Below are positions 1 through 64,000 of a DNA stretch of 64,000 nucleotides, one piece after another (within the stretch, counting starts at the first letter, position 1; every line of letters begins with the position of its first letter). The stretch lies in contig JAHLWZ010000843.1 in the NCBI GenBank assembly GCA_020536535.1, forward strand, positions 16,792-80,791. Direction: 5' to 3'. The position numbers were made by a program, and so were the translations under genes. The notes under the pieces were generated by a model, which ran no database searches, had not been told where the DNA came from, and was given only the letters and a program-made list of their open reading frames with translations. The stretch comes from Pelomyxa schiedti (taxonomy: Eukaryota > Protista > Evosea).

Positions 1-36
1 GCGTGCGCGTGTGCGTGTGCGTGCGCGCGTGTGTGT
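1..36. repeat. (GT/GC)n alternating purine-pyrimidine microsatellite
   Basis: gcgtgcgcgtgtgcgtgtgcgtgcgcgcgtgtgtgt at the window start, followed by a TA-rich stretch; may lie in an intron of the OTU gene. Confidence 0.8.
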
Positions 37-142
37 ATTATATATTATATGTGCATTTTCAATACAAACTTTAGTGATTTTTTTTTGGCGAACTGGGTGG
101 CGGTTTTTGTGTATGAGTTTTGTTCTTAAAGCAACTGTTCTA

Positions 143-1231
143 GGCGAATTTTGTTGAACCCACGCCGGAAAAGATAGAGGAGCCAGTAATTCCTGATTCT
201 GTATTGAATCGGCGTCTCCAAAAGCAGAAGCAACTTGTATGATTTCATTTGTTATTAATAGTACTAAATAGAAATTCCCAGACTAGTTTACTTAAAGATG
301 GATGGTTTTCGTTTTAATACTGCCACAGGAGCAACAAAGGCATAAAGAGCTGGAACACATCAGACGTGTAGCTGAATTAGCTGCTCAACCTTCACCAGAT
401 GAGATAGAAACTCAACAAATTTCCGCTCATCTAACTCCACATGGATTCAAAATATTCAAGGTTTTGCCTTCGAAAATTCCCGCTTTTTCATTAAGCTTTT
501 TTCTTTTGGTAGGTTCCAGCTGATGGCAGCTGCCTGTTCAGTGCCTTAGCAGATCAATTGACTCGACTTTCTTGTGTTTTCCCACCTGTGTGCACAGAGT
601 TTTACACCTCAGCAATCAAACACTCGTAGGGTGCACATGATTTGGTGAAATTCCTTCGCAATACTGCTGCACACTACATTGAATCACACCCAGATCTATT
701 TGTCGGTTTCATTGAATCTGATAACCCAAAATGTTTGCAAACCACATTGCTCCCTTTCCCATTAAATCTTCCTCAGCTTCCAATGCTCAGAAAGTGCAAG
801 CATACTGTAAGAAGATCCGCAATGGTGACTTGTGGGGAGGGCAGCAGGAAATCGTTGCACTCGCCAACGCTCTTGGATGCACTGTTCACATCCACAACAC
901 CTCAGAAACACCGGTCATAATTGGCCCCTCTGACGACACACCCCACGAAACACCAGCAACAGTTACTAGCACAAGCTCCACTACAGTGGCTCCCACACAA
1001 GAGCAAGAAGAGGCCAACGACCCATCCAGTGTCAGTGAAACAACACCCCAAGGCAACAAGAAAAAGGGCAGTACAAACAACAAGAGAAAGGGTACAAAAC
1101 TAGCAAACTCCACAGCAGCAACACACAGGCCCCCTGTCACTTTCCCGCACCCCAATCCAGTTCTGCACATCAGCTTTCACCTGCATGCCTACACCCTAGG
1201 CGAGCACTATAACAGCGTAGTATCCCTATGA
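143..1231 (+). CDS. OTU-domain deubiquitinase (OTUD6B/Otu2-like), multi-exon, 5' end probably upstream of the window
   Basis: Spliced reading gives KIFK|VPADGSCLFSALADQL (catalytic D..C, exon starting 513), LRNTAAHYIESHPDLF, WGGQQEIVALANAL and ISFHLHAYTLGEHYNSV* (catalytic His). Confidence 0.85.
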
Positions 1232-1319
1232 CAACACACACCCAAACAACCAGAACATAACCCATTCCTTCAGCATTCGGGGCTTTGTGTTTTTCCAATT
1301 TGTAAAAACCAAACAAAAA

Positions 1320-4300
1320 ATGTCGACGTCGGTTCAGCCGCAGGAGGAGAACGACAATCAAGGGGAGGAGGCAGCAGAGAAGGGCGAGGGGGACGAGGTA
1401 GCAGGCGAAGAGGAGGCCGACGAGGAAGAGGAGGAAGAAGGGGAGGGGGAGGCGGAGGATGAGGATGAGGATGAGGATGAGGATGAGGAGGAGGAGGAGG
1501 AGGAGGAGGAGGGAGAGGACCGAGGTGGCGCCGCCCAGGATCAGCAGCAGGGTGGGGCGGAGAAGGCGGACGGCGGGGGATCCATGGAGGACAACAGCGG
1601 GGACGACGGCGAGGACTGCGGCGGCACCAATAACGGCGCCTGGGGCGAAGACGACGGCGGCGGCGGCGGCGCCCCGCCCCCCGACACAGAAACAACCAGC
1701 AGCAGCAGCAGCGGCGCGCAGGAGGGGGCAGCCAGGACCCACGGGGCAGGGGAGACGGCAGGAGGGGCGGGGGGCAGGGGCAGGGGCGCCCCGTGGCTAC
1801 GACTGCCTCCCCGGGTGCGCCAGCGGGGGGCGGGTGTGGTGCCTGGACTGCGGCGCGGTTCTGTGTGTTACACACGACCCGTTTGTGCACAACTTGCCGG
1901 CTCTGAGGTAGCTTGGTGGTCGTGGTTGTTGCTTGCGCTTGTGCGTAGTTGTTGGTATCTAGTTGTCACTGGGTGCTTTTTTTTTTTTGTTGTTGTTGTT
2001 GTTGTTGTTGTTGTTATGATTATTATATGGATTTGTTGGCTGAAAGAGGACAAAGGGGGCATGGAAAGAAAATCAGTTTGGATGACCCAACTACAGTTCC
2101 TAGTGTATTTTGCGCGAGACACACTAGCAGATACACTGGGTGGTGTCAAGTGGACAAGGTTTGTCTTATTTGTTCCCTCATCCAGCTGGTTTTTCCTAAC
2201 TACAAATTTCCTTCTTTACCAGACTCTCATTTGCCCAACTTGTTACTCAGAGTCACACCAAGGCCATGCCATTGTATCATTGGCTGACGCACGCTTACAA
2301 GTCTCCAAAGACATGCCCTCACTCCGTGGGATTTGTACGGGAAAAAGCGAGGCCCAACAAAAAATACAAACCCAGCTTGATACTATCACCACATTGTACC
2401 AGTCATCTTACAGAAATTTATGCACTCAAGTTATTACTCACTCCCACAGAAACCCCAACTATTAATAACACTCTACAGATAGGCTTACTGATAGAGTCTC
2501 TAGAAAAAATGAAACTCTCCCTCAGTGCCTCTATTGCCACCTCCCGAAACCTTCAGGAGAAACAACTTAAAGAAGCTCTTTCCAAGTGCAGTCCTTCTCG
2601 TCAAGTTACATCACTAGTGGTAGGAAATAAATGAAGCACAAAGGAATTTATTTACCACTCCACAGGAAAGGCTCCTGTCTTTAGAATCCACGCCAGACAA
2701 CAGTTCAATGTTATCAGTATATTCGAGTTTATATCCCCTGAGGCATTCCTTTGAAGAGTCTGCAGATAAGGCGATAGATCCATATTTAACTCCGCTTCCA
2801 TCTATCAAACTTTGTGGGGTTGAGGAAGTCAAGGCAACCATTTTGAAAATGTGTTGGGAATTTGAAAACTCTTCCCCATCTGAGAGTACCAAGCTGAAAA
2901 CCAAACAGCCTAGTACAAACAAAGAAACAATTGTCGAATGTACTCAAACAACACATCAGAAATTTCCTCAAGGTTCCGCACCAGTGGACACCCAAGTCAC
3001 GCAATCGGTGGAACCTTCTTTTTCCACTCAATCAACTGTTGCTTCTTCTTCTCAATCTACAAGTATTTCTGCAGCCCCCCGCTCAATCGCCCCATCACCA
3101 CCAAACCCTACGGCACCTGTTCCTTTTGCACGAGAGTGCAAAGACTTCTATACTTTAGGACTTCACAATGACTCCGTATTACTGTGGTTAAAAAATCATG
3201 GAATATCCAAGCCCTCACATGTTCAGCAGAATGTACTGACACATATTTTTTCTGGTATCTTCCCATTAATCAGCTGTTCTATGGTGATCAAATCCAGGAG
3301 AAAATGTCTTCCTTCAAGCAGTACCTAGCACTGGCCGAACCACCTCATTTATAATTGCTGCCCTTAATGCAATAGATTACAGCCGTAGTCTTTGTCAAGG
3401 GCTCTTCATTTGTCCCACTCTCACAGTTGCACACACAACATTCCAGGTATTTTTTTCTTTTATCTCAGGAAAGAAGTTCCCATAATAACTTTTAGGCGAT
3501 GCAAGATTTTACTTCAAATATAACTCTTTGCACTCTCCATAGTCAAGTCAACCCCCATGCTGCCCTTATTATTGGAACAATAGACAGTATTGCTGAGGTT
3601 TCGTTTCTAATTAACTTTTGCCCTTCTAATCACTTTAGGGGTTAAACAGTGGGAAGTTCAGCATTTCAGCCGTAAAAATGGTAGCTTTCTGTCGTGCAAC
3701 AAGAATTATCCCTCCGTATGTAAGGGGCAACCTTGCCTTATTTATCTAATGTGTCCCCATACAGTGGCCTTTCCGCTTCAATAAACACTCTCCTTAAGCA
3801 CGTACCTCTGACAGCACAAGTTTTGATGTTTGACCGAGTTCCTTCCTTTGATACACTCGATGTACTCCACAGGTTTGGCAAAGATAAAGCCACTTCCATC
3901 ACCCAATCCGGTGAGGCAAGGCCAGCCACCCCCTCAGCCTCTACAGCTCCTTCTCCAAACAACCAAATCAACGCACACAGCCCCACCCCAAGCCCCAGCC
4001 CCAGCCCCACACCCGACACCCCAAAGCAAAGTAGCTCCTCCAACCCCGAAGGTCCTGCCCCAACAACACCAAATCCAATCACAACAACAACAACCCCCAC
4101 ATCCACAACCACCCCGTCTCCGCCGCCCCCAGCATCCCAAGTCCCATCATCCGCTGCGTCCTCCGCGCCGCCCCGCTCCACAAAATCCACGCCGACCAAG
4201 CCCCCTTCGCCCCCAGCGAACCAGCCATCTTCCTCGTCCGCTAGCTCCCCGGCACCGGCACCCACCAGCGCCTCGGAGCCCTCGCCCCATAATGGTGGTG

Positions 4301-4900
4301 GCGATGGTGGTGGTGCGGTGGCCAAGAGTGCCACCACTGGCACCCCGGCGGTGCCGGCGCACCGGCTGAAGCTCTACTACGCGGTGATACAGCAGGAGTA
4401 CGACATATCGCAGGTGTTTGCCCACATTGTGCAGCACATGTCTGGGAAGCACAGGAAGGTGCTGCTGGTCCCCTCGACGCTCAAGAAGCAGGACAGCCAG
4501 AGGATCGCGGAGCACCTCAAGACCCACATAACCAAGTACCCTGTTTCCAACCTGTTTGGCGCCAAGAAGGAGGACCCTGAGTGCAAGGATTTCGTCAAGT
4601 CCAAGTCTGCGGCTGCAGTTGTCAACAACTATGACTTGATATCGATATCTTCTTCCACTCTAGTGATTGTTCAGGGTGTATCTGTTCTCCCATCACCAGC
4701 CATGTGTGTAATTCTTTACTCTTTACATACTATCAAAATGCTCAGATAAAATCCCCAATCAACTATTTACCACTATCACAGGCTAAAGAACCTCCCGGAA
4801 TTGGAAGTGATCTTTTTACTTTTAGAGAGTCACAAATCAGGACTGGCAAGGTGGGGTGAGACTGTCAAAATTCCGTTTACCGAAATCTTGTTTGGTAGTT
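1320..4900 (+). CDS. Acidic N-terminus, two B-box zinc fingers, coiled coil and degenerate eIF4A-like DEAD-box domains; 3' end uncertain
   Basis: B-boxes WCLDCGAVLCVTHDPFVH and CARH..WCQVDK|TLICPTCYSESHQGH; Q-motif-like FYTLGL..GISKPSHVQQ; QAVPSTGRT; FICPT; VKMVAFCRAT; second RecA-like part from LKLYYAVIQQE. One frameshift near 1770. Confidence 0.7.
1415..1520 (+). repeat. (GAG)n/(GAGGAT)n coding repeat giving a poly-Glu/Asp tract
   Basis: gaggatgaggat... and gaggaggag... runs translate to EDEDEDEEEEE. Confidence 0.85.
1976..2015 (+). repeat. Intronic poly-T plus (GTT)n microsatellite
   Basis: T run followed by about 9 GTT units, inside the intron opened by gag|gtagc near 1908. Confidence 0.8.
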
Positions 4901-4969
4901 AAAGAAATAAACTGGGTTACATGATTCTGCTTTATTTTCTCTCTCTTTTTTTTTTTGTTGTTGTGCTCA

Positions 4970-7900
4970 CTACGACTGTAACATTTTGTTTACGATCCAG
5001 TCCAGTCCCTTTTTTCGGATGCAGTATATTAGAACATTACCAAATGAAAGGTGTGGAGATGAACCTCATATAGTCCATCACCAGAAGTAGCACAACAGGC
5101 CTGGACAAACCACTTCCTTGTCCTTATGTGGTGCAGACCAAGTTGGTCAGTTAGTTCGCCTACCGGCATGGCAGCCGGCAAATCTTGTTTGTTTGCAAAC
5201 ACAAGCACAACGGCATCGCGGAGTTCATCCTCGGACAGCATTTTCTGAAGCTCTTCGCTGGTTTCTCCTATGCGTTCCCTGTCATTCGAGTCTACAACGT
5301 ACATAAGACCCTGGGTGTTTTGGAAGTACTAATGAAAGTGAGTGAGAGAAAGAGTGTGAATGTTGGGGTTGTTTAGTGTAACCAAGTGAGTGTTCATACA
5401 TGTCTCCATAGGGGTCTAATTTTGTCTTCTATGGTGAATTAGTTGAGAACATAGTCAAAGTCGTATTGGAGCAAGTCAAGTTCTTACCGCCTCCAGTATC
5501 CCACACTGTAAGGTTGACGTTTTTGTAAGTTACTGTCTCAACATTGAATCCAATGGTAGGTACTACAATGAACAAAGTGCGTTAGAATCAAACCTGTTTT
5601 TGGCGCTCGGGATAGAACTTACTGGTGGTAACAATTTCACCAAGTTTAAGCTATCGAAGACTTAGGTGAGGGAAAATGATGATGTGGTCAACATACTTTA
5701 TACAGAATAGTCGTCTTTCCTGCAGCATCTAAACCTGAGGGTGAATTGAGCAAAGGAAACAGTTGAAGGTATGGTTTATAGGTACGCATACCAACCATCA
5801 ACAAGCGGAATTCTTTCCTTTTCGGTAACCATCCTTGAACAGTTGTGAACGTGACTGAGGCCGCTCGCTGAAGGAGTGAGGGCCTTCGAGCATCTTCTTC
5901 ATCCCGAGCTCTCAGTCTTTTAGCGAACTGGTGAGAGTGTGGCCAAATATGGAAGGAAGCTACGACCTTTCGTAATAAGTGTGAGTGACGGGATGGTTCA
6001 TAAGATATCGAAGTTTCCAGATCTCTTGCCCTGCCAAGCTGCTCGTTCCAGAGGCTCTGGTTTATGTTAAGTGGTATTTTTTTCACTTTGAGAATGTACA
6101 GGGTCTCTGGAATCAACGTTTTGGCAATTTTGCATATTCGTCGGTTTGGAGAACCAAGTTCCGTAGCCTCCCAGTCATAGGCGGGGGATACCCTCACATC
6201 CCTCAACGTCTTAGATTGAGCTGGGGAAAAAAAGGAATACCTGGTGTATAGCACCCTCCATAATTCATTTGAGGAAGAGAGAACTCTGAAAGCACTACTT
6301 GTCCGCCCTATGGATATGAGGTCCTAAAACTGGGATGAAAACTGGCAATGATCCATCAAAATTCAAACTTTGGCACTCAAGTACAGAAGAATCTCATGAA
6401 GAACTTCACGAGGAAAATTCTTGAGGGTTCCAAAGATAGATTGTTGCTCCTGAGATGGCTTATTCATCTGACTGGAACCACCTGATATTGCCGCTGTATG
6501 CAACCACCCACAAGAGACCTGAAAGTAGTTATTTGGGAAAATTGACGGAGTCCTGCATACCGCTTTAATATTCGTGTTAGACATCGTAAACGCTTCGACA
6601 AGCGTAGGTGCAATATACTCTTGTTTCAAAAATTGACCACACTGTCCATTTTTACTTGAACCAAAAGTGTATCTGTCTTTATGTTAAAAAGAAAATGAGA
6701 AACTGTTCTCAACTTGCATTTTTCCAGAACTTGTAACTATGGCACTATGTGCCGCACTAAATGCTCCATTTGCTGACATGGCGATAACTCTATCACCTCG
6801 TGTGCACAGTTCAACATTGAAGGAGTCAATAGGCCTGCAAAAATATGATTCCCAGTATTATCTTCCATCGCCCATACGTGGGAACCAGAATATTTTGATC
6901 GACGGTGTGGCCGCACTGGCTCCTTCTCCCCATTGATAACACTGTATTATGTAACCCCTCAGTACTTGAAGTTGGCACAGTAGCGAGCAGTGTGTGATTG
7001 TCACCACATGCCACAATTTCAATTGCTGGAGTCCCTGTTGGCAAAGGAACTGGTTGTGGAGTCGTTCTATCAATGACATCGCCAAGCCCAAGCTGGCCAA
7101 ACCTAAGAAAACGAGTGAGATCGTTAGCAGGAGATCGCTTTCGTACCTATTTGAACCACAAGTAAATACGGTACCAGTTTCCGTCATATATGCAACATGT
7201 TGACCACCGCAAGACACTTTCCTGATTGGTTGCGTGAGTTTAACTTGCTGGGGATTCTCTCTATCCTATTGGAAGAGTTATTAACAGAGAAACAAGATTT
7301 TATCCATACTTTTGTGTCACCCAACCCAAGCTGCCCTTTAGAATTAGTGCCCCATGAGAAAGCACTACCATCAGAACAGATAACTACAGAAAAGGCACCA
7401 CCAGCACTAATGTGAGAAGGTCTCGAAAGAGATTCCAGTGGAGTATGAAGTGCCTGCACCACAGTTGGTGCTAGTGACTTGCCACATATTTCACCCCACA
7501 TCCACACATCACAGACGGGAGAAGCTTCAAGTGCGAGGCAGTGCATGCCACCACAAGCAATTTCAGCAATTACGTGGCCGTACAATCTAATAAGAAATAA
7601 TTAAAATTCCCATGGAAGTTATATTGTCACATAAATAAGAGCCTAATACACACCCAACAACCGGGCGAGGGATTGGCTTCTCCTGACAAGCCCAAGGCGT
7701 TGCACCCACCATATTATTGGTAGTGGCAGTAGCAGTAGCAGCAGAATTTGTAGCAGCACCTTTAGGCGGTGCTCCCTTTGCTGGGGTAGCGCCCTTGGCT
7801 GTTGCAGGATTGGTTTTTGATGCAGTGACGGCGGAGGGATTTGGGGTGGGAGTGGATACAGGTGTAGTTGTTCCACTGCCGCCTCCGCAGGAGTATACTT

Positions 7901-8182
7901 CCCCTGTGGAAGACAGAATCAAGGTGACTGCACCACCACAGGAAACAGACTTAGCATTAACTCTGGAACCAAAAAGTGTAGCCACAAATGCTGGGCACTG
8001 TCTAAAAGCAAAAAAATGTTAATTTATTGTTTGCTTTTAAAAAAAGGCAAAACAAACATAGGTCCCTATGACCTTTCGATGGAATCACCGTGGCCAAGTT
8101 GGCCGTGGGAGGCAACGCCCCACGTGTAGACGAGGCCCGCCGGCATTATGGGAGCCGGACGAGATTCAGGTGCTGAAGTCAT
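4970..8182 (-). CDS. RCC1-repeat, F-box and C-terminal Arf GTPase fusion protein, multi-exon
   Basis: RCC1 blades ([62 protein letters not shown]); F-box [19 protein letters not shown]|[11 protein letters not shown]; Arf motifs [42 protein letters not shown]; stop TAG 4972-4970. Confidence 0.85.
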
Positions 8183-8390
8183 TATAGTGTGAGTCTCGGG
8201 GTCGACATTGGTGGCGAATTTGGTGGTTACCAGCATGCTTCGGTTACGGACTCACAGGTTTTAACCGGTAAACCGTTTTACACAGTGTGTCTCTGGACTT
8301 ATTGCAGAAAGGCTTTGCACAACCAGTATTGAGGGGTTGTTAGTAACACAAAGAGTCGCAAGTTCCCGGGGTAATCTGTGTCAGTACAGA

Positions 8391-11300
8391 ATGGAAAATC
8401 AGATTTGGGCGAATCCAGAACAAAACCCAAAATTACACGCCGCCACGGGGAAGAACGCAAAGAGGAAGAAGGCAGCCGCGAGGGCAGCTGCCGCAAACCG
8501 TGACGAATCCGACGAGAGTTCCTCTGACAACAGCGAAGCCCCAGAGGCCCCCGATTCCCCGAGGAGGGCCACGGGCAAGCCTGAGGACGACCCCGTCTCC
8601 TCCTCTGAGGAAAACGACCAACACGACGAAGGCGCGGGCGCCAGCGCGGCCGCCACCACGAGCAGGGGCAAGGGCGGGCGCGGGAAGAGCCGCGCGGCCC
8701 CCAAGCCCGCCGCGACCCGCACGGGCCCGGCGGCGGCTCCCCCTGCGCAGCCAGCCGCGGCGGCCCCCACTCCGGGCCGCAGGCAGGCACGCCCAGCGCG
8801 CAACCCCCAGCTGGCAGTGATCAGATTCCTGCGAGAGGAATGCAGCCGCCACAGGGCGGAGGCCAGCTCGAGCACCCCCACTGGGCCAAGTGCCACGACT
8901 GGTAGTACTGGTGCTGCTGCTGCTGCTGTTACGACCACTGCTAGTACGACGGCCACGAGCTGCGGGGGAGACGATTATGGGTGCGCGCGGGAGGCGCTTG
9001 AGAAGCTGCGGGAGAAGCACGGGGTGAGGGCCGCCGCCCATAATTCCCACCCGCAGCTGTTTGCCCTCAAGTACGTGCAGCACGAGTGCGCCCCTGAGAG
9101 ACTGGCGGACCTGAATGGCGTACCAGCTGGATGCAGGGGTCTGGTGCTGAGCCATTCGCGGAATTCCGGGGGTTGCGAGTGGGCCGTTGTTGCCAGGCCC
9201 TTTGACAAGTTTCTCAATTATGGGGAACCTTTGGTAATTGCATCTTTGTGTTGTTTCTGTTTAATCTCTTGCTGGTTCTGGTTTTATTTCTTTGGTATTC
9301 GAAAACCCTAAACAAAACAAAAAGGCTCCAGAGATGGATTGGGGTAAATGCAAGATATATGAAAAAATTGATGGAACTCTGTGCATTTTATACTTCTACA
9401 ATGGTGAATGGATAATGAGTACAGGCGGAAGTGCTGATGGAATGGGCCAAGTCAAGTCTGCTAGTGAGAACAATGGTCACCCAATTATTTCTGTCCCACC
9501 TTTTTTTTTAGGTACTTTGACTTTCTGTGATCTTTTTTGGAGAATATTTAAGAAAAGTGGTTACTCTACACCCTCATCACCAGAGGCAATTAATTACACT
9601 TTCATGTTTGAACTCGTCTCCCCTCTCAATCGGGTACTCATACCATATGACACTGAGGCTCTTTATCTACTTGGAGCTAGGTCGATTCAAACTGGTTCCG
9701 AACTCGATCCGGCGCAGGCAAGCAGATTAGCTGGTGTTCCCTACACATTGTGTCCACTGAGGGAAGGTCTATGCACCTACGAGCAGGTGATACATGCTCT
9801 TAGAATGTGTGACCCACTCAAGCATGAGGGGTTTGTAGCAGTTGATTACACACGTGGTATCAGGGTCAAAGTAAAACACCCTGCATATGTATGCATGCAT
9901 CATGCACTGGGTGACAAGCACTGGGGTGCTGATAGATTAATAGAGATTGTGAGAAGTGCTGAAGTGGGTGAAGTTCTGGCATACTTCCCTGAACTGAAAG
10001 GAAGGATTGAGGAAATGGCTGACATCTATTCTAAAATAGAGCAGAAAATGACAACAGAATGGGAAGCCTGCAAGTCTATAGATAGGAAGAAATTTCAGAT
10101 ATTTTTGTGCAATACTCCATTCCCTGATACTATGGAAGCACTACGAAGCGGGAAATGTACCTCAGTTCGTGATTTCCTTGCCAGTGTTGAGATAAAGAAA
10201 CTTCGAGAGATGTTTGGTATCTCTTCCGGGAAAGAAAAAGACAAAAGAAAACGAAATAAGCGGGGGAAGGCACAAGAGAACGAGACCAACTTGGAGAATG
10301 GAACAAGTGAAGCAAACGAGCCTCTCGATCGGCTCGAGGAAATACATCCTCAATATAGGATAGTCCATGGCTCAGAGGACTCTGTGGATCTCGACGTAGT
10401 TTACATTGTTGCAAATATGCCCTCAGTAGCTCAGTGTCACGCTTTTTGCAACGCAGGGGCAAGTTCAAGCCCAGTAGAAAACCGAAACATCGCAACCGTG
10501 TCAAATGGAGTCATATCAAAGTGTCTAAAGGGGCTACCAGATGAACTAAACAATGCCATTAGAAGAACTTTCAAGCTCCACGTAGAAAACAATTCCCTAG
10601 TGTGCCCAATTCTTAGGAATACAGGCAGAGATATCAATGGGAAAGCTAGAGTATCCCTGCAGTCCATCCTTGGGTTACTAATACACAACACAGATGCAGA
10701 AACTAGAGCAGGTAGGCATTTTCTGACACTTCTCAGAAATTAACTTGGAAAAGTAATCGAATCGGCTGTGAAAAGTGCCCTCCACTCGCAGGATATACAA
10801 TCCATGGCTAATGCACTTAAGACCATTACTCTTCAAGCAGTTATCCCTGTACTCGGAGTTGAAGAACGCAAGCGGATTGCCTTTCAGGTTGGACAACTAC
10901 TTGTAAGTTTCACTTGCATTCATTTTTAATTAATTTAAAACAGCTAGGCCTTGATTCAAAATGTCGAACTTTACACAAAGAAGGAAATCAGTGATTACTT
11001 CCCTGAAACTCGCCCATTGTTGTATCGAAAGCCGGTGCTATCTCCAGAAGAAAGTGACCTGTTCATCCAGTCGCTGTAAGTTCTTAATGGCATTTAATGA
11101 ATATTCACTCTACTAGTCTCCGATTATGTAATTCCATTTCATCTCGTAATACGACAGTTCCTCTGCAAATTCCTCCAGAATGCTTCGCCCTTCCCAAACC
11201 CATTGAGTCACTTTGTATATTTGACTTTGATGCCACCCTTTTTGCTTCTCCTTCTCCAAATCCCTCTCTGTGGACTGAGTCGAGCCTGCGAATCTTGAAC

Positions 11301-12499
11301 TCAACGTGGGTGTGTATCTGCTCACCTCATTTCAAGAAGGAATAACATTGTGAAGGAAGAAGGAGGCCTTAATTGGTTTGGTTCTGCTGAGTCATTAAAT
11401 CCTCCTTATGTACCGCAACTGGCTCCTGAGTCTTTTTGGACTGCCTCTCTTGTTTGTGCTCATGACTGTTTTTAATAATTCTAACACTACTTGAAAGGTC
11501 ACCAGATTTAAAGCGATCTCTGGGTTGACAGGAAAAGTCCTCCTCACTGGCCGCACACAAATGCACTCTGCACGACTCCTAGACCTCCTTTCACAACAAG
11601 GCCTTCAATTTGATTTGGTGATTGTGCGCGAGCTCCAACGCGCACCTGGTCACCAATCAGGCTTATCTGATTGCCTTCGCACAGTAATTGGGTCTTGGTG
11701 CATGCCCTCTCTTCGATTCAAACAGGAGGCAATTAAGCATCTGCTACAGGCCAATCCACATGTTCACACTATCGAGCTTTGGGATGATAATGAAGCACAG
11801 ATGACTGAAATAGCCAAGCACGCAACACTGTTTAGTTCACCAGGAACGACCACTTCTTCACACCTTGTGGTACCCCACAGAACGATTCTGTCCCAAACTG
11901 CGGAACGCGACCTCGTATCGCGACTAATTGCCAGTTCTCCTAACAAATTCTCGCTCCATGAAACTACCTCCTACGTTGCAGCCGTACTGAACCCAGCCAG
12001 CAAAGAGAGGTTACTTTCAGCCATAACCATTCCAGAAGGCTGGACAATTCATGCCACGCACATGACTATTCACCTCGGTCCCGTGCGAAACAAACCCTCA
12101 CGCGAATCCAAACCCAAAGCCAACCCCAAAGGTGCCAACAAAAAATCCGGCAAAACCTCAAAGGCAAACAAAAGGGGACCAGATAGCACAAATTCCGACG
12201 AAGAGGACAACAACAATTCCACTGAATCAGTGCACTACAAACTAGGAGAGCAAATGGAAATAATAGCTACTGCAGTGGGAAGAACAGCCAAGGCTCTTGC
12301 TGTCAAAGTGGAGGGAGTTCCAACAAGCAGGAGATTGTGTGACACCGGTGGGGTACCACACGTCACAATTGCAACTAACACTGCTGGAGGCAAGCCAAAG
12401 GACAGCAAGGAGATTCACGCGTGGGAACCTCTTGCCGCTCCCATAACCCTCACCGGCCTAGTCACCGCTGTGCAACAGTTAAGCCTCACAGCGACGTGA
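8391..12499 (+). CDS. Multidomain RNA repair protein: Rnl1-type RNA ligase, nucleotidyltransferase-like domain, HAD phosphatase, 2H phosphodiesterase
   Basis: Ligase: ARPFDKFLNYGE, motif I EKIDG (K at 9364), FELVSPLNRV, motif IV EGFV, motif V VKVK. GSEDSVDLDVV at 10369. HAD DFDATLF (11220), LTGR, ELWDD. 2H motifs HMT (12059) and HVT (12359). Short GT-AG introns join the ORF pieces. Confidence 0.85.
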
Positions 12500-12658
12500 C
12501 ACCGGCACCAACAAGCACAACAAAAAGAAAACCAAAACCCAAAAAAAGAAGCGACACATTTCCGTTTCCTGTCATTTTCACAAAACACACCAAAACCTCG
12601 TTATGTGTACAACGAAACTTAGTGACACAGCACAGAAAACCAACAAACAACAAAAAAA

Positions 12659-13586
12659 ATGGGAAACGGACCGTCGAAAGCAGAGCTCGAGGAGCTTCAT
12701 AGACAGTTTGGAAGTACCTTTTCATAAGCCTCTTTGAAACAACAAAATTGCCCACCTTTCATACACATAACCGAAACCGTTTGCAAGTCGATTGAGAATT
12801 AAAACGCAACAACGATGCGGCCATTGACTCGACCCATAAGTTAGCATCGAGGACCTCAAGACACACGCCAAGGCGTTCAGAGAGGTCAATGGCGCGATGA
12901 CATTGGCAGACTTTAGGAGATTCTCAATGGAGTCGTCGACGCAGCTACCACCAGGAGTCATTGAGAAGATATTTTTCGCTTTTGACAGGAACAGAGACGG
13001 GTTTGTTTCTGCCACCCCCCCCTTTTTTTTCCCCTTTTGCTCATTGGGACCAAAAGGAGAATAGATGTCAGAGAGTATTTGATGATGATATCCTTAACTA
13101 GAGGAGGAACTCTTGGTAAGTCCAAATAATTGTTATAGCACAAAGTGTAACAGTGGGGGGGAAAAAAAAATTCCAGATGAGAAACTACAGGGTAAAAAAA
13201 TGTGCTGATGATACGTTCCATTCATTGTATTTCACAGCTTCATTTGATATCTTTGATTCCAACAGAGATGGGAAACTCGAGAAGTATGAAGTCCGAAGTC
13301 TACTTGAAGCCGCCAACGTCACAGTATCCTCCGCCCCTTAATTCCTTCTCTACTTAATGAATATTAGTATGCCGGTTCTATAAGCCTTGGACTTACGCCA
13401 CAGATGGAAGCTCACGTAAATGATCTTGTTGAACAAACCTTTGAATTGTCAGATACCAATCATGTAGGTGATTCCATAATTTTTTTCAATTCCAACATGA
13501 AACAGGACGGTTTTATTGATAGGGAAGAATTTGTCCACGCCTTCAAGACACACCCCAAAGTACTTGAATTTTTCAAGCAGTTATGA
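12659..13586 (+). CDS. Neuronal calcium sensor/calcineurin B-like EF-hand protein with probable N-myristoylation
   Basis: Starts MGNGPSK (MGxxxS/K); EF loops FDRNRDG..DVREY, FDSNRDGKLEKYEV and DTNH|DGFIDREEF. Confidence 0.85.
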
Positions 13587-13679
13587 GACTCTAGCTCTCT
13601 ATACAAGTAATATAAAACACTATCCTATAAAATAGTTCTTTCCTCGAATCCCATCACTTTCTCATTCAACACCAATAAT

Positions 13680-16256
13680 CACTCAAGACTTCCATGTTCG
13701 GAGGTTGGTCGTGTCTTGTGAAATGTTCCTTAGGCTCTGTGCCACTATCGAATTTCACTTTGTGGCTCTTCTTAGAATATAATGACGATTTTAATTCATG
13801 CTAAGTTTTGGATTGTACACAATAGGGAAAGAAGCCAACCAGTCTGCCTTTGTGGGGATGTCAGCTCTTTTTTCTCTGGGCTGTGTCTGTTTGGTTTTGT
13901 CTGGGGGAGGTGGTTTGTAGGGAGGGTGTTGTTGATGGGGTTGGGGTAGCGGCTGTTGGGTTCGGCAAGGCCGGTGAGGGTGCTGCTGGGACGGTGGAGG
14001 GAGTGGCAGACGAGGGAGAGGATGTGGATGGTGTGCTTTGTTTTTGGAAGCAGCTGTCGCAAACCCGCTGCTTGAAGGTCTCCGAGGGAAGCATCAATTT
14101 GCTTTTGGAACATCCACCACATACGACTTTCCCACATAGCCTGCAGTGGTGCTGTTTTCCGCGATGTAAGGGAAAGAACATGAAGAGAATGTGGAACATG
14201 CCCTTCTATTGAGTATGCCAAAGTCAGTATCACATATCACGCAGTTACGTGTTTCCCCGTCGGGCTGATAGCGGTTTCTTCTTGTAAAAACGGAGAGGGG
14301 TTACTAACCTGCCACACAGGGGCCTCAAAAGACGACCCCTGATCGTTTGCTGGCTCCGCAATAACAGTGCCAGAACTGTCTTTTATAAATCGTTTCTTTT
14401 TAGATTTGATCTTTTCATTCTTGAGTTAATGTAAATTCTAATGATTCTGTACAAACATCTTTCACAGCGTTTTGGAGGTCCGTAACCCAGGAGTTTTTCT
14501 CTTCAGGGGTTTCTGTATAGGCAACAAATGATTTCTTTGCTGAGGCAATCTTGTGGACCATCAGCAAGGCACTGTCTGTGTGGGAGTACAGACCGAAAAA
14601 GCGTTTTGCAGTTTATCAGTATCAGCAATATCTTCGATATGCTTTACTTCCTCGAGTTGTAGAACTACTTGTCTTCCACCGTCATATATCAGAATATCAT
14701 TAAACAGGAAGAAGGTCCGTTTTTTGTCTGTTTTGCGGCACCTCTTCCATATTTGGCCTTCTCGTAAAAACACCCGATGTGGTTCCACAAGCTAGTAAAA
14801 TAAGTTTACTTTACATCACCAAAATTGTGATGACGCACATTGAACCCAGAGAGAGGAGAACTGAGTTTCTGTTGAATTTCAAGTAATTTGCGGCCATTTT
14901 CTTGTAGCCGGATAGAGTCATTGACCTGAGCTGCTACTTCTTTGAGTTTGTTAGTCGCACCCACGAGATTGCCATAGTCTGGGTGAGTTGGGGGGGTATG
15001 GGAGACAAAATCCTATGCATTTTGGTTGGAAAGCGTTCCAAATTAAGAAGGGAAGATAAACCAGACACCTCAAGTAGAAGTTTATATCTGGGCAGTCGTT
15101 GTACTGGCAAAATCAAAAAAGAGGGTAAATTAAGGCCTTTGCATTTCGGTTCAGTGAGCTTATCCTTACAAAATGAGTTTTTTTGGGGGAAACTCGGTTG
15201 CTGGTACTTGGAGAAATTTGGTAAAAAAGACATTTTTCTCTAAATCGTCCAGAGTGGAAAAGCAGTTATTGTAATTGCATGCATAAGTACTGTATAACTT
15301 CAGGAAGGGAATCTGACAAAGAAAGTAAACACTAATTAGATGAGTGTTAGGAAATACAAATTCAAGGAATTTGTCCCCAATTAAAGTTGTGGGTGTCCAT
15401 TCGTCCATCCTTTCCTCCAACCCAGCCAATAACAAGCAATTTAACTTACAAATAAAAGTTAGAAAATAAGTACAACTCTGAAGCAAGTCACCTGCCAAAT
15501 TTCTTGTATATTAGAGAATAAGGCATAAAGTTTGTCTGGAGGTATCTGATCAGATTTCATCAGTGGCTTGAGAAACACCTTCTCAACTATTAGCAGATAA
15601 GTTGGCACATATTAAAATGCAAACCTCTACGCAAACGTGTATCTGCTCAACATATGTCCTCTCAGTGGTAAGTATTTCTTTTGCAATGTGGTTTCGCTTG
15701 TCGTCCGGGGTGCTGTTTTTGTTAGTCACTGCTGCAGAAACCGGTTTTAGCTCTTCGTGGATCGGGTGTTGGGGCTTAAACAGCATTGTATTCCGGCTAT
15801 ACATGCTATTGCGTGGAAGTGATGTTGTCCCAAGAACAGACTTTCTGACCTGAAATAAAATGAACAAGTGGAGATTGTGGGCGATTGGCGTACGTCGGCC
15901 CCACTGTTCGCAGAGTTTGCGCTGGTGCCATTGGCCGTTTGCCCACCGTTACTTCCGGGGGTTGTTCCGGAAGCGTATAGCCCCTGATGGGGCAGTGAGG
16001 TTGCCTTTGGCAAAAACCCTGATGTGTTTGGTAGAGGTACAACAGGACCAGTAACGGCCGATTTGCTGCGTGTCAGCTTAGCACTAGCAGATGTATTGGT
16101 GTTGGCGTTTGTGTTTGTGTTAGCGCCGTTTGCTGTGGTTGAAGACTGGGAGAGATTCGAAGAAGTGCTCGTAGCGGCACCACTAGCCGGCACACTGGCA
16201 CGTTGCACAGATCCCGAAGCACCAAGAGACGATGACGACGACGTTTTGTGCAGCAT
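13680..16256 (-). CDS. FGD-like RhoGEF (DH-PH-FYVE); 3' end approximate
   Basis: DH: KRNHIAKEILTTERTYV, PFLKLYSTY, LILPVQRLPRYKLLL; PH: FLREGQIWKRCRK..FFLFNDILIY; FYVE: HHCRLCGKVVCGGCS..RVCDSC. Confidence 0.9.
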
Positions 16257-16410
16257 GCTGCACCCAACACCACTCGGTTTGTTTTATTAATGTTTATGGG
16301 CAGTGAGATCTCTTTCCCTTCTTTCAGGACAATCATGCCACACAAAAACCCAGTTTCACGAAACTCTGAAAGTAAACGATTTTTTTGGCAGGTGTTGCCT
16401 GCCAGTTGAG

Positions 16411-17617
16411 ATGGCAACATGCAATGCCCCGGTTATTACAGTTCATGATTATAAGTTGGTGGATGGAGATCCCTTGTCGGGTCCCGGGGTGGTTCCGTTT
16501 CAGGTCTGTCGCGTTCTCTTTGCTTTTTGATTGGGGGCGTTGGCGTCGCTGGGAGGAGGAGATCTCGGCACCACATTGACTCTCTTTTGCAATTGATTGG
16601 GTACAGCTGCTTTCGGACCTGCACCAGGAACTCGCTTGTCAAGACCAGTTTACGTGGGAAGTAAATGCCCCATACCTGGTTTTGTGTGGCGACACAGCTA
16701 ATGGTACTACATCTGCTTTTGGTGATTTCCTGCGGAAACAATCTCCTCGGTATCGAGGGATTTTTGTGGTTCCTGGGAATGTATGTCACCCATTGCTATT
16801 TAAAAAGAGAAAACCTCCTTTACAGCACGAATTCTACAAAAATGAATACCATGGAACACGACAAGCAATGCAAGCTCTCGAAGCAATCCCCAATGTACAT
16901 GTTCTCGACAGGAAGACATGCGTTGTAGAGGGAATAAAGTTGATTGGTGCCACTCTGTGGTCACAGACCGCTTCATCACAGCTCAACGACTTCACACTCA
17001 TCAAAATTGCAGAGCCTGATGGGTATGCTGCTTTTTCTTACTGCTTTGCCTCCTCACTTTTTTTTTCTTTTTCCGACACAGGTCTACAAGGAAGCTAACT
17101 CCAAAAGATACCACGGCCTTTTTCCAACAAGAACTGGAATTTATAAAATCAGAAGTTGCAAGTGCTAAGGCCGCAGGTCAGCGTGTTTTAGTACTTACTC
17201 ATCATTGTCCGTTGCGGAATGAACCCGGTTTTTCCACTGACTTGAGTTCATTTATTAAGAGCAACAAGCACATTTGTGTGTGGATGTATGGTCATACTCA
17301 CTATTCCATAAGAACGAGGTTTTTCCTGCTTTATGAATAACATCTCACTCAGCCCCAGATGTGGATCAACCCTCGTTATCAGCAATCAACTGGGGTATGC
17401 ATATCAAATGGGGGAAGTAGACAATAACTTCCATCCCGAATGTGTTGTGGCTATCAAGGCACCAACTGGTGACAGCAACGTCTGGGCAGGCAATTCCATC
17501 AAGCGAGCCAAACACCTTGAAGAGCTTGCAATGGAGGCCAAAATGGCCGCAACCCCAACAACTGCAGCACCTCCTCCACCCCCACCACCAAAAAAGCCCA
17601 TGAAGAAATCTTCATGA
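16411..17617 (+). CDS. Calcineurin-like metallophosphoesterase
   Basis: Motifs LSDLHQE, LCGD, VPGN|HEFY, IGATLWS, VLTHH, WMYGHTH, SNQLGY in spliced order. Confidence 0.85.
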
Positions 17618-17967
17618 AGAGAACAATTCACTCAATAGCAAATCACTTAGGTGTTAAGAATGTGAAGGAAAAGGTGAGAAATGTGCCGGACTGGACTGGG
17701 GTACCATTTCCCATCCCACAATTTAGTTCCACCGAAGAAAGAAACCTTTTTTATCGGGGATGATGAGAAAATGAATCTGGGGGTGGGTGAGAGGAGATTG
17801 GGCTGATGCACGATCGTGTTGGTTGCGGATATCCCCTGGCTCGTGTTGTGCATTTCCCCATTGCCCTCACTCAAACCCAAAAAAATGAATACTTAATTAA
17901 ATAATTTTTTTTATGTATTCCCGTTTGGACTTGTTGGGAGTTCTGGCATACAACTTTTAAAGATAAC

Positions 17968-19170
17968 TTAGAGGAATGCAAGTGTGGTTGAACTGTGGGG
18001 ATAGCACCGAGTACGGAAACGGCACAGAGTCAATCCAGTCTGTGAATCAATCACAGCCCTGCATATGGTTGATGCGCCTGTTGAGGTTTCTTTTCCCGCA
18101 ATGAGGCCGCGGTCCATGAGGGGCTGGTATTCATCATTTGGAAAAATGATAGAAGTGCAGGGTTGGCAGGTGAACACATTGTATGTGGCTTTCCCAGCCC
18201 TCACCAGCTCGTTGCCGGCCTTGCTGAAGCCCAGCCACCCAGTAGACAGCTTTGTCCTCTCACCTGTTGTGAGGTTTGAAACAAAGGCACCACAGGCACC
18301 ATCATTCTCCACAGCAAAGGAGTGACCACTGGCATCATCAACGAAGAGGCAGGGGGGGGTGACATAGCACGACTCCCGTGTGGTCAGCTCCCTTCCCTCC
18401 TTCACAACAACCAGGGACCCTGATGAAAAGCTCCTTTCCAGGTCCACAGTCATCACATTCCTCACGTGATCATATAGGCTCCTCATAAACTTGGCCAGAA
18501 CTGAAGCCTCGTCACCGAACCCAATCAGGCCAGGCACAGTGTGTGAGAACACAACGTCAACATTCCAAGAATCCGGGATTTCAAGCGACACCCACAATGA
18601 CTCAGGGGAGGGAATCGCTCTGTGGATGAATAGATTGCCTTTTGTGAAGCCCAGAGCCCACTTGTGGTTCCCCCAGAACCTGGAGATCTGCAACTCGGGA
18701 GTCCGGATGGTCCATACCCTGTTGTGACCAGGGCTCTTGGACCAGTCAATGATCTGGCTGGAGAACTGGCTGGAGACGGTCCCCTGCTTTCTGTAACACC
18801 TTGCCAGGAGCCTGTCACACCCCAGCCAGCACGAAAAGGTGTGGTCGTGGGTCCATTCGTCGGTCTCCTCGGCGCTGATGACGCCAAGCGTGGCGCCGAT
18901 CGACGCGACGATGTTCCGGCACGACTCGTTCACGCTCTTGACAATGAAGCGCCGCGCGGGAGTGAGCACCCAACGCTCGCCGATGAGCCTCACGACGTCG
19001 TTTGTGACGCGAGGTGGCCCCACAAACGACCGATTCCGGATTGTGGGCGGTGGGCACAACGCAAAGCACATCGCAACGGCTTGGTCTCGTGCGTCGATCG
19101 CAACTTCAACAGTGCACGGGTGCATATTGGGAAAAAATTTTGGAGTCTCCAACTGGTTTTCAAAGACCAA
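17968..19170 (-). CDS. Intronless hypothetical protein (about 385-400 aa)
   Basis: Uninterrupted 1.2-kb ORF, GC-rich 5' part, no recognised domain; probable ATG at 19125 (MHPCTVE). Confidence 0.7.
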   Translation of the reverse strand: MVFENQLETPKFFPNMHPCTVEVAIDARDQAVAMCFALCPPPTIRNRSFVGPPRVTNDVVRLIGERWVLTPARRFIVKSVNESCRNIVASIGATLGVISAEETDEWTHDHTFSCWLGCDRLLARCYRKQGTVSSQFSSQIIDWSKSPGHNRVWTIRTPELQISRFWGNHKWALGFTKGNLFIHRAIPSPESLWVSLEIPDSWNVDVVFSHTVPGLIGFGDEASVLAKFMRSLYDHVRNVMTVDLERSFSSGSLVVVKEGRELTTRESCYVTPPCLFVDDASGHSFAVENDGACGAFVSNLTTGERTKLSTGWLGFSKAGNELVRAGKATYNVFTCQPCTSIIFPNDEYQPLMDRGLIAGKETSTGASTICRAVIDSQTGLTLCRFRTRCYPHSSTTLAFL

Positions 19171-19285
19171 GTTGGGATAAGAACGGTGTTACTCCACGTT
19201 CGTTTGGGGGTGAAAAGTGTAGGGATGGAAGAGAATACCGAGGAACAAAAACATTCTTTTGTGTTTTTGGGACAATTGGCCCATA

Positions 19286-21781
19286 CTATGATCGTGGCTT
19301 TTTTGCGGTTGTGGGGCTGTTTGGGGGTGAGTTTGGTAGTGACGAGGACGAGGAAGGAGAAGGGGATGGCGACTGGTGGTGCCTTCGTTTGCTTCCTTTG
19401 TGGCTGTGCCTATGGCTGTGACTGTGGCCGTGTTTGTGGTGGTGTTTGTGGTGCCTCCGGTGTGCCCCATTGTCACTGCTGTCACCAGCACCCGGACCAG
19501 CCGCAGCGTCAGCGGTAGCGGTAGCAGTAGCACCACCACGTGTGTGCCTGTCTCTATCGGAATCGGAAGCGGAGGAAGAATTGTGCCCTTTGTCTCTGCT
19601 GGATTCCCTTTCCTTCCGGTGCCGGCTTTTGTGATGTGAACTCTCTTGTTCCAGTAAGGAACGGAGTTTATCGGCAGCTGCATTTGGTGGGGTTTCGTGG
19701 ATGGGGGATCTATTAATTGAATCGACCTGGAGGAAAATGCAATGTGAGTAGGAAACCAGTTGAGGAAGAACCTACTTGTTTCCTGACACCCAAAAGATAT
19801 GTCGCGGCGCGAGGGTGGTTTGGGTTAATCCTTAGTGCAGCTTGAAATTTTGGGATGGCTTGTTCAAGTTGATTCAGTTTGACATGCCTATCCAAGAGTG
19901 AACAAATCTTTGGAGTTGAACGTGAACTTACGCACAACCCCAGGCAACATGGGCATCGGCATAATTTGGTACCACTTCAAGTACTTGTTTATACAGTGAA
20001 ATTGCTTTAGCAGGATCTCCAGGTGTTTTATTGGCTATTTCCAATCCTCGTTCAACACTGGGTAGATATACAACCATGTTTTGGATTTGTAGACAGAGAT
20101 TTGAATTGTATGAGCCCAGGGAATTGAAAGATGAAAAAGGTCCTCCAGCAATGACAGAACACAATAAGGCATCCCCTCCTTCACGGAAAGGAGGGGGAAG
20201 AAGGAGTATATCGAAGAAACAGAGAAGAGGCAGATGGACCACCAAGGTGGGTTTTATGGCATATATTTATAGGTTTTAAAAGCGCAAGGAAACGTATGCA
20301 ATTTGGATTGTGGAAGATTATCTAGAGTACATAAGTAATGGACATAAACTTCTTTTATAAAAAGTCTTGGCATACATGCAGTTGGTTAAGTAGCAACAGT
20401 AATCAATGAAGGCACGTAAAAAGTTAACAGGGGAGGGTGCAGGAAAAATGTGAAACAAAGAAAATATATAAATATATGCGTGTGTTTGAAAAGAGAGTGA
20501 GAAGAAAGCGGGGACGTGCGTTTCTTTTGCCCATTGATTGTTTTGTTGGTCTCTTATCAAGGTGTACATGTACTTCTTTGGTACCCTTCCAAATGATTGA
20601 GCGAAAATATTAAAAATTGAATGTTCTTACGGCACTTTAGGCAGCATTGAACCTGCTTCATCCAATGCGTAGGCTACATAATGATGAATAAGTGGAAAGA
20701 ATAAAAATAATGTAAACCTTCTGTGAGTAGTTCAAGTGCGTGAGGGTTATGGAACAGTTGATTAGAGTTCAACAAATCACAAAAAGTTGCTGAAGAAGCC
20801 TCAAAAAGGCTTTAGAAGATCACAATTACCCAGAAAAATACCTTGGCCCACATGGATTGCACAGAGAAGACATTGCTATTTCGGAGACTCAGGTTCACTC
20901 GCTCAGATTCAACATCGACACTTACAACAGCAGCTTGGAGTGTTTAGAACAAAACAGAAAGGGGACATAATACCTAAAATAGAGTCCCCTTCCCGGAAGT
21001 CGTCAATTGATATTGGAGTTGATTCTAGTTTCGATTTCCTATCATCGGGGCTGTCATCTAAGATATGGCACATGCCCTATGACATACTTAAATAAACATG
21101 GAGTGTGAGGAAAAGTGAAAGATACTTTGACACCCAAGTCACAAAGAAGTGGGAGAGCCCGAGCAGACACCCTCAATTCTGCCGAAATGGACACTACTGC
21201 GTGTCGCAATCTGACAAGAAGACCGTAGGCTCTCTTGGATTCCACGACAGCTTCCACAACACACTCCCCTACGACTTGCTTCAATTCCTTTTTGTTGGTT
21301 TGTGGTTTGGAAAAAAACAGAGTAGGAATAGAAGGAAAAACCGTGAATGCCAAGTTTCTCCAGTACACTTCGTCATGCTGCCTGGTCACTGGAGTGCTAA
21401 TAGCACGTACCTGAGGTCCTGCAAACGAGCACAAAGATGGCATAGTAACGAAGCCACACGCCTCGCTATCGCCTGGTAAAATGAATAAAACAAATAGAGG
21501 AAAGGCAGTCAGCGTTAAGTAAAGCGTGTTTGATTTGGAAAAAAACCAACCAAGTGCACGCGAAATAGTGTCCTTCTCGATAGATGCTTTGACGGTCTCT
21601 TGCACGTGCTGACCAACGATATCATGCGAAACGAGAGCGAGTAGCCGTTCTTTCAACGCTGCACCGCAATCACCGTAACACGGAAACCTTACGCGGAGTG
21701 TTGATAGCGGCGCCAAAGATGGACACAAACATACCTTAAAGAACAATCGGGGTCCGATGGTGACACGGTAGATCCCGACAT
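19286..21781 (-). CDS. TTC14-like protein (S1/OB fold, TPRs, His/Arg/Ser-rich tail)
   Basis: S1-like VVEAVVESKRAYGLLVRL; TPR AISLYKQVLEVVPNYADAHVAWGCA..AIPKFQAALRINPNHPRAATYL; tail HRRHHKHHHKHGHSHSHRH. Confidence 0.7.
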
Positions 21782-22784
21782 GGTACCACAGGACAAGCTC
21801 TGAAATGACTTCGAATTTCTCTGTTTTCTTCCCAGAACACAAAGATGATGATAATCAACTCATCTCAGCCGAGGACAAAAAGGGCGATTGGCACAACACC
21901 TCATAAAAATGAGACGGACGAGATAAGATGGGAACCCCGGCCCATCTGTCAAAAAGAAATTACGACCGTAATGAGATCGTAACCATTAATACAAAAAACC
22001 CTGTAAAGTAATAATGGCATCGACAACAGCCGTCACTGCGAGCAACGAAAGAAATCCCGATTTCAACGATCGTCCCGACTTCGTTGCAATGGTCATTCAT
22101 CGAGGCAACCATAAGCGCGAAGTACTGACCAAGCTGCCAGTCGAGATCCAACAAAGAGTGTAAGTGTCTTCCAAATCAACGACTAATCTTTCTTGTTCCG
22201 CGTAGTTTGCTTACAATTAATTAACCATGCGTGATCGCGCTAACAAACCACGACAGTGCGCGCGCGAGTATGCAATCACACAGGTATACGTATATAAAGT
22301 TCGGTTCTCTGGAAGACTTGTACTATTGCCTGGGCTGTTTTGGCGAAAAGGCAATGATACCTACGTCTGTGCCCGGCTTCTGGGGGAAATTTGAGTCCCC
22401 CTTTGGACTCTACGCACCCCCTATCGCCTCCCCGCAAGGCCACATTGCCCCTCCATCGTCGCCGGCCGTGGCGCACCCGCCCTGTCAACAGCAGGCAGTG
22501 ACTTTCAAACACGAGCCAATTGATCACTAATTCACTTACCCAAACAGCCACTATCGCCTCACCACTCCAACGAAATGTGGCCAGTGGATAAGAACTATCT
22601 TTAATAACATTGGCCCCAAATTGGCACAAAGCTTCAGCTCCAACTTTTCCTATCTCCTGTAACGACCAACCACTTGTAATCTGTTTTGTTCTGGTGTATC
22701 AGATTGCTGAGCAAAAATGTACATAGGGATTCTTCCCACTCTTTTTCACATACAAACAATTTGTCATGGCACTCAACAGTGCGT

Positions 22785-25700
22785 CTAGCTGCCTTTCCCA
22801 CATAGGCTACGCCATTGGTCCATAACAGCACTTGGTGGTGAAGGTGTCCTGGTGGCCAACACCTGCATTCCAACGTCATAGTCCAGGTCTGTGAGAGTTC
22901 CAGGTGCAATGTCAGAACTGGTACTTAACTGAACTAGGTGCACAAATGCATCTTGCAGCTGATGAAATGGGTTTTTTGTTTGTGTTAGTTAGTTAGGGGT
23001 TGGAGGAGTTAATGGGTACTTGTTGCAAGAGGGTCTGTTTGTATTGATATATTTGGAAGTTGAAAGCCTCTTGCTCTGTGGAAATGGGTGCTGTTTCAGC
23101 TGCTAATTGACCATGCACCGCCTTTAGAACTGTCTCAAAGGACCCTCCATACAATTCTCTTCTTTGAGGGGATGCCAACGCCGTAACTGCACTTATTCTA
23201 GAAAAGTTAAAACAAAAAAAAAGCCTATCTGAGGTACTTGGTCTTGAGGTTTGGATTGCTCGACATTGCATGGACAAGACCATGATAAACAAGGTCAAGG
23301 CTGTTTTCAACACAGTTTGCAGCAAGTAGGGTTCCCTATAATAGAATACAGTTGGCAAAGAACCAAGCAAAAAGCACCTACCAGAACGTAAGAAGCATTC
23401 CACTGAACTTTTGGGAATGGTGAGCTATATACCGCACTAACAAGGGTTGTAAGTGCCCTTGAGCGGAGAGAATCGGGATTGCTGGTTAAGAGTTAAAGCA
23501 GGTGGAAAAACCTTTCAAGCAATACCTGTCACTCCCAAGAATTGTGGTAGGGAAAAACCGCAAAAGACTGCCAATCCCACGAATAGCACTTGATTGTACC
23601 TTGGTTGTTTGTTAGCTTCTTGGTTGAAAAAGGGGCTCTAAACCTTTTCGTGATCAGAGCCTGCAGAAACAAGGCAAGACAGAACTGCCACTAAATCATT
23701 TCTGAGCTGTAAGGACGATAGTGTAGATGGTAACTCATGACTGTTTTTCACTACTATAGCAGAGAGATTTGCCAGAGCCCAACACGCTTTGGTGCGTGTT
23801 ACAAGAGGTGACTTAGGTTGTAGGGCAGGAATCAGGAAAGAAATACACGTGTGAACAAAGGACTCGTCCTGAATTAGGTGACTTTTGGTTAGAAGTACAG
23901 TTGTCTCATACAAAAATAAGGAACTCCCAGCAACTGCCAACTGTTTTACAAAGATTTGTTTTCACGGAAGCATTTGAGTCTCTTGAAAGCACCAGGCACA
24001 TATCTTTGAATACTTGTTGAGCACTGTTCTGTATTAAAATGATTAAGTGGAGAAGGAGATAGTCAAGTACTGATAGAGTAAAATATCCTGGGGAGGTGAT
24101 GTGCCCTAAACAGGAGATAGAAGTCGATCGCACAACTGGTAATGCATCCATAAAGCAGGCAGTGAAAACGGTGGATGAAAGCCAATACTGAAGGATCTGT
24201 GTTTGGACACCAGGACTGCTTGTCACGAGAGCCGCAGCTTTAAAGGATTCCTCAACAGTCTTGACCGCAGTTAATCTTACTCCAGGTTCAAGAGAGTTCA
24301 ATTTCTGTACCACTTGAACGCATATCTCTTCAAAATACCTCCTGTGGGGGAATTAGAAGAGAAATATTAACAGCAGCTACCAGAATGTAGAGAAACTGGC
24401 ATTAGGAAGAGTGCCAATTACTCTCATAGCCTCCACACAAACAGAAGTATCGGGAGAAGATGCAAGATTCAATAAAGAGGGCAGCAGAGCCACTGGCAGA
24501 TTAAGTTCACAAGGAGACAGCAGGCCTTTTTGTAGACCTTAACTTCGAAAAGAATTGGGGGAACAAACTCTTTTGCGTTTCTGTTGGTTTTGTTGAGTCC
24601 TTCCGGGATGTTAATACAGCATGAATACAAGACAATGCAGCTTGTGTGAGCGTAACGGAGTTGCTGTATGTTGGAATATGAGGTTGAATGTAAATAGACA
24701 GGTTACCTACCTGTCTTGTTTAATAGGCACCAAGATGGTAACGAGTTGCTGCAAGAAATTGGAGAGAATTTGATCACCTAGTTTCTCATAGGGTGTACAA
24801 GAAGCTAATGCAGATGCACACTAAGTTGTGTCAAGCAGGGAACAAGGTACTTGACAAGAAAAGAAGTACCTTTAATAAGCTGCAAAGAACTATTGGCTGC
24901 GGTTCATGTGCAAGGATCCAAAACAAAATGGTATGCAGGGAATGTATATTTGCACTAAGGTTCTGGGAAAACGGAGTGAAGGATGCCCTTTGCCTGTAAA
25001 TTTTGTCTCTCCTTAAGAACTGGTAAAATGAAAAATATAATACACACGTATTTACAGGGCTAGTAATGGCAACCATGAATGGCTTCATACTAGTAATAAT
25101 TGTAGAAAGAGCTGATGCCGCGGAAATCCGGACCTTCCCTTGAAACATACGGAAACAAGGGATATGAATAAAAAAATTTATGTTCATTAGATTGAGATAA
25201 GGTCTGAAAGCGTGTAGAAGAGAAGTACCTTTCCACAAGGGTCACAGGCAAGGCTGTGGTACATCCCATTACCTTTATTGCCGGGCAGGGAAAGAGGAAG
25301 GGAACAAGTTGGAAGGAAGGTGGTCCAGTAGGCGTAAAATATATTGGGAGTAGTGGTGGCCACAGCTTCAATGCAACGAAGTGCATTACATCGGATTTCC
25401 CATGCTCCGTACCTAAACCAGTAAGATTTGGCTGGATTCTCATGCGGGGAGTACATATCACATTCACCAAATTCTTCAATGCCAGGATTAGGGTTCCATA
25501 GTTCATCTAATTAAAAGATTACTCTTTCTAAAGGGATTAGGGAACAACTGCAGGAGTCTGTAGCAAGAGTATCAAGTGTTCCTATGAACAGAAGACTCTA
25601 AGAAGCCATTATCAGGGGTGTTACTAAAAGTGTTTTCGAAATTGGAAAAATGAGAATGGACCTTTAATGTTTGCAGCAATACTTGTGCATCACTCCTATG

Positions 25701-26675
25701 AGCTGATTTCAATTCCATAATAATCGTTTTCAATAAAATTAAGAGTGCCGAGAAGGTCTAGAATGCTTAAGAGAAATGGGTGAGACTGGAATACAGACCG
25801 CACAGTGCCAAGGATGGGAAAAAATGGAAGTACTCCAAGAAACAAATTGTTTGAAAGCCATTGGGTAGATAGAGTCCACCAGGAACTTTGATGAAGACGG
25901 TGTTTTAACTACAAGTTCTGGAAGAATTTGCAAAGCATAGACGGACACTGATGTGATATCTTCATTGTGCATGTGGGGCCTGAGGGTTTTAAAAAACACT
26001 GAAACCTAAAGAAGGCATGAATATGGGAATGTGATTAATTGTGGCTTCTACAATGTGGTCTGCCAACTGGCCATCTATTGCATGAACTAGTTTTGTGAGT
26101 GCGGCATAAACTATCTCTGCACATGGGTACTCCTGTACCACATGGTTGATCCAAGGAAAAACGCCAGTTAAGTGAGTAGAATTTAACACAATCTACAGAT
26201 AGGAGTAAGAGGACAAGACTGGCATTTTTCACATACTGGATGGAGTTTGAGGATAGTGTGTAAAAGACTGCACACAGTAATGCACAAAGAAGAATCGCTG
26301 AGGGGCACATGCTCCACAACACCAACAAGAAACCGCGTTATATCCTGCCATAACGTGAATTCAGTACAACGAATTAAGTTGAATACCTCTGCTCCTAGAC
26401 CATTCAAGGGGTACACCGTCTCACTCAAAATAGAAAGTAATCCAGCCACTTCCGCACTTCCATCCCTAAAAAACATTATAAATACACCCTCAAAGGCAAA
26501 ATAAAAAACAAAAAAAAAAAAAAACAAAACAAAACAAAAAAAAAAGCCCTCACTCAATGTGTTGCGCCAATTGATCCACCACAAGTCTCCATTCCCGCAC
26601 GCTGTTGCATCCTTCTGAACACACAACAGATCTGCGTCCTGGTGGCGCGCCTTCTCTGCCTCTGATGGGCCGCAT
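22785..26675 (-). CDS. HEATR6: HEAT repeat-containing protein 6-like
   Basis: KVRISAASAL, ASFTPFSQNLSANIHSLH, KACWALANLS, DHEKV, NF.VRISAVTALASPQRRELYG, typical of HEATR6/DUF4042 proteins; many short introns. Confidence 0.75.
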
Positions 26676-26798
26676 CAGAAATGTCAGAAAAGCAAGTTGA
26701 TCCTCACTGAACATCTCTCTTTCGGGGGACACCCGAAATTCATAGTAACAGAAATCCCCCCTACGGCAAGCCAACCGACGTCAAGCGCAGCTTCAACC

Positions 26799-29700
26799 AT
26801 GGACGAGCTGGACATGCTGCTGGCCGAATTGGATGCAACTGCACGCGGCTCGGGAGCGAGGGTGGTGCCCTTCCAGGCCGCCGAGTACGTTGCCGGCGAA
26901 GAAGGGCTCCCGCGCAGCAGGCAAGTTGTCTACGAATCCGCCCTAAGGAGCTCCCTCGAGTGCGAACCCCTCGCGGTACCCCGGCGCGCCAAGTTGGTGC
27001 ACGAAGGGGCTTGCGCCACTCAGGAGGATCTCGACCAGTGTGCGCAATTGGGCCAGTTGGACGTACCTTGCGACCAGCCTCGTCCTCAGCCTCAGCCTCA
27101 GCCTGAGTCTCAGTCTCTGACCCAGGATGGAGGGGAAGATAAAGAGATTTGCAATTTGGTATTGAGAATCAGGGCCCCATCTGCTGGCGGGGATCACCTG
27201 GAATCAAAAGAACGTGATAGTTCCTCTGGTTTTGATTCTGATCTGGATTCTGATAGCGTGGAATTACCACCAGATGGGGTGGAGGTGAATATCTGTGTGA
27301 GAGGATTTTTGGTTGAGACATCAGTGGTGTCTAGATTCCAAAATTCTACTGACAATGATTATTTGGATGCAGAGTTAGTGTTTCCTCTTCCAGAAGGTTT
27401 GTAAACTCCTTTTCTTTTTCTAAAAAATATCTATGAAATAAATCGAAGAGACCTGAAAATTTTCTCTCTAGGAGCCACTATTTGTGGGTATGGATTTGAT
27501 GTGAATGGAACTTTAGTGGATGCAGTCATTGTTGAGAAAGACAAGGGAAGAACAGTGTATGAACAAGAACTCAGAGAAAATCCTCAGGAAGGGGCTTCAC
27601 TTGTGGAAAACGTAGTGGGTAATGTATTTAGGACGAGGTAAGTGGTTTTACAGCTTGGTGTGATACTAAATTTCTCACAAGGATATCTTCCATTCCTAAG
27701 CACGGGTTTAGAGTTATAAAGGCCGGTTATAGTCCCCTTAATTATCAACTCTGCTCAGTCTTGCCTTATAGGTCGTCTTTGCCTCTGAACTGGAGAGAAT
27801 AGGTCAAAATATGAAATATTGCCTTCCATTAACAGTCTCTGCACTTCTGAGACTCTTTAAGCTTGATGTATGTGCACAATCACATAGTAACACAAAATAA
27901 ACGGAACTATTGAACTTAAGGTAACAGTTGAGTTTGAGAGAGAACTTTATGGATATCCACAACTTAGCAATGAAATGAAAGTTATGTCGGCCCCAGCAAC
28001 TTTTTCTGCTTCACAAATAGGTGCGACAAAGGAGCCAACAAAAATACTCAAATAATGTTAAAGGGAACCTTTCTTCTTATGCACTCCATGTTGTAAGGCA
28101 GTCTGTTATCCCATCTGGGATATCTTTTACGTTACCTATTAGTGCAGTCCCTCTTCCATCAATTCTTTTAGAAACTGATGAGAAACTCTCCTATTTTTGT
28201 ATCAGAGATAAAGGAATCCCTTCCAATCGTGCACATTCCAAAGTAGCTTCATTTCACTTGGCCACACTAAGCTATGTTCACAGACAAAACGAATAGGCGT
28301 ATTTTGGGACACTTCTGCAAGTGCAAAAAATTCTGCAGCAACGGACAAGTGAGAAAGCAATTTTTTTTGTCCCTTTCTCTACAGGTGTGCCAACACGTTC
28401 TTTAGTTTCTGTGAGGTAGTGTATAGAATCTGTGTCCAATTCGAACCTGAAGAAATAGCACTGTATTACTTTGCTTCATCTATTTCAGAAGTTAAAATAT
28501 TCACAGTGTGCTTCTTTTCAAAAAAAAAAAAAAATGGCCAAATCACCCACAGGCACCAATGCCACTGATAGTAGAACTTCAATATGCGGAATATACAGGC
28601 GGAACCAATTTGAGTTGTTTGTCATCAATTAAGGAGAGACTGTGTGATTTCTATCTGCTTTTCTCTGATGGCCTCTGTACATGGGGAGATCCTGTATTAA
28701 ATTTAGTAACCTACCTCTCTTTGATGCAAGATTAGAACCCCACAGTGAAACTTCCCAAGCCAGTACATACCTTTTGTAATGGAGATGGCCCAACAAATTT
28801 CCCTCTTCTAAAACTCATTGCCAAAACTACTGGTGGAACATTCTTTAATCTGAAAACGACTCCCACCCAGTAATGTTTTCATACATTGGTCCTTTAGGCT
28901 TACTCCCTCTTCCAAGGTCTATAGTTGATTCCCTTTCTCACGAGCCTCTGATGGTTCTCAGCTGGTCACTCCAAATTGGCAGGGTGAAAGTTGAAACCAA
29001 CAGGGATATCTATCCATTATGCCCATTTCCCATTTACGGCATGTTTGAGATACATGGAAAACTGGCAGATCATTCCTGCCCAAGTTAGCTTTGTTATTTA
29101 TGATGACTATGACTGACATTTTATTTAGCCACACTGGTTTTAAAGTTGGGCCATCTAACCAGTGGCCCCATAATTCAAAGAGAATATCGATTAGTACCGT
29201 CTCCAACATATTCTGGACTAAGTACCATGTAATCCATCATATAATGGAACTAAAGTGAATTAAGTTGCACGGCAATGGGCTATTAAAAAAGTTGATAGTT
29301 TACTTCTGGAATCACACAGTTCTCCAGTGCGCGACTTAGTACTGTCTTTGGGAAGGCAATACCAGTTAGTATACATTTATAAATTACGGCTGCGTAATCA
29401 TACAACTCAGTTTTGTTACACCAAACTCTTCCCTCCTTGTACTGAGTACCTTAGACCAAGTACCTTAATCATTTTCTTTTTCATCGATACCAAACAATGA
29501 CTAGTTCTTGAAACACCAAGTTGAGCCACCCCCTTGTCTCCCTGAAGTTTTACAGCAGTACTTGCTGAAGATTGACGGAAGAAAAGTACCATTTTCCACA
29601 TTAATTATGGCAGTAACTATAGGATTAGAGATTGGACCAGAAAAAACGTGAACAGAAGGCCGTATACATGAAGTCTTTATGGCACCAACAATGCTCACTA

Positions 29701-32700
29701 AGATCCAAACACTACGATGGTACCAAAGAGGTTATTTCTTTCTTTTTCAGCCAAAAATAACACTAGTAGCAACCTCTCTTATGCCATTTTGCTGATCTGA
29801 CGAAGCACGTGGATGTTTGGGGAGATCCAACTGTGGACTTCATTCCAGTTTCTCTTTCCCTCGAAATAGTTTCCTTATCCTTAAAATTTAAAGGAACCCA
29901 TTGTGGAAGAAGCGGAAATAATTCCTGAAGTTGAAATCAAAACTTGTATCGAAAAGTGCAGTGATTTTAAGGAATTTGTATTGTCCAGATATATGAGCCA
30001 ATTTCCAGAGATGCAACCCAACTCTAGTCAGGTCTGCAAACTGCTGAATGATCTTTATGAAGGTAATCACATACCTTTTTTTTTCCCTTCTAATGCAAGA
30101 AGGGAGGTTAAATCCATCTCTGGAAGAGCAAATGTTGAAAGAACATGGTAGTAACTATGCAGCATGGATAGATTTTTCACACTTCTGGGATCTTTATGTG
30201 TGGTGCAGCGACAATTGCTCCAATAAAGAGGTTCTCTCTCGTGTTGAGCTACTCAAGTATGATTGTAACTGTGCCGATGCTTTGTGCTGCAGAGACTCTT
30301 GCCGCTCCCTTTACCTATCCGAGGCAATGAGTATGCTGTGCCCTCTTCATGAAATCCGCCCAGCTAGAGAGTTTAGTTTTTTGTCCGCAAGACATAGCCG
30401 TGCTGTATTAGGAGTGAAAAAACACATTGTCTGTGCAGCCCTCGACAATGCATGGAACAACAGCCCTCAGAATGTCTTATCAGCACGTTGTGAATGTGAC
30501 CCAAGTCTTGAACAGGAACTATGCAAACCTAGCGATTCACTTACCGTTTTTCTTGAGCCTCCAAGAACTTGCATCACATTTGAGCTTGAAGACATTCGCG
30601 AGGTCACCGTTTCCAAGATTAAGGAGTTGCTTGAAGTTGAAGGGTTCCCAATAAAAGACCAACTTATTTCTTGGAATGGTACCCCCCTTGCAGACAGCAA
30701 GTATCTTCCTCTTCGTTCTTTTTCCCTCTAAAGAGGAAAAGATTTATTTTTGAATACAACTTTTCTCAAGGCTGCCCCCTTCAACTAACAATGAAAAAAT
30801 CCCACATGCCGTTGGCTGTCTTCCAAGATTCCCCTAAAATCCCCCTTTCCTGTGAGAGAGCTCTGTTTTCCATGCTATCCATTCCTCCACCAAGTAATAT
30901 CAAGATTTTTCGGGTTGGAAATGCCCTTATAAAGGTATCACTTCTTTCAGAGACACTCCCCAAGGAAACTTGTCTAAAAACCATTAATTTTCTATCTACA
31001 GAGTTATATACGTGGTGAACATCAAACCCCTTACGAATCACGGTTTTTTGAAGTTCTCTTCCAGGTTAATTGTCTGCCCGCTGCATATAACTGTTTCAAG
31101 TAAATCACTTGCATTAAAGATACCACCAGAATTTCCAGAAAAACCGCCCCTAATGAAGATGTGTACACCTGTAATACACCCTGACATAACACCTAATGGT
31201 GAAATCGGGGGAGACGTTTCCCAACTCTGTTTACATAATTGGAATCCATCTATTACTTGTATATCAGAAAACCTGCTCAAAAATTCTTGCATTAATCAAG
31301 GTGGTAGTTGTAAATATTCTCAGCACTCTCAGTTCGATGCTTTCTCAGGACCTTTCACCTGAGATTAGAGACAAAGCTTATATACACTGTCTAGAATTCG
31401 CCTTGACTGAAATTCCTCAACTTCAAGACATTGCACAATACACAGGAAGTACTGAGTTCTCCTCTTTTAATTAATTAACAGCTTATGACTTCTTCACAGA
31501 CTCGTTCAAGCAACTACGAACAGTAGTATCTTCATCAGAGATCGATCCTGCATTGAAGTCACATTATCGCAGCTCCGAGTCCCGACAAACTGTGGAATAC
31601 ACTTACCAAGTACTTCCTCGTTGGATTTTTTTTCCCGATTCTAAAATTCAAACAGACTTGCCACTCCACTGTCACCGATCCTGTCCAAATTCTACAACTA
31701 GCACTTCTTGTTGAGAGATTTCCCGATTTTGCCGTCAAGTATGATTTCTGTTGGGTAATAATCAACCATTCTCACCTGGTGCAACAAAAACACAGAGTGA
31801 TTAGCAACATCGCGGAACTGGAGCTTGACAATGCCCAGAATATTAGAGTGGCTGCAGCTTTTGCTGAGAAATTAACTCGATTCAAGTACTTTCCCTTATT
31901 TCCGGGGCTTTCCCACTTTTCGGTAAACCTACAATTAGGACTGCAGCTGACCTGTATGAAAGGGTGTTACAATTACGACCTGAAGAACCTCAGTCCTATC
32001 GGGACCTAGCCCTGTGCCTAGTTCAAGTAAACGAATCAGGAGGTACGCCAACTCCTCTCACAGAAATGATTCTAAGCAAGACCAAGAGAATTTGCAACGT
32101 GCATTGACTTTGTTGAACCGGGTTGTGGAAGGAGGTATACCGTGTACAACGAATATGTCCTTCCATTCAAAATGAACAGAATGGGATAGAAGATTTCAGC
32201 AGGTCGAATTAACAGCTGTGAATGTAAACTCCAGTCCCTCTAATTTTTTTTTTACCTGGAAAAATAGGATATGTACTTTATATGGAAGATTGTACAAGAG
32301 CTTGGTCTCTGTTCTGAAGTAAAACTCCCAATTTCCCCTACGTTTCTAGAGTGCAATCTTGATTTGGATATCAGGGTAGTTCTTACATGGTAGAGTTAAT
32401 ATTCCTTCTCTACAGTTTTCTTATGCTTTTTTAAATGCAGGAATAATTCCGCAGACGTGGTATACAACCTAATGCCTTGTATCAGAGTCAACTGACTAAT
32501 AACCAGGATTTGGTTGTTGTTGAACCAACGGGAGAGGAATGTTCTCCATTCCACAATCATACGAAGATAGGAGGTGAGTGAGCAATATTGCTATCAACAA
32601 AGCCAACAAAATAACCAAGGGGTTCTGAGTGAGGATTTCACAGAAGGCTTTGGCCCTGTCGTTTATTCGATATCTGATGCAGTGGAAGGCCAGTACGATT

Positions 32701-32913
32701 TCTATGCTTCAGTTTTTCATCCTGGAACATCATTGTACGTCCGCTCTCCTCTACAACAGCCTTAACATTACTTACAGGAACAAAGAGACTGTGTGTATTT
32801 CACACATCTACACGAATTTTGGCAGGGTGCTGGCCCAGCAATCATCTGTCAATATTGTTATTTTGCCTAATCCCAAGGAGAGGCAACTTTTGGCCTCTGT
32901 GTATGTTGGTTGA
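26799..32913 (+). CDS. VIT, vWA-like, ubiquitin-like, E2-like (no canonical Cys), TPR and DUF2135/YfaP-like protein
   Basis: VIT: [21 protein letters not shown]|[22 protein letters not shown]; vWA-like [21 protein letters not shown]; Ubl [25 protein letters not shown]; E2-like [23 protein letters not shown]; [15 protein letters not shown]; C-terminal [29 protein letters not shown]. Confidence 0.7.
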
Positions 32914-32990
32914 TAAAAATGGTTCAATGTAATTCTGAATAATTTACGTTTTGGCTTTTTTCTTTTATTTCACTGTTTGGTGGTCAATTG

Positions 32991-35150
32991 TTACAACAAC
33001 AGGTCCAATATTGACTGTGTGGAACTTGTTTGCCTTGGGCTTGTGGGTAGTAATGGTGCTGTTGGCACTGTTTGTGAGAGGGAGGTACTGGTTGTGGTCG
33101 AGGTTGAGGTTGTTTTTCTCAGTGGTGAGGAATGCCTGGGTGACAGACTACAGTCCCTTGGGAGGTTGGCCGTGAATTGGAACAAGTCAAATGTGGGAAG
33201 TGCCCGCGGCGATTCGGGGGTTCCTGTGCCAGTACCAGTACCGGGTTTGGCTTTCAGGCCAAATGGGTCAAAGTCCTCCCCAAATCCGCCAGGTTCCGGA
33301 CTTGGTGTTGCAGAGCCTGTAGGGAATGATGTGGGAAATTGTGGCTGTTGTTGTGAGATTGTGGTGTTTGGCTTGGGTGCCACGGAACGGTCCCTCTCTG
33401 AGGAATCTAGCGAAGGGAAAACAGGGTTGAAATCAAAAAAGCTCGTATCAGCTTGGTTTGAAGTGTTGCTTGTGGCGGATGTTGTAATTACTTCCTGTGG
33501 GTTATAGGTTAGCGGCTCAATATTGGCCCCATCAATCATCTGGCTTCTAATTGTTTCCTCTAAGTGGGAATCAGTATTCAGACATTGTGCCCACGCAACC
33601 TTTGATGAATTGGAGCATGGCGTTGCACACTTTGTTAATTTGCTTGGAATCTTTCGTCATGGCACTGAAGGAGGAATCGCACTCCACAGTGAAAATGTCG
33701 GAAGCAAACCCCCATCTCTTTAATGAGGACCATGCGATGGACTTGATTAACGTCTTTTGAAGGAGTGGAGAAAAGTAAGAACGCCATTTTGGGAGCCAAA
33801 TATTGTAGCACACCACTTTCATCAAGTCAATTCTTAGGATGGCTTCCTTCGTTATAGCAAGAAATTCGTGTCGGGGAGGGACCTTGGGTACCATAAGGCA
33901 CACCGAAGGAAGTATGGGTAAAACCTCAACAACGAAAACTGAAGCTCCAAATGAAGGCGTAGACATGGCTTTATTCACATAGGCTATCTTGGTATCCCTC
34001 ATAGAGGGAAAAGATAGCGTTTGATACTCTTTCACAATGTCTGCTACCAGGGCTTTGGCACTATCCTTCCAGCATGGGGTTACACTTGAGCATGCAGCAC
34101 TAAAATAACGAAGGAGTAAGAGAAGGAGGAAGGGAGAGCATGATTACAGGGTTATTTTTTTGAGGAACTCTTTTTGTAGTCGCTTGAATTCTTTGTCACT
34201 ACACCCTTGAAGAGTATGACGGTATGCATCTAGGGTACCATACCGCACAGCAAGATCCAGCGCTGCTATACTTATTGCCTCTGGTTTTGATGGTACCGCA
34301 CGTGCGTCAACAATAACTGCTTCTCTTACCTATTCTATGTTCTGAAAATACTACAACCATTTTAAGTTTACTTGGAAAAAAATCATATCAATATACTGAT
34401 CAGGGTCTGTTGGCTTAAGTTTTGCATAAGATACCCAGAACTTCCTCTTAAGATTAAGGACTTCATCTTCAGGAACATCGACGTCAATCAGGGAGAAGTT
34501 GTTGGGCACCCATTGCCCTATACCAGTAAGAGAGGGAAAATAAAAGTAACGTGGGTACTTTCACAGCACTGGAAGGAATATTCGTCAGTATCGACAACAT
34601 TAAGATAGGAAAGAACTCTTGTCACTGTGTTCTAAAGAAAAATGTTATTCGCTGGTGTGGTGGCAAAATAGTTATGTACTTTTATTGGAACAGTGAGGTC
34701 TATAATCTCTGTAGTTGTATTGCCGTCAACATTTCGCACTTTTTGTTTTCGTTGAGTTCTTAGGTAAAGAATAGGTTTTTCCTGTAAGTCAAGCCTTTAA
34801 TATATTCTTCATTGTCGTAAAGCCAAAACCTAAATTTAGTAAGAAAGCGCATGCATACCTCCTCAAGAGAGCATGACGCCAATGGAGTTTCAGGAGTTAA
34901 AAGCCATCGCGACTTTTGTTCTTCCGTCCCGGCGATATACAACCCAAAGCCTGCTCCATCTCCTCCAAACTAGCAGAAATAAAACCACGGTAAGCAAAAC
35001 AACGGGGATAGATAAACGGCGATCTAGGCGCACCTCCCCTTGTAGTCGGTGCAGGGCGTCCCCTACAGTAGCGGAATCATCCAACGTCAACAACGCCCCC
35101 CTCCTCTCTGTCTTTCTGGGTCCCGCGTCGTAAAACAAAAACGACGGCAT
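32991..35150 (-). CDS. FERM-domain protein (talin-head-like) with S/T/P-rich tail
   Basis: N-terminal Ubl-like LTLDDSATVGDAL; F2/F3 signature YVNKAMSTPSFGASVFVV, LAITKEAILRID, IKSIAWSSLKRW, AMTKDSKQI. Confidence 0.7.
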
Positions 35151-35344
35151 CTACGTCTCGCGTGTCGCACTTCCGGTACCAAGCCCCCCTTGGGGTTAAT
35201 TCTTTTTTCAAAACCTTCGGGTTTCCTCCGAGGCATCTCACGTTTCTAGGAAATACGAAAAATGTGCAAAACGTAAGTTTTTTCAAAGGACAGGCGCAGA
35301 GAACTCTAGCCGATACCACTAGCGATAGCAAAAAAAAACAACAT

Positions 35345-38300
35345 TCAATTCCGGAATGCGTGCACCTCGTGTTGTACGATCATGGGATCGAACCCTTGTG
35401 TTGGAATGTAAGAACCAAACACAGGGGTAGAAGGAATAAGTTGTACCTGTGGTGTGCCAAGGAGGTGTGAAATAAACTCTAATAGAGCAAAGGGTTGTTG
35501 CGAGTCACCCCGCTTGTTCTCGAATTTTACCCAAACATCACCTGGTTGGTGTGAGTTTATATGGCGAGCTAGGTTATTGTAATCAGGAATTTACCTTGTG
35601 TCAGGAGTGTCGTGAGAAGTTTTCCATCTTTCAGGCTTATTAGTACCGCAGGAATTTCTACTCTTGCGGAATTCATGTCCTGTGGTGAGAATTCCATAAA
35701 CGCAAAGTCTAATATTTATCGAGACACACTACAGCACTAGTCATGGTGAACAATTCTGGTGAATCAACTTGATCGTACACGATGAGTGCTGTAGCACCTG
35801 ACTGTTGCACATTAAGTGCTTTCTCAACAAAAGAGCAGCCTCCTCTTTGAACAATGGCAGCACTCTCTGTCGATTTCACATTAAGGAAGGAATGTGGAAA
35901 AGGAGTTACTTGAAAAGCTTATGGGCAAACGACAGGCATCAATCGGTTGGCTGCATAAGGTGGAATTATTGTAATAAGTATTAATATAGTCCATACGAAA
36001 TAGAAAGAAGACTGCTGTAGGTAGTGTTTCTCAAATCCTGCCCTAGTTTGCGTTAATTAGAGGAAATAGAGTGAATTATCTACCAAACGTGGCTGAGGCA
36101 GCGTTTACAGACAGGTTATGGGTCCCAGTTGATGCCCATAGTCGCAAAGTAAGTGGTTCTTATTTGTGTTAACAACAGTTGCAGTTGAAAAAAAAAAAAC
36201 CACACCAACAGGCTGTGGATTTCCAATTTGCTTGCCCGACAACTGTCCGGCCGCAAGCTGGAACGCAGGACAGGAAAAGTGAAAGAGAGGGTCGTGACTA
36301 ATAGTGCGAGAGCTCAACTCTATAAGACAAAAATGAACACTTAACATCAGGAGTAACCATACTGCTTGAAGAGTTGCCGACATGGAATGCACTGAGAGGG
36401 AATGGGTGGGCTTGAGTGGAAAAAACGTATAAATTATGAGGGAATAGGGTGGCTGCACAGAGTACTGACTCATTGCACACACTGGAGTAAGCACTGTCAA
36501 ATAGCATATATAGGTACTTTAACGTTTCACTGCTCTTCATAAGAAAATCTTGAGGGACGTAGGGAAATTAACCTAAAGAAATATGAATCAAGCCTGTCAT
36601 CATGCCTCTTTGATCTCATATCAGCAAGTGATGCAAAGCCACATGGGACTCGTGCAGTTTTTTCAAAATGTTCCAGTAAAGCTTTTGCTGACTAAAATCA
36701 CAAAGATAAGGATGGGCCTACAGTATGCGCAAGGTACCAAAATTAATGAAGGGTCCCCTGTTGCTTCAAAAAGTGTGAACGCACTTTCAATAAATTCAGG
36801 TCGTAGTGTATACCTGTTAGACAATTAGTTGAAAGCACGTTCCAGAATAATTACCCAGGATCAACAAGAAACAATTCATTATTTCGTACAGTGAACCTTT
36901 CAGGTGGAAATCTACGTAAATTGCTGGTAAGTGTTCGTTTCTGGGTGAAAAGAGGAAGAACCCATGGTGGGCTGTTACGGCACTATGGAAGTGGTGCATT
37001 TCCTCGGCCTGATGAAGGTGCCCAACAAGAACCTGTGTTGTACAAAGTAAGAAAAACGAGTAGAATAGGTGACTGTATACCTGCAGAGCAGGCCAGAACA
37101 TCTGCATGTTAGTGAAGACATCTGATACTACAGACCCTACAAAAAAGAGTGGGCCATCACAACCGATAATTATTCCATACCACTGGCCATGTGAACTGAA
37201 TAATAAAGTGCTCCTTTCCGAAGGAATGTATTGACTGCATCATAAGCCTGGTTTTTTGGTTTTGTTTCGAGTCCAAATTGGTGAAAAGGAAGAGTACTGT
37301 CCAAAACATGTCAAGATACTTGTAATCGCCAAATGCAATATAACATTTGATTAAGTATTCATAAAATGAGTCCATGCCTTTTCTTAGGTAAGATACAACA
37401 AGATAACATAAACAAGAAACCTGGTCCAATACTGCTTGTCACACTGTAGAGAAAGATTTCATTTAATTTGTAAATCATTGTATTTGATTTGACTTACTCG
37501 CCCCATTTGCCACTGAATATGTTAATTGTTGTTCCCAATAGGTCAAGTTTGGATCGCCGCGTCCACATTGCAGATAATGATTTGTCAGCAACAGCCTATC
37601 ATTACTGTTAAAGCAGATGGTAAAAGTAAAGAGGGGTGGAAATTGCGTACCCTAAAGGTGGGATTATCAGTCAACGCTGATAAAAGTCCAAACTCCAATA
37701 AGAGAGTGCCAGCTTCTGCTGTAGTCTTAAGACAATGTAAGAGGTATTAGGAAAGAATTTTAAGTTATAACCGTGACAGTTTCAGCTGTGTTCTCACTGT
37801 TACCATACGGTATGCCAGTGTGCAAATTTACCTTGTCTCTTTAAGGGTGTTCAAAGAGATTTTTAAAAGTTCTTTGATACTTTAGGGTAGGGGATGCCTG
37901 TTGTGGTATTAAATGCAGGTAATAACCTTGTGCCCAGGTCTAAGAGCAGGTCAGGAGGATATAGGAAATGAGCATCTATCACCATTGGCTAGAATTAAAA
38001 ACTCGTTCTTGTGCGGCTCAGGAAATTCGCTTGAATGCAGAGTTGCTTGAGCATGATTGCTCAGAAGTCCACCTTCAAAACTGAGAACTAAACATTGACA
38101 AAGGGGCAAAAACCAAGTACGCGAATGGTTGCTTCAAAAACGGAGACAACCACGTCATTATCAAAAGAAACTGTTGTTGAAACTAAGTTGAGAGCTCTGT
38201 AGTACTCTGACCAATTTCCCTAGAGATATTGAGAAGATCCAAGAGAAATCCAATGTACTAACCATCACAGCAAGAGTGTCCATTCCATCGATGAGAGTCA

Positions 38301-38914
38301 AAGAATACCTGAAGAGAGCATTGGTGAAATTGTAGGATGCATGCCACATAAGCAATACCTGCCAAGTATATCATCAAGAGTTCCCCTCGTTTTTTCCGTT
38401 CTCCCAATACAAGCAAGGGGGCATAACTCATCTGCCGGGAAGGCGTGCAACATGTACGAGTCCCACCCATGTATGTACAATGATCGCACTCTCTCTCTGG
38501 AGAGAAAGGGAACCGTTATTGCCGCCAAACTCATGAACCAAGGAACGATTACCGTAAACTCCCCAATGAAGGTGCATCGAACAACTCTCCCAGCCGACGC
38601 TCTCTGCTATTCTCCGTCAAGTTGCGAAATGGCAGGTAGTAGCACTCTGCGTCGCCCGCGCACTTTTGGCCGTCCCACAACCAATCGCCAACAGCGCGCT
38701 CCAGGCCACCTTCTTCCTCAACAAGAGCAGATCCCAGATCGAACTGCACTTCCGCGTCGGTTTCAATCGCGCGCGCTCGGCCAGGAAGGAAACATGTGAA
38801 CAGCAACGTGAACAGAAGAAATGAGTACGGTGCAGCGACGACGGCCGGAGATGCGATTTTATTTCTACATCTCAGCACTGCGGCATCGTTCTTGCCGTTG
38901 CCGTGTCCGGTCAT
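35345..38914 (-). CDS. EDEM-type GH47 alpha-mannosidase with PA domain (EDEM3-like architecture)
   Basis: Hydrophobic leader [20 protein letters not shown]; [80 protein letters not shown]; PA domain [21 protein letters not shown]. Confidence 0.9.
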
Positions 38915-39143
38915 CACACAGGAAATTGTTCGCTGAAAATGACTCATGAGACTCAGGTTTTTTTGAGTGATTCCCCTCTGACAGGAGCTGATTGCCTACA
39001 AATTCAGTAAACACACACTGGGAGAGGACACCGGGGAGTCTGCAGTCTTTGGCAGTCGGGCGGGGAATGAACGAATCTGCACCATTTAAATCAATTGACA
39101 CAACCAAAATAAATTTGGCCGGTGCGAGATCAATACGGACGAG

Positions 39144-40690
39144 ATGAGGAGGCGCGGCTCACGCAGGAACGACGACCCGGCGTACGGCGATGAAGACGAC
39201 GGTGGCGAGACCTACGAGGAAGACGATGATGGGAGGCGCGAGGGCGCAGACGACGATGACGACGAGGACGAGGAGGACGACGAGCCCCCGCCGCCCTCCA
39301 AGAGGCGCGCACCAGTGAGGTGTAACACCACCCATAATTGCTTTTTTTGTATGACTGCTTGTTGTTACTTTGCTTCTACTTTTTTTTTTAAAAAAAACAA
39401 ATTTATGTAGAGTTGTTCCCATGTTTTTTGGTTTTTTTTTTTTTTTTTGTTTTGGTGGATAGAATATGTACACGTTTCTTAAATATACATACAGCACACC
39501 GAGAAAGTCAAAGGTCAAAGGTGAACCTACTGCATGTGGTCAATTGTGCACCCTAGTGAATGATAGACTTAAGGGCCTCGCCCAGAAAGTGTGTGCAGCA
39601 TTACAAAAGCAACTACCCGTTGGTTCCACCCGCAGCATATTTGATATTCAATTCGTTTTACACACTGGAATAGAAGGTACTGTACCCTGTTTATGCTATT
39701 TCACTAATTGCCTTCACAGAACTGGAGACACAACACTTCCCTCTCTCAATCACTGTTTCACTTGAGCAGGGGTCATCTGATGTAACGCGGGGACCTGTCC
39801 CACTCATAACAGGGAGCAAACCTACCTTAGCGGGGCTCCTGAAAAGTGTATGCTTTCTCTGCAGTTTTAGTGACTGTTACTTACTTGATGTTTGACCTTA
39901 GACCACTGTTGGTGACACAAAAGCACGTGCATTTATCTTCAAGGTCATTGCTGAGTGGTTCTACAAGTGTTGGGAAAGGGTACTCCAAAACTACGTAAAT
40001 AAGTAAAAGTACACTAATAGTTCTTATGTTACTAGATTGCAGCTAATGAGAAGCTAGGCGTATCTCCTGGTCGCACATTTGTTGCTCTAATGAAGACAAC
40101 TCCACCCGTGCCTGGGGGGTTGCATTTTGATCTGAGACTAGGAGAGTGGGTCGGGGATGGTGTATCCGTATTTGCTGGTTTTTTCCGCACCGCAGTCCGT
40201 GAGAAACTCTAATTCCCTCATGTAGACGAACCACTTGTGACGTACCCCTCTACTTCCACCAGTCCTCCCCCTGCACCCGAGGAACCCAAAGTCAATACGA
40301 CACAGGCAACCGGCCAGAAAGCTCCAGAAAGCCCTAAACCGGTACAAGAACCCCCAGCAGCTACCCCAACACTGGCCAAGGTACCGAATTCCTCAAGTAG
40401 TCTATCAAAAGTCTAATATCTGGCAGCCAGTTTTGTGTGCCCAAGGACACCTCATTGTACCAATGAGCAAACCGGCATTGATAGCCGAGTCCAAGTCTTA
40501 CACAGAGGGATACCAATGTGTAGCGTGCAACACCAAATCAGAGCTTAAGGATGCTGAAATTCTGGGTCACTGTGCCACTTGTTCTCATGATTTGTGCCCA
40601 AAGTGCTATGCAGAGAAAAAAGTGCGTTGCATCCTATTTACTCCTTTTTGCTTTCTCAATTTCGTTTGTTTGGTACAACAGAAATCATAA
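39144..40690 (+). CDS. Hypothetical protein, acidic N-terminus and C-terminal Cys/His zinc finger
   Basis: Exon chain with GT-AG introns; last part CAQGH..CVACN..HCATCSHDLCPKCY. Confidence 0.55.
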
Positions 40691-40870
40691 TTCTACCATT
40701 GAAATTCGACATTGTGCCCTTGGATTGTACAGGATCCTAATTTAACCTACTTACTGGTATTCTGATACCAATGTTCCTGATGTAAGGGAAAGAGAAACAG
40801 GGAAAAAAAATAGTGACTGAACTTCACTCAACTATCAACATATCAAATGTTGGCGACTTTTTTTTGGTGT

Positions 40871-43800
40871 TCAGGAGGACTTTGTTTGTTTTTGTTTTGA
40901 TTTTTTGGTTTTTTTCTTTGAGGGTTGTTGCTTGGCCTGTGGTTTTGGTTTGCCTTTTGGTTTTTTTGTGTTTGCCTCAGGTTTTACAGTCTTTTGTGCT
41001 TCTGGTTTGGCCTTTGGTGTTCCCTCCTTTTTGGTCTTGTTGCTTTGAGGTTCTGGTTTTTTGGGGTTTTGTTTGGCTGTTTTTTTCTTTTGTGCCTTTG
41101 TCTTTTTTGGCTTTGCTTGGGGTGCTGTGGTACTGTTAATAGCAGGGTTTTTCGTAGATACCGAGGGCGGAGGAGAGGGCATGGAGGGGGTAGCGGCTGG
41201 GGCCGCTTCTTGACTTTCAACTGTGGTGGATTCCGGCTTTGGTTTGGGGGGGGGCAGCACTTGTCCCTGACAAGCGGGGGATTTTGGGCTTTGGTTGGGT
41301 TACAATGCTGGGTGTGAACTGTGAGTAGTAATCTCGAGATTGGGGTTTGCTGAGTTGAGGAGCCTGACTCTTTGGTATTTTGTGTTTGAAAATCGTCTTG
41401 GGCACCTTCGGCTTCAGGTTCTTGGCTTTTTTCAATGTTGGCTGGGGGTTTTGGGCAGGGGAATCATCTTCCGTAGGAGATGTTTCACTAACTGTGTTGT
41501 TGTTGGTGTCACTTGTATCTCCTTCTGTTGGGGCTGTTACTTGTGTCCGTGATGCTTCCTGTGGGGTCTTGGGTTTTTTTTGAGTGGCTTTTTTTGGGAC
41601 AGTGGCTTTTGTTTTAGCTTTGCCTTTTGTGGTCACAGTTTGTTTCGTTTCTGTTTCCATCGGAGCCGTCTCATTTGTGGTAGTAGTCTGTTCTTGTTCT
41701 GAGTTTTCTACACTGCTGGCAATTTCTTGGCTGATGGGACTTTCTTCTGTCTCACCAGTTTTTTTCGTTGAAGTCGTCTCAGCAGTGCTAGACGATTCGT
41801 CATCATTGGAAATTTCTTTGGTACTGTGAATTTCGCTGGGGGCAGTTTCTTGACTATTGGAGGTGGAAACTGGTTTTGTCTCTATCGGTTGACTGATACT
41901 CGGCTGAGCTCGCCTACTCTCAATTGCAGTGAATCTTGCAGTTTTGCCAGTCTGTAAATAGCGGTCTTTGGCTCCCTTAACCATTTTGTCAACAATTGTA
42001 GCAGGTGGCGTGGTGGCTGCTGGGGGTTGTCGTGGACTGGATGTAATGGAAGGAACGTGTTTTTCTCCTCTAAGCAGACGTAAGAAACGCTCTGAGAGAA
42101 TGTAAGGACTTTACCTGGCGTTACCGAAATCCGCTTCTGTCAACTGACGAGGTGGTAATTCGCATCCATCAGGCAGAAAAGAAGGAAACAGCTTCCCTTT
42201 GACAAACACAGGATTCGAAAAATAGGACGCAACAGACGCTGCTACTATGTCTTTAAAATGGCCGAATCCAGGGTACGTTGTGCCTGGTGTGAGAGGCGTG
42301 CCTTTCAGGAGTGGATCGAAGTAGGGCTGTATGGAGCCGACCATTTGATGTACTTCAAACTCAAGAACAGGTGATACAGTTCCTTTTGTTGGGCTCCCTT
42401 TCCCAGACTTGTACAGGGTAATTGCTGTTGTTGCAATGGGATGTGCCTTGTGAATGTACAATACATCATTTCCGTATCGCCGATTTCTATAACTCTCCTC
42501 TGGAGTAAGTTGGTCCTCATGCATCTTAAGTGTCTGGACAAGTCGTTTCTCATCAATAAACGGAAGGAGGACAACTCCTGCCCATGCTTGCTTTTTACCG
42601 TTTCTATCAACCGCGAAGTCCAGAGGATAGAAGTCGATAATTGGTGACTTTGGATCACTCATTAGGTTGGCAAAGCATTGAGGAAGGCAGTGCCCGCTAG
42701 CGGCTGGAAGAACACCCATTAATTGCTCAAAGGGGCGGAAGGGCTCTCCCAGATCAAAGAACGGGGAAAAGTTCTCGCGATCCACAAATTTCGATATCTC
42801 AGCAGCAAATGGACTGTAATGATAAGGGTAGAACCACTGGAAGTTGTTAGATGAGAAAACACAGATAGAGGAAAAAACCGTCCAAGAGCAACAGCCCTGA
42901 TAATAGTACTTCAGAACCCAACAGAGACCAGTTACGTAGGAACTGCATAGCTCAGTAAAAAATCCCTTGTCATCCATTTTCTTATTGAACTTAATACCGT
43001 AATAACGCTCACGCCAACCAGCTGTTCCCAGCTGAATCTTGTCTTCTTCTGGGGGTTCTGAGGAGATAGAAGATGGTATATAGCCAGGAGGTTGGCTAAA
43101 TCGGAATGGTGTTGCACTGCTGCCTGCCGGAGCAATAGTATTGGGTGAGGGTGCTGGGGTCACTGGCGGCTGGGGGGCTGTGGGGCGGATGGTCTGAGAG
43201 ACCTGGCTGGAATGCAAGGTTGCATGCCTGGCGAGTGGAGCACAGAGGCTCAGTGGGGCTTTGGCCAAAAGACTGTTCTTCAGAAGTTCGGCAGCCCCAA
43301 AATTGGAAGAGTCAAGTTGAACGCTTGCAATGACTGGAGTGTTTGGTACTGGGAGAGGGGCATTTTGTATCGGTTGTTGTTTAGATGGCGGTGCGGATTG
43401 TGGAGGAGGCACGTTGTGAATCTGTGGAGGCGTAGGTCCATTGTGAAGCTGTGGAGGCATATTGTGAGGCTGTCGAGCTGGTTGGCGAGAGAACCTAGAC
43501 AACCCATACGGGCCCCTGGAATTATTGAAGCGGCTCTCCCTTTTATTCCGTTCTATCAAAAGATTTTCTTCGTGGTGACTCACTTCCTCAATGAAACACA
43601 TAGCATTTGGTATTATGACTGTTCCACTGTCAGTGATATAGCTACCCATCTGTGGTAGCTTTTTTTTGTATATGTCTATAAGCAAGTCAAGGGCCCCATT
43701 TTCAATTTCAAGTGTTGGGGAGTGTGGAAGGAAGTCATTGCCAACCAGGAAACACACAAACACCCAGTCGTCAATTAACCGCTCAAAGTCAAGAGCGAAG

Positions 43801-44819
43801 TTTGCTTGTATGTCTCCCAATGTATTTTCAAGGTATTCACGAAGGATGTTAATGTGGAGGAATTGAAAGGGCTTTTTCTTGCATCCTTGTTCTGGGTTTT
43901 TTGTTGGACATTGTGCTGAATAGTGTCCGCGCTCTCCGCACAGGAAGCATCGTGGACCAGTCCTATCCGGTACAACTTCTCTCACTAAACTGAAATGTGG
44001 CTCATGAGTAGCAAGAGAGAGCATAATCAGGTCAGCATCCAAGCCGTACATGCAATGCCTCATATTTGGGGGGTATCCTGGTTTATTCTTTTGCTTCCGA
44101 ATGTAGTCCACAATTTTATGCTCTCCTTCCCCAGGCACACTAGAATCACTCAAAATCACTTTTATACCTTTCCACCCAGGATCACTAGAGAGATGCTGGT
44201 TGATGTAAAAGCGTAATGCTTGGGACAACTTGTCCATAAACGGTGTGCCTGGAGTGATAACATTACTATCCCAGGATTTTTTAACGGGATTAACGGGTTG
44301 CCCGTCAGCAGCCAATTTGTTACTGTAAAGGGAGATAAGGATTTCCTTAAAACAAAAAAGGAGAAGGGAGGGTAGAAAAAACTGATAGCAATGAAGGAAG
44401 AAGAAGAAGAACTAAGAGGGTAACTGTGATTACTTTATGGCCTCTTGCTGGGAAACTTTTTCAGCAGCATCTCTAGCTGCTTTAAATCGACGTGATCGCT
44501 GCTGGTTGATCTTTGCGCGCGGAGCCACGCCGTCAATAGCCAGGTACAGGAGCCTCCTCGGCCTCACGATAGAAAACAGCCTGTCAATGTACGTAAACAC
44601 GGCGGAAAGCATTTCCTCCTCAGTCGCGGGCGCCGGCCCTTGTTCAGGGTGGCAGCACGGGTGCACGATGCCGTTCATGTCCAAGTATAAGTTGTCAAAC
44701 TCGAGGCCGTTTGGGTTCAGATCTGCCGTGTTGACGCCTGGCGCATCGTTCTCTACGGCCGATACTATGCACTTGGGGAACTTCTTGGACAACCAACGGA
44801 AGAACTGCGGTATTCCCAT
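40871..44819 (-). CDS. XRN2: 5'-3' exoribonuclease 2 (Xrn2/Rat1)
   Basis: [78 protein letters not shown]; CCHC knuckle [14 protein letters not shown] typical of Xrn2; long low-complexity tail with a frameshift at 41250. Confidence 0.95.
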
Positions 44820-45127
44820 CTCTCACCGGTGTTCAAGATCTGGCGTCGTAGACGACACCTCCCACTACACCTTTTTTCTTTTTTTTTTTGTGTTTTGTTC
44901 GTTTCGTATCATAATCCCTAGTTAATAGATCCCTGCAACTGTGAGCGATCATAGGAATGGACCCAGGAGGAATAGGCACTTCCTTAATAGCCCTCTGGTG
45001 AGGCGGACACAAATTGGTGCTCAGGCTGGGAGGCCAAGTTGCTTGTAAGATTTCCTTTTCCAATCATTTTCGTGGATTATCGATAAGGGTCCAACAGGTA
45101 AAAGGACACAAACGAAAAAATTTCGAG

Positions 45128-48100
45128 ATGAGCAACGCGGTAACAGACGCGGATCTTAGGCAGATCTTCGAGGCCAAATGCGTTGTAGGTGTTTTGTTGT
45201 AAACTCGTCGGTTTTCTCTCATTCTCTCACTCACTTTTTTTTTCCCCCTCCCTCTACGCTTGTTGTCATCATCACAGGACTCCCATGTTGTCTCGCAACC
45301 GCAAAGGGCTGTTAGATTCGTGCAGCAGGTTAGACAAGCCACTGGCACGTCAAAAGCGCTTTGTCTGAGGACCGCGGGGCTTGGCCCTGCTTCGGCCACT
45401 GCTGTGGCTAATGTACTGAGGTTTAATGATTTCTACACCTCGCTGGATATGTCTGGAAACAGGTGCCTTTAATTTCACTGATTTCACTCATTCGTGTTGT
45501 GGAGCATTTTATTTTGCCTAGGAGGCCCTTACTTTCAACAGAATTGGAGACGCTGGAGCAGCTCACTTGGGGAGCATGTTGCGAACGAACAACACTTTGA
45601 CCAGCTTGGATATAAGAGGGAATGACATCGGCGTGCATGTAATACTCTCGCTTTCCTACGAGAATATAGTTACAGATGTAGGGAATTGATGCCCTCTTTG
45701 CGGCCATCGGATGCCAAAATAGGACACTGACTCAACTTGATTTATCTGCAATTAATGGTGTTCGCAATCACGTTGGTGTTAAAGCTGCTGTTGGTATTGC
45801 AGATGCATTGAAAGAAAATTCTGTATTGAACCGTATATGCCTGCGGGATACTGGTTTAGGCATAGAGGGAGTCAAGAAACTTTCAGAGGGAGGTGGCATT
45901 AGATCATGTGTTTCCCTTGATCTTTCTCGGAACAATATACAAACTGATGGATGTTCAGAATTAATGAGAGTTCTGCGTGGTTCTACTTCCATCGAGACAT
46001 TGTTCATCTCACATAATGGGATTGGTGATGGAGGTGCTGCAGCAGTTGCACACTTTTTCCGAACAGTGAACTCTCTGATTCTACTGGACTTGTCATATAA
46101 CAACATTGGGAACACTGGAATCAAGCATCTCTCTAATGCATTCAATCACCACTTAACCAAAGGAGGGCGGTTTCCGCTCAGAGTACTGTCACTAGCAGGA
46201 AATCCTATATCCTCAGATTCACTCAGAATACTTTTGAGTCCACTTTCTGGGAGTCCATACTCCAGCCCCCAGCTAACACCAACAGAACCTCCTAAGCCAA
46301 TTGAAGTGCCAATTGGGACACCCGAACGTCCCAAAAGGCAATCACCAGAGGGTGTACAACCTCTAACCCTCCCATCATCCCCCCGTCACTCTTCCGCACA
46401 GTCACAATCTCTTTCCACCTCTCCCCGTGCTTCACCACAGCTCTCACCACTTCTCCTACCATCAGATTCACGATCACACGTAAGACCAGCCAGTCCAAGG
46501 CAGTCTACAGCGAAACAAGACTCAAACGTTGTTCACACGACTTCGTGCCAGTCTTCACCCACTCTTTTACCGTCTCAGTGGGGACGGCTAAGCACAAGGC
46601 CTCGACACTCCGCCATTGACCAGAATCCTTCAAGTGCGTCTAGTGGTACAAACTCACCCTTTTTACCCCCAATAATTACGAAAGCCTGCATTCACTTTGG
46701 CGATTCACCAACAAACTTAACTTCAACCAGTGCCCCGCATTCAGCAAATTACTCACAACGTGTAGTGCAATTCAAGCAGCTTCCGAAAACAACATTACGA
46801 CGCCCCAGAAATCGGCTTGGAAACTCCACATCCGTATCACAACCTGTATCCAGATTGTCATATAATGTAGATAGGCTCTGGCAGAATACCCATTTGTCAT
46901 TTTCAACACCACCAACAGCAAACCCATCTCCTCAGCGATCCCGAGCCACATCACCCCCCCTTTCTTTTCATCTTCCTCCTATATCCAACCTTAATAACGG
47001 CCTTGTATGTACCCAAAAATGCCGAATAGAAGTGTTGGACTTGAGTTGCTGTGAACTTGACTCATTCAGTGGGTCAGTACTTGCATCCTTTATAGAATTG
47101 GCCCCAGCACTCAAGAAGTTAGTTCTAAAAGAGAACCGATTAGGTAAGATATTTCACCAACATCACAGGGATTAACTCAGCTCAGAGGATGTTGGCACTG
47201 CTGAAATCATGTCAGTTCTTAAGACAAACACGACACTCACATATCTTGATGTGCGTGGTAATGGAATTGGCGACATCGGTGCAGAGCACATTGCAAATGC
47301 TATTGCCTTAAACAAAGTAATGAGGCATCTTGACTTGAGTGACAATAAAATTTCATCTTTATCTGGGGATGCTATTGCAGCTGCAATTTCACAAAATAGT
47401 GCTTTATACAATTTGGTGTTGGAGTTCAATGATATTAGCTTTCGTGCTCACACGGAAATTAAATCAAAACTGAAAGCAAATAAAGAAAATGCTGAACGGA
47501 ACGCAGTTATACTTGTAGAAAAGGAAATTGCCGGTTTACGCCAGGTATTCAAAGGCCTCACTCGTATTTGCCACAAGTTTATACGATTAGGAAAAAGCAA
47601 AACTTGATAGCCTGCAAAAGGCTCTTGATCTTGAACGGGCGAGATACAGTGAGGTATTTGAGTCACTTTGTCCTGGTTCTAATTTTCAAATTGCAGCTTG
47701 AAAAACGGTGTTATGAGGCTGATCAAAGATTGGAGAGCTTCACAGCAGCCTTTGAAGCCAAAAAAAGAGATTTGGAGATGAGAACCTCTGAAAAGAATAG
47801 ACTACTTCAAGATGTAATTTCTACCATGATTATTTCAGATTGGCGTAAACTGAGCTTTACACAAGGCACTTCAACAACAAAACGACCTTTCTGAGAGAGC
47901 CTCTAAATATGCGGTCGAGCAACAAGAACTCTATCAGCGCCTTACACAGCAGATACAACAGGTGATTTTTATTATTAACATTTCTCCTGAACGTTCATAA
48001 TCCGGTTCCCCTAACCTTATACAGGAGCGAGACGAAAACTCCAGTTTAATGCAACAAATTGAAGAAGCCCGCAATTCCCTTTCTACATCCCAATTCACCA

Positions 48101-48237
48101 TCACCGCCACGGCAACCACAGCTCCAATCGCCAATACAACAACACTTACTGCCACCGCCACTTCCAAGACCATTTCTAGGCTCACCACCCCTTCACTATC
48201 ACTGCAGCAGCTACTTGGATGTGATCTGTTGTCCTGA
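45128..48237 (+). CDS. RI-type leucine-rich repeat protein with S/P-rich insert and C-terminal coiled coil
   Basis: Repeats LDLSRNNIQTDG, LFISHNGIGDGGA, LDLSYNNIGNTG, LDVRGNGIGDIGA, LDLSDNKI. Confidence 0.85.
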
Positions 48238-48453
48238 AACTACAGGTTCACTGGCCACATTCCATTCATACATACATATCACCCAATGCCTGACTTCCCA
48301 CGTCTGCATGTACCTCTAGTTGACTTGGATTTTTGTTGTTTTTGTAAACACCTAATAGCGACACTATTTACCTCTCAAAGTTTGGTTCGTCTGTGACCCT
48401 TTTTCCGGCAACCCGAAAAGTTTTTCATCAAATTGGCCGAAAACTGACAAGGA

Positions 48454-50303
48454 ATGGCTTGCACGAGAACAGAGGGGCTCCAGAATGAGTCGTTCGTTCC
48501 GGTTCTCACCATGTTCAATCAAGAGATTCACGTGTTTTGGATTGTATGTATAAGTACTAGTAACTTATGGGTGTGCTTGACACCACGGCGAAATGCTTGC
48601 TGACGATCTAAATCCTAAATCTTTGGCTTCTTTTATATACACCAGCCTTACACTATACTTTTTTTTTCCCCCTCCTCCTGAAAAGCAACATGGAGTAATA
48701 TGGAACTCATTCTCAAGCAAGAGGCACAACAACAGGCAACCCTGGACTACCTTTCTTCTAAGGTATTACTGTGCTGAAAATGAATTTTCCTCACTAGATA
48801 CTCTTACCTCAAGTCAACCACACTTTGTTCCTCCTGCTGGTGACACATGCTCGGTGGCAAGAGATTTTAGCTCTGGAACCCAGGTTCCATTGAATTCTCT
48901 GGTCATACAGTCTCACTGATACTTAATTTCCTCCAATTGAAGGGGTGTGTTTATCGAGGGACAGACAATCATGTATGGATTTTAGTTCAGTCTGCTGAAT
49001 CTCATTGGGCTTGGGATGCGCGCCAGGTTACACCAGTTCCCATTTGCTGTGCGATCTTTTTTTCCCCCACCCTAAATAAATCCACAAGTTCACAGCAATT
49101 TAAGCAAGTAATCCTACTACTGAGTCAGCTGAGGGTACATTCTGGGTAGCTTATATAGGTTCTGATCTCAACGTTTATGTGGCAAATTCCAACTGGTTAT
49201 TCAACTCCATACTAACAGTCCAACTTACATTCACCTCTAGTAAAACTCCCTGGAACATATCACAGCTTACCACAACATGCCTCGCGACGGGAAATCCTTC
49301 TATTACCCTGAGCCCTTGGACACAACATATTATGTACCTAAGCTTAGATGGGCAGGTACGGCACTAGCTATTTTGCAACTGCTTAATTTTTAGTGCAGGT
49401 GCGGGAGATCCACAGAGGAGCCTATAACTCATATAAATGGACGGAAAAGATTCACTCTGAACTGCCCCCAGCTTCTATGTGTCCTCAGATGTCTATTTGC
49501 AGAGATAACAGGAAAATGTTCTCAAAGCATATCTTGTGCGCCTCGTCCTATTTCACCATTATGTTTATGCATAAAGAGAAAAGGGGATTGATAATTGTTT
49601 GTATGAGTCGCATCATGGAGACCATAATAAGTGGGTCTGGACTACAACACATCATACCCACATCCCATTTGTGTCCCATGCCTCACATATGGCAACTACA
49701 CCCACATCAAAACGTGTATTCCCCTTATTGGATTCTTTTCTTTTGACTCTTTATCAGATATGTTTGTTGTGGGTACAGAAGGAAAAATTTACGAAATTCA
49801 CCAAGGAGCCTATAACCGGGTAAAAAGCTCTTCCTTTGCCACTGATTTTCTCACCCTTTGCAGTGGCGATGGGACTGCTTCTGCATAAGCGACGCTATTC
49901 CTTCAATCAAGCCTCCAGCTTCACTGCCACAGGTGAAAAAGTCTGACCAGATGACAGCAATAACATACCGAACAAGTGACGGCGAGTTAGTTGTACTTGC
50001 AGCACTTGCTCAACAGAGGTGGACGTGGTTCTCAGAAGTCATTCCAATGATACCGTCTCCTGCATGTAAGTTGTCTGCACATTGGTTGGTTACTCAACAA
50101 GTGTTTAATACATACACAAATATATTTCTGCCACTAAAGGGAGACCCGACAGTACCAACCTGTGCGATGTATGCATGGAGAATCCCAAGAATGTTGTACT
50201 TCTTCCATGCCGCCATATGCTATGCCTCAACTGTTCCAAAAGCTTATCCAATTGTCCTCACTGCCGAGAGACAATCGTTGACCGAATGACTGTGTTCCTG
50301 TAA
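48454..50303 (+). CDS. Beta-propeller repeat protein (fucose-lectin/AAL-PLL-like) with C-terminal RING-HC finger
   Basis: Repeats IHVFWI, CVYRGTDNHVWIL..W.W, VAYIGSDLNVY, QHIMYLSLDGQVREIHRGAYN..KW, MFVVGTEGKIYEIHQGAYN..RW; last exon 50140-50303 reads CDVCMENPKNVVLLPCRHMLCLNCSKSLSNCPHCRETI..VFL*. Confidence 0.75.
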
Positions 50304-50432
50304 TGATTTCCACCAAGAAAGACACCAGGAATAAACAAAGGGAAGAGAAAGCAGAAAACAGCAAGGTAAAACTGAGGAAGAACCAAAAACTTTTTTTTTT
50401 ACATTTACAACTCATCATTCATTTACCATCAG

Positions 50433-53400
50433 TTACTCTGCCCAGGTGGTGTCAATACCAATGGCAGACCAGGGGTCGCCACCAGTGCTGTAGTACACCA
50501 TTGGATCACCCACAGTCAGTACATTGCTGTACACATCACTTTCATCATTATCTATGAGTGATTGTGATGGAGGGTTCGAGTCCCTGTGTGTCTGCTGTGG
50601 TGTACCCGGTTGTGTTGTAGTGGGTGTTGGTGGTGGTGGTGGCGACGTTGGTGTTGGTGTTGGTGTTTGGACTTGTGATTGTGGTTGTGGTTCTTGCTGC
50701 TGTGGTTGTTGTGTTACTGTGGCTGTTTGGTGTGTATCCTGCTGAGGTGATTGGGGGAGGGGGGGGCCCTGTGGGGGACTGGGTGTGGTTGCGGTTGCGG
50801 TTGTGGGTGCTGTTGTTTTTGTTGGTGTTGCTGTTGTTGTTGTGGCGGTTGTGGTGGTGGATGTGTGTGGAATTTCAACAATCAGGTGGAGGAGGGTGTT
50901 TATGACGGATTGAATTTGTACTGAAGGAAGTTCAGCTAGCTGACTGCTTCGCAGAGCATCATCATCTTCAAGATATTTTAGGGGATATTTATAACTGTTT
51001 GTTTCAAGGATTGAGGATGAACCTGAAGGTAGAAATAACTCCTTGACCCTTTTCGCTATGGATATAGAGCAGTCAGAGTGCATTTGGCTCTGTTGTGTGA
51101 CCCACAACTGTGGTAACTGAGAGACTTCACTGACCCACTGCTGGGAAGATAAAAGGGCTGCCGTGGATGAAAAAGGCTGTGTGGGTGCCGCATTTGGATT
51201 GAGGTGTCTTCCAATTTGAAGGCCGAGCTTGTTTGCTGGTCTGGTTGTAGGAAATTGACCTTGTAACAAGTGAGTAAGGCGCAGTATGGGAAGTGGTACC
51301 TGAACGCCGGAATTCAGTGCGGGTTGGAGGCTGTTGTGGTGCTGGAGGTGGAGGTGGGGGTGGAGGAGGAATGTCTGAAGAAGGTGGAGGAGGAGGAATG
51401 TTTGAGGAAGGTGGTGGGGGTGGAATGTTTGAAGAAGGCAGTGGAGGTGGCAAAATTGGAGGAAGTGGAGGTGAGGAAGTGGAGCATAGTGATTCAGAGA
51501 TTGGTTGGCTGTAAGGTAGGCAAAAACTTGATGTCGGTGAGGGAGTGTTCGTGAGTATAGGCGATGTCGGCACTGGAGCAGGAGCCACAGGGGAGAATGA
51601 AAGTTTTGGTGATGGTCCAGATACTGTTGATGCAAGAGTCTGTATGGGTGTTGTAAATGGTGATGGTGTGGGTGGAGGAGCTGAGGCTGGAGTTTGCGTT
51701 GGTGCCAGTGTTGGTGTAGGTATTGCTACAACCTCGGGGGGAGGAATGGCTTGTGATTGTGGTGGTGTTGTGTGAGATGCTGTGGGGACTATTTCTGCGG
51801 AACGTTTCAAATCTCGTGCTTTAAGTTCCTCCAATTTAGCCTCCTCAAATTGTTTTTCCATTGTAGCCAAACGTCTGGGTTGGTTATTGGCAAGGTTCCA
51901 CAAAGAAAAGAAGAGACTTTTTGAGTTTCTGCAGCAGTTCATCATTTACAGGTTCAGTTGTGAGTGGAGACTCCAGTACAGATGAAACAGGTCGATTGGC
52001 CTGCAATATATTTGCCTAGTTACAGATTCCAGATATCTACTTACTTTTTTCAAGGCAGGCCGGGAAATGGCGTTTTTTAACTCATTTCCAAACTCTGCAG
52101 TTGCAGGATGGATTTGAGGAAGGAGGTCGGGTGTTATCGAAGCATGTTTGGCACTCATAGGTCTGGAATTGGCCCTGCCAGTCAGAATGACACCACCATG
52201 TGGTGACTTCAGGCCTTCTGAGTGTAAAATGACTGGCCTTAATTTGAGAACTAAAAACCTGCAAGAGGTAAAGAAGGACCCGTAGTGGAACTTTGTTGGT
52301 TCAAGGTAGGGGGTGAGTTTGCATCACTTGTCTGCACTGCTTGTGAAAGTTCAGATGGGGGAGATAAGGAACAGCCCAGAAAACTTCGGAATTCAACCAA
52401 ATCCTGCATTTCTCAAGTCAGACCAGATACAGTATTTTGCAAAAGGTTTTGTGCCTTGTCATGTATTCCATAATCAGACAGCTTCTGGTTTGGTTCACAA
52501 AATATTCCACCTCTCCCATCAGTGCCACTTCCCGGAAGATAAATGGAATAAGTATGAATACTAGAAAGGTCTTTCTTTTCCAAGGCTCTAATGAGTCCCA
52601 GAATAGTTGTCCGTGGCTCTATGAGGATAAGGATGGGAAAACAAAAAAAAATGAGTCTTTACCAATAAGAACGGTCTCTGATTCACCAAATGGCTGATTA
52701 AAAATTTTTACATAAGGCGGTGCCGCTTCACTGGGTTTATAACAAAGTTCCAGATTGTCCTGGTGAGTGTTATATTGGATTCTACCCGATGTCCGAAGAA
52801 ATACCTCGTCCGCAAGAAGGTAACTTTGTAGTGGACGAGATTCATGGAGCCAGACTCCAGCTGCACTGAAGAACAAACCAAGGTATTCTTGGTTGTGTAC
52901 TGGAATATTTCGAAGTATTTTCTGCATTCCTTCTTTGACGGTATGGGTCAACTCAAACTTCATCTTTCTGTAAATATAAGGTGCACTTTCTTTTCAAAAA
53001 AAGGAAGACCTCCTGGCAGACAATACTGGTATTTTAATATTCAGCACAGCTGTTGGTTTCAGTGAGGAGACGAGAGTGCTAATAATTTGATCCGGTTTTA
53101 CTGATTTGCATTATGGAAAAAATTTTCAGTTTTGTTGAACCTGTTGCCGATTTTAAGGCTTCTTTTTCTTTGGAGAGCCTAAGAACTTCTGCTTGCTGCC
53201 TCATTAAACTTTATTTTGCTTTAGATTAGTAAGGTGTGAGAGTCTCATACGAGCTTTTGGCCTCGGCCAATTCTTGTCGCAGTTTTAATGTCTCTTCTTG
53301 AAGTTGTTTAGATCTGCAAATTGTGTTTTCAGTTTTCTCCTTTCCTCTCTCATCCAGCTCAAATCTGAGCGCCGATAAGTTAAGTTAATACATTGCTTAT

Positions 53401-55112
53401 AGTGTTGCGCACATGCCTTGCTTGCTCTTGGGTTGTGTGATCTTGAGAATCCCCAGTCAGCTTTCTCGCACTTAGAACATCAACATTTGGTGGAGTTCTG
53501 TTTGTTTGAGTAGCAACTCGAGGAGAAATACTGGCCAAGGGAAGAGGTGGTGGCGGAGGCGGAGGTGGAGGTGGAGGAGGTATCTCACTTTGCAACCCTG
53601 GAATTTTGTCTTGGGGTACAACAGTACTTCTAACACAAAAAAATGAAGTAAATAGATAAACTTTGGTTTGCTGAGATGATCCAACCTCTCTTCGTTATCA
53701 ATCTTTTGACTGGGTTAACTTGGTTTAAGGGAGGAGGGGGACGCACTTTCCCCCATTTTACTGCAAGGTTGATTTTTAATGGTTGTGTAAGTCTCTGGTT
53801 GTATGCTATTACAAGTTCTGAGAGTTGCTGTAGGGGGTGTCACATAGGATTAGATTGGAAATAAGGACCTTGAAACTGCCACCTGATGGATGCAGAATGT
53901 ATTCGTTTTTCACTATGGTTACGAGATTGTGCCTAATAACTTTGCCTTGATCAATGTAGGCTAAGGCCAGTTGATGCCGAGAACTGGGAAGAAAAGTTAG
54001 TGTTCCTTTTTAAAAAGTGCTTTGCATCAATATGTTTTACCCTTTTCGCAAACGAAACAAAAACATCCCAATTTCCAGCCCTGCTTCCTGAAGCAATTCC
54101 TCAGCCTCAGCAGAGGATAACTCTCCAAAAAAGAAACTTCAATTCATGAGTAGAGTTTCCAGAGGTACTACACCTTACCCCGAGTTGACCAAATTTTCAC
54201 ACTTTTCAATACAGCTTGCAATTGGACCAAAAAGAGTAACCAGTAGTTTAAATGTTGTACGTGAAATAGTAGATCTAGATCTTAGACCTGCTCAATGAGT
54301 AAAACAGGAGGGGGGTAGGGGGAATAACCATTCTCAGAGATAATGTTCAAAATACAAAATAGAGCTTCTTCCTTGCTGGGAGTAAGGGAGGTCACTGGTT
54401 GAACACCACTGAACGCATGAATAAGGTGATTCCATCCAATTTCATCGACCTTTTTAATAGAAAAAAAAAAAACCATGAAGTCAGTAGAAATGCCAACAGG
54501 ATAAGATTCACACTCTGCCAAAATTCAAACCCCAGAAAGAGTCATAGTCCAATTCTTGGGTAGAATCTCTTAAAGAAGCAGAGGCAGAGCACTTTGAACC
54601 GAGTGTGGAAACCCAACTTTCCATATCCCTGTGGCTGGCAGCAGCCAGGTTCCAGACCCCCATTGGGGACACCTAAATATCACCCCAAATGATGAACTTC
54701 AATATCAAAGCACAACAAATCACTTGGCAACCCACAATGGAAAAGCAGAAGGGCCTTGAACATCCCGCCTTTGGAGCCACTGAAGAAGCTCGCATATCAA
54801 AAACCAAGTGGGAGTCAGAATCCTACTCAGTGGGAGTAAAAAAGAAAGAAAACCTTATTCTTAAATACAACGGAATACAAAACAATATCGAACAAAGGAA
54901 ACTCACATCAGGGCTGTCAAACATCATAAGTTTTGATCCCCTCAGCACAAACCAGGCACTGTTCCAGCCCAGTCTTTCGCAGAACAAGAAGCCACTCTCC
55001 TTCATTTTTTTTTTAAAAAAAAAAGATGAACATTACAGGCTCTTTCACCAACGTAACTCCCCAGGTCGTTATCGCAAATTTTTTTTTTTTTTTTTACCTC
55101 TTGCAGCGACAT
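50433..55112 (-). CDS. PH, SH2, coiled coil, ubiquitin-like (talin F0/F1-like), WH2-like and polyproline adaptor
   Basis: MSLQE|ESGFLF..WNSAWFVLRGSKLMMF (PH); FFFGELSSAEAEELLQ..GMFLFR (SH2); MKFELTHTVKE..GLFFSAAGVWLHESRPLQSYLL (Ubl); ELKNAISRPALKK; several poly-Pro tracts. Confidence 0.7.
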
Positions 55113-55145
55113 TGTTCGCCACAACACACAACTTTTCTTTTCTGG

Positions 55146-55154
55146 AAAAAAAAA
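55146..55154 (-). terminator. Putative Pol III oligo-T terminator
   Basis: A9 on plus (T9 on minus) just 3' of the candidate RNA's terminal helix; A/T runs are common in this genome, so weak alone. Confidence 0.35.
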
Positions 55155-55167
55155 GTTGATTGGTTTC

Positions 55168-55482
55168 AATCAGATCGAAAGCCACCTTTGGGGTTCTTTC
55201 CGCGAGGAGATATTTAGTCCTCCTGGTGAACACTCAAGAAACAGCGCCGAGGGTCCAGCACCAAGTGTTGCGATTGAACGGAACGTGATTGTAAGTAAGG
55301 TGCACATACCCCCGGAACGAGCCTTAACGGGAGGTGAGCTTTTGGGCCCAACAAAGTTTCCCCAGTTTATGGCGAAGGGAGAAGTGAAACTAAGGGAGGT
55401 CGATTTTTTCAACTTCGTCACTAACTTGTTGAGGGACCTGTGCAATTTGGAAGCGGTCACTGCACCTCGAAAATGTCTGATC
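55168..55482 (-). ncRNA. Candidate structured ncRNA (about 315 nt), possibly RNase P/MRP family
   Basis: Intergenic; 5' and 3' ends pair; several hairpins with G-U pairs that only work on the minus strand; T9 tract 13 nt downstream. Confidence 0.5.
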
Positions 55483-55672
55483 ACTTCCTTTATCGTGAAG
55501 ACGCTGATATAACAATAGAGATAAAAATTTAAAAAAGAAAATGAATAAATAACATCTGGGATATCTATATTGGAAAATAAAACTGTGGTGCAGCCATGAT
55601 GAGTGGGTGTACTATTCATGTGAATAAACTTCTAAGATAAGAGAATCATTGGAGTTGTGTCTTTTCTTCTCT

Positions 55673-57412
55673 CTAGAGAAGAAAAGTTTGATTCCCCAGC
55701 ATGCTCGCGACTATCCTGAGTGCCACTGCCACCTTGTCCCTGCCATTGAAATATTGGTCCTTGATTGCAGAGAAGAATACCTCGGCATCACTCTGCATGC
55801 ACCACTGGTCAAACTCCCCCACGAGCTTTGCAGCCTCCCTGATATCTTCCACGCCTCGCGGTTTCACTTCCAGCACCCTACTCGCACGCAAATACATGTC
55901 ACATGAATCCATACCCCCCAACCTCTGGGGCAGCTGGTCATAGCTTGGAGTCCATGTGAGGCGCTGTCTCCCAGCATGCAGGTGTGGGAGGCCCGTCTGG
56001 GAGAACAGTGCCATGGAGCCCGCGCCCTCAGCAACAGCCGGGAGGGTGCATTGCTGGCACAGGTGCTCAAACACGTTCTGGACCACAGTGCCCATCATAC
56101 ACACAAGCACAGTGCTCTGGGTCATACACGAGAGAACCCTCAGGGCCTCACCAACATCACGAACACACACCAGCTGTGATTTGGTTGGTGATGATGACGC
56201 GGGTGGTGAGGACGGTGATGACGATGTCGTTGTTGTTGCCGTTGCTGCTGCCATTTCCGCTGCAGTGCTGAAAATGGTGCCATACTGACTGCGCATGTTT
56301 TTTATGAATGTGCACCACTGGTAAGAGTCAACATTGCCAAATACGAGCAGCACACGAGCTTTCTGTGCCTCGCTTTGCACCCCTGGAGAGAGTAGTGCAG
56401 ATGACAGCACCTCTAGCACTTGTGACATTGAAGGGCCCCCATCATGCTCCTCGAAGTCTGGGTGCACCGCATAGCAGGCCTGTGTGAATGTAAGTAAGCA
56501 CCACATTAATTCACAAGGAGAAATCACCTGCAGGAGGAGCCGTCCCTCAGACTTTGCACGCAACAGTACTCGCAGGAATGGCATGTATGGGTAATCGTCA
56601 TCGCCTTTCCCCGGCATTATTTCGTCGATGTCGCTTGCTGCGCTGGCGCTGAAGTAGTGGTCACACAGGGGGTCATCTAGTGTGCCAAGCTGCCTACGCC
56701 TGCCCCCTCTGGTCTCTACAAAGTCACCCACCTTGGATTTGGAGAACCCAGATGCCTGCAGGCACAGCAGCAGTGAGCAGTTGTATGTATCACAGTGAGT
56801 CTTCCAGTCGTTTGGCTCCATGAAGCATGTGCATGCAGACATGATCGTGAGCACAGTCTCTGGCAAGTCCATAGCTGACAACATTGGTGCGCTCTCCCTG
56901 TTTGTTTTTCAGAGTCAGTTGAGTGCAAAAGTGGGGAAAAAAAAAAAAAAAAAAAGGTACTCGTATTCGTCGTCTTCAGTGGTGCCAACTCGAACGAGAT
57001 CAACTCGTAGGTCGCCGACCCTGTCACAGGTCTGTGTGACAGAAGAATCAGGGTTGAATCCCGTGATGAGCTTTTGCAGCTTTACGGCGTTGCATCGCGT
57101 GAGGAGAACGTGGAACGTGCCGCGGAAGCCCAGGTCCCTCACGTGCCGCATAAGGGCAACGACGGTGGCCGGGTGACCATTCTGAATACACCGAGTGGTA
57201 ACAGCTACTCTAACCTGCGTAGTACTGTGTGTTATTGGGGTGTCATGCGCCCACAAACAAGTGTTTTTCGGTTGTGTGTGTGGCTTGGTTTTTTCCCTTA
57301 CCTCTGAGAGTGATTCGAGGAATCCTGCCAGAGACCGCAGGGACGGGCGCTGTGGCTCGTGCAGAACGTGGTTGAGCGTTGGAGAGCGTGGCTCGTTGTC
57401 GAATTGGTTCAT
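55673..57412 (-). CDS. Hypothetical protein (about 500 aa) with few introns
   Basis: ORF 56915-57412 joined by a T-rich GT-AG intron (near 56905-56958) to a 1.2-kb ORF; no domain recognised. Confidence 0.6.
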
Positions 57413-58071
57413 TATTGTTTGTGGTTGTTTTTGGTTTTTCTGCTGTACGCATAAAGCAGAATAAATTTCTCACCTACCTTCTGTTGGGTTCGTGAGTACG
57501 CAGAAGGTGCGATTTTTTCCGAGTAGTGCGCACGAATTTCGGTTTCCCCTAAGTGCCAAGTTCAGATGGCAGAAGCGTGTCACTCTGATTATCTTTCGCT
57601 TGATTGTCCTGCAGTTCTTGGTTCTCCAAACATCAGCCACTGCAGCTAGGAGTGCTTCTCTTTGCGGCTAGCTGACAACCACACACCAGCTTCTTTTGGG
57701 TTTCCTAACTTCCAACTGAGTAAGCTTGGTATTGTTCCTAAAGGTTCATATCCTACACTATCTCCAACTTCTTTGGCGTAGAGGTGTGAGGTTCTTCTGG
57801 GGTAATGTCCCTCTCCCCAGTGTATAAAAACAACTCTGAAAACTGAGGACAACAGCTGTGGCTCAGCGATTAACATCCTCCAGTACACCCACTGAGACTC
57901 ACAGTCGCACCGCCAAAAATCCTCTTCCAGCCCGGGTTTGATGGAGCGTTAGCCGAAGGGGAAACCGCGAACAAGTAAAATAATCCACGATCACGACCCT
58001 CCAAACAAAAACAAACGAACGACTACAAAAGGATCAATATTGAATTCTCGGTGTTGTGGCCGCCGTACTCG

Positions 58072-61000
58072 ATGGGTACGTTTTGTGGTGTCCCATATTT
58101 TGATTTTTAGAGAAGTTAGAAATTTTTAAAAAATGTCTTATCCTCCTTGTGTAGCCAATAGGGTGCTCAATTCTTCCTCTGGCACTATTTTAATACCAAG
58201 TGCTACTACTGGAGGACCTGGTTCTGCATCTGCTCTTGTGCAAGGGGCTTCATTGATAATCAAGGCCACACATGCAGTGCAAAATGCAAACGAACCTTAC
58301 CACGTATGTGGGATTCTGTCTTTACTGCAGTTATTCCCTAAGAGGGAGTAATAAAATGTAAGTAATCGAACAAGGTTTATGAAGTGCAAGCAACTAGAGC
58401 GGGCGTTACTTGGATATTTTATCGCAGATACAGGCAGATACACTACTTTGCCTCACAGGTATTTCCTCCCCTCTAAACCCACAGTAGTGATTTATCCTCT
58501 TCAAAGATTGCACCGTTTCTCAAACCAAATGAAAACGAGTTACTACCACAGAAAAAAGTGCTTGGAAGTTCGTCTTTTCCTCCTTTTCTATAACTGTCCA
58601 ACTGTTCTTTTTCAGAAATGGAGGCAGCCTTTGTAAAGCAACGAACAGCACAATTGCAATCATACTTTGATGTGGTTAATGCCAATCAAGCTGTTTCTGC
58701 CTCGTCCACACTTGCCTCATTCATAGATCCAAGAATTAGTGTATGAAATGTGATTTCCTGTATTAATTAGGGCTTATAACCCCAGCCAGCTCTGGTTTCT
58801 ATTACAGATGGAATAAAAGAAGGATATCTCTGTATCCAAGAGAACCTACGCAGCACAAGCTTCAATGTGCATATGCATTCTCGAATTCTTCCACACCTAA
58901 CATCGACTCTAGCTTTCCATTCCTGGAGTTCGTACATGGAAATTGCGTTGGTGTATTCTCAGTAGGACGAATTTTTGTTTGTACCTTTTCAAAACCCGAG
59001 AGGTGGAATTACTTTCTACCTTATGTAAGTCACTCTATTCAGGCCTATGCGACTCCAAAGAGGATGATTGAGCTTTCAGCATATTGTAGGTATAAATACA
59101 CACAAAACTAAACCTCACATAATAATGTATTTTTCTTTTAGCATTGAACCTTTCCAAATTAAAACTTTTTATTGCATGAAAATTCAGAAGTGGTATGACG
59201 ATAACCAAGAACCTCTTCCCATTTTAAGGTTTTACTTTCTTTCTTCCTTCCTTGGAGTCTCATTTATTTACAGATCTGAAACACTACCCGACCTTCTTTC
59301 TTGGTGTGAAACATTAAAGCACTTAATAGCGGAAAAATCCCATGAAACTCAACATCACCCACCAGTGGAGCCTACACATACTGACATTCTATCCCTTCCA
59401 ACTCCTCCTACCACCAGCCACAATCTACCCACCGAGTCGTCTTTTGAGCCTTTTTCTCCTGTTGTTGATTCTGATGTTGGCCCTGTATTACCACCAAAAA
59501 CAACCAGTGTTCCTGTCACAACTGTAGCCCAACCAACATGTACCCCAACTCCAACTGTTGAACCCCCTGCCCCAGAGAAGCCAGCTCCTTATCTATGCTT
59601 GTGCCGGTGTTTATATGATTATTCAGCCACTGAACCCAGAGAGCTTACATTTTCAGAAGGGGATATAATACAAGTCATTTCACAGGATGACAGTGGTTGG
59701 TGGCAGGGACGCTTAAATGGCAAAACAGGGTGGTTCCCCTCAAATTTTGTTGAGGTTGCCACAGAAATACCACTGGAAAAACCAGTAACTCCGACCCAAG
59801 TCCAATCCCCTCAACCACCAATGGTTTTACAACCACTCGAACCTGCTCAGATTTCTAAGCCATCTACGGGAGTAATCCAAGCACCACCAGCATCTCAAAA
59901 CACAAACACACCACAATTGCAACCGCCACCAAGTTCAATTCCTCAGTCAGATTCGGAACCCAATCCATTTGATATTGTACGCCCTTTATTATGTTCTTTT
60001 TCTACTTCTTCCCCAGTTCTCCAGAAAACTCCACCTCTGGAAGTGACTCCATCTAGAGGAGAACCCCAGCTTGATCCAGATAACCCCTTTCTGTCTTTAT
60101 TGCACTCTAATAAAGAGCAAGTGAAAAAGGTTTGTGGGAATATACAACTCACGTACAATACGTAAAACAGTACAGGTATCATATACAGCTGACACATTGC
60201 TATCACAACTTTCTGCACTATCTGTACCCGGGAATGTACCTGTTGAACAAACTGCAATCAAGGACATTAGAGCCACATTAGTTTCCCTCAACTTTTAATC
60301 ACTTTATGGTTTACAACAGCTTCAGGCCAAAGCAAATCATATCCCAGATGTGGAAAGTAACTTACTTTTCTTGCTATTTTATCCCTAAATACTTTAACCC
60401 TGCAAGCTGAGAGATATGGATTGTTTCTCAACGATTCTTGGATGGATGAAACACCTCAATTTAAAGATTTTGGAATTTCTGCAACAGTCTGTACCTCCAA
60501 TCACAGAAGAATGTGCCCATTTTCGTGCACAGGACCGTCTTTCATTTGCCAGAATGAAAAAACCCCTGGCCCGTTCAATGAAGGCGACCACTCAGCCAGC
60601 AAATATGCAAATCGTAGCCAATTCACATCTCGAAGGCGCCACAGGCCACAGTACATTGGGACTACTTCCAGGAGAAAAGCTCAATTTAGAGTTGGGTGGA
60701 ATTATTCATATACACTCATCCGGTTAGTGCTAGAATTGGCGTGGAAAGCTAACATATTACCTTCAGTGACTGGTGGAAATTCTTGTATCAATGGCGTTTT
60801 CTATGTCACCAATTTCCGGCTTTTCTTCAAGGCAAAAGAGCCTCCTCCAGGCACCTCTGAGTCAGCTACCCCAACTTGCTTCAGAGATGGGTTTGAGGCA
60901 AGCCATTTAAATGTCGTTTTTTGTGTAACATTTTATTCTCCGTGGAATAGGTTCCTATTGCAAGTATTTATGAAATACAAAAGGTTGTTGGTTTTATATA

Positions 61001-62994
61001 AATATGAATCATGTCTCATTTAATACAGGGCCAAGGGATTAGTCCCACAATTGGGCGTTTTTGGTGCATTGTCCTGCGTACCAAAGATTTCCATGACATT
61101 AGATTCTGCTATAGGAAAACCACTCCTTCAGTTTCTCCCTCAAGCACCGGAAAAAGCGAAATTGCAGCCCCTGACGAAATACTTGAGGGGTTAGTTTTCC
61201 ACAACTGCTTCGATTTACTTTTTGCACTTAATCCCGGTATCTAACTACACTGATGGATATTTGCCTCAACTCTTTAGATTATGTTTCTTCAATGGATCGC
61301 AGAGTGCTACAGGCTGGATGGTCTATCTATAATCCAATATTGGAATACAGAAGGATTGGTGTTCCTAATGAACAAGTTGGTCATCACATCATCCTTCTCC
61401 GATGTAAATTTTTTCCAGTGGCGGTTGACGGAATTAAATTGCGACTATACCTATTGCAAATCTTATCCAGGCATTTTGTGTGTCCCGACATCGATGACAG
61501 ATGTTGAAATCCAAAGCGTTTTTGCTTTTAGAAGCAAAGGAAGAATACCTGGTACAGAACCCCTTCCATCAGGGGTTTATTATGAAATTTAAACCTCCTT
61601 TAGCACTTATCTGGCAGCACGCTCAGAATCACAGTGCTATCCTGAGGTGCGGGCAGCCTGGGGGTATGCAGTTTCTGTACCATCACAAAACTAACACCCA
61701 TTAGTTGGAATTACAGGAGCACGCTGCTTTGAAGATGAAAAATATGTTGCTGCAATTGGCCTAGCGAACACTTCATCCAAAACTGGTAGTTAAACATTTC
61801 CTACAAACCCCTTTTTATTGAAGAGACAGTGTACATCATTGATGCTCGACCACGGTTAAATGCACGGGCCAACCAATTAAAGGGAATGGGATACGAGTAA
61901 GTCACCAGCTTATTTACCAGACTCCAAACTGCCAACAGACTTGAAAAATACTATGAAAATTGTGCTGTCAGGTTTGCCGGCATTGAAAACATTCACAAAA
62001 TGAGAGAATCTGAATCGAAACTACGCAACCTCTGTCTAAATGAAACTCATGAAGTAATTGCCAAGCGTCTTGAGTCAACCAAGTGGCTACGTACACACCT
62101 CTTTTATTTTTAGTTTGCTATTTTGTGTTCTATCCCAGTGTTCAATATTTTGCCACATCACACTCTTCTAACTTCAGCTGCAGAGCACCTTGGAGCAATC
62201 CTATCTGGAGCTTTTGAGATTGTACAATGTGTTGAAAATGGATACTCTGTCCTGGTTCATTGTAGTGATGGCTGGGACAGAACCAGTACTTTCCTTTTTT
62301 CTATTTTAGCTGTTTGTTCTTTATCCTTTCCCAAGGTCAACTAACCAGTCTTGCGCTTCTGATTTGTGATCCCTTCTACCGCACTCTTCAGGGATTTGAA
62401 ATCCTTATTGAGAAGGAATGGATAAGCTTTGGACACATGTTTTGTTCAAGAACAGGGCATATTCCCACAACTCAAAAGCAACCAGAGAAGTCACCTGTCT
62501 TTGCGCAATTCATTGACTGTGTGTGGCAGTTGATGCACCATTTGAAGGTTACCTTTCCCAACAAACACCGCTTTCCTAAATTCCTTTTTTTCCCAACCAA
62601 CACAGAATTCCTTTGAGTTCAACCAAAACTTCTTGGCCGCAGTAAGTTCTCCAGTTCAACCAAAACTCCATCCTCCCTTACAATTCCAACTCAGATTCTG
62701 TTCCACCTCTACTCCTGCCAATACGGCACATTCCTCTTTGATTCCGAGCTCGATAGGCTGAGCCACAGAGCCACACAAACCACACAACCACTCTGGGCAG
62801 TTCTCAATTCCTCTCGGAACCTCTATGTGAATCCGGACTTCAAGCCGGAGCTGACTTGTTCCTTTGCCAACATGAAGGGATTCTCCCTTTCACTGTGGGA
62901 CTCCTTCTACCTCAGATGGAAGAACTTCCATGAAGGGGGACAGCGTTCCTTCTCAGTCATACTGAAAGAAGTTCCGCACTGGTTCCAGGTGTGA
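58072..62994 (+). CDS. Myotubularin-family phosphoinositide 3-phosphatase with N-terminal PX, PH, SH3 and GRAM domains
   Basis: Intact active site [12 protein letters not shown]; [68 protein letters not shown]; SH3 [27 protein letters not shown]; [16 protein letters not shown]; [20 protein letters not shown]. Confidence 0.9.
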
Positions 62995-63061
62995 GGAGAG
63001 AATACTACGCAAAAGATGCTTTTTTGTTTTTTTGTTTAAGAAATAAATTGTTGGAGTATGC

Positions 63062-63790
63062 CTAGTCGGTGTGGCTTATGTCTTTGTGGCACTTGGAAGC
63101 ACAGCAAGGCTTGCCACACACAACGCGACAAATTGCGGCGGCAGCAGCGGCTTGTCCTTTGGACAATATTAGGAGCGCAATGAGGGGCTGAAAATTACCG
63201 AAGAAGCCAATGATGGAACCAAGATACCAAGCAGCAGCTAGGTCCATGGAAACCTTGAGCCACGTTGTCATCATGAAGCCTGTATGTTTGTGAGGGGCGA
63301 TTGCCGAATTGGAAGTAACAAAACAGTAAAAACCCTACCTGGGAACGTAGCCAATGCAAAGGCGAACGTGAGTTTCCCAGGGCAAGGAGTAACTACATGT
63401 CTGCCGATCATTACGAGCATGGCAATGAAGCTGGGAATAGGTCAACCTTGCAACATGGAAAGAGGCACCCTTACAATGGATGAACGAAACCATAGTAATA
63501 AACGGGATTCTCCATCGGTTGGAACATGCCGCTGGTCTCATAAAAAGTAAGATGGTGAGGGAATAGCGTCATTTGCGCCTTTTGAATTCCAAAGGAAAGT
63601 GCAAAACTACACGAGTTGATATAAGCCCGTAGCAATAGGTTTTATTAAAAAAAAAAAAAGGAGATCCATACCCCACAGCACTTACGACAAGCCATACGAG
63701 GAAACCCTTAACCGGACAGCAGTTCTTCTTTCCCTCGTGTCGCTCTTCCGGCTTCGACCCGCAGCACGAAGTAACCTTGCAACACGACAT
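63062..63790 (-). CDS. Small hypothetical membrane protein with Cys-rich termini
   Basis: MSCCKVTSCCG..KNCCPVKGFLVWLVVSAVG and a hydrophobic C-terminal exon ending CGKPCCASKCHKDISHTD*. Confidence 0.5.
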
Positions 63791-64000
63791 TTGTGGTTGG
63801 CAAAAAAAATATGAGAAATGAATTTTGCAAGTAGCCCAGATGGAAGCCAAGAGATGAGATGGGATCTCAGAGGTTCTGTCCAGGTGTTGTCTTCCTGAGG
63901 GAGGCTCTTGGTACGCAGTGAGGCACGAACCTGGGGGCTCCCTGCGGTCCCACGGGGGGCGAAGTCGCAGTGGGCGTGGTGGCGCTAGGGTTGGGGCTGG

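Follow-up and report, generated by a model that had tools for sequence, protein, structure and literature searches.

A gene of Pelomyxa schiedti is predicted to encode a 1249-aa protein in which an Rnl1-type RNA ligase, a Pol-beta-fold nucleotidyltransferase (NTase), a HAD phosphatase and a 2H phosphoesterase follow one another. We lean slightly towards the reading, drawn from sequence, that this one polypeptide would repair broken RNA, probably tRNA, by opening a cyclic phosphate, removing the phosphate, adding a nucleotide and sealing the ends. The four-domain set was found only in Pelomyxa; multidomain RNA repair proteins as such are known. A second copy of the layout was absent among the matches listed in a homology search (the best 150 of 4349), and a HAD-2H query against long proteins retrieved only itself (7990 candidates scored); neither search would see a gene that introns break up in metagenome gene calls. 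The initial annotation had not recognised this domain set, and these searches agree. In the literature searched, which comprised few subscription papers and neither supplements nor Burroughs and Aravind 2016, neither the NTase family nor the four-domain architecture is described.

Gene structure and the NTase-HAD junction

The gene occupies 8391..12499 (+) of the window, the 64,000-nt stretch of DNA analysed here. Its eight exons (8391-9233, 9325-9463, 9512-10711, 10754-10902, 10948-11075, 11117-11309, 11356-11451 and 11498-12499, all +) join into a frame running from ATG 8391 to TGA 12499, 1249 aa without an internal stop (three frames read). The seven introns (9234-9324, 9464-9511, 10712-10753, 10903-10947, 11076-11116, 11310-11355 and 11452-11497, +) are GT-AG introns of 41-91 nt and 24-39% GC, and they keep the domains in frame as had been proposed. 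The boundaries of intron 2 are the least certain, since it is in frame and free of stops. The gene, with the four domains and motifs first named from the letters, is real: its structure is identical to the NCBI model, and the product equals letter for letter the P. schiedti protein KAH3746197.1 (P0001), named 2'-5' RNA ligase. Its intron density is in line with the 7.43 introns per gene given for the P. schiedti genome in the accessible part of PMC8887013.

Contigs from a single-cell RNA run span 9853-10231, 10278-10838, 11576-12213 and 12348-12498. Intron 3 (10712-10753) is removed in the second of these. RNA cover is absent at the other six introns, over exons 1-2 and over 10839-11575, which is no argument against splicing there. 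Two DNA assemblies are continuous through the locus; all four runs belong to one study. Contamination was ruled out by these two assemblies, the introns and the eukaryotic neighbours, namely an RCC1-repeat gene (about 5700-8200, -), an EF-hand calcium-sensor-like gene (12659-13589, +) and a FYVE-RhoGEF gene (13800-15200, -). Runs X1/X4 carry other alleles at 9925, 10302, 11181, 12178, 12295, 12316 and 12431, of which three are silent, three are missense and one inserts a codon in frame; the catalytic residues are untouched. Exon 1 (8391-9233) is 66% GC with a GC3 of 0.72, and the other exons are 41-50% GC. The N-terminal arm (aa 1-194; 8391..8972, +) is low-complexity and rich in Ala, Ser, Pro and Arg, with a basic stretch near its start; it is likely disordered.

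The fusion of NTase to HAD depends on splicing of intron 5 (11076..11116, +; GTAAGT...CTAG), within which the upstream frame meets a stop and an ATG (11097) lies in frame with HAD. As RNA cover is lacking at this junction (no contig over 10839-11575), a two-gene reading keeps some weight: gene prediction would have merged neighbours, a ligase-NTase gene ending in TAA near 11080 and a HAD-2H gene starting from ATG 11097. We regard this as quite improbable. Without splicing the upstream frame does terminate there, with the in-frame ATG next, and the relatives P0003-P0007 terminate after the NTase; yet the donor, the acceptor, the 41-nt length and the AT-rich composition of intron 5 resemble those of the other introns, the two putative genes would lie only about 16 nt apart, and the NCBI model joins both halves. 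The spliced tail also lengthens the match to the last helix of the NTase family, a weak effect of 1.6 bits above the mean of 300 random tails (297 beaten, 3 equal to it).

Ligase, phosphatase and phosphoesterase domains

The ligase with its C-terminal helical part (aa 195-565; 8973..10224, +; introns 1-2 inside) is an Rnl1-type ATP-dependent RNA ligase, as first annotated. RNA_lig_T4_1 (PF09511) scores 43.1 bits, above the Pfam cut-off, phrog_562 matches at 2e-28, and the sole PDB sequence match is T4 Rnl1 (2c5u, E 3e-4). TIGR02308 reaches 6e-12 yet only 45.3 bits against a cut-off of 242, so that the domain falls outside the T4 RnlA equivalog. The N-terminal Arg/Lys-Phe of Rnl1 enzymes (R249, K273, F274), the motif I lysine (K295 in KIDG, 9364-9366) and motifs III (E361, FELV), IV (E433, EGFV) and V (K447/K449, KVK) are present, and all these residues are kept across 146 relatives. 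K295 is the predicted site of adenylylation. What R54, K75 and the ligase motifs do is covered in the accessible part of PMC6379707. T314 occupies a column, set by one pairwise T4 alignment, that presumably corresponds to motif Ia, since we take the T4 lysine aligned there to be that motif. Because Thr or Ser stands in this column in 146/146 relatives, the change is, judged from the alignment, a subfamily trait and not decay.

A query consisting of the ligase and half of the NTase gave 4349 matches (E <=0.001) among 1.84 billion representatives. Among the best 150 of the 4349, the top matches (P0003-P0007) are ligase-NTase fusions; P0007 is AMSG_08277 of Thecamonas trahens, which shares this fusion and lacks HAD and 2H. 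In a FastTree phylogeny of 167 ligases (3 listed proteins excluded beforehand, 1 removed for gaps), Pelomyxa and Thecamonas are among nine ligases forming one clade (support 0.992), and the NTases of the same nine proteins likewise form one clade (support 0.994). The lateral acquisition suggested in the initial annotation therefore needs restating: the ligase-NTase half is common to Thecamonas and other proteins in one clade, and its transfer or fusion is not peculiar to Pelomyxa. The trees carry SH-like support and a midpoint root, with T4 Rnl1 and Trl1 left out as outgroup, and for this reason no donor lineage is claimed. A prokaryotic or phage origin of the ligase is plausible. Identity between named phage ligases and members of the subfamily does not exceed about 35%. 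LAGLIDADG inteins occur in the RNA ligases P0111, P0126 and L007:1903-3870.

The HAD phosphatase (aa 848-1065; 11199..11944, +; introns 6-7 inside) belongs to Swiss-army-knife family 1. HAD_SAK_1 (PF10307) scores 62.2 bits, above its cut-off (7e-17; profile 1-200 of 203), and the DxD, T, K and DD motifs are present as D856/D858 (DFDAT), T933, K991 and D1012/D1013, along with LTGR and WDD. The domain matches 200/203 profile positions, against 169 in a standalone phage copy, and a phage HAD profile matches it at 1e-35. A ligase was nearby in 0/120 HAD-selected phage loci.

The C-terminal 2H phosphoesterase (aa 1070-1249; 11957..12496, +) is CNPase/Trl1-CPD-like, with the motifs HMT (H1104 at 12059) and HVT (H1204 at 12359) and a Lys/Asn/Asp-rich insert at about 12086-12229. 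PF08302 is matched by 23/26 aligned 2H members, the window's own domain reaching merely E 0.09. Its structural model (pLDDT 78) best fits CNPase (Z 11.2, rmsd 3.0, 122 aligned), the next match having Z 6.8; Trl1-CPD was missing from the VIA list for this model and weak in Foldseek, at rank 48. A PDB sequence search with the 2H profile gave chance matches only. The family and fold matches uphold the HAD and 2H identities assigned at the outset. A locus scan with the 2H exon and a tblastn search of exon 8 in phages both found nothing. The 2H family is common in large phages. Among 120 pattern-selected viral 2H loci (80 with full flanks), a ligase was found at 23, a kinase at 25 and both at 17. 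HAD and 2H share a single ORF at 4/120 of these loci, two of which also have a CCA-adding domain; phage proteins joining 2H, a CCA-adding enzyme and HAD_SAK_1 are found at L141 and L163. Kinase-2H fusions stand beside Rnl1 at many other loci.

The nucleotidyltransferase and its genomic neighbours

The NTase with its helical bundle (aa 605-830; 10342..11147, +; introns 3-5 inside) carries HGSxDSxDxD (GSEDSVDLD, with D620/D622 at 10387-10395), N653 and GxxDExNN (D671/E672). No Pfam, NCBIfam or PADLOC model matches it in P0001 or in standalone homologues, PHROGs gave no match to its first 124 aa, and a PDB sequence search with the NTase profile returned chance matches only. The homologue P0002 (39% identical) was folded instead of the window's own domain (pLDDT 95.6), and this model matched HalB (Z 9.0, rmsd 3.9, 164 aligned), the aminoglycoside NTase ANT (Z 8.5, rmsd 3.8, 171 aligned) and further ANT/AadA, kanamycin NTase and MNT-HEPN-like chains. 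The matches are middling (Foldseek TM about 0.4), and the enzymes matched have protein tyrosine or antibiotics, rather than RNA, as their substrates. The GS...DxD of the Pol-beta superfamily is present on the fold of this homologue, in accord with the NTase-like domain first proposed, and on this model we read the domain as a minimal Pol-beta NTase that carries a helical bundle.

The expected third acid, its position taken from strand order and not from coordinates, is Asn in 103/104 NTase members; the invariant D671/E672 might stand in for the missing carboxylate. The early impression that all catalytic residues are intact thus holds for the named motifs but not for the motif Ia column, where Thr is found, nor for this third acid. 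Of the 36 best-conserved positions, the Pelomyxa NTase keeps nearly all; Q, R and R deviate at three. The same fold lies inside longer Klosneuvirus, Terrestrivirus and Indivirus proteins (E 1e-10 to 9e-9) and stands alone in Lak phages, phage G (gp208) and SCTP-2. In the SCTP-2 phage locus (L002:6223-10213), genes for an AAA ATPase and a metallopeptidase-vWA protein (DUF2201) flank it.

RlaP (PF10127) is likewise a Pol-beta NTase with a helical domain that is associated with RNA ligases. Identity with RlaP was rejected: PF10127 does not match, the profile-comparison probability is 0.13%, and RlaP has three Asp where the third is Asn here. The two also coexist in L048 (4355-9235, -), where one cluster contains a ligase, a kinase, the NTase and a true RlaP, which hints that the job of the NTase differs from that of RlaP.

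The context of the NTase was examined at 129 loci, 90 with the NTase and 39 false motif matches serving as controls. An RNA ligase was associated with 17/90 NTase loci: in seven the NTase is followed, in one fusion protein, by an intact Rnl1 ligase from a different lineage, the order opposite to that in Pelomyxa, and in ten a separate ligase gene lies nearby, mostly with a kinase. P-loop kinases, mostly kinase-HD, were present in 10/90. The controls, mostly non-phage loci, had neither ligase (0/39) nor kinase (0/39); related NTase loci are redundant and not independent. At the remaining 73/90 loci the available flanks did not contain a ligase of this subfamily, and distant ligases may be missed because the ligase profile fits this subfamily best. 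On the NTase tree the ligase-linked members are scattered over four separate places. One member adjoins Thg1, and at least 7 tRNA/tmRNA genes occur in 8/39 scanned loci. A single-protein locus scan with P0002 found nothing. The NTase-Rnl1 fusions (L075:5536-7344(-), L077, L081, L082, L096, L101 and L122) lie on metagenome contigs free of introns, and a kinase was not found near them. At L036 and L038 the NTase has a tail resembling a decayed ligase start. L042 and L045 show an operon-like run of WYL/WCX regulators, NTase, kinase-HD, Rnl1 and DUF2828/DUF7788, to which L042 adds an ADP-ribosylglycohydrolase.

The locus suggests that a second ligase-tied NTase family, unrelated to RlaP in sequence, is used in eukaryotes. 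The accessible part of PMC5512222 adds nothing on this family. A stronger proposal is possible, if on balance doubtful: the NTase would found an undescribed family of RNA ligase partners that has a DxD-plus-Asn site and is separate from RlaP, present in jumbo phages, bacteria, giant viruses and protists and fused to Rnl1 twice in opposite orders, and the Pelomyxa protein would be a single-chain heal, fill-in and seal enzyme restoring nucleotides cut by end-trimming ribotoxins. The question is directly testable, as the 235-aa standalone phage NTase and the two-domain fusions are easily expressed.

A predicted repair pathway and its alternatives

From the domains, motifs, folds and gene associations described above we infer what each domain does, on which substrate and in what order. 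The 2',3'-cyclic phosphate would be opened by the CNPase-like 2H domain, leaving a 3'-OH and a 2'-phosphate; the accessible part of PMC9503650 gives the 2H product as carrying a 2' phosphate. The HAD domain would take off the remaining 2'- or 3'-phosphate, the NTase may then extend the freed 3'-OH by one or a few nucleotides, an RlaP-like job, and sealing of the repaired end to a 5'-phosphate would fall to the Rnl1 ligase after adenylylation at K295. This chemistry is modelled on what the accessible parts of the sources report for Trl1 (PMC6379707), RlaP (PMC12776372) and a jumbo-phage survey (PMC7824862; PMC9503650). RlaP, which is bacterial, puts 1-2 NMP on an RNA 3'-OH, with gap-filling repair demonstrated in vitro in the accessible part of PMC12776372. 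The repair role named at the outset is thereby supported, with the activities as predictions, and a use against ribotoxin or viral RNA damage, also proposed there, is a candidate purpose; the term self-contained fails, because a six-sequence kinase profile found no kinase domain in the protein or the 64,000-nt window. Two Walker-A-like strings there both lie within low-complexity linkers. As no kinase was found, the 5'-phosphate would come from outside, either already present or made by a separate kinase.

T4 Rnl1 plus Pnkp likewise pairs an Rnl1-type ligase with a HAD phosphatase for end healing; the Pelomyxa protein differs in being one polypeptide without a kinase, with a HAD of family PF10307, an extra 2H and NTase, and T/S at motif Ia. 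Fungal and plant Trl1 (ligase-kinase-CPD) likewise has an N-terminal Rnl1-like ligase and a C-terminal CPD/CNPase-type 2H with two HxT motifs. The central polynucleotide kinase is missing in Pelomyxa, the NTase and HAD occupying its position, and the 2'-phosphate is predicted to be taken off before sealing, unlike in Trl1. 'Swiss army knife' RNA repair proteins (PF10307), reportedly described by Burroughs and Aravind in 2016, likewise are multidomain RNA-end proteins with HAD_SAK_1, which in Pelomyxa scores above its cut-off; the Pelomyxa domain set was not found elsewhere in the two homology searches.

One alternative concerns the place of the NTase in this scheme. The ligase, HAD and 2H would still repair RNA, and the NTase would instead AMPylate a protein (the ligase or a ribotoxin), rebuild tRNA 3' ends or make a HalB-like protein-primed oligonucleotide. 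Its best folds, through the P0002 model, are Hailong HalB, ANT(3'')/ANT(9) or AadA and MNT-HEPN-like chains, with 8-14% identity to HalB and ANT; HalB is tyrosine-primed in the accessible part of PMC13434031, the third Asp is an invariant Asn, RlaP co-occurs in L048, and most standalone copies have no ligase nearby. However, PADLOC did not match the NTase, and the neighbours are RNA repair genes instead: repeated NTase-Rnl1 fusions, in both orders and with different ligase lineages, and kinase-ligase operons containing the NTase suggest a shared RNA substrate. We consider this alternative unlikely. A housekeeping enzyme for tRNA-intron splicing or general RNA end processing, replacing RtcB/Trl1 and not serving defence, seems very improbable to us. 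Trl1 also combines a ligase with a CPD-like 2H, and the gene is transcribed and spliced in the single-cell RNA run; against this, the protein has no kinase, its ligase is not Trl1-like by Pfam, the distribution is patchy, and the closest relatives of each part sit in large-phage and bacterial repair clusters.

Under the favoured heal, fill-in and seal reading, a HAD-2H unit was likely added to a ligase-NTase fusion common to other protists. This suggests that protists took up and recombined phage and bacterial RNA repair parts, possibly directing them against toxins of prey or symbionts. Phosphatases accompany the NTase elsewhere too. At L058:4514-6304 and L097:1305-3122(-) an NT5C-like HAD-NTase fusion adjoins a mitochondrial carrier gene, by these sequences another eukaryotic lineage that pairs the NTase with a phosphatase. 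P0087 and P0046, which lie on contigs of equal length (58951) and are probably parts of a single gene, contain a ligase, the NTase and two repeats of a different HAD-like type, to all appearances a parallel gain of phosphatase domains.

Follow-up and report, generated by a model that had tools for sequence, protein, structure and literature searches.

A predicted nucleotidyltransferase-fold domain family linked to Rnl1-type RNA ligases, seen in a multidomain protein of Pelomyxa schiedti

The stretch of Pelomyxa schiedti DNA that we analysed (the window, 64,000 nucleotides) encodes a protein in which an Rnl1-type RNA ligase is followed by a domain that very probably has, according to its predicted structure, a divergent Pol-beta nucleotidyltransferase (NTase) fold. 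This domain belongs to a family carried by bacteria, some jumbo phages, giant viruses and protists, for which Pfam, NCBIfam and PHROGs hold no model, and whose recurring partner is the Rnl1 ligase and not HAD or CPDase. It is highly likely that the family acts in Rnl1-type RNA repair. By analogy with RlaP, we give an even chance to the proposal that it uses NTP to extend the 3'-OH end of a broken tRNA by one or a few nucleotides, after which the ligase would close the break.

The features of the gene, in window positions, are the following:
8391..12499, + strand: whole gene, 8 exons, 1249 amino acids, identical to NCBI protein P0001
8391-9233, 9325-9463, 9512-10711 and 10754-10902, + strand: exons 1-4
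10948-11075, 11117-11309, 11356-11451 and 11498-12499, + strand: exons 5-8
9111..10104, + strand: T4 Rnl1-type RNA ligase domain, with EKIDG (K295 at 9364), FELV, EGFV and KVK all present
10354..11147, + strand: predicted NTase-fold domain, residues 609-830, three introns within the span
10366..10395, + strand: H-G614-S615-x-D617-S618-x-D620-x-D622, loop for nucleotide binding with the DxD predicted to bind metal
10480..10488, + strand: N651-x-N653 in strand 3 (E50-58 of the model), N653 in 118 of 120 rows
10531..10581, + strand: signature G668-x-x-D671-E672-x-N-N675...T680...H684
10712-10753, + strand: GT-AG intron of 42 nt within the NTase-fold domain, skipped in one RNA contig
10870..11028, + strand: helical-part motifs KxxAFQxGQ, ExYTK and R804, interrupted by intron 10903-10947
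11223..11935, + strand: HAD phosphatase of Swiss-Army-Knife type, with DFDAT, LLTGR and WDDN; PF10307 62.2 bits (cut-off 25.6)
11972..12496, + strand: probable 2H cyclic phosphodiesterase, with HMT at 12059 (residue 1104), HVT at 12359 (residue 1204) and a Lys-rich insert

The 8-exon model agrees in every letter with the database protein, which NCBI lists as "2'-5' RNA ligase [Pelomyxa schiedti]", and the spliced chain of 1249 residues reads, in order, Rnl1 ligase, NTase-fold domain, HAD and probable 2H. The profile match of the ligase spans residues 241-525 and scores 43.1 bits with PF09511 (cut-off 28.3); with TIGR02308 it reaches E 6e-12, under that model's cut-off. The original prediction placed a ligase, a HAD and a CPDase in this protein. 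The first two are confirmed; profile searches gave no confirming 2H/CPDase match to the C-terminal part, and the 2H assignment, which is probable, is based on its pair of HxT motifs and on the NCBI name. Pfam detects no polynucleotide kinase family in the chain, whose low-complexity N-terminus holds its sole GxxxxGK[ST], and one strict P-loop pattern found no separate kinase gene within the 64-kb window. The fusion of ligase and NTase-fold domain is independent of the splice calls, because the C-terminal part of the former and the first 119 residues of the latter share one uninterrupted frame (9265-10743). RNA cover, which consists of contigs from one study, concerns only intron 10712-10753. 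The motifs quoted in the original prediction are all present, in frame and on the + strand (IVHGSEDSVDLDVVYIV at 10360-10410, ENRNIA at 10477-10494, KGLPDELNN at 10528-10554, KRIAFQVGQLL at 10870-10902 and ELYTK at 10966-10980). The splice junction had been misread as QLL/GLIQ, the GT-AG intron 10903-10947 yielding QLL/ALIQ, and the segment then delimited (10340..11075) ends too early on the right, where the family profile runs about 70 nt farther.

The resemblance that defines the family is not due to chance, because the search collects 292 cluster representatives with a limit of E<=1e-3 and still 83 when the limit is E<=1e-10; the family profile matches P0001 at residues 609-830. The bacterial and giant-virus relatives suggested in the original prediction both exist. 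In a Pfam scan of 120 members the most frequent weak row was SopE_N (11/120, best E 0.002), which we took as noise; PADLOC 2023 left the domain unmatched in 19 scanned proteins, of which 4 contain it; a profile search of PDB sequences found no match; and the ESM Atlas gave nothing usable for the Pelomyxa segment, a bacterial member being matched. No member was found in 72,556 plasmids nor, apart from the centre itself, in 400 genomes sampled from the phylum to which G002 belongs. We found no description of the family in the papers searched; the 2016 Burroughs and Aravind survey or the PMC7824862 supplement may mention the domain.

The AlphaFold model of the 220-residue domain (pLDDT 93.2, pTM 0.87) predicts an alpha/beta core (about 609-700) followed by a four-helix part (about 700-830). 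The top 11 rows of Foldseek against the PDB are all ANT(9)/AadA (best E 7e-3, none <=1e-3), and rescoring of its top 1000 places Pol-beta NTases in the first 17 rows (best Z 9.6, rmsd 4.4, 184 aligned). VIA over 48,161 chains returns ANT(9) (Z 9.1, rmsd 4.8, 183 aligned), HalB (Z 8.7, rmsd 4.7, 165 aligned), AAD(9) (7.5), GlnE (5.5) and DrrA (5.1). With the N-terminal 100 residues alone, NTases, including MNTs and ANTs, are 9 of the top 10 matches (Z 6.3-3.7). The ESM Atlas features of the bacterial member match those of NTP_transf_2/Polbeta clusters at 0.94-0.95, its ten best named matches all lying within one family or clan. The structural scores are modest, with an rmsd of 4.4-4.9, and even models without a clear Foldseek match typically reach a best Z of 7-8 with this tool. 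The original prediction had staked its assignment on a Pol-beta-like fold and on the conservation of GS and DxD among homologues: the best structural matches of the predicted model are indeed Pol-beta NTases, and both motifs are near-invariant in 120 rows.

According to Kuchta 2009 (PMC2794190), the Pol-beta NTase fold has hG[GS] after strand 1, from which a short second core helix starts; core strand 2 bears [DE]h[DE]h and strand 3 provides a third carboxylate within h[DE]h. The superfamily is also defined by the transfer of NMP to a hydroxyl in a metal-dependent reaction. In our family H/F-G-S follows strand E9-13, D620 and D622 lie on strand E21-27, and the conservation of the first motif in 120 rows is G 120, S 119, D 112, S 119, D 119 and D 119; the predicted alpha/beta core has NTases at the top of every list (Z 9.6 for the whole domain, 6.3 for the core alone). 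The short helix is absent, both models showing coil, and we file the family as a variant and not a canonical Pol-beta member. The unusually short spacing between GS and DxD, already remarked upon in the original prediction, is 4 residues wherever the pattern was found (292/302 pooled sequences). Strand 3 reads E-N-R-N-I, with N651 replaced by D in 9/120 and E650 present in 82/120, and the secondary-structure pattern, and not a residue-level superposition, likely puts N653 at the third-carboxylate position. On the model, the active site thus likely departs from the Pol-beta consensus twice, by the loss of the post-GS helix and by an Asn at the likely site of the third acid. The acids D671/E672 of the GxxDExNN signature (G 120, D 117, E 120, N675 120, H 120 of 120) may be relocated catalytic residues. 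In the X' paralogues (17 loci) E672, N653 and K705 are lost and D671 is kept in 17/17. The helical part is also conserved (K767 119, Q772 117, E784 119, K788 120, R804 118 of 120), and its conserved basic residues likely serve RNA or triphosphate; the Pelomyxa copy is without three family Arg (R708V, R711Q, R730E) and without Q686. At about 26-42% identity, GS, DxD, D671, N675, H684 and K788 remain near-invariant, also in 7/7 proteins of the ligase-first clade.

The link with Rnl1 comes from gene neighbourhoods and fusions. A Rnl1 gene lies within 6 kb at 38 of the 56 prokaryotic-genome loci, in 36 cases no more than two ORFs away; these loci span Bacteroidota, Bacillota and one Pseudomonadota, and some of the partner ligases share only 22-24% identity with each other. 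Among 251 Flavobacterium genomes there are 8 carriers, 7 of them with an adjacent Rnl1, and Rnl1 exceeds the cut-off in only 10/251, these counts representing one shared island and not independent events; outside Flavobacterium, Rnl1 is found in only 13/31 loci. Phage loci contain Rnl1 in 3/32 and any repair gene in 14/32, and the only annotated repair-type gene around gp208 of phage G is that of a poly(A) polymerase, at a distance of 4.6 kb. The same islands encode Hen1, Pnkp ligase, PNK, TROVE, Thg1 and WYL. In 197 proteins, an intact ligase stands ahead of the domain in 6 and behind it in 8. The fusion tree, built from 38 selected rows without P0131, separates the two domain orders into one group each (98/98 and 87/92). 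By the AU test a joint grouping of both orders is not rejected (p 0.249), so that two independent ligase fusions are not established. A profile search for longer fusions retrieved only P0001 among 7997 scored candidates, a blank that is uninformative because the family search had already found several. Among the proteins examined, HAD_SAK and 2H stand beside Rnl1 and the domain only in the Pelomyxa protein. The role in RNA end processing that had been deduced from the fusion is retained in its link with RNA repair, which the prokaryotic neighbourhoods support, with Rnl1 in place of HAD and CPDase as the recurring partner. A kinase-family gene is present in 37 of the loci, which makes it improbable that the domain activates ends as a substitute for a kinase, and given the PNK neighbours we reject kinase replacement.

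The model we propose starts with the opening of the 2',3'-cyclic phosphate by the 2H domain, after which the HAD would remove the remaining phosphate. The NTase-fold domain would then refill the nucleotide lost to an excising ribotoxin or to an exonuclease, the metal of the NTP being held by D620/D622, with an Asn likely at the usual site of the third acid and D671/E672 likely supplying the missing one. The 5' end would be phosphorylated by a separate kinase and the Rnl1 ligase would join the two ends. In this scheme we infer the substrate, the direction of the reaction and the metal ligands. Several observations weigh against refilling: the closest solved structures are of enzymes that adenylylate antibiotics (ANT) or proteins (MntA) or that synthesise oligo-dA on a protein primer (HalB), and not of enzymes acting on RNA ends, the fold scores are modest with two canonical active-site features altered, RlaP, which already does the proposed job, coexists in the same genome in 5/8 Flavobacterium carriers, the link with Rnl1 is weak in phages, and the Pelomyxa copy has lost the Arg residues and Q686 mentioned above.

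We consider it possible, though unlikely, that the active site has been rebuilt, with its third acid on the GxxDE helix cap, and would catalyse a new step for ATP-dependent RNA ligases, either the removal of AMP from AppRNA or the marking of the junction so that it resists a second cleavage. Such a step would be shared among Bacteroidota repair islands, megaphages, giant viruses and a ligase fusion that would be old in Amoebozoa and Apusozoa. Taken alone, a clean-up of the ligase, in which the NTase run backwards removes or recycles AMP from the dead-end AppRNA of abortive Rnl1 reactions, appears improbable. It would account for the coexistence with RlaP, for the altered active site and for the specific tie to an adenylylating ligase (Rnl1 in 7/8 Flavobacterium carriers of the family against 5/26 RlaP carriers), and no RtcB cluster is among the recurrent neighbours annotated. 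However, the core motifs persist where the fused ligase is without its KxDG lysine and in phage loci without a ligase within 6 kb, and we know of no Pol-beta enzyme that deadenylates RNA.

Slightly more doubtful is a protein AMPylase comparable to the MNT antitoxins or GlnE, whose target would be an incoming ribotoxin or, as a switch, the ligase or kinase. MntA/MNT structures are among the matches of the N-terminal core (Z 5.6, 5.0, 4.5), GlnE and DrrA among those of the whole domain, and in locus L024 HEPN_AbiV is encoded two genes upstream, with a relative in L028. Nevertheless, no toxin neighbour recurring across lineages was found, the many conserved Lys/Arg of the helical part fit a polyanion, and the fusion into a heal-and-seal polypeptide fits work on the same RNA. 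There is a slight chance that a nucleotide or AMP placed at the 2'-OH or 3' end blocks re-cleavage of the junction, in functional analogy to Hen1 methylation: enzymes of the closest folds use sugar hydroxyls as AMP acceptors and the islands L014, L017, L025, L030, L034 and L057 have no Hen1 within 6 kb, but Hen1 and the domain gene occur together in many islands and we know of no precedent. Equally slight is that of a relic, non-catalytic module binding RNA or the ligase, which the missing post-GS helix, the likely missing third acid, the further losses in X' and the inactive NTase-fold families reported in PMC2794190 would favour, and against which the near-invariant residues, typical of a catalytic centre, speak.

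RNA-repair kits are a front line of phage-host and inter-microbe conflict, and such an NTase-fold module is now placed in microbial eukaryotes and giant viruses. A direct test of its reaction is possible because stand-alone versions of about 240 amino acids exist in culturable Flavobacterium and in Bacillus phage G (gp208). The Pelomyxa protein, like fungal and plant Trl1 and the multi-domain "Swiss Army Knife" RNA-repair proteins that Burroughs and Aravind reportedly described in 2016, unites a ligase and end-healing domains in one chain; Trl1-like proteins have a kinase domain where the Pelomyxa chain has HAD and the NTase-fold domain. The best whole-domain match, ANT(9)/AadA (7uy4, 6xxq, 5g4a; Z 9.0-9.6, rmsd 4.1-4.7, 176-184 aligned), is two-lobed alike and differs by its 8-12% identity, by the blank in PDB sequences and by its context, our family neighbouring repair and not resistance genes and having no plasmid match. 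HalB of Hailong (9dbh), likewise a template-independent NTase in phage conflict, aligns in both lobes at 9% identity; it makes tyrosine-primed oligo-dA for a membrane channel, according to PMC13434031, whereas the recurring neighbours of our family are repair enzymes. In Hailong, HalB shares a two-gene operon with the membrane effector HalA. PMC6514570 proposes a non-RlaP Pol-beta NTase, associated with RFH and RtcB, for the job of RlaP in an RNA-repair operon. Compared by description, it is unlikely to be our family, which is tied to Rnl1 and PNK.

RlaP, characterised in a late-2025 preprint, is the sole ligase-associated NTase family for which we found biochemistry, and by analogy it would be the best functional model. 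It adds 1-2 NMP to an RNA 3'-OH and, after T4 Rnl1 ligation, partly restores aminoacylation of tRNA minus one nucleotide; its 3'-OH product suits 5'-phosphate ligases and not RtcB (PMC12776372). In both families an NTase domain, predicted in ours, is followed by a C-terminal helical one, for a length of about 240-250 aa; tandem pairs are frequent, and the genes of both occur next to RNA ligases as well as in jumbo phages. By sequence, however, our family is not RlaP: the 25 families displayed, of 47 reaching E<=1 in 120 members, do not include PF10127, P0001-P0004 are unmatched by it, and the profile-profile probability is 0.76% with a small template of 10 RlaP sequences (2.0%, also with a small template, for a second NTase family of the islands). 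PfRlaP is not among the listed structural matches and may be missing from the structure library. RlaP has 10 residues from GS to DxD (G27 S28...D39 D41) and an invariant third Asp, D72, against 4 residues and, likely at the third position, an Asn, and GxxDExNN was not seen in RlaP. Displacement of RlaP is rejected, the two co-occurring above chance (4/7 vs 21/243), and this co-occurrence, together with five Pol-beta-type genes at one Taibaiella locus, suggests distinct jobs. We describe a second, unannotated ligase-associated family whose tie to Rnl1 is unusually specific and whose active site likely departs from the Pol-beta consensus twice: if it merely duplicates RlaP, this is a useful annotation; if it performs a different step, a new reaction is added to RNA repair.

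The domain placed by the family profile at residues 609-830 of the RNA-repair protein P0001 is predicted to have the Pol-beta nucleotidyltransferase (NTase) fold, and the call is strong because three methods agree and the DxD motif sits on the expected strand. The AlphaFold2 model (pLDDT 93.2, pTM 0.87) runs from strand 1 through the GS loop, strand 2 with the DxD, a helix, strands 3 and 4 and a further helix to a helical lobe. The individual fold scores are each modest. The top 11 Foldseek rows against the PDB are ANT(9)/AadA adenylyltransferases, none reaching E<=1e-3; VIA over 48,161 chains is led by ANT(9) (Z 9.1), HalB (8.7) and AAD(9) (7.5), each aligned over both lobes and followed by short helical matches at Z 6.6 or less, and a second VIA look has nothing but Pol-beta NTases in its first 17 rows. 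In order to exclude a purely helical resemblance, the first 100 residues were folded alone (pLDDT 88): NTases occupy 9 of the 10 top VIA rows (ANT, MntA/MNT, HalB; Z 6.3-3.7), and Foldseek gives weak rows only, with MntA-HEPN entries and AAD(9) leading. The Pol-beta-like fold of the original prediction is upheld by these VIA lists, headed by NTases for the whole domain (Z up to 9.6) and for its N-terminal part alone. Independently of these, the ESM Atlas features of a bacterial member point to clusters of the NTP_transf_2/Polbeta kind (0.94-0.95), and the automatic name of one cluster without a common Pfam family is nucleotidyltransferase.

At E<=1e-3, the 123-aa exon part used as query matched 292 of 1.84 billion cluster representatives, 150 of them being the matches listed, and a stand-alone relative returned 47 proteins among 391 candidates. 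The typical member is a single-domain protein of ~240 aa. Named cellular members include those of Thomasclavelia cocleata, Thecamonas trahens, Willaertia magna, Arcella intermedia and one Myxococcota bacterium; phage members, among them Bacillus phage G gp208 and those of Lak megaphages, occur in 19 of 50,697 records, every one of 440-636 kb. The bacterial relatives proposed at the outset do exist, and the giant-virus ones emerge by Foldseek as four structural relatives (TM 0.66-0.78, identity 15-18%), three of them named from Klosneuvirus, Indivirus and Terrestrivirus. No family model was found in Pfam, PHROGs or NCBIfam for the 120 rows of our alignment (the P0001 domain and 119 near-full-length relatives picked from 197 proteins), nor any PADLOC family for the four members scanned.

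The family represents a non-canonical Pol-beta variant. Kuchta et al. (PMC2794190) recognise the superfamily by an hG[GS] with which a short helix opens, a [DE]h[DE]h in strand 2 and an h[DE]h in strand 3. G614, S615, D620 and D622, whose conservation had been the second expectation, are kept in 119-120 of the 120 rows, a figure biased upward because the loci were found by patterns from the same motifs and the proteins by scoring the Pelomyxa exon. The short GS-to-DxD spacing noticed in Pelomyxa proves family-wide (4 residues in every pattern match, 292 of 302 pooled sequences), and the canonical short helix is absent from the model. Strand 3 reads N651-x-N653, and N653 (118/120) would, from the pattern, stand at the usual third-Asp position, ahead of a hydrophobic run. 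After strand 4 comes the family-specific G668-x-x-D671-E672-x-N-N675; H684, K705, K767, E784, K788 and R804 are near-invariant. Of these residues D671 would be the best candidate for a relocated acid, since it persists even where E672 and N653 are lost, in a paralogue present at 17 Bacteroidota loci. The Pelomyxa copy has all core residues intact, with R708, R711, R730 and Q686 replaced; R708, R711 and Q686 are eroded in the ligase-first clade as a whole.

The paralogue, X' (~256 aa), adjoins the main gene in tandem and branches as a separate clade. GS-x4-DxD and D671 are retained in it, whereas N653, G668, E672, K705 and Q772 are replaced; it bears the motif KSWIDSLNN, and is possibly a partner subunit or an enzyme of different specificity. 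Its loci, among the genome and viral loci numbered L, are:
L012, L013, L017 (example, L017:5206-5973), L020, L025, L027, L029, L033, L034, L037, L040, L041, L043, L044, L051, L053, L057: tandem paralogue X'

The host gene is compact, intron-rich and eukaryotic. The neighbouring genes below were named by eye from the sequence, and repair genes are not clustered among them:
5029-8251, minus strand: RCC1-repeat/Arf-like GTPase, presumably
8391-12499, plus strand: host gene, 8 exons
12660-13586, plus strand: EF-hand calcium sensor, presumably
13861-16283, minus strand: RhoGEF-PH-FYVE protein, presumably

With frame-keeping GT-AG junctions chosen, the 1249-aa spliced product is identical to P0001 (NCBI name "2'-5' RNA ligase [Pelomyxa schiedti]"). 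One RNA contig, which covers 10278-10838 and no other intron, lacks the 42-nt intron of the domain; it comes from a single study seen as contigs only. Every motif quoted from the domain is present in the product; the junction quoted as QLL followed by GLIQ reads QLL followed by ALIQ. Other runs of the same RNA study differ at 10302, 11181, 12178, 12295, 12316 and 12431, with a 3-nt insertion behind 12178, and are likely to represent alleles or strains. Of the proposed fusion to a ligase, HAD and CPDase, the first two stand, Rnl1 and HAD_SAK_1 matching Pfam over cut-off with both sets of catalytic motifs present, and the CPDase would be the probable C-terminal 2H domain, which has two HxT motifs and no profile match. 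Between Rnl1 and HAD_SAK_1 there is no Pfam match, and the search of the chain for a kinase domain came up empty. A low-complexity N-terminus and Lys/Arg-rich linkers (8391-8990, 10225-10270, 12090-12215) could serve in RNA binding or nuclear localisation; a comparable basic linker separates ligase and domain in the related proteins P0051, P0053, P0072 and P0178.

Among the 197 proteins, an intact ligase lies N-terminal to the domain in 6 and C-terminal in 8; ligase remnants occur in 2 further proteins and 8 weak cases, the KxDG lysine being gone in nearly all. The 73 longer or representative proteins scanned include an NT5C-type HAD in 7 and a kinase in 1. The ligase-first proteins, Pelomyxa and Thecamonas included, form one group (SH-aLRT 99; second tree 98/98), and the ligase-last proteins another (87/92). 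Since a tree that unites both is not rejected by the AU test (p 0.249), it is the domain order alone that suggests two separate fusion events. P0052 (899 aa) falls in the ligase-first group although no ligase domain is detected in it; its domain precedes two repeats starting GVDIGG/GIDIGG, HAD-like by eye and without a Pfam match. In P0127 (Willaertia), P0140 (Arcella), P0105, P0155 and P0177, the domain precedes a decayed Rnl1 devoid of the KxDG lysine; some such proteins bear an N-terminal NT5C-type HAD, and they keep the core motifs, with E672 changed to A or Q in 5/14.

The neighbourhoods were surveyed at 58 genome and 32 viral loci, with ORFs called, neighbours clustered and the cluster representatives annotated, rather than every member. 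Of the 56 genome loci having a called gene, some on short contigs, 38 have Rnl1 no more than 6 kb away, and 36 have it within two ORFs. The 38 are made up of 25/25 Flavobacterium loci and 13/31 others, among the latter Tenacibaculum, Saprospirales, Chitinophagales, Emticicia, Taibaiella, four Bacillota and Limnohabitans. PNK, Hen1, Pnkp ligase, RlaP, TROVE, Thg1, TatD and WYL genes recur. Among 251 Flavobacterium-genus genomes the family is present in 8, Rnl1 over cut-off in 10, and both, adjacent, in 7; leaving out the genome around which the set was drawn, Rnl1 accompanies 6/7 carriers vs 3/243 (Fisher 2e-9), a figure reflecting one shared island and not independent events. RlaP occurs in 26 of the 251, with Rnl1 in just 5 of those 26, and in 5/8 family carriers. 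The viral loci show a weak link (Rnl1 in 3/32, any repair gene in 14/32, duplicates included). For L001, L042, L052 and L055 the taxon labels are doubtful: these loci are crowded with ORFs that are short or phage-like, and they may be phage contigs placed among prokaryotic MAGs in binning. A conserved 746-aa protein stands directly upstream in 21 loci (L027:2363-4600 and 20 others; no Pfam match, a weak Prok-RING_4 in one), usually followed outward by a divergent 204-aa gene and a WYL regulator. Five Pol-beta-type genes stand in the Taibaiella island (L049:5971-11805): one of this family, two RlaP and one from each of two further MNT-like families. Rnl1, PNK, Hen1, TROVE and an RNase T-like gene lie there as well. 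Both further families recur in the same islands, with weak NTP_transf_2/Polbeta matches:
L059:5327-6001, L049:9529-10278, L001, L042, L071, L072: small NTase family 1, canonical GS-DxD spacing seen in alignment
L086:5411-6061, L049:10278-10928, L039, L082: small NTase family 2, canonical GS-DxD spacing

The ends that Rnl1-type ligases seal are a 3'-OH and a 5'-phosphate, and cleaning of the 3' end falls to HAD and 2H domains (PMC7824862). RlaP adds one or two NMP to an RNA 3'-OH, preferring the broken anticodon end and working best with Mn or Co; RlaP followed by T4 Rnl1 partially rescues a tRNA missing one nucleotide, and its authors consider the product to fit 5'-phosphate ligases, not RtcB (PMC12776372). 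By analogy, the unnamed domain would most simply perform the same step, the addition of NMP to the RNA 3'-OH before sealing by Rnl1, because it is an NTase of two lobes whose basic residues are conserved, it is tied to Rnl1, and in the Pelomyxa protein it stands upstream of 3'-end healing domains; we give this reading an even chance. The coexistence of RlaP, the five NTase-type genes of the Taibaiella island and the altered active site leave real room for a different step. A clean-up of AppRNA would be an unlikely one, protein AMPylation slightly less probable again, and junction protection or a non-catalytic role, equally improbable, come last.

In conclusion, it is well supported that this family is real, unannotated and part of a known kind of system; its active site, possibly unusual, is open to direct testing. 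Our literature search, which did not extend to the main RNA-repair survey (Burroughs and Aravind 2016) or to a large supplement, found no published description, and an earlier bioinformatic mention may exist in print. A different unnamed NTase has been proposed for RFH-RtcB operons (PMC6514570). The closest functional parallel is RlaP (PF10127), which the family resembles by genomic context and from which it is distinct by sequence.
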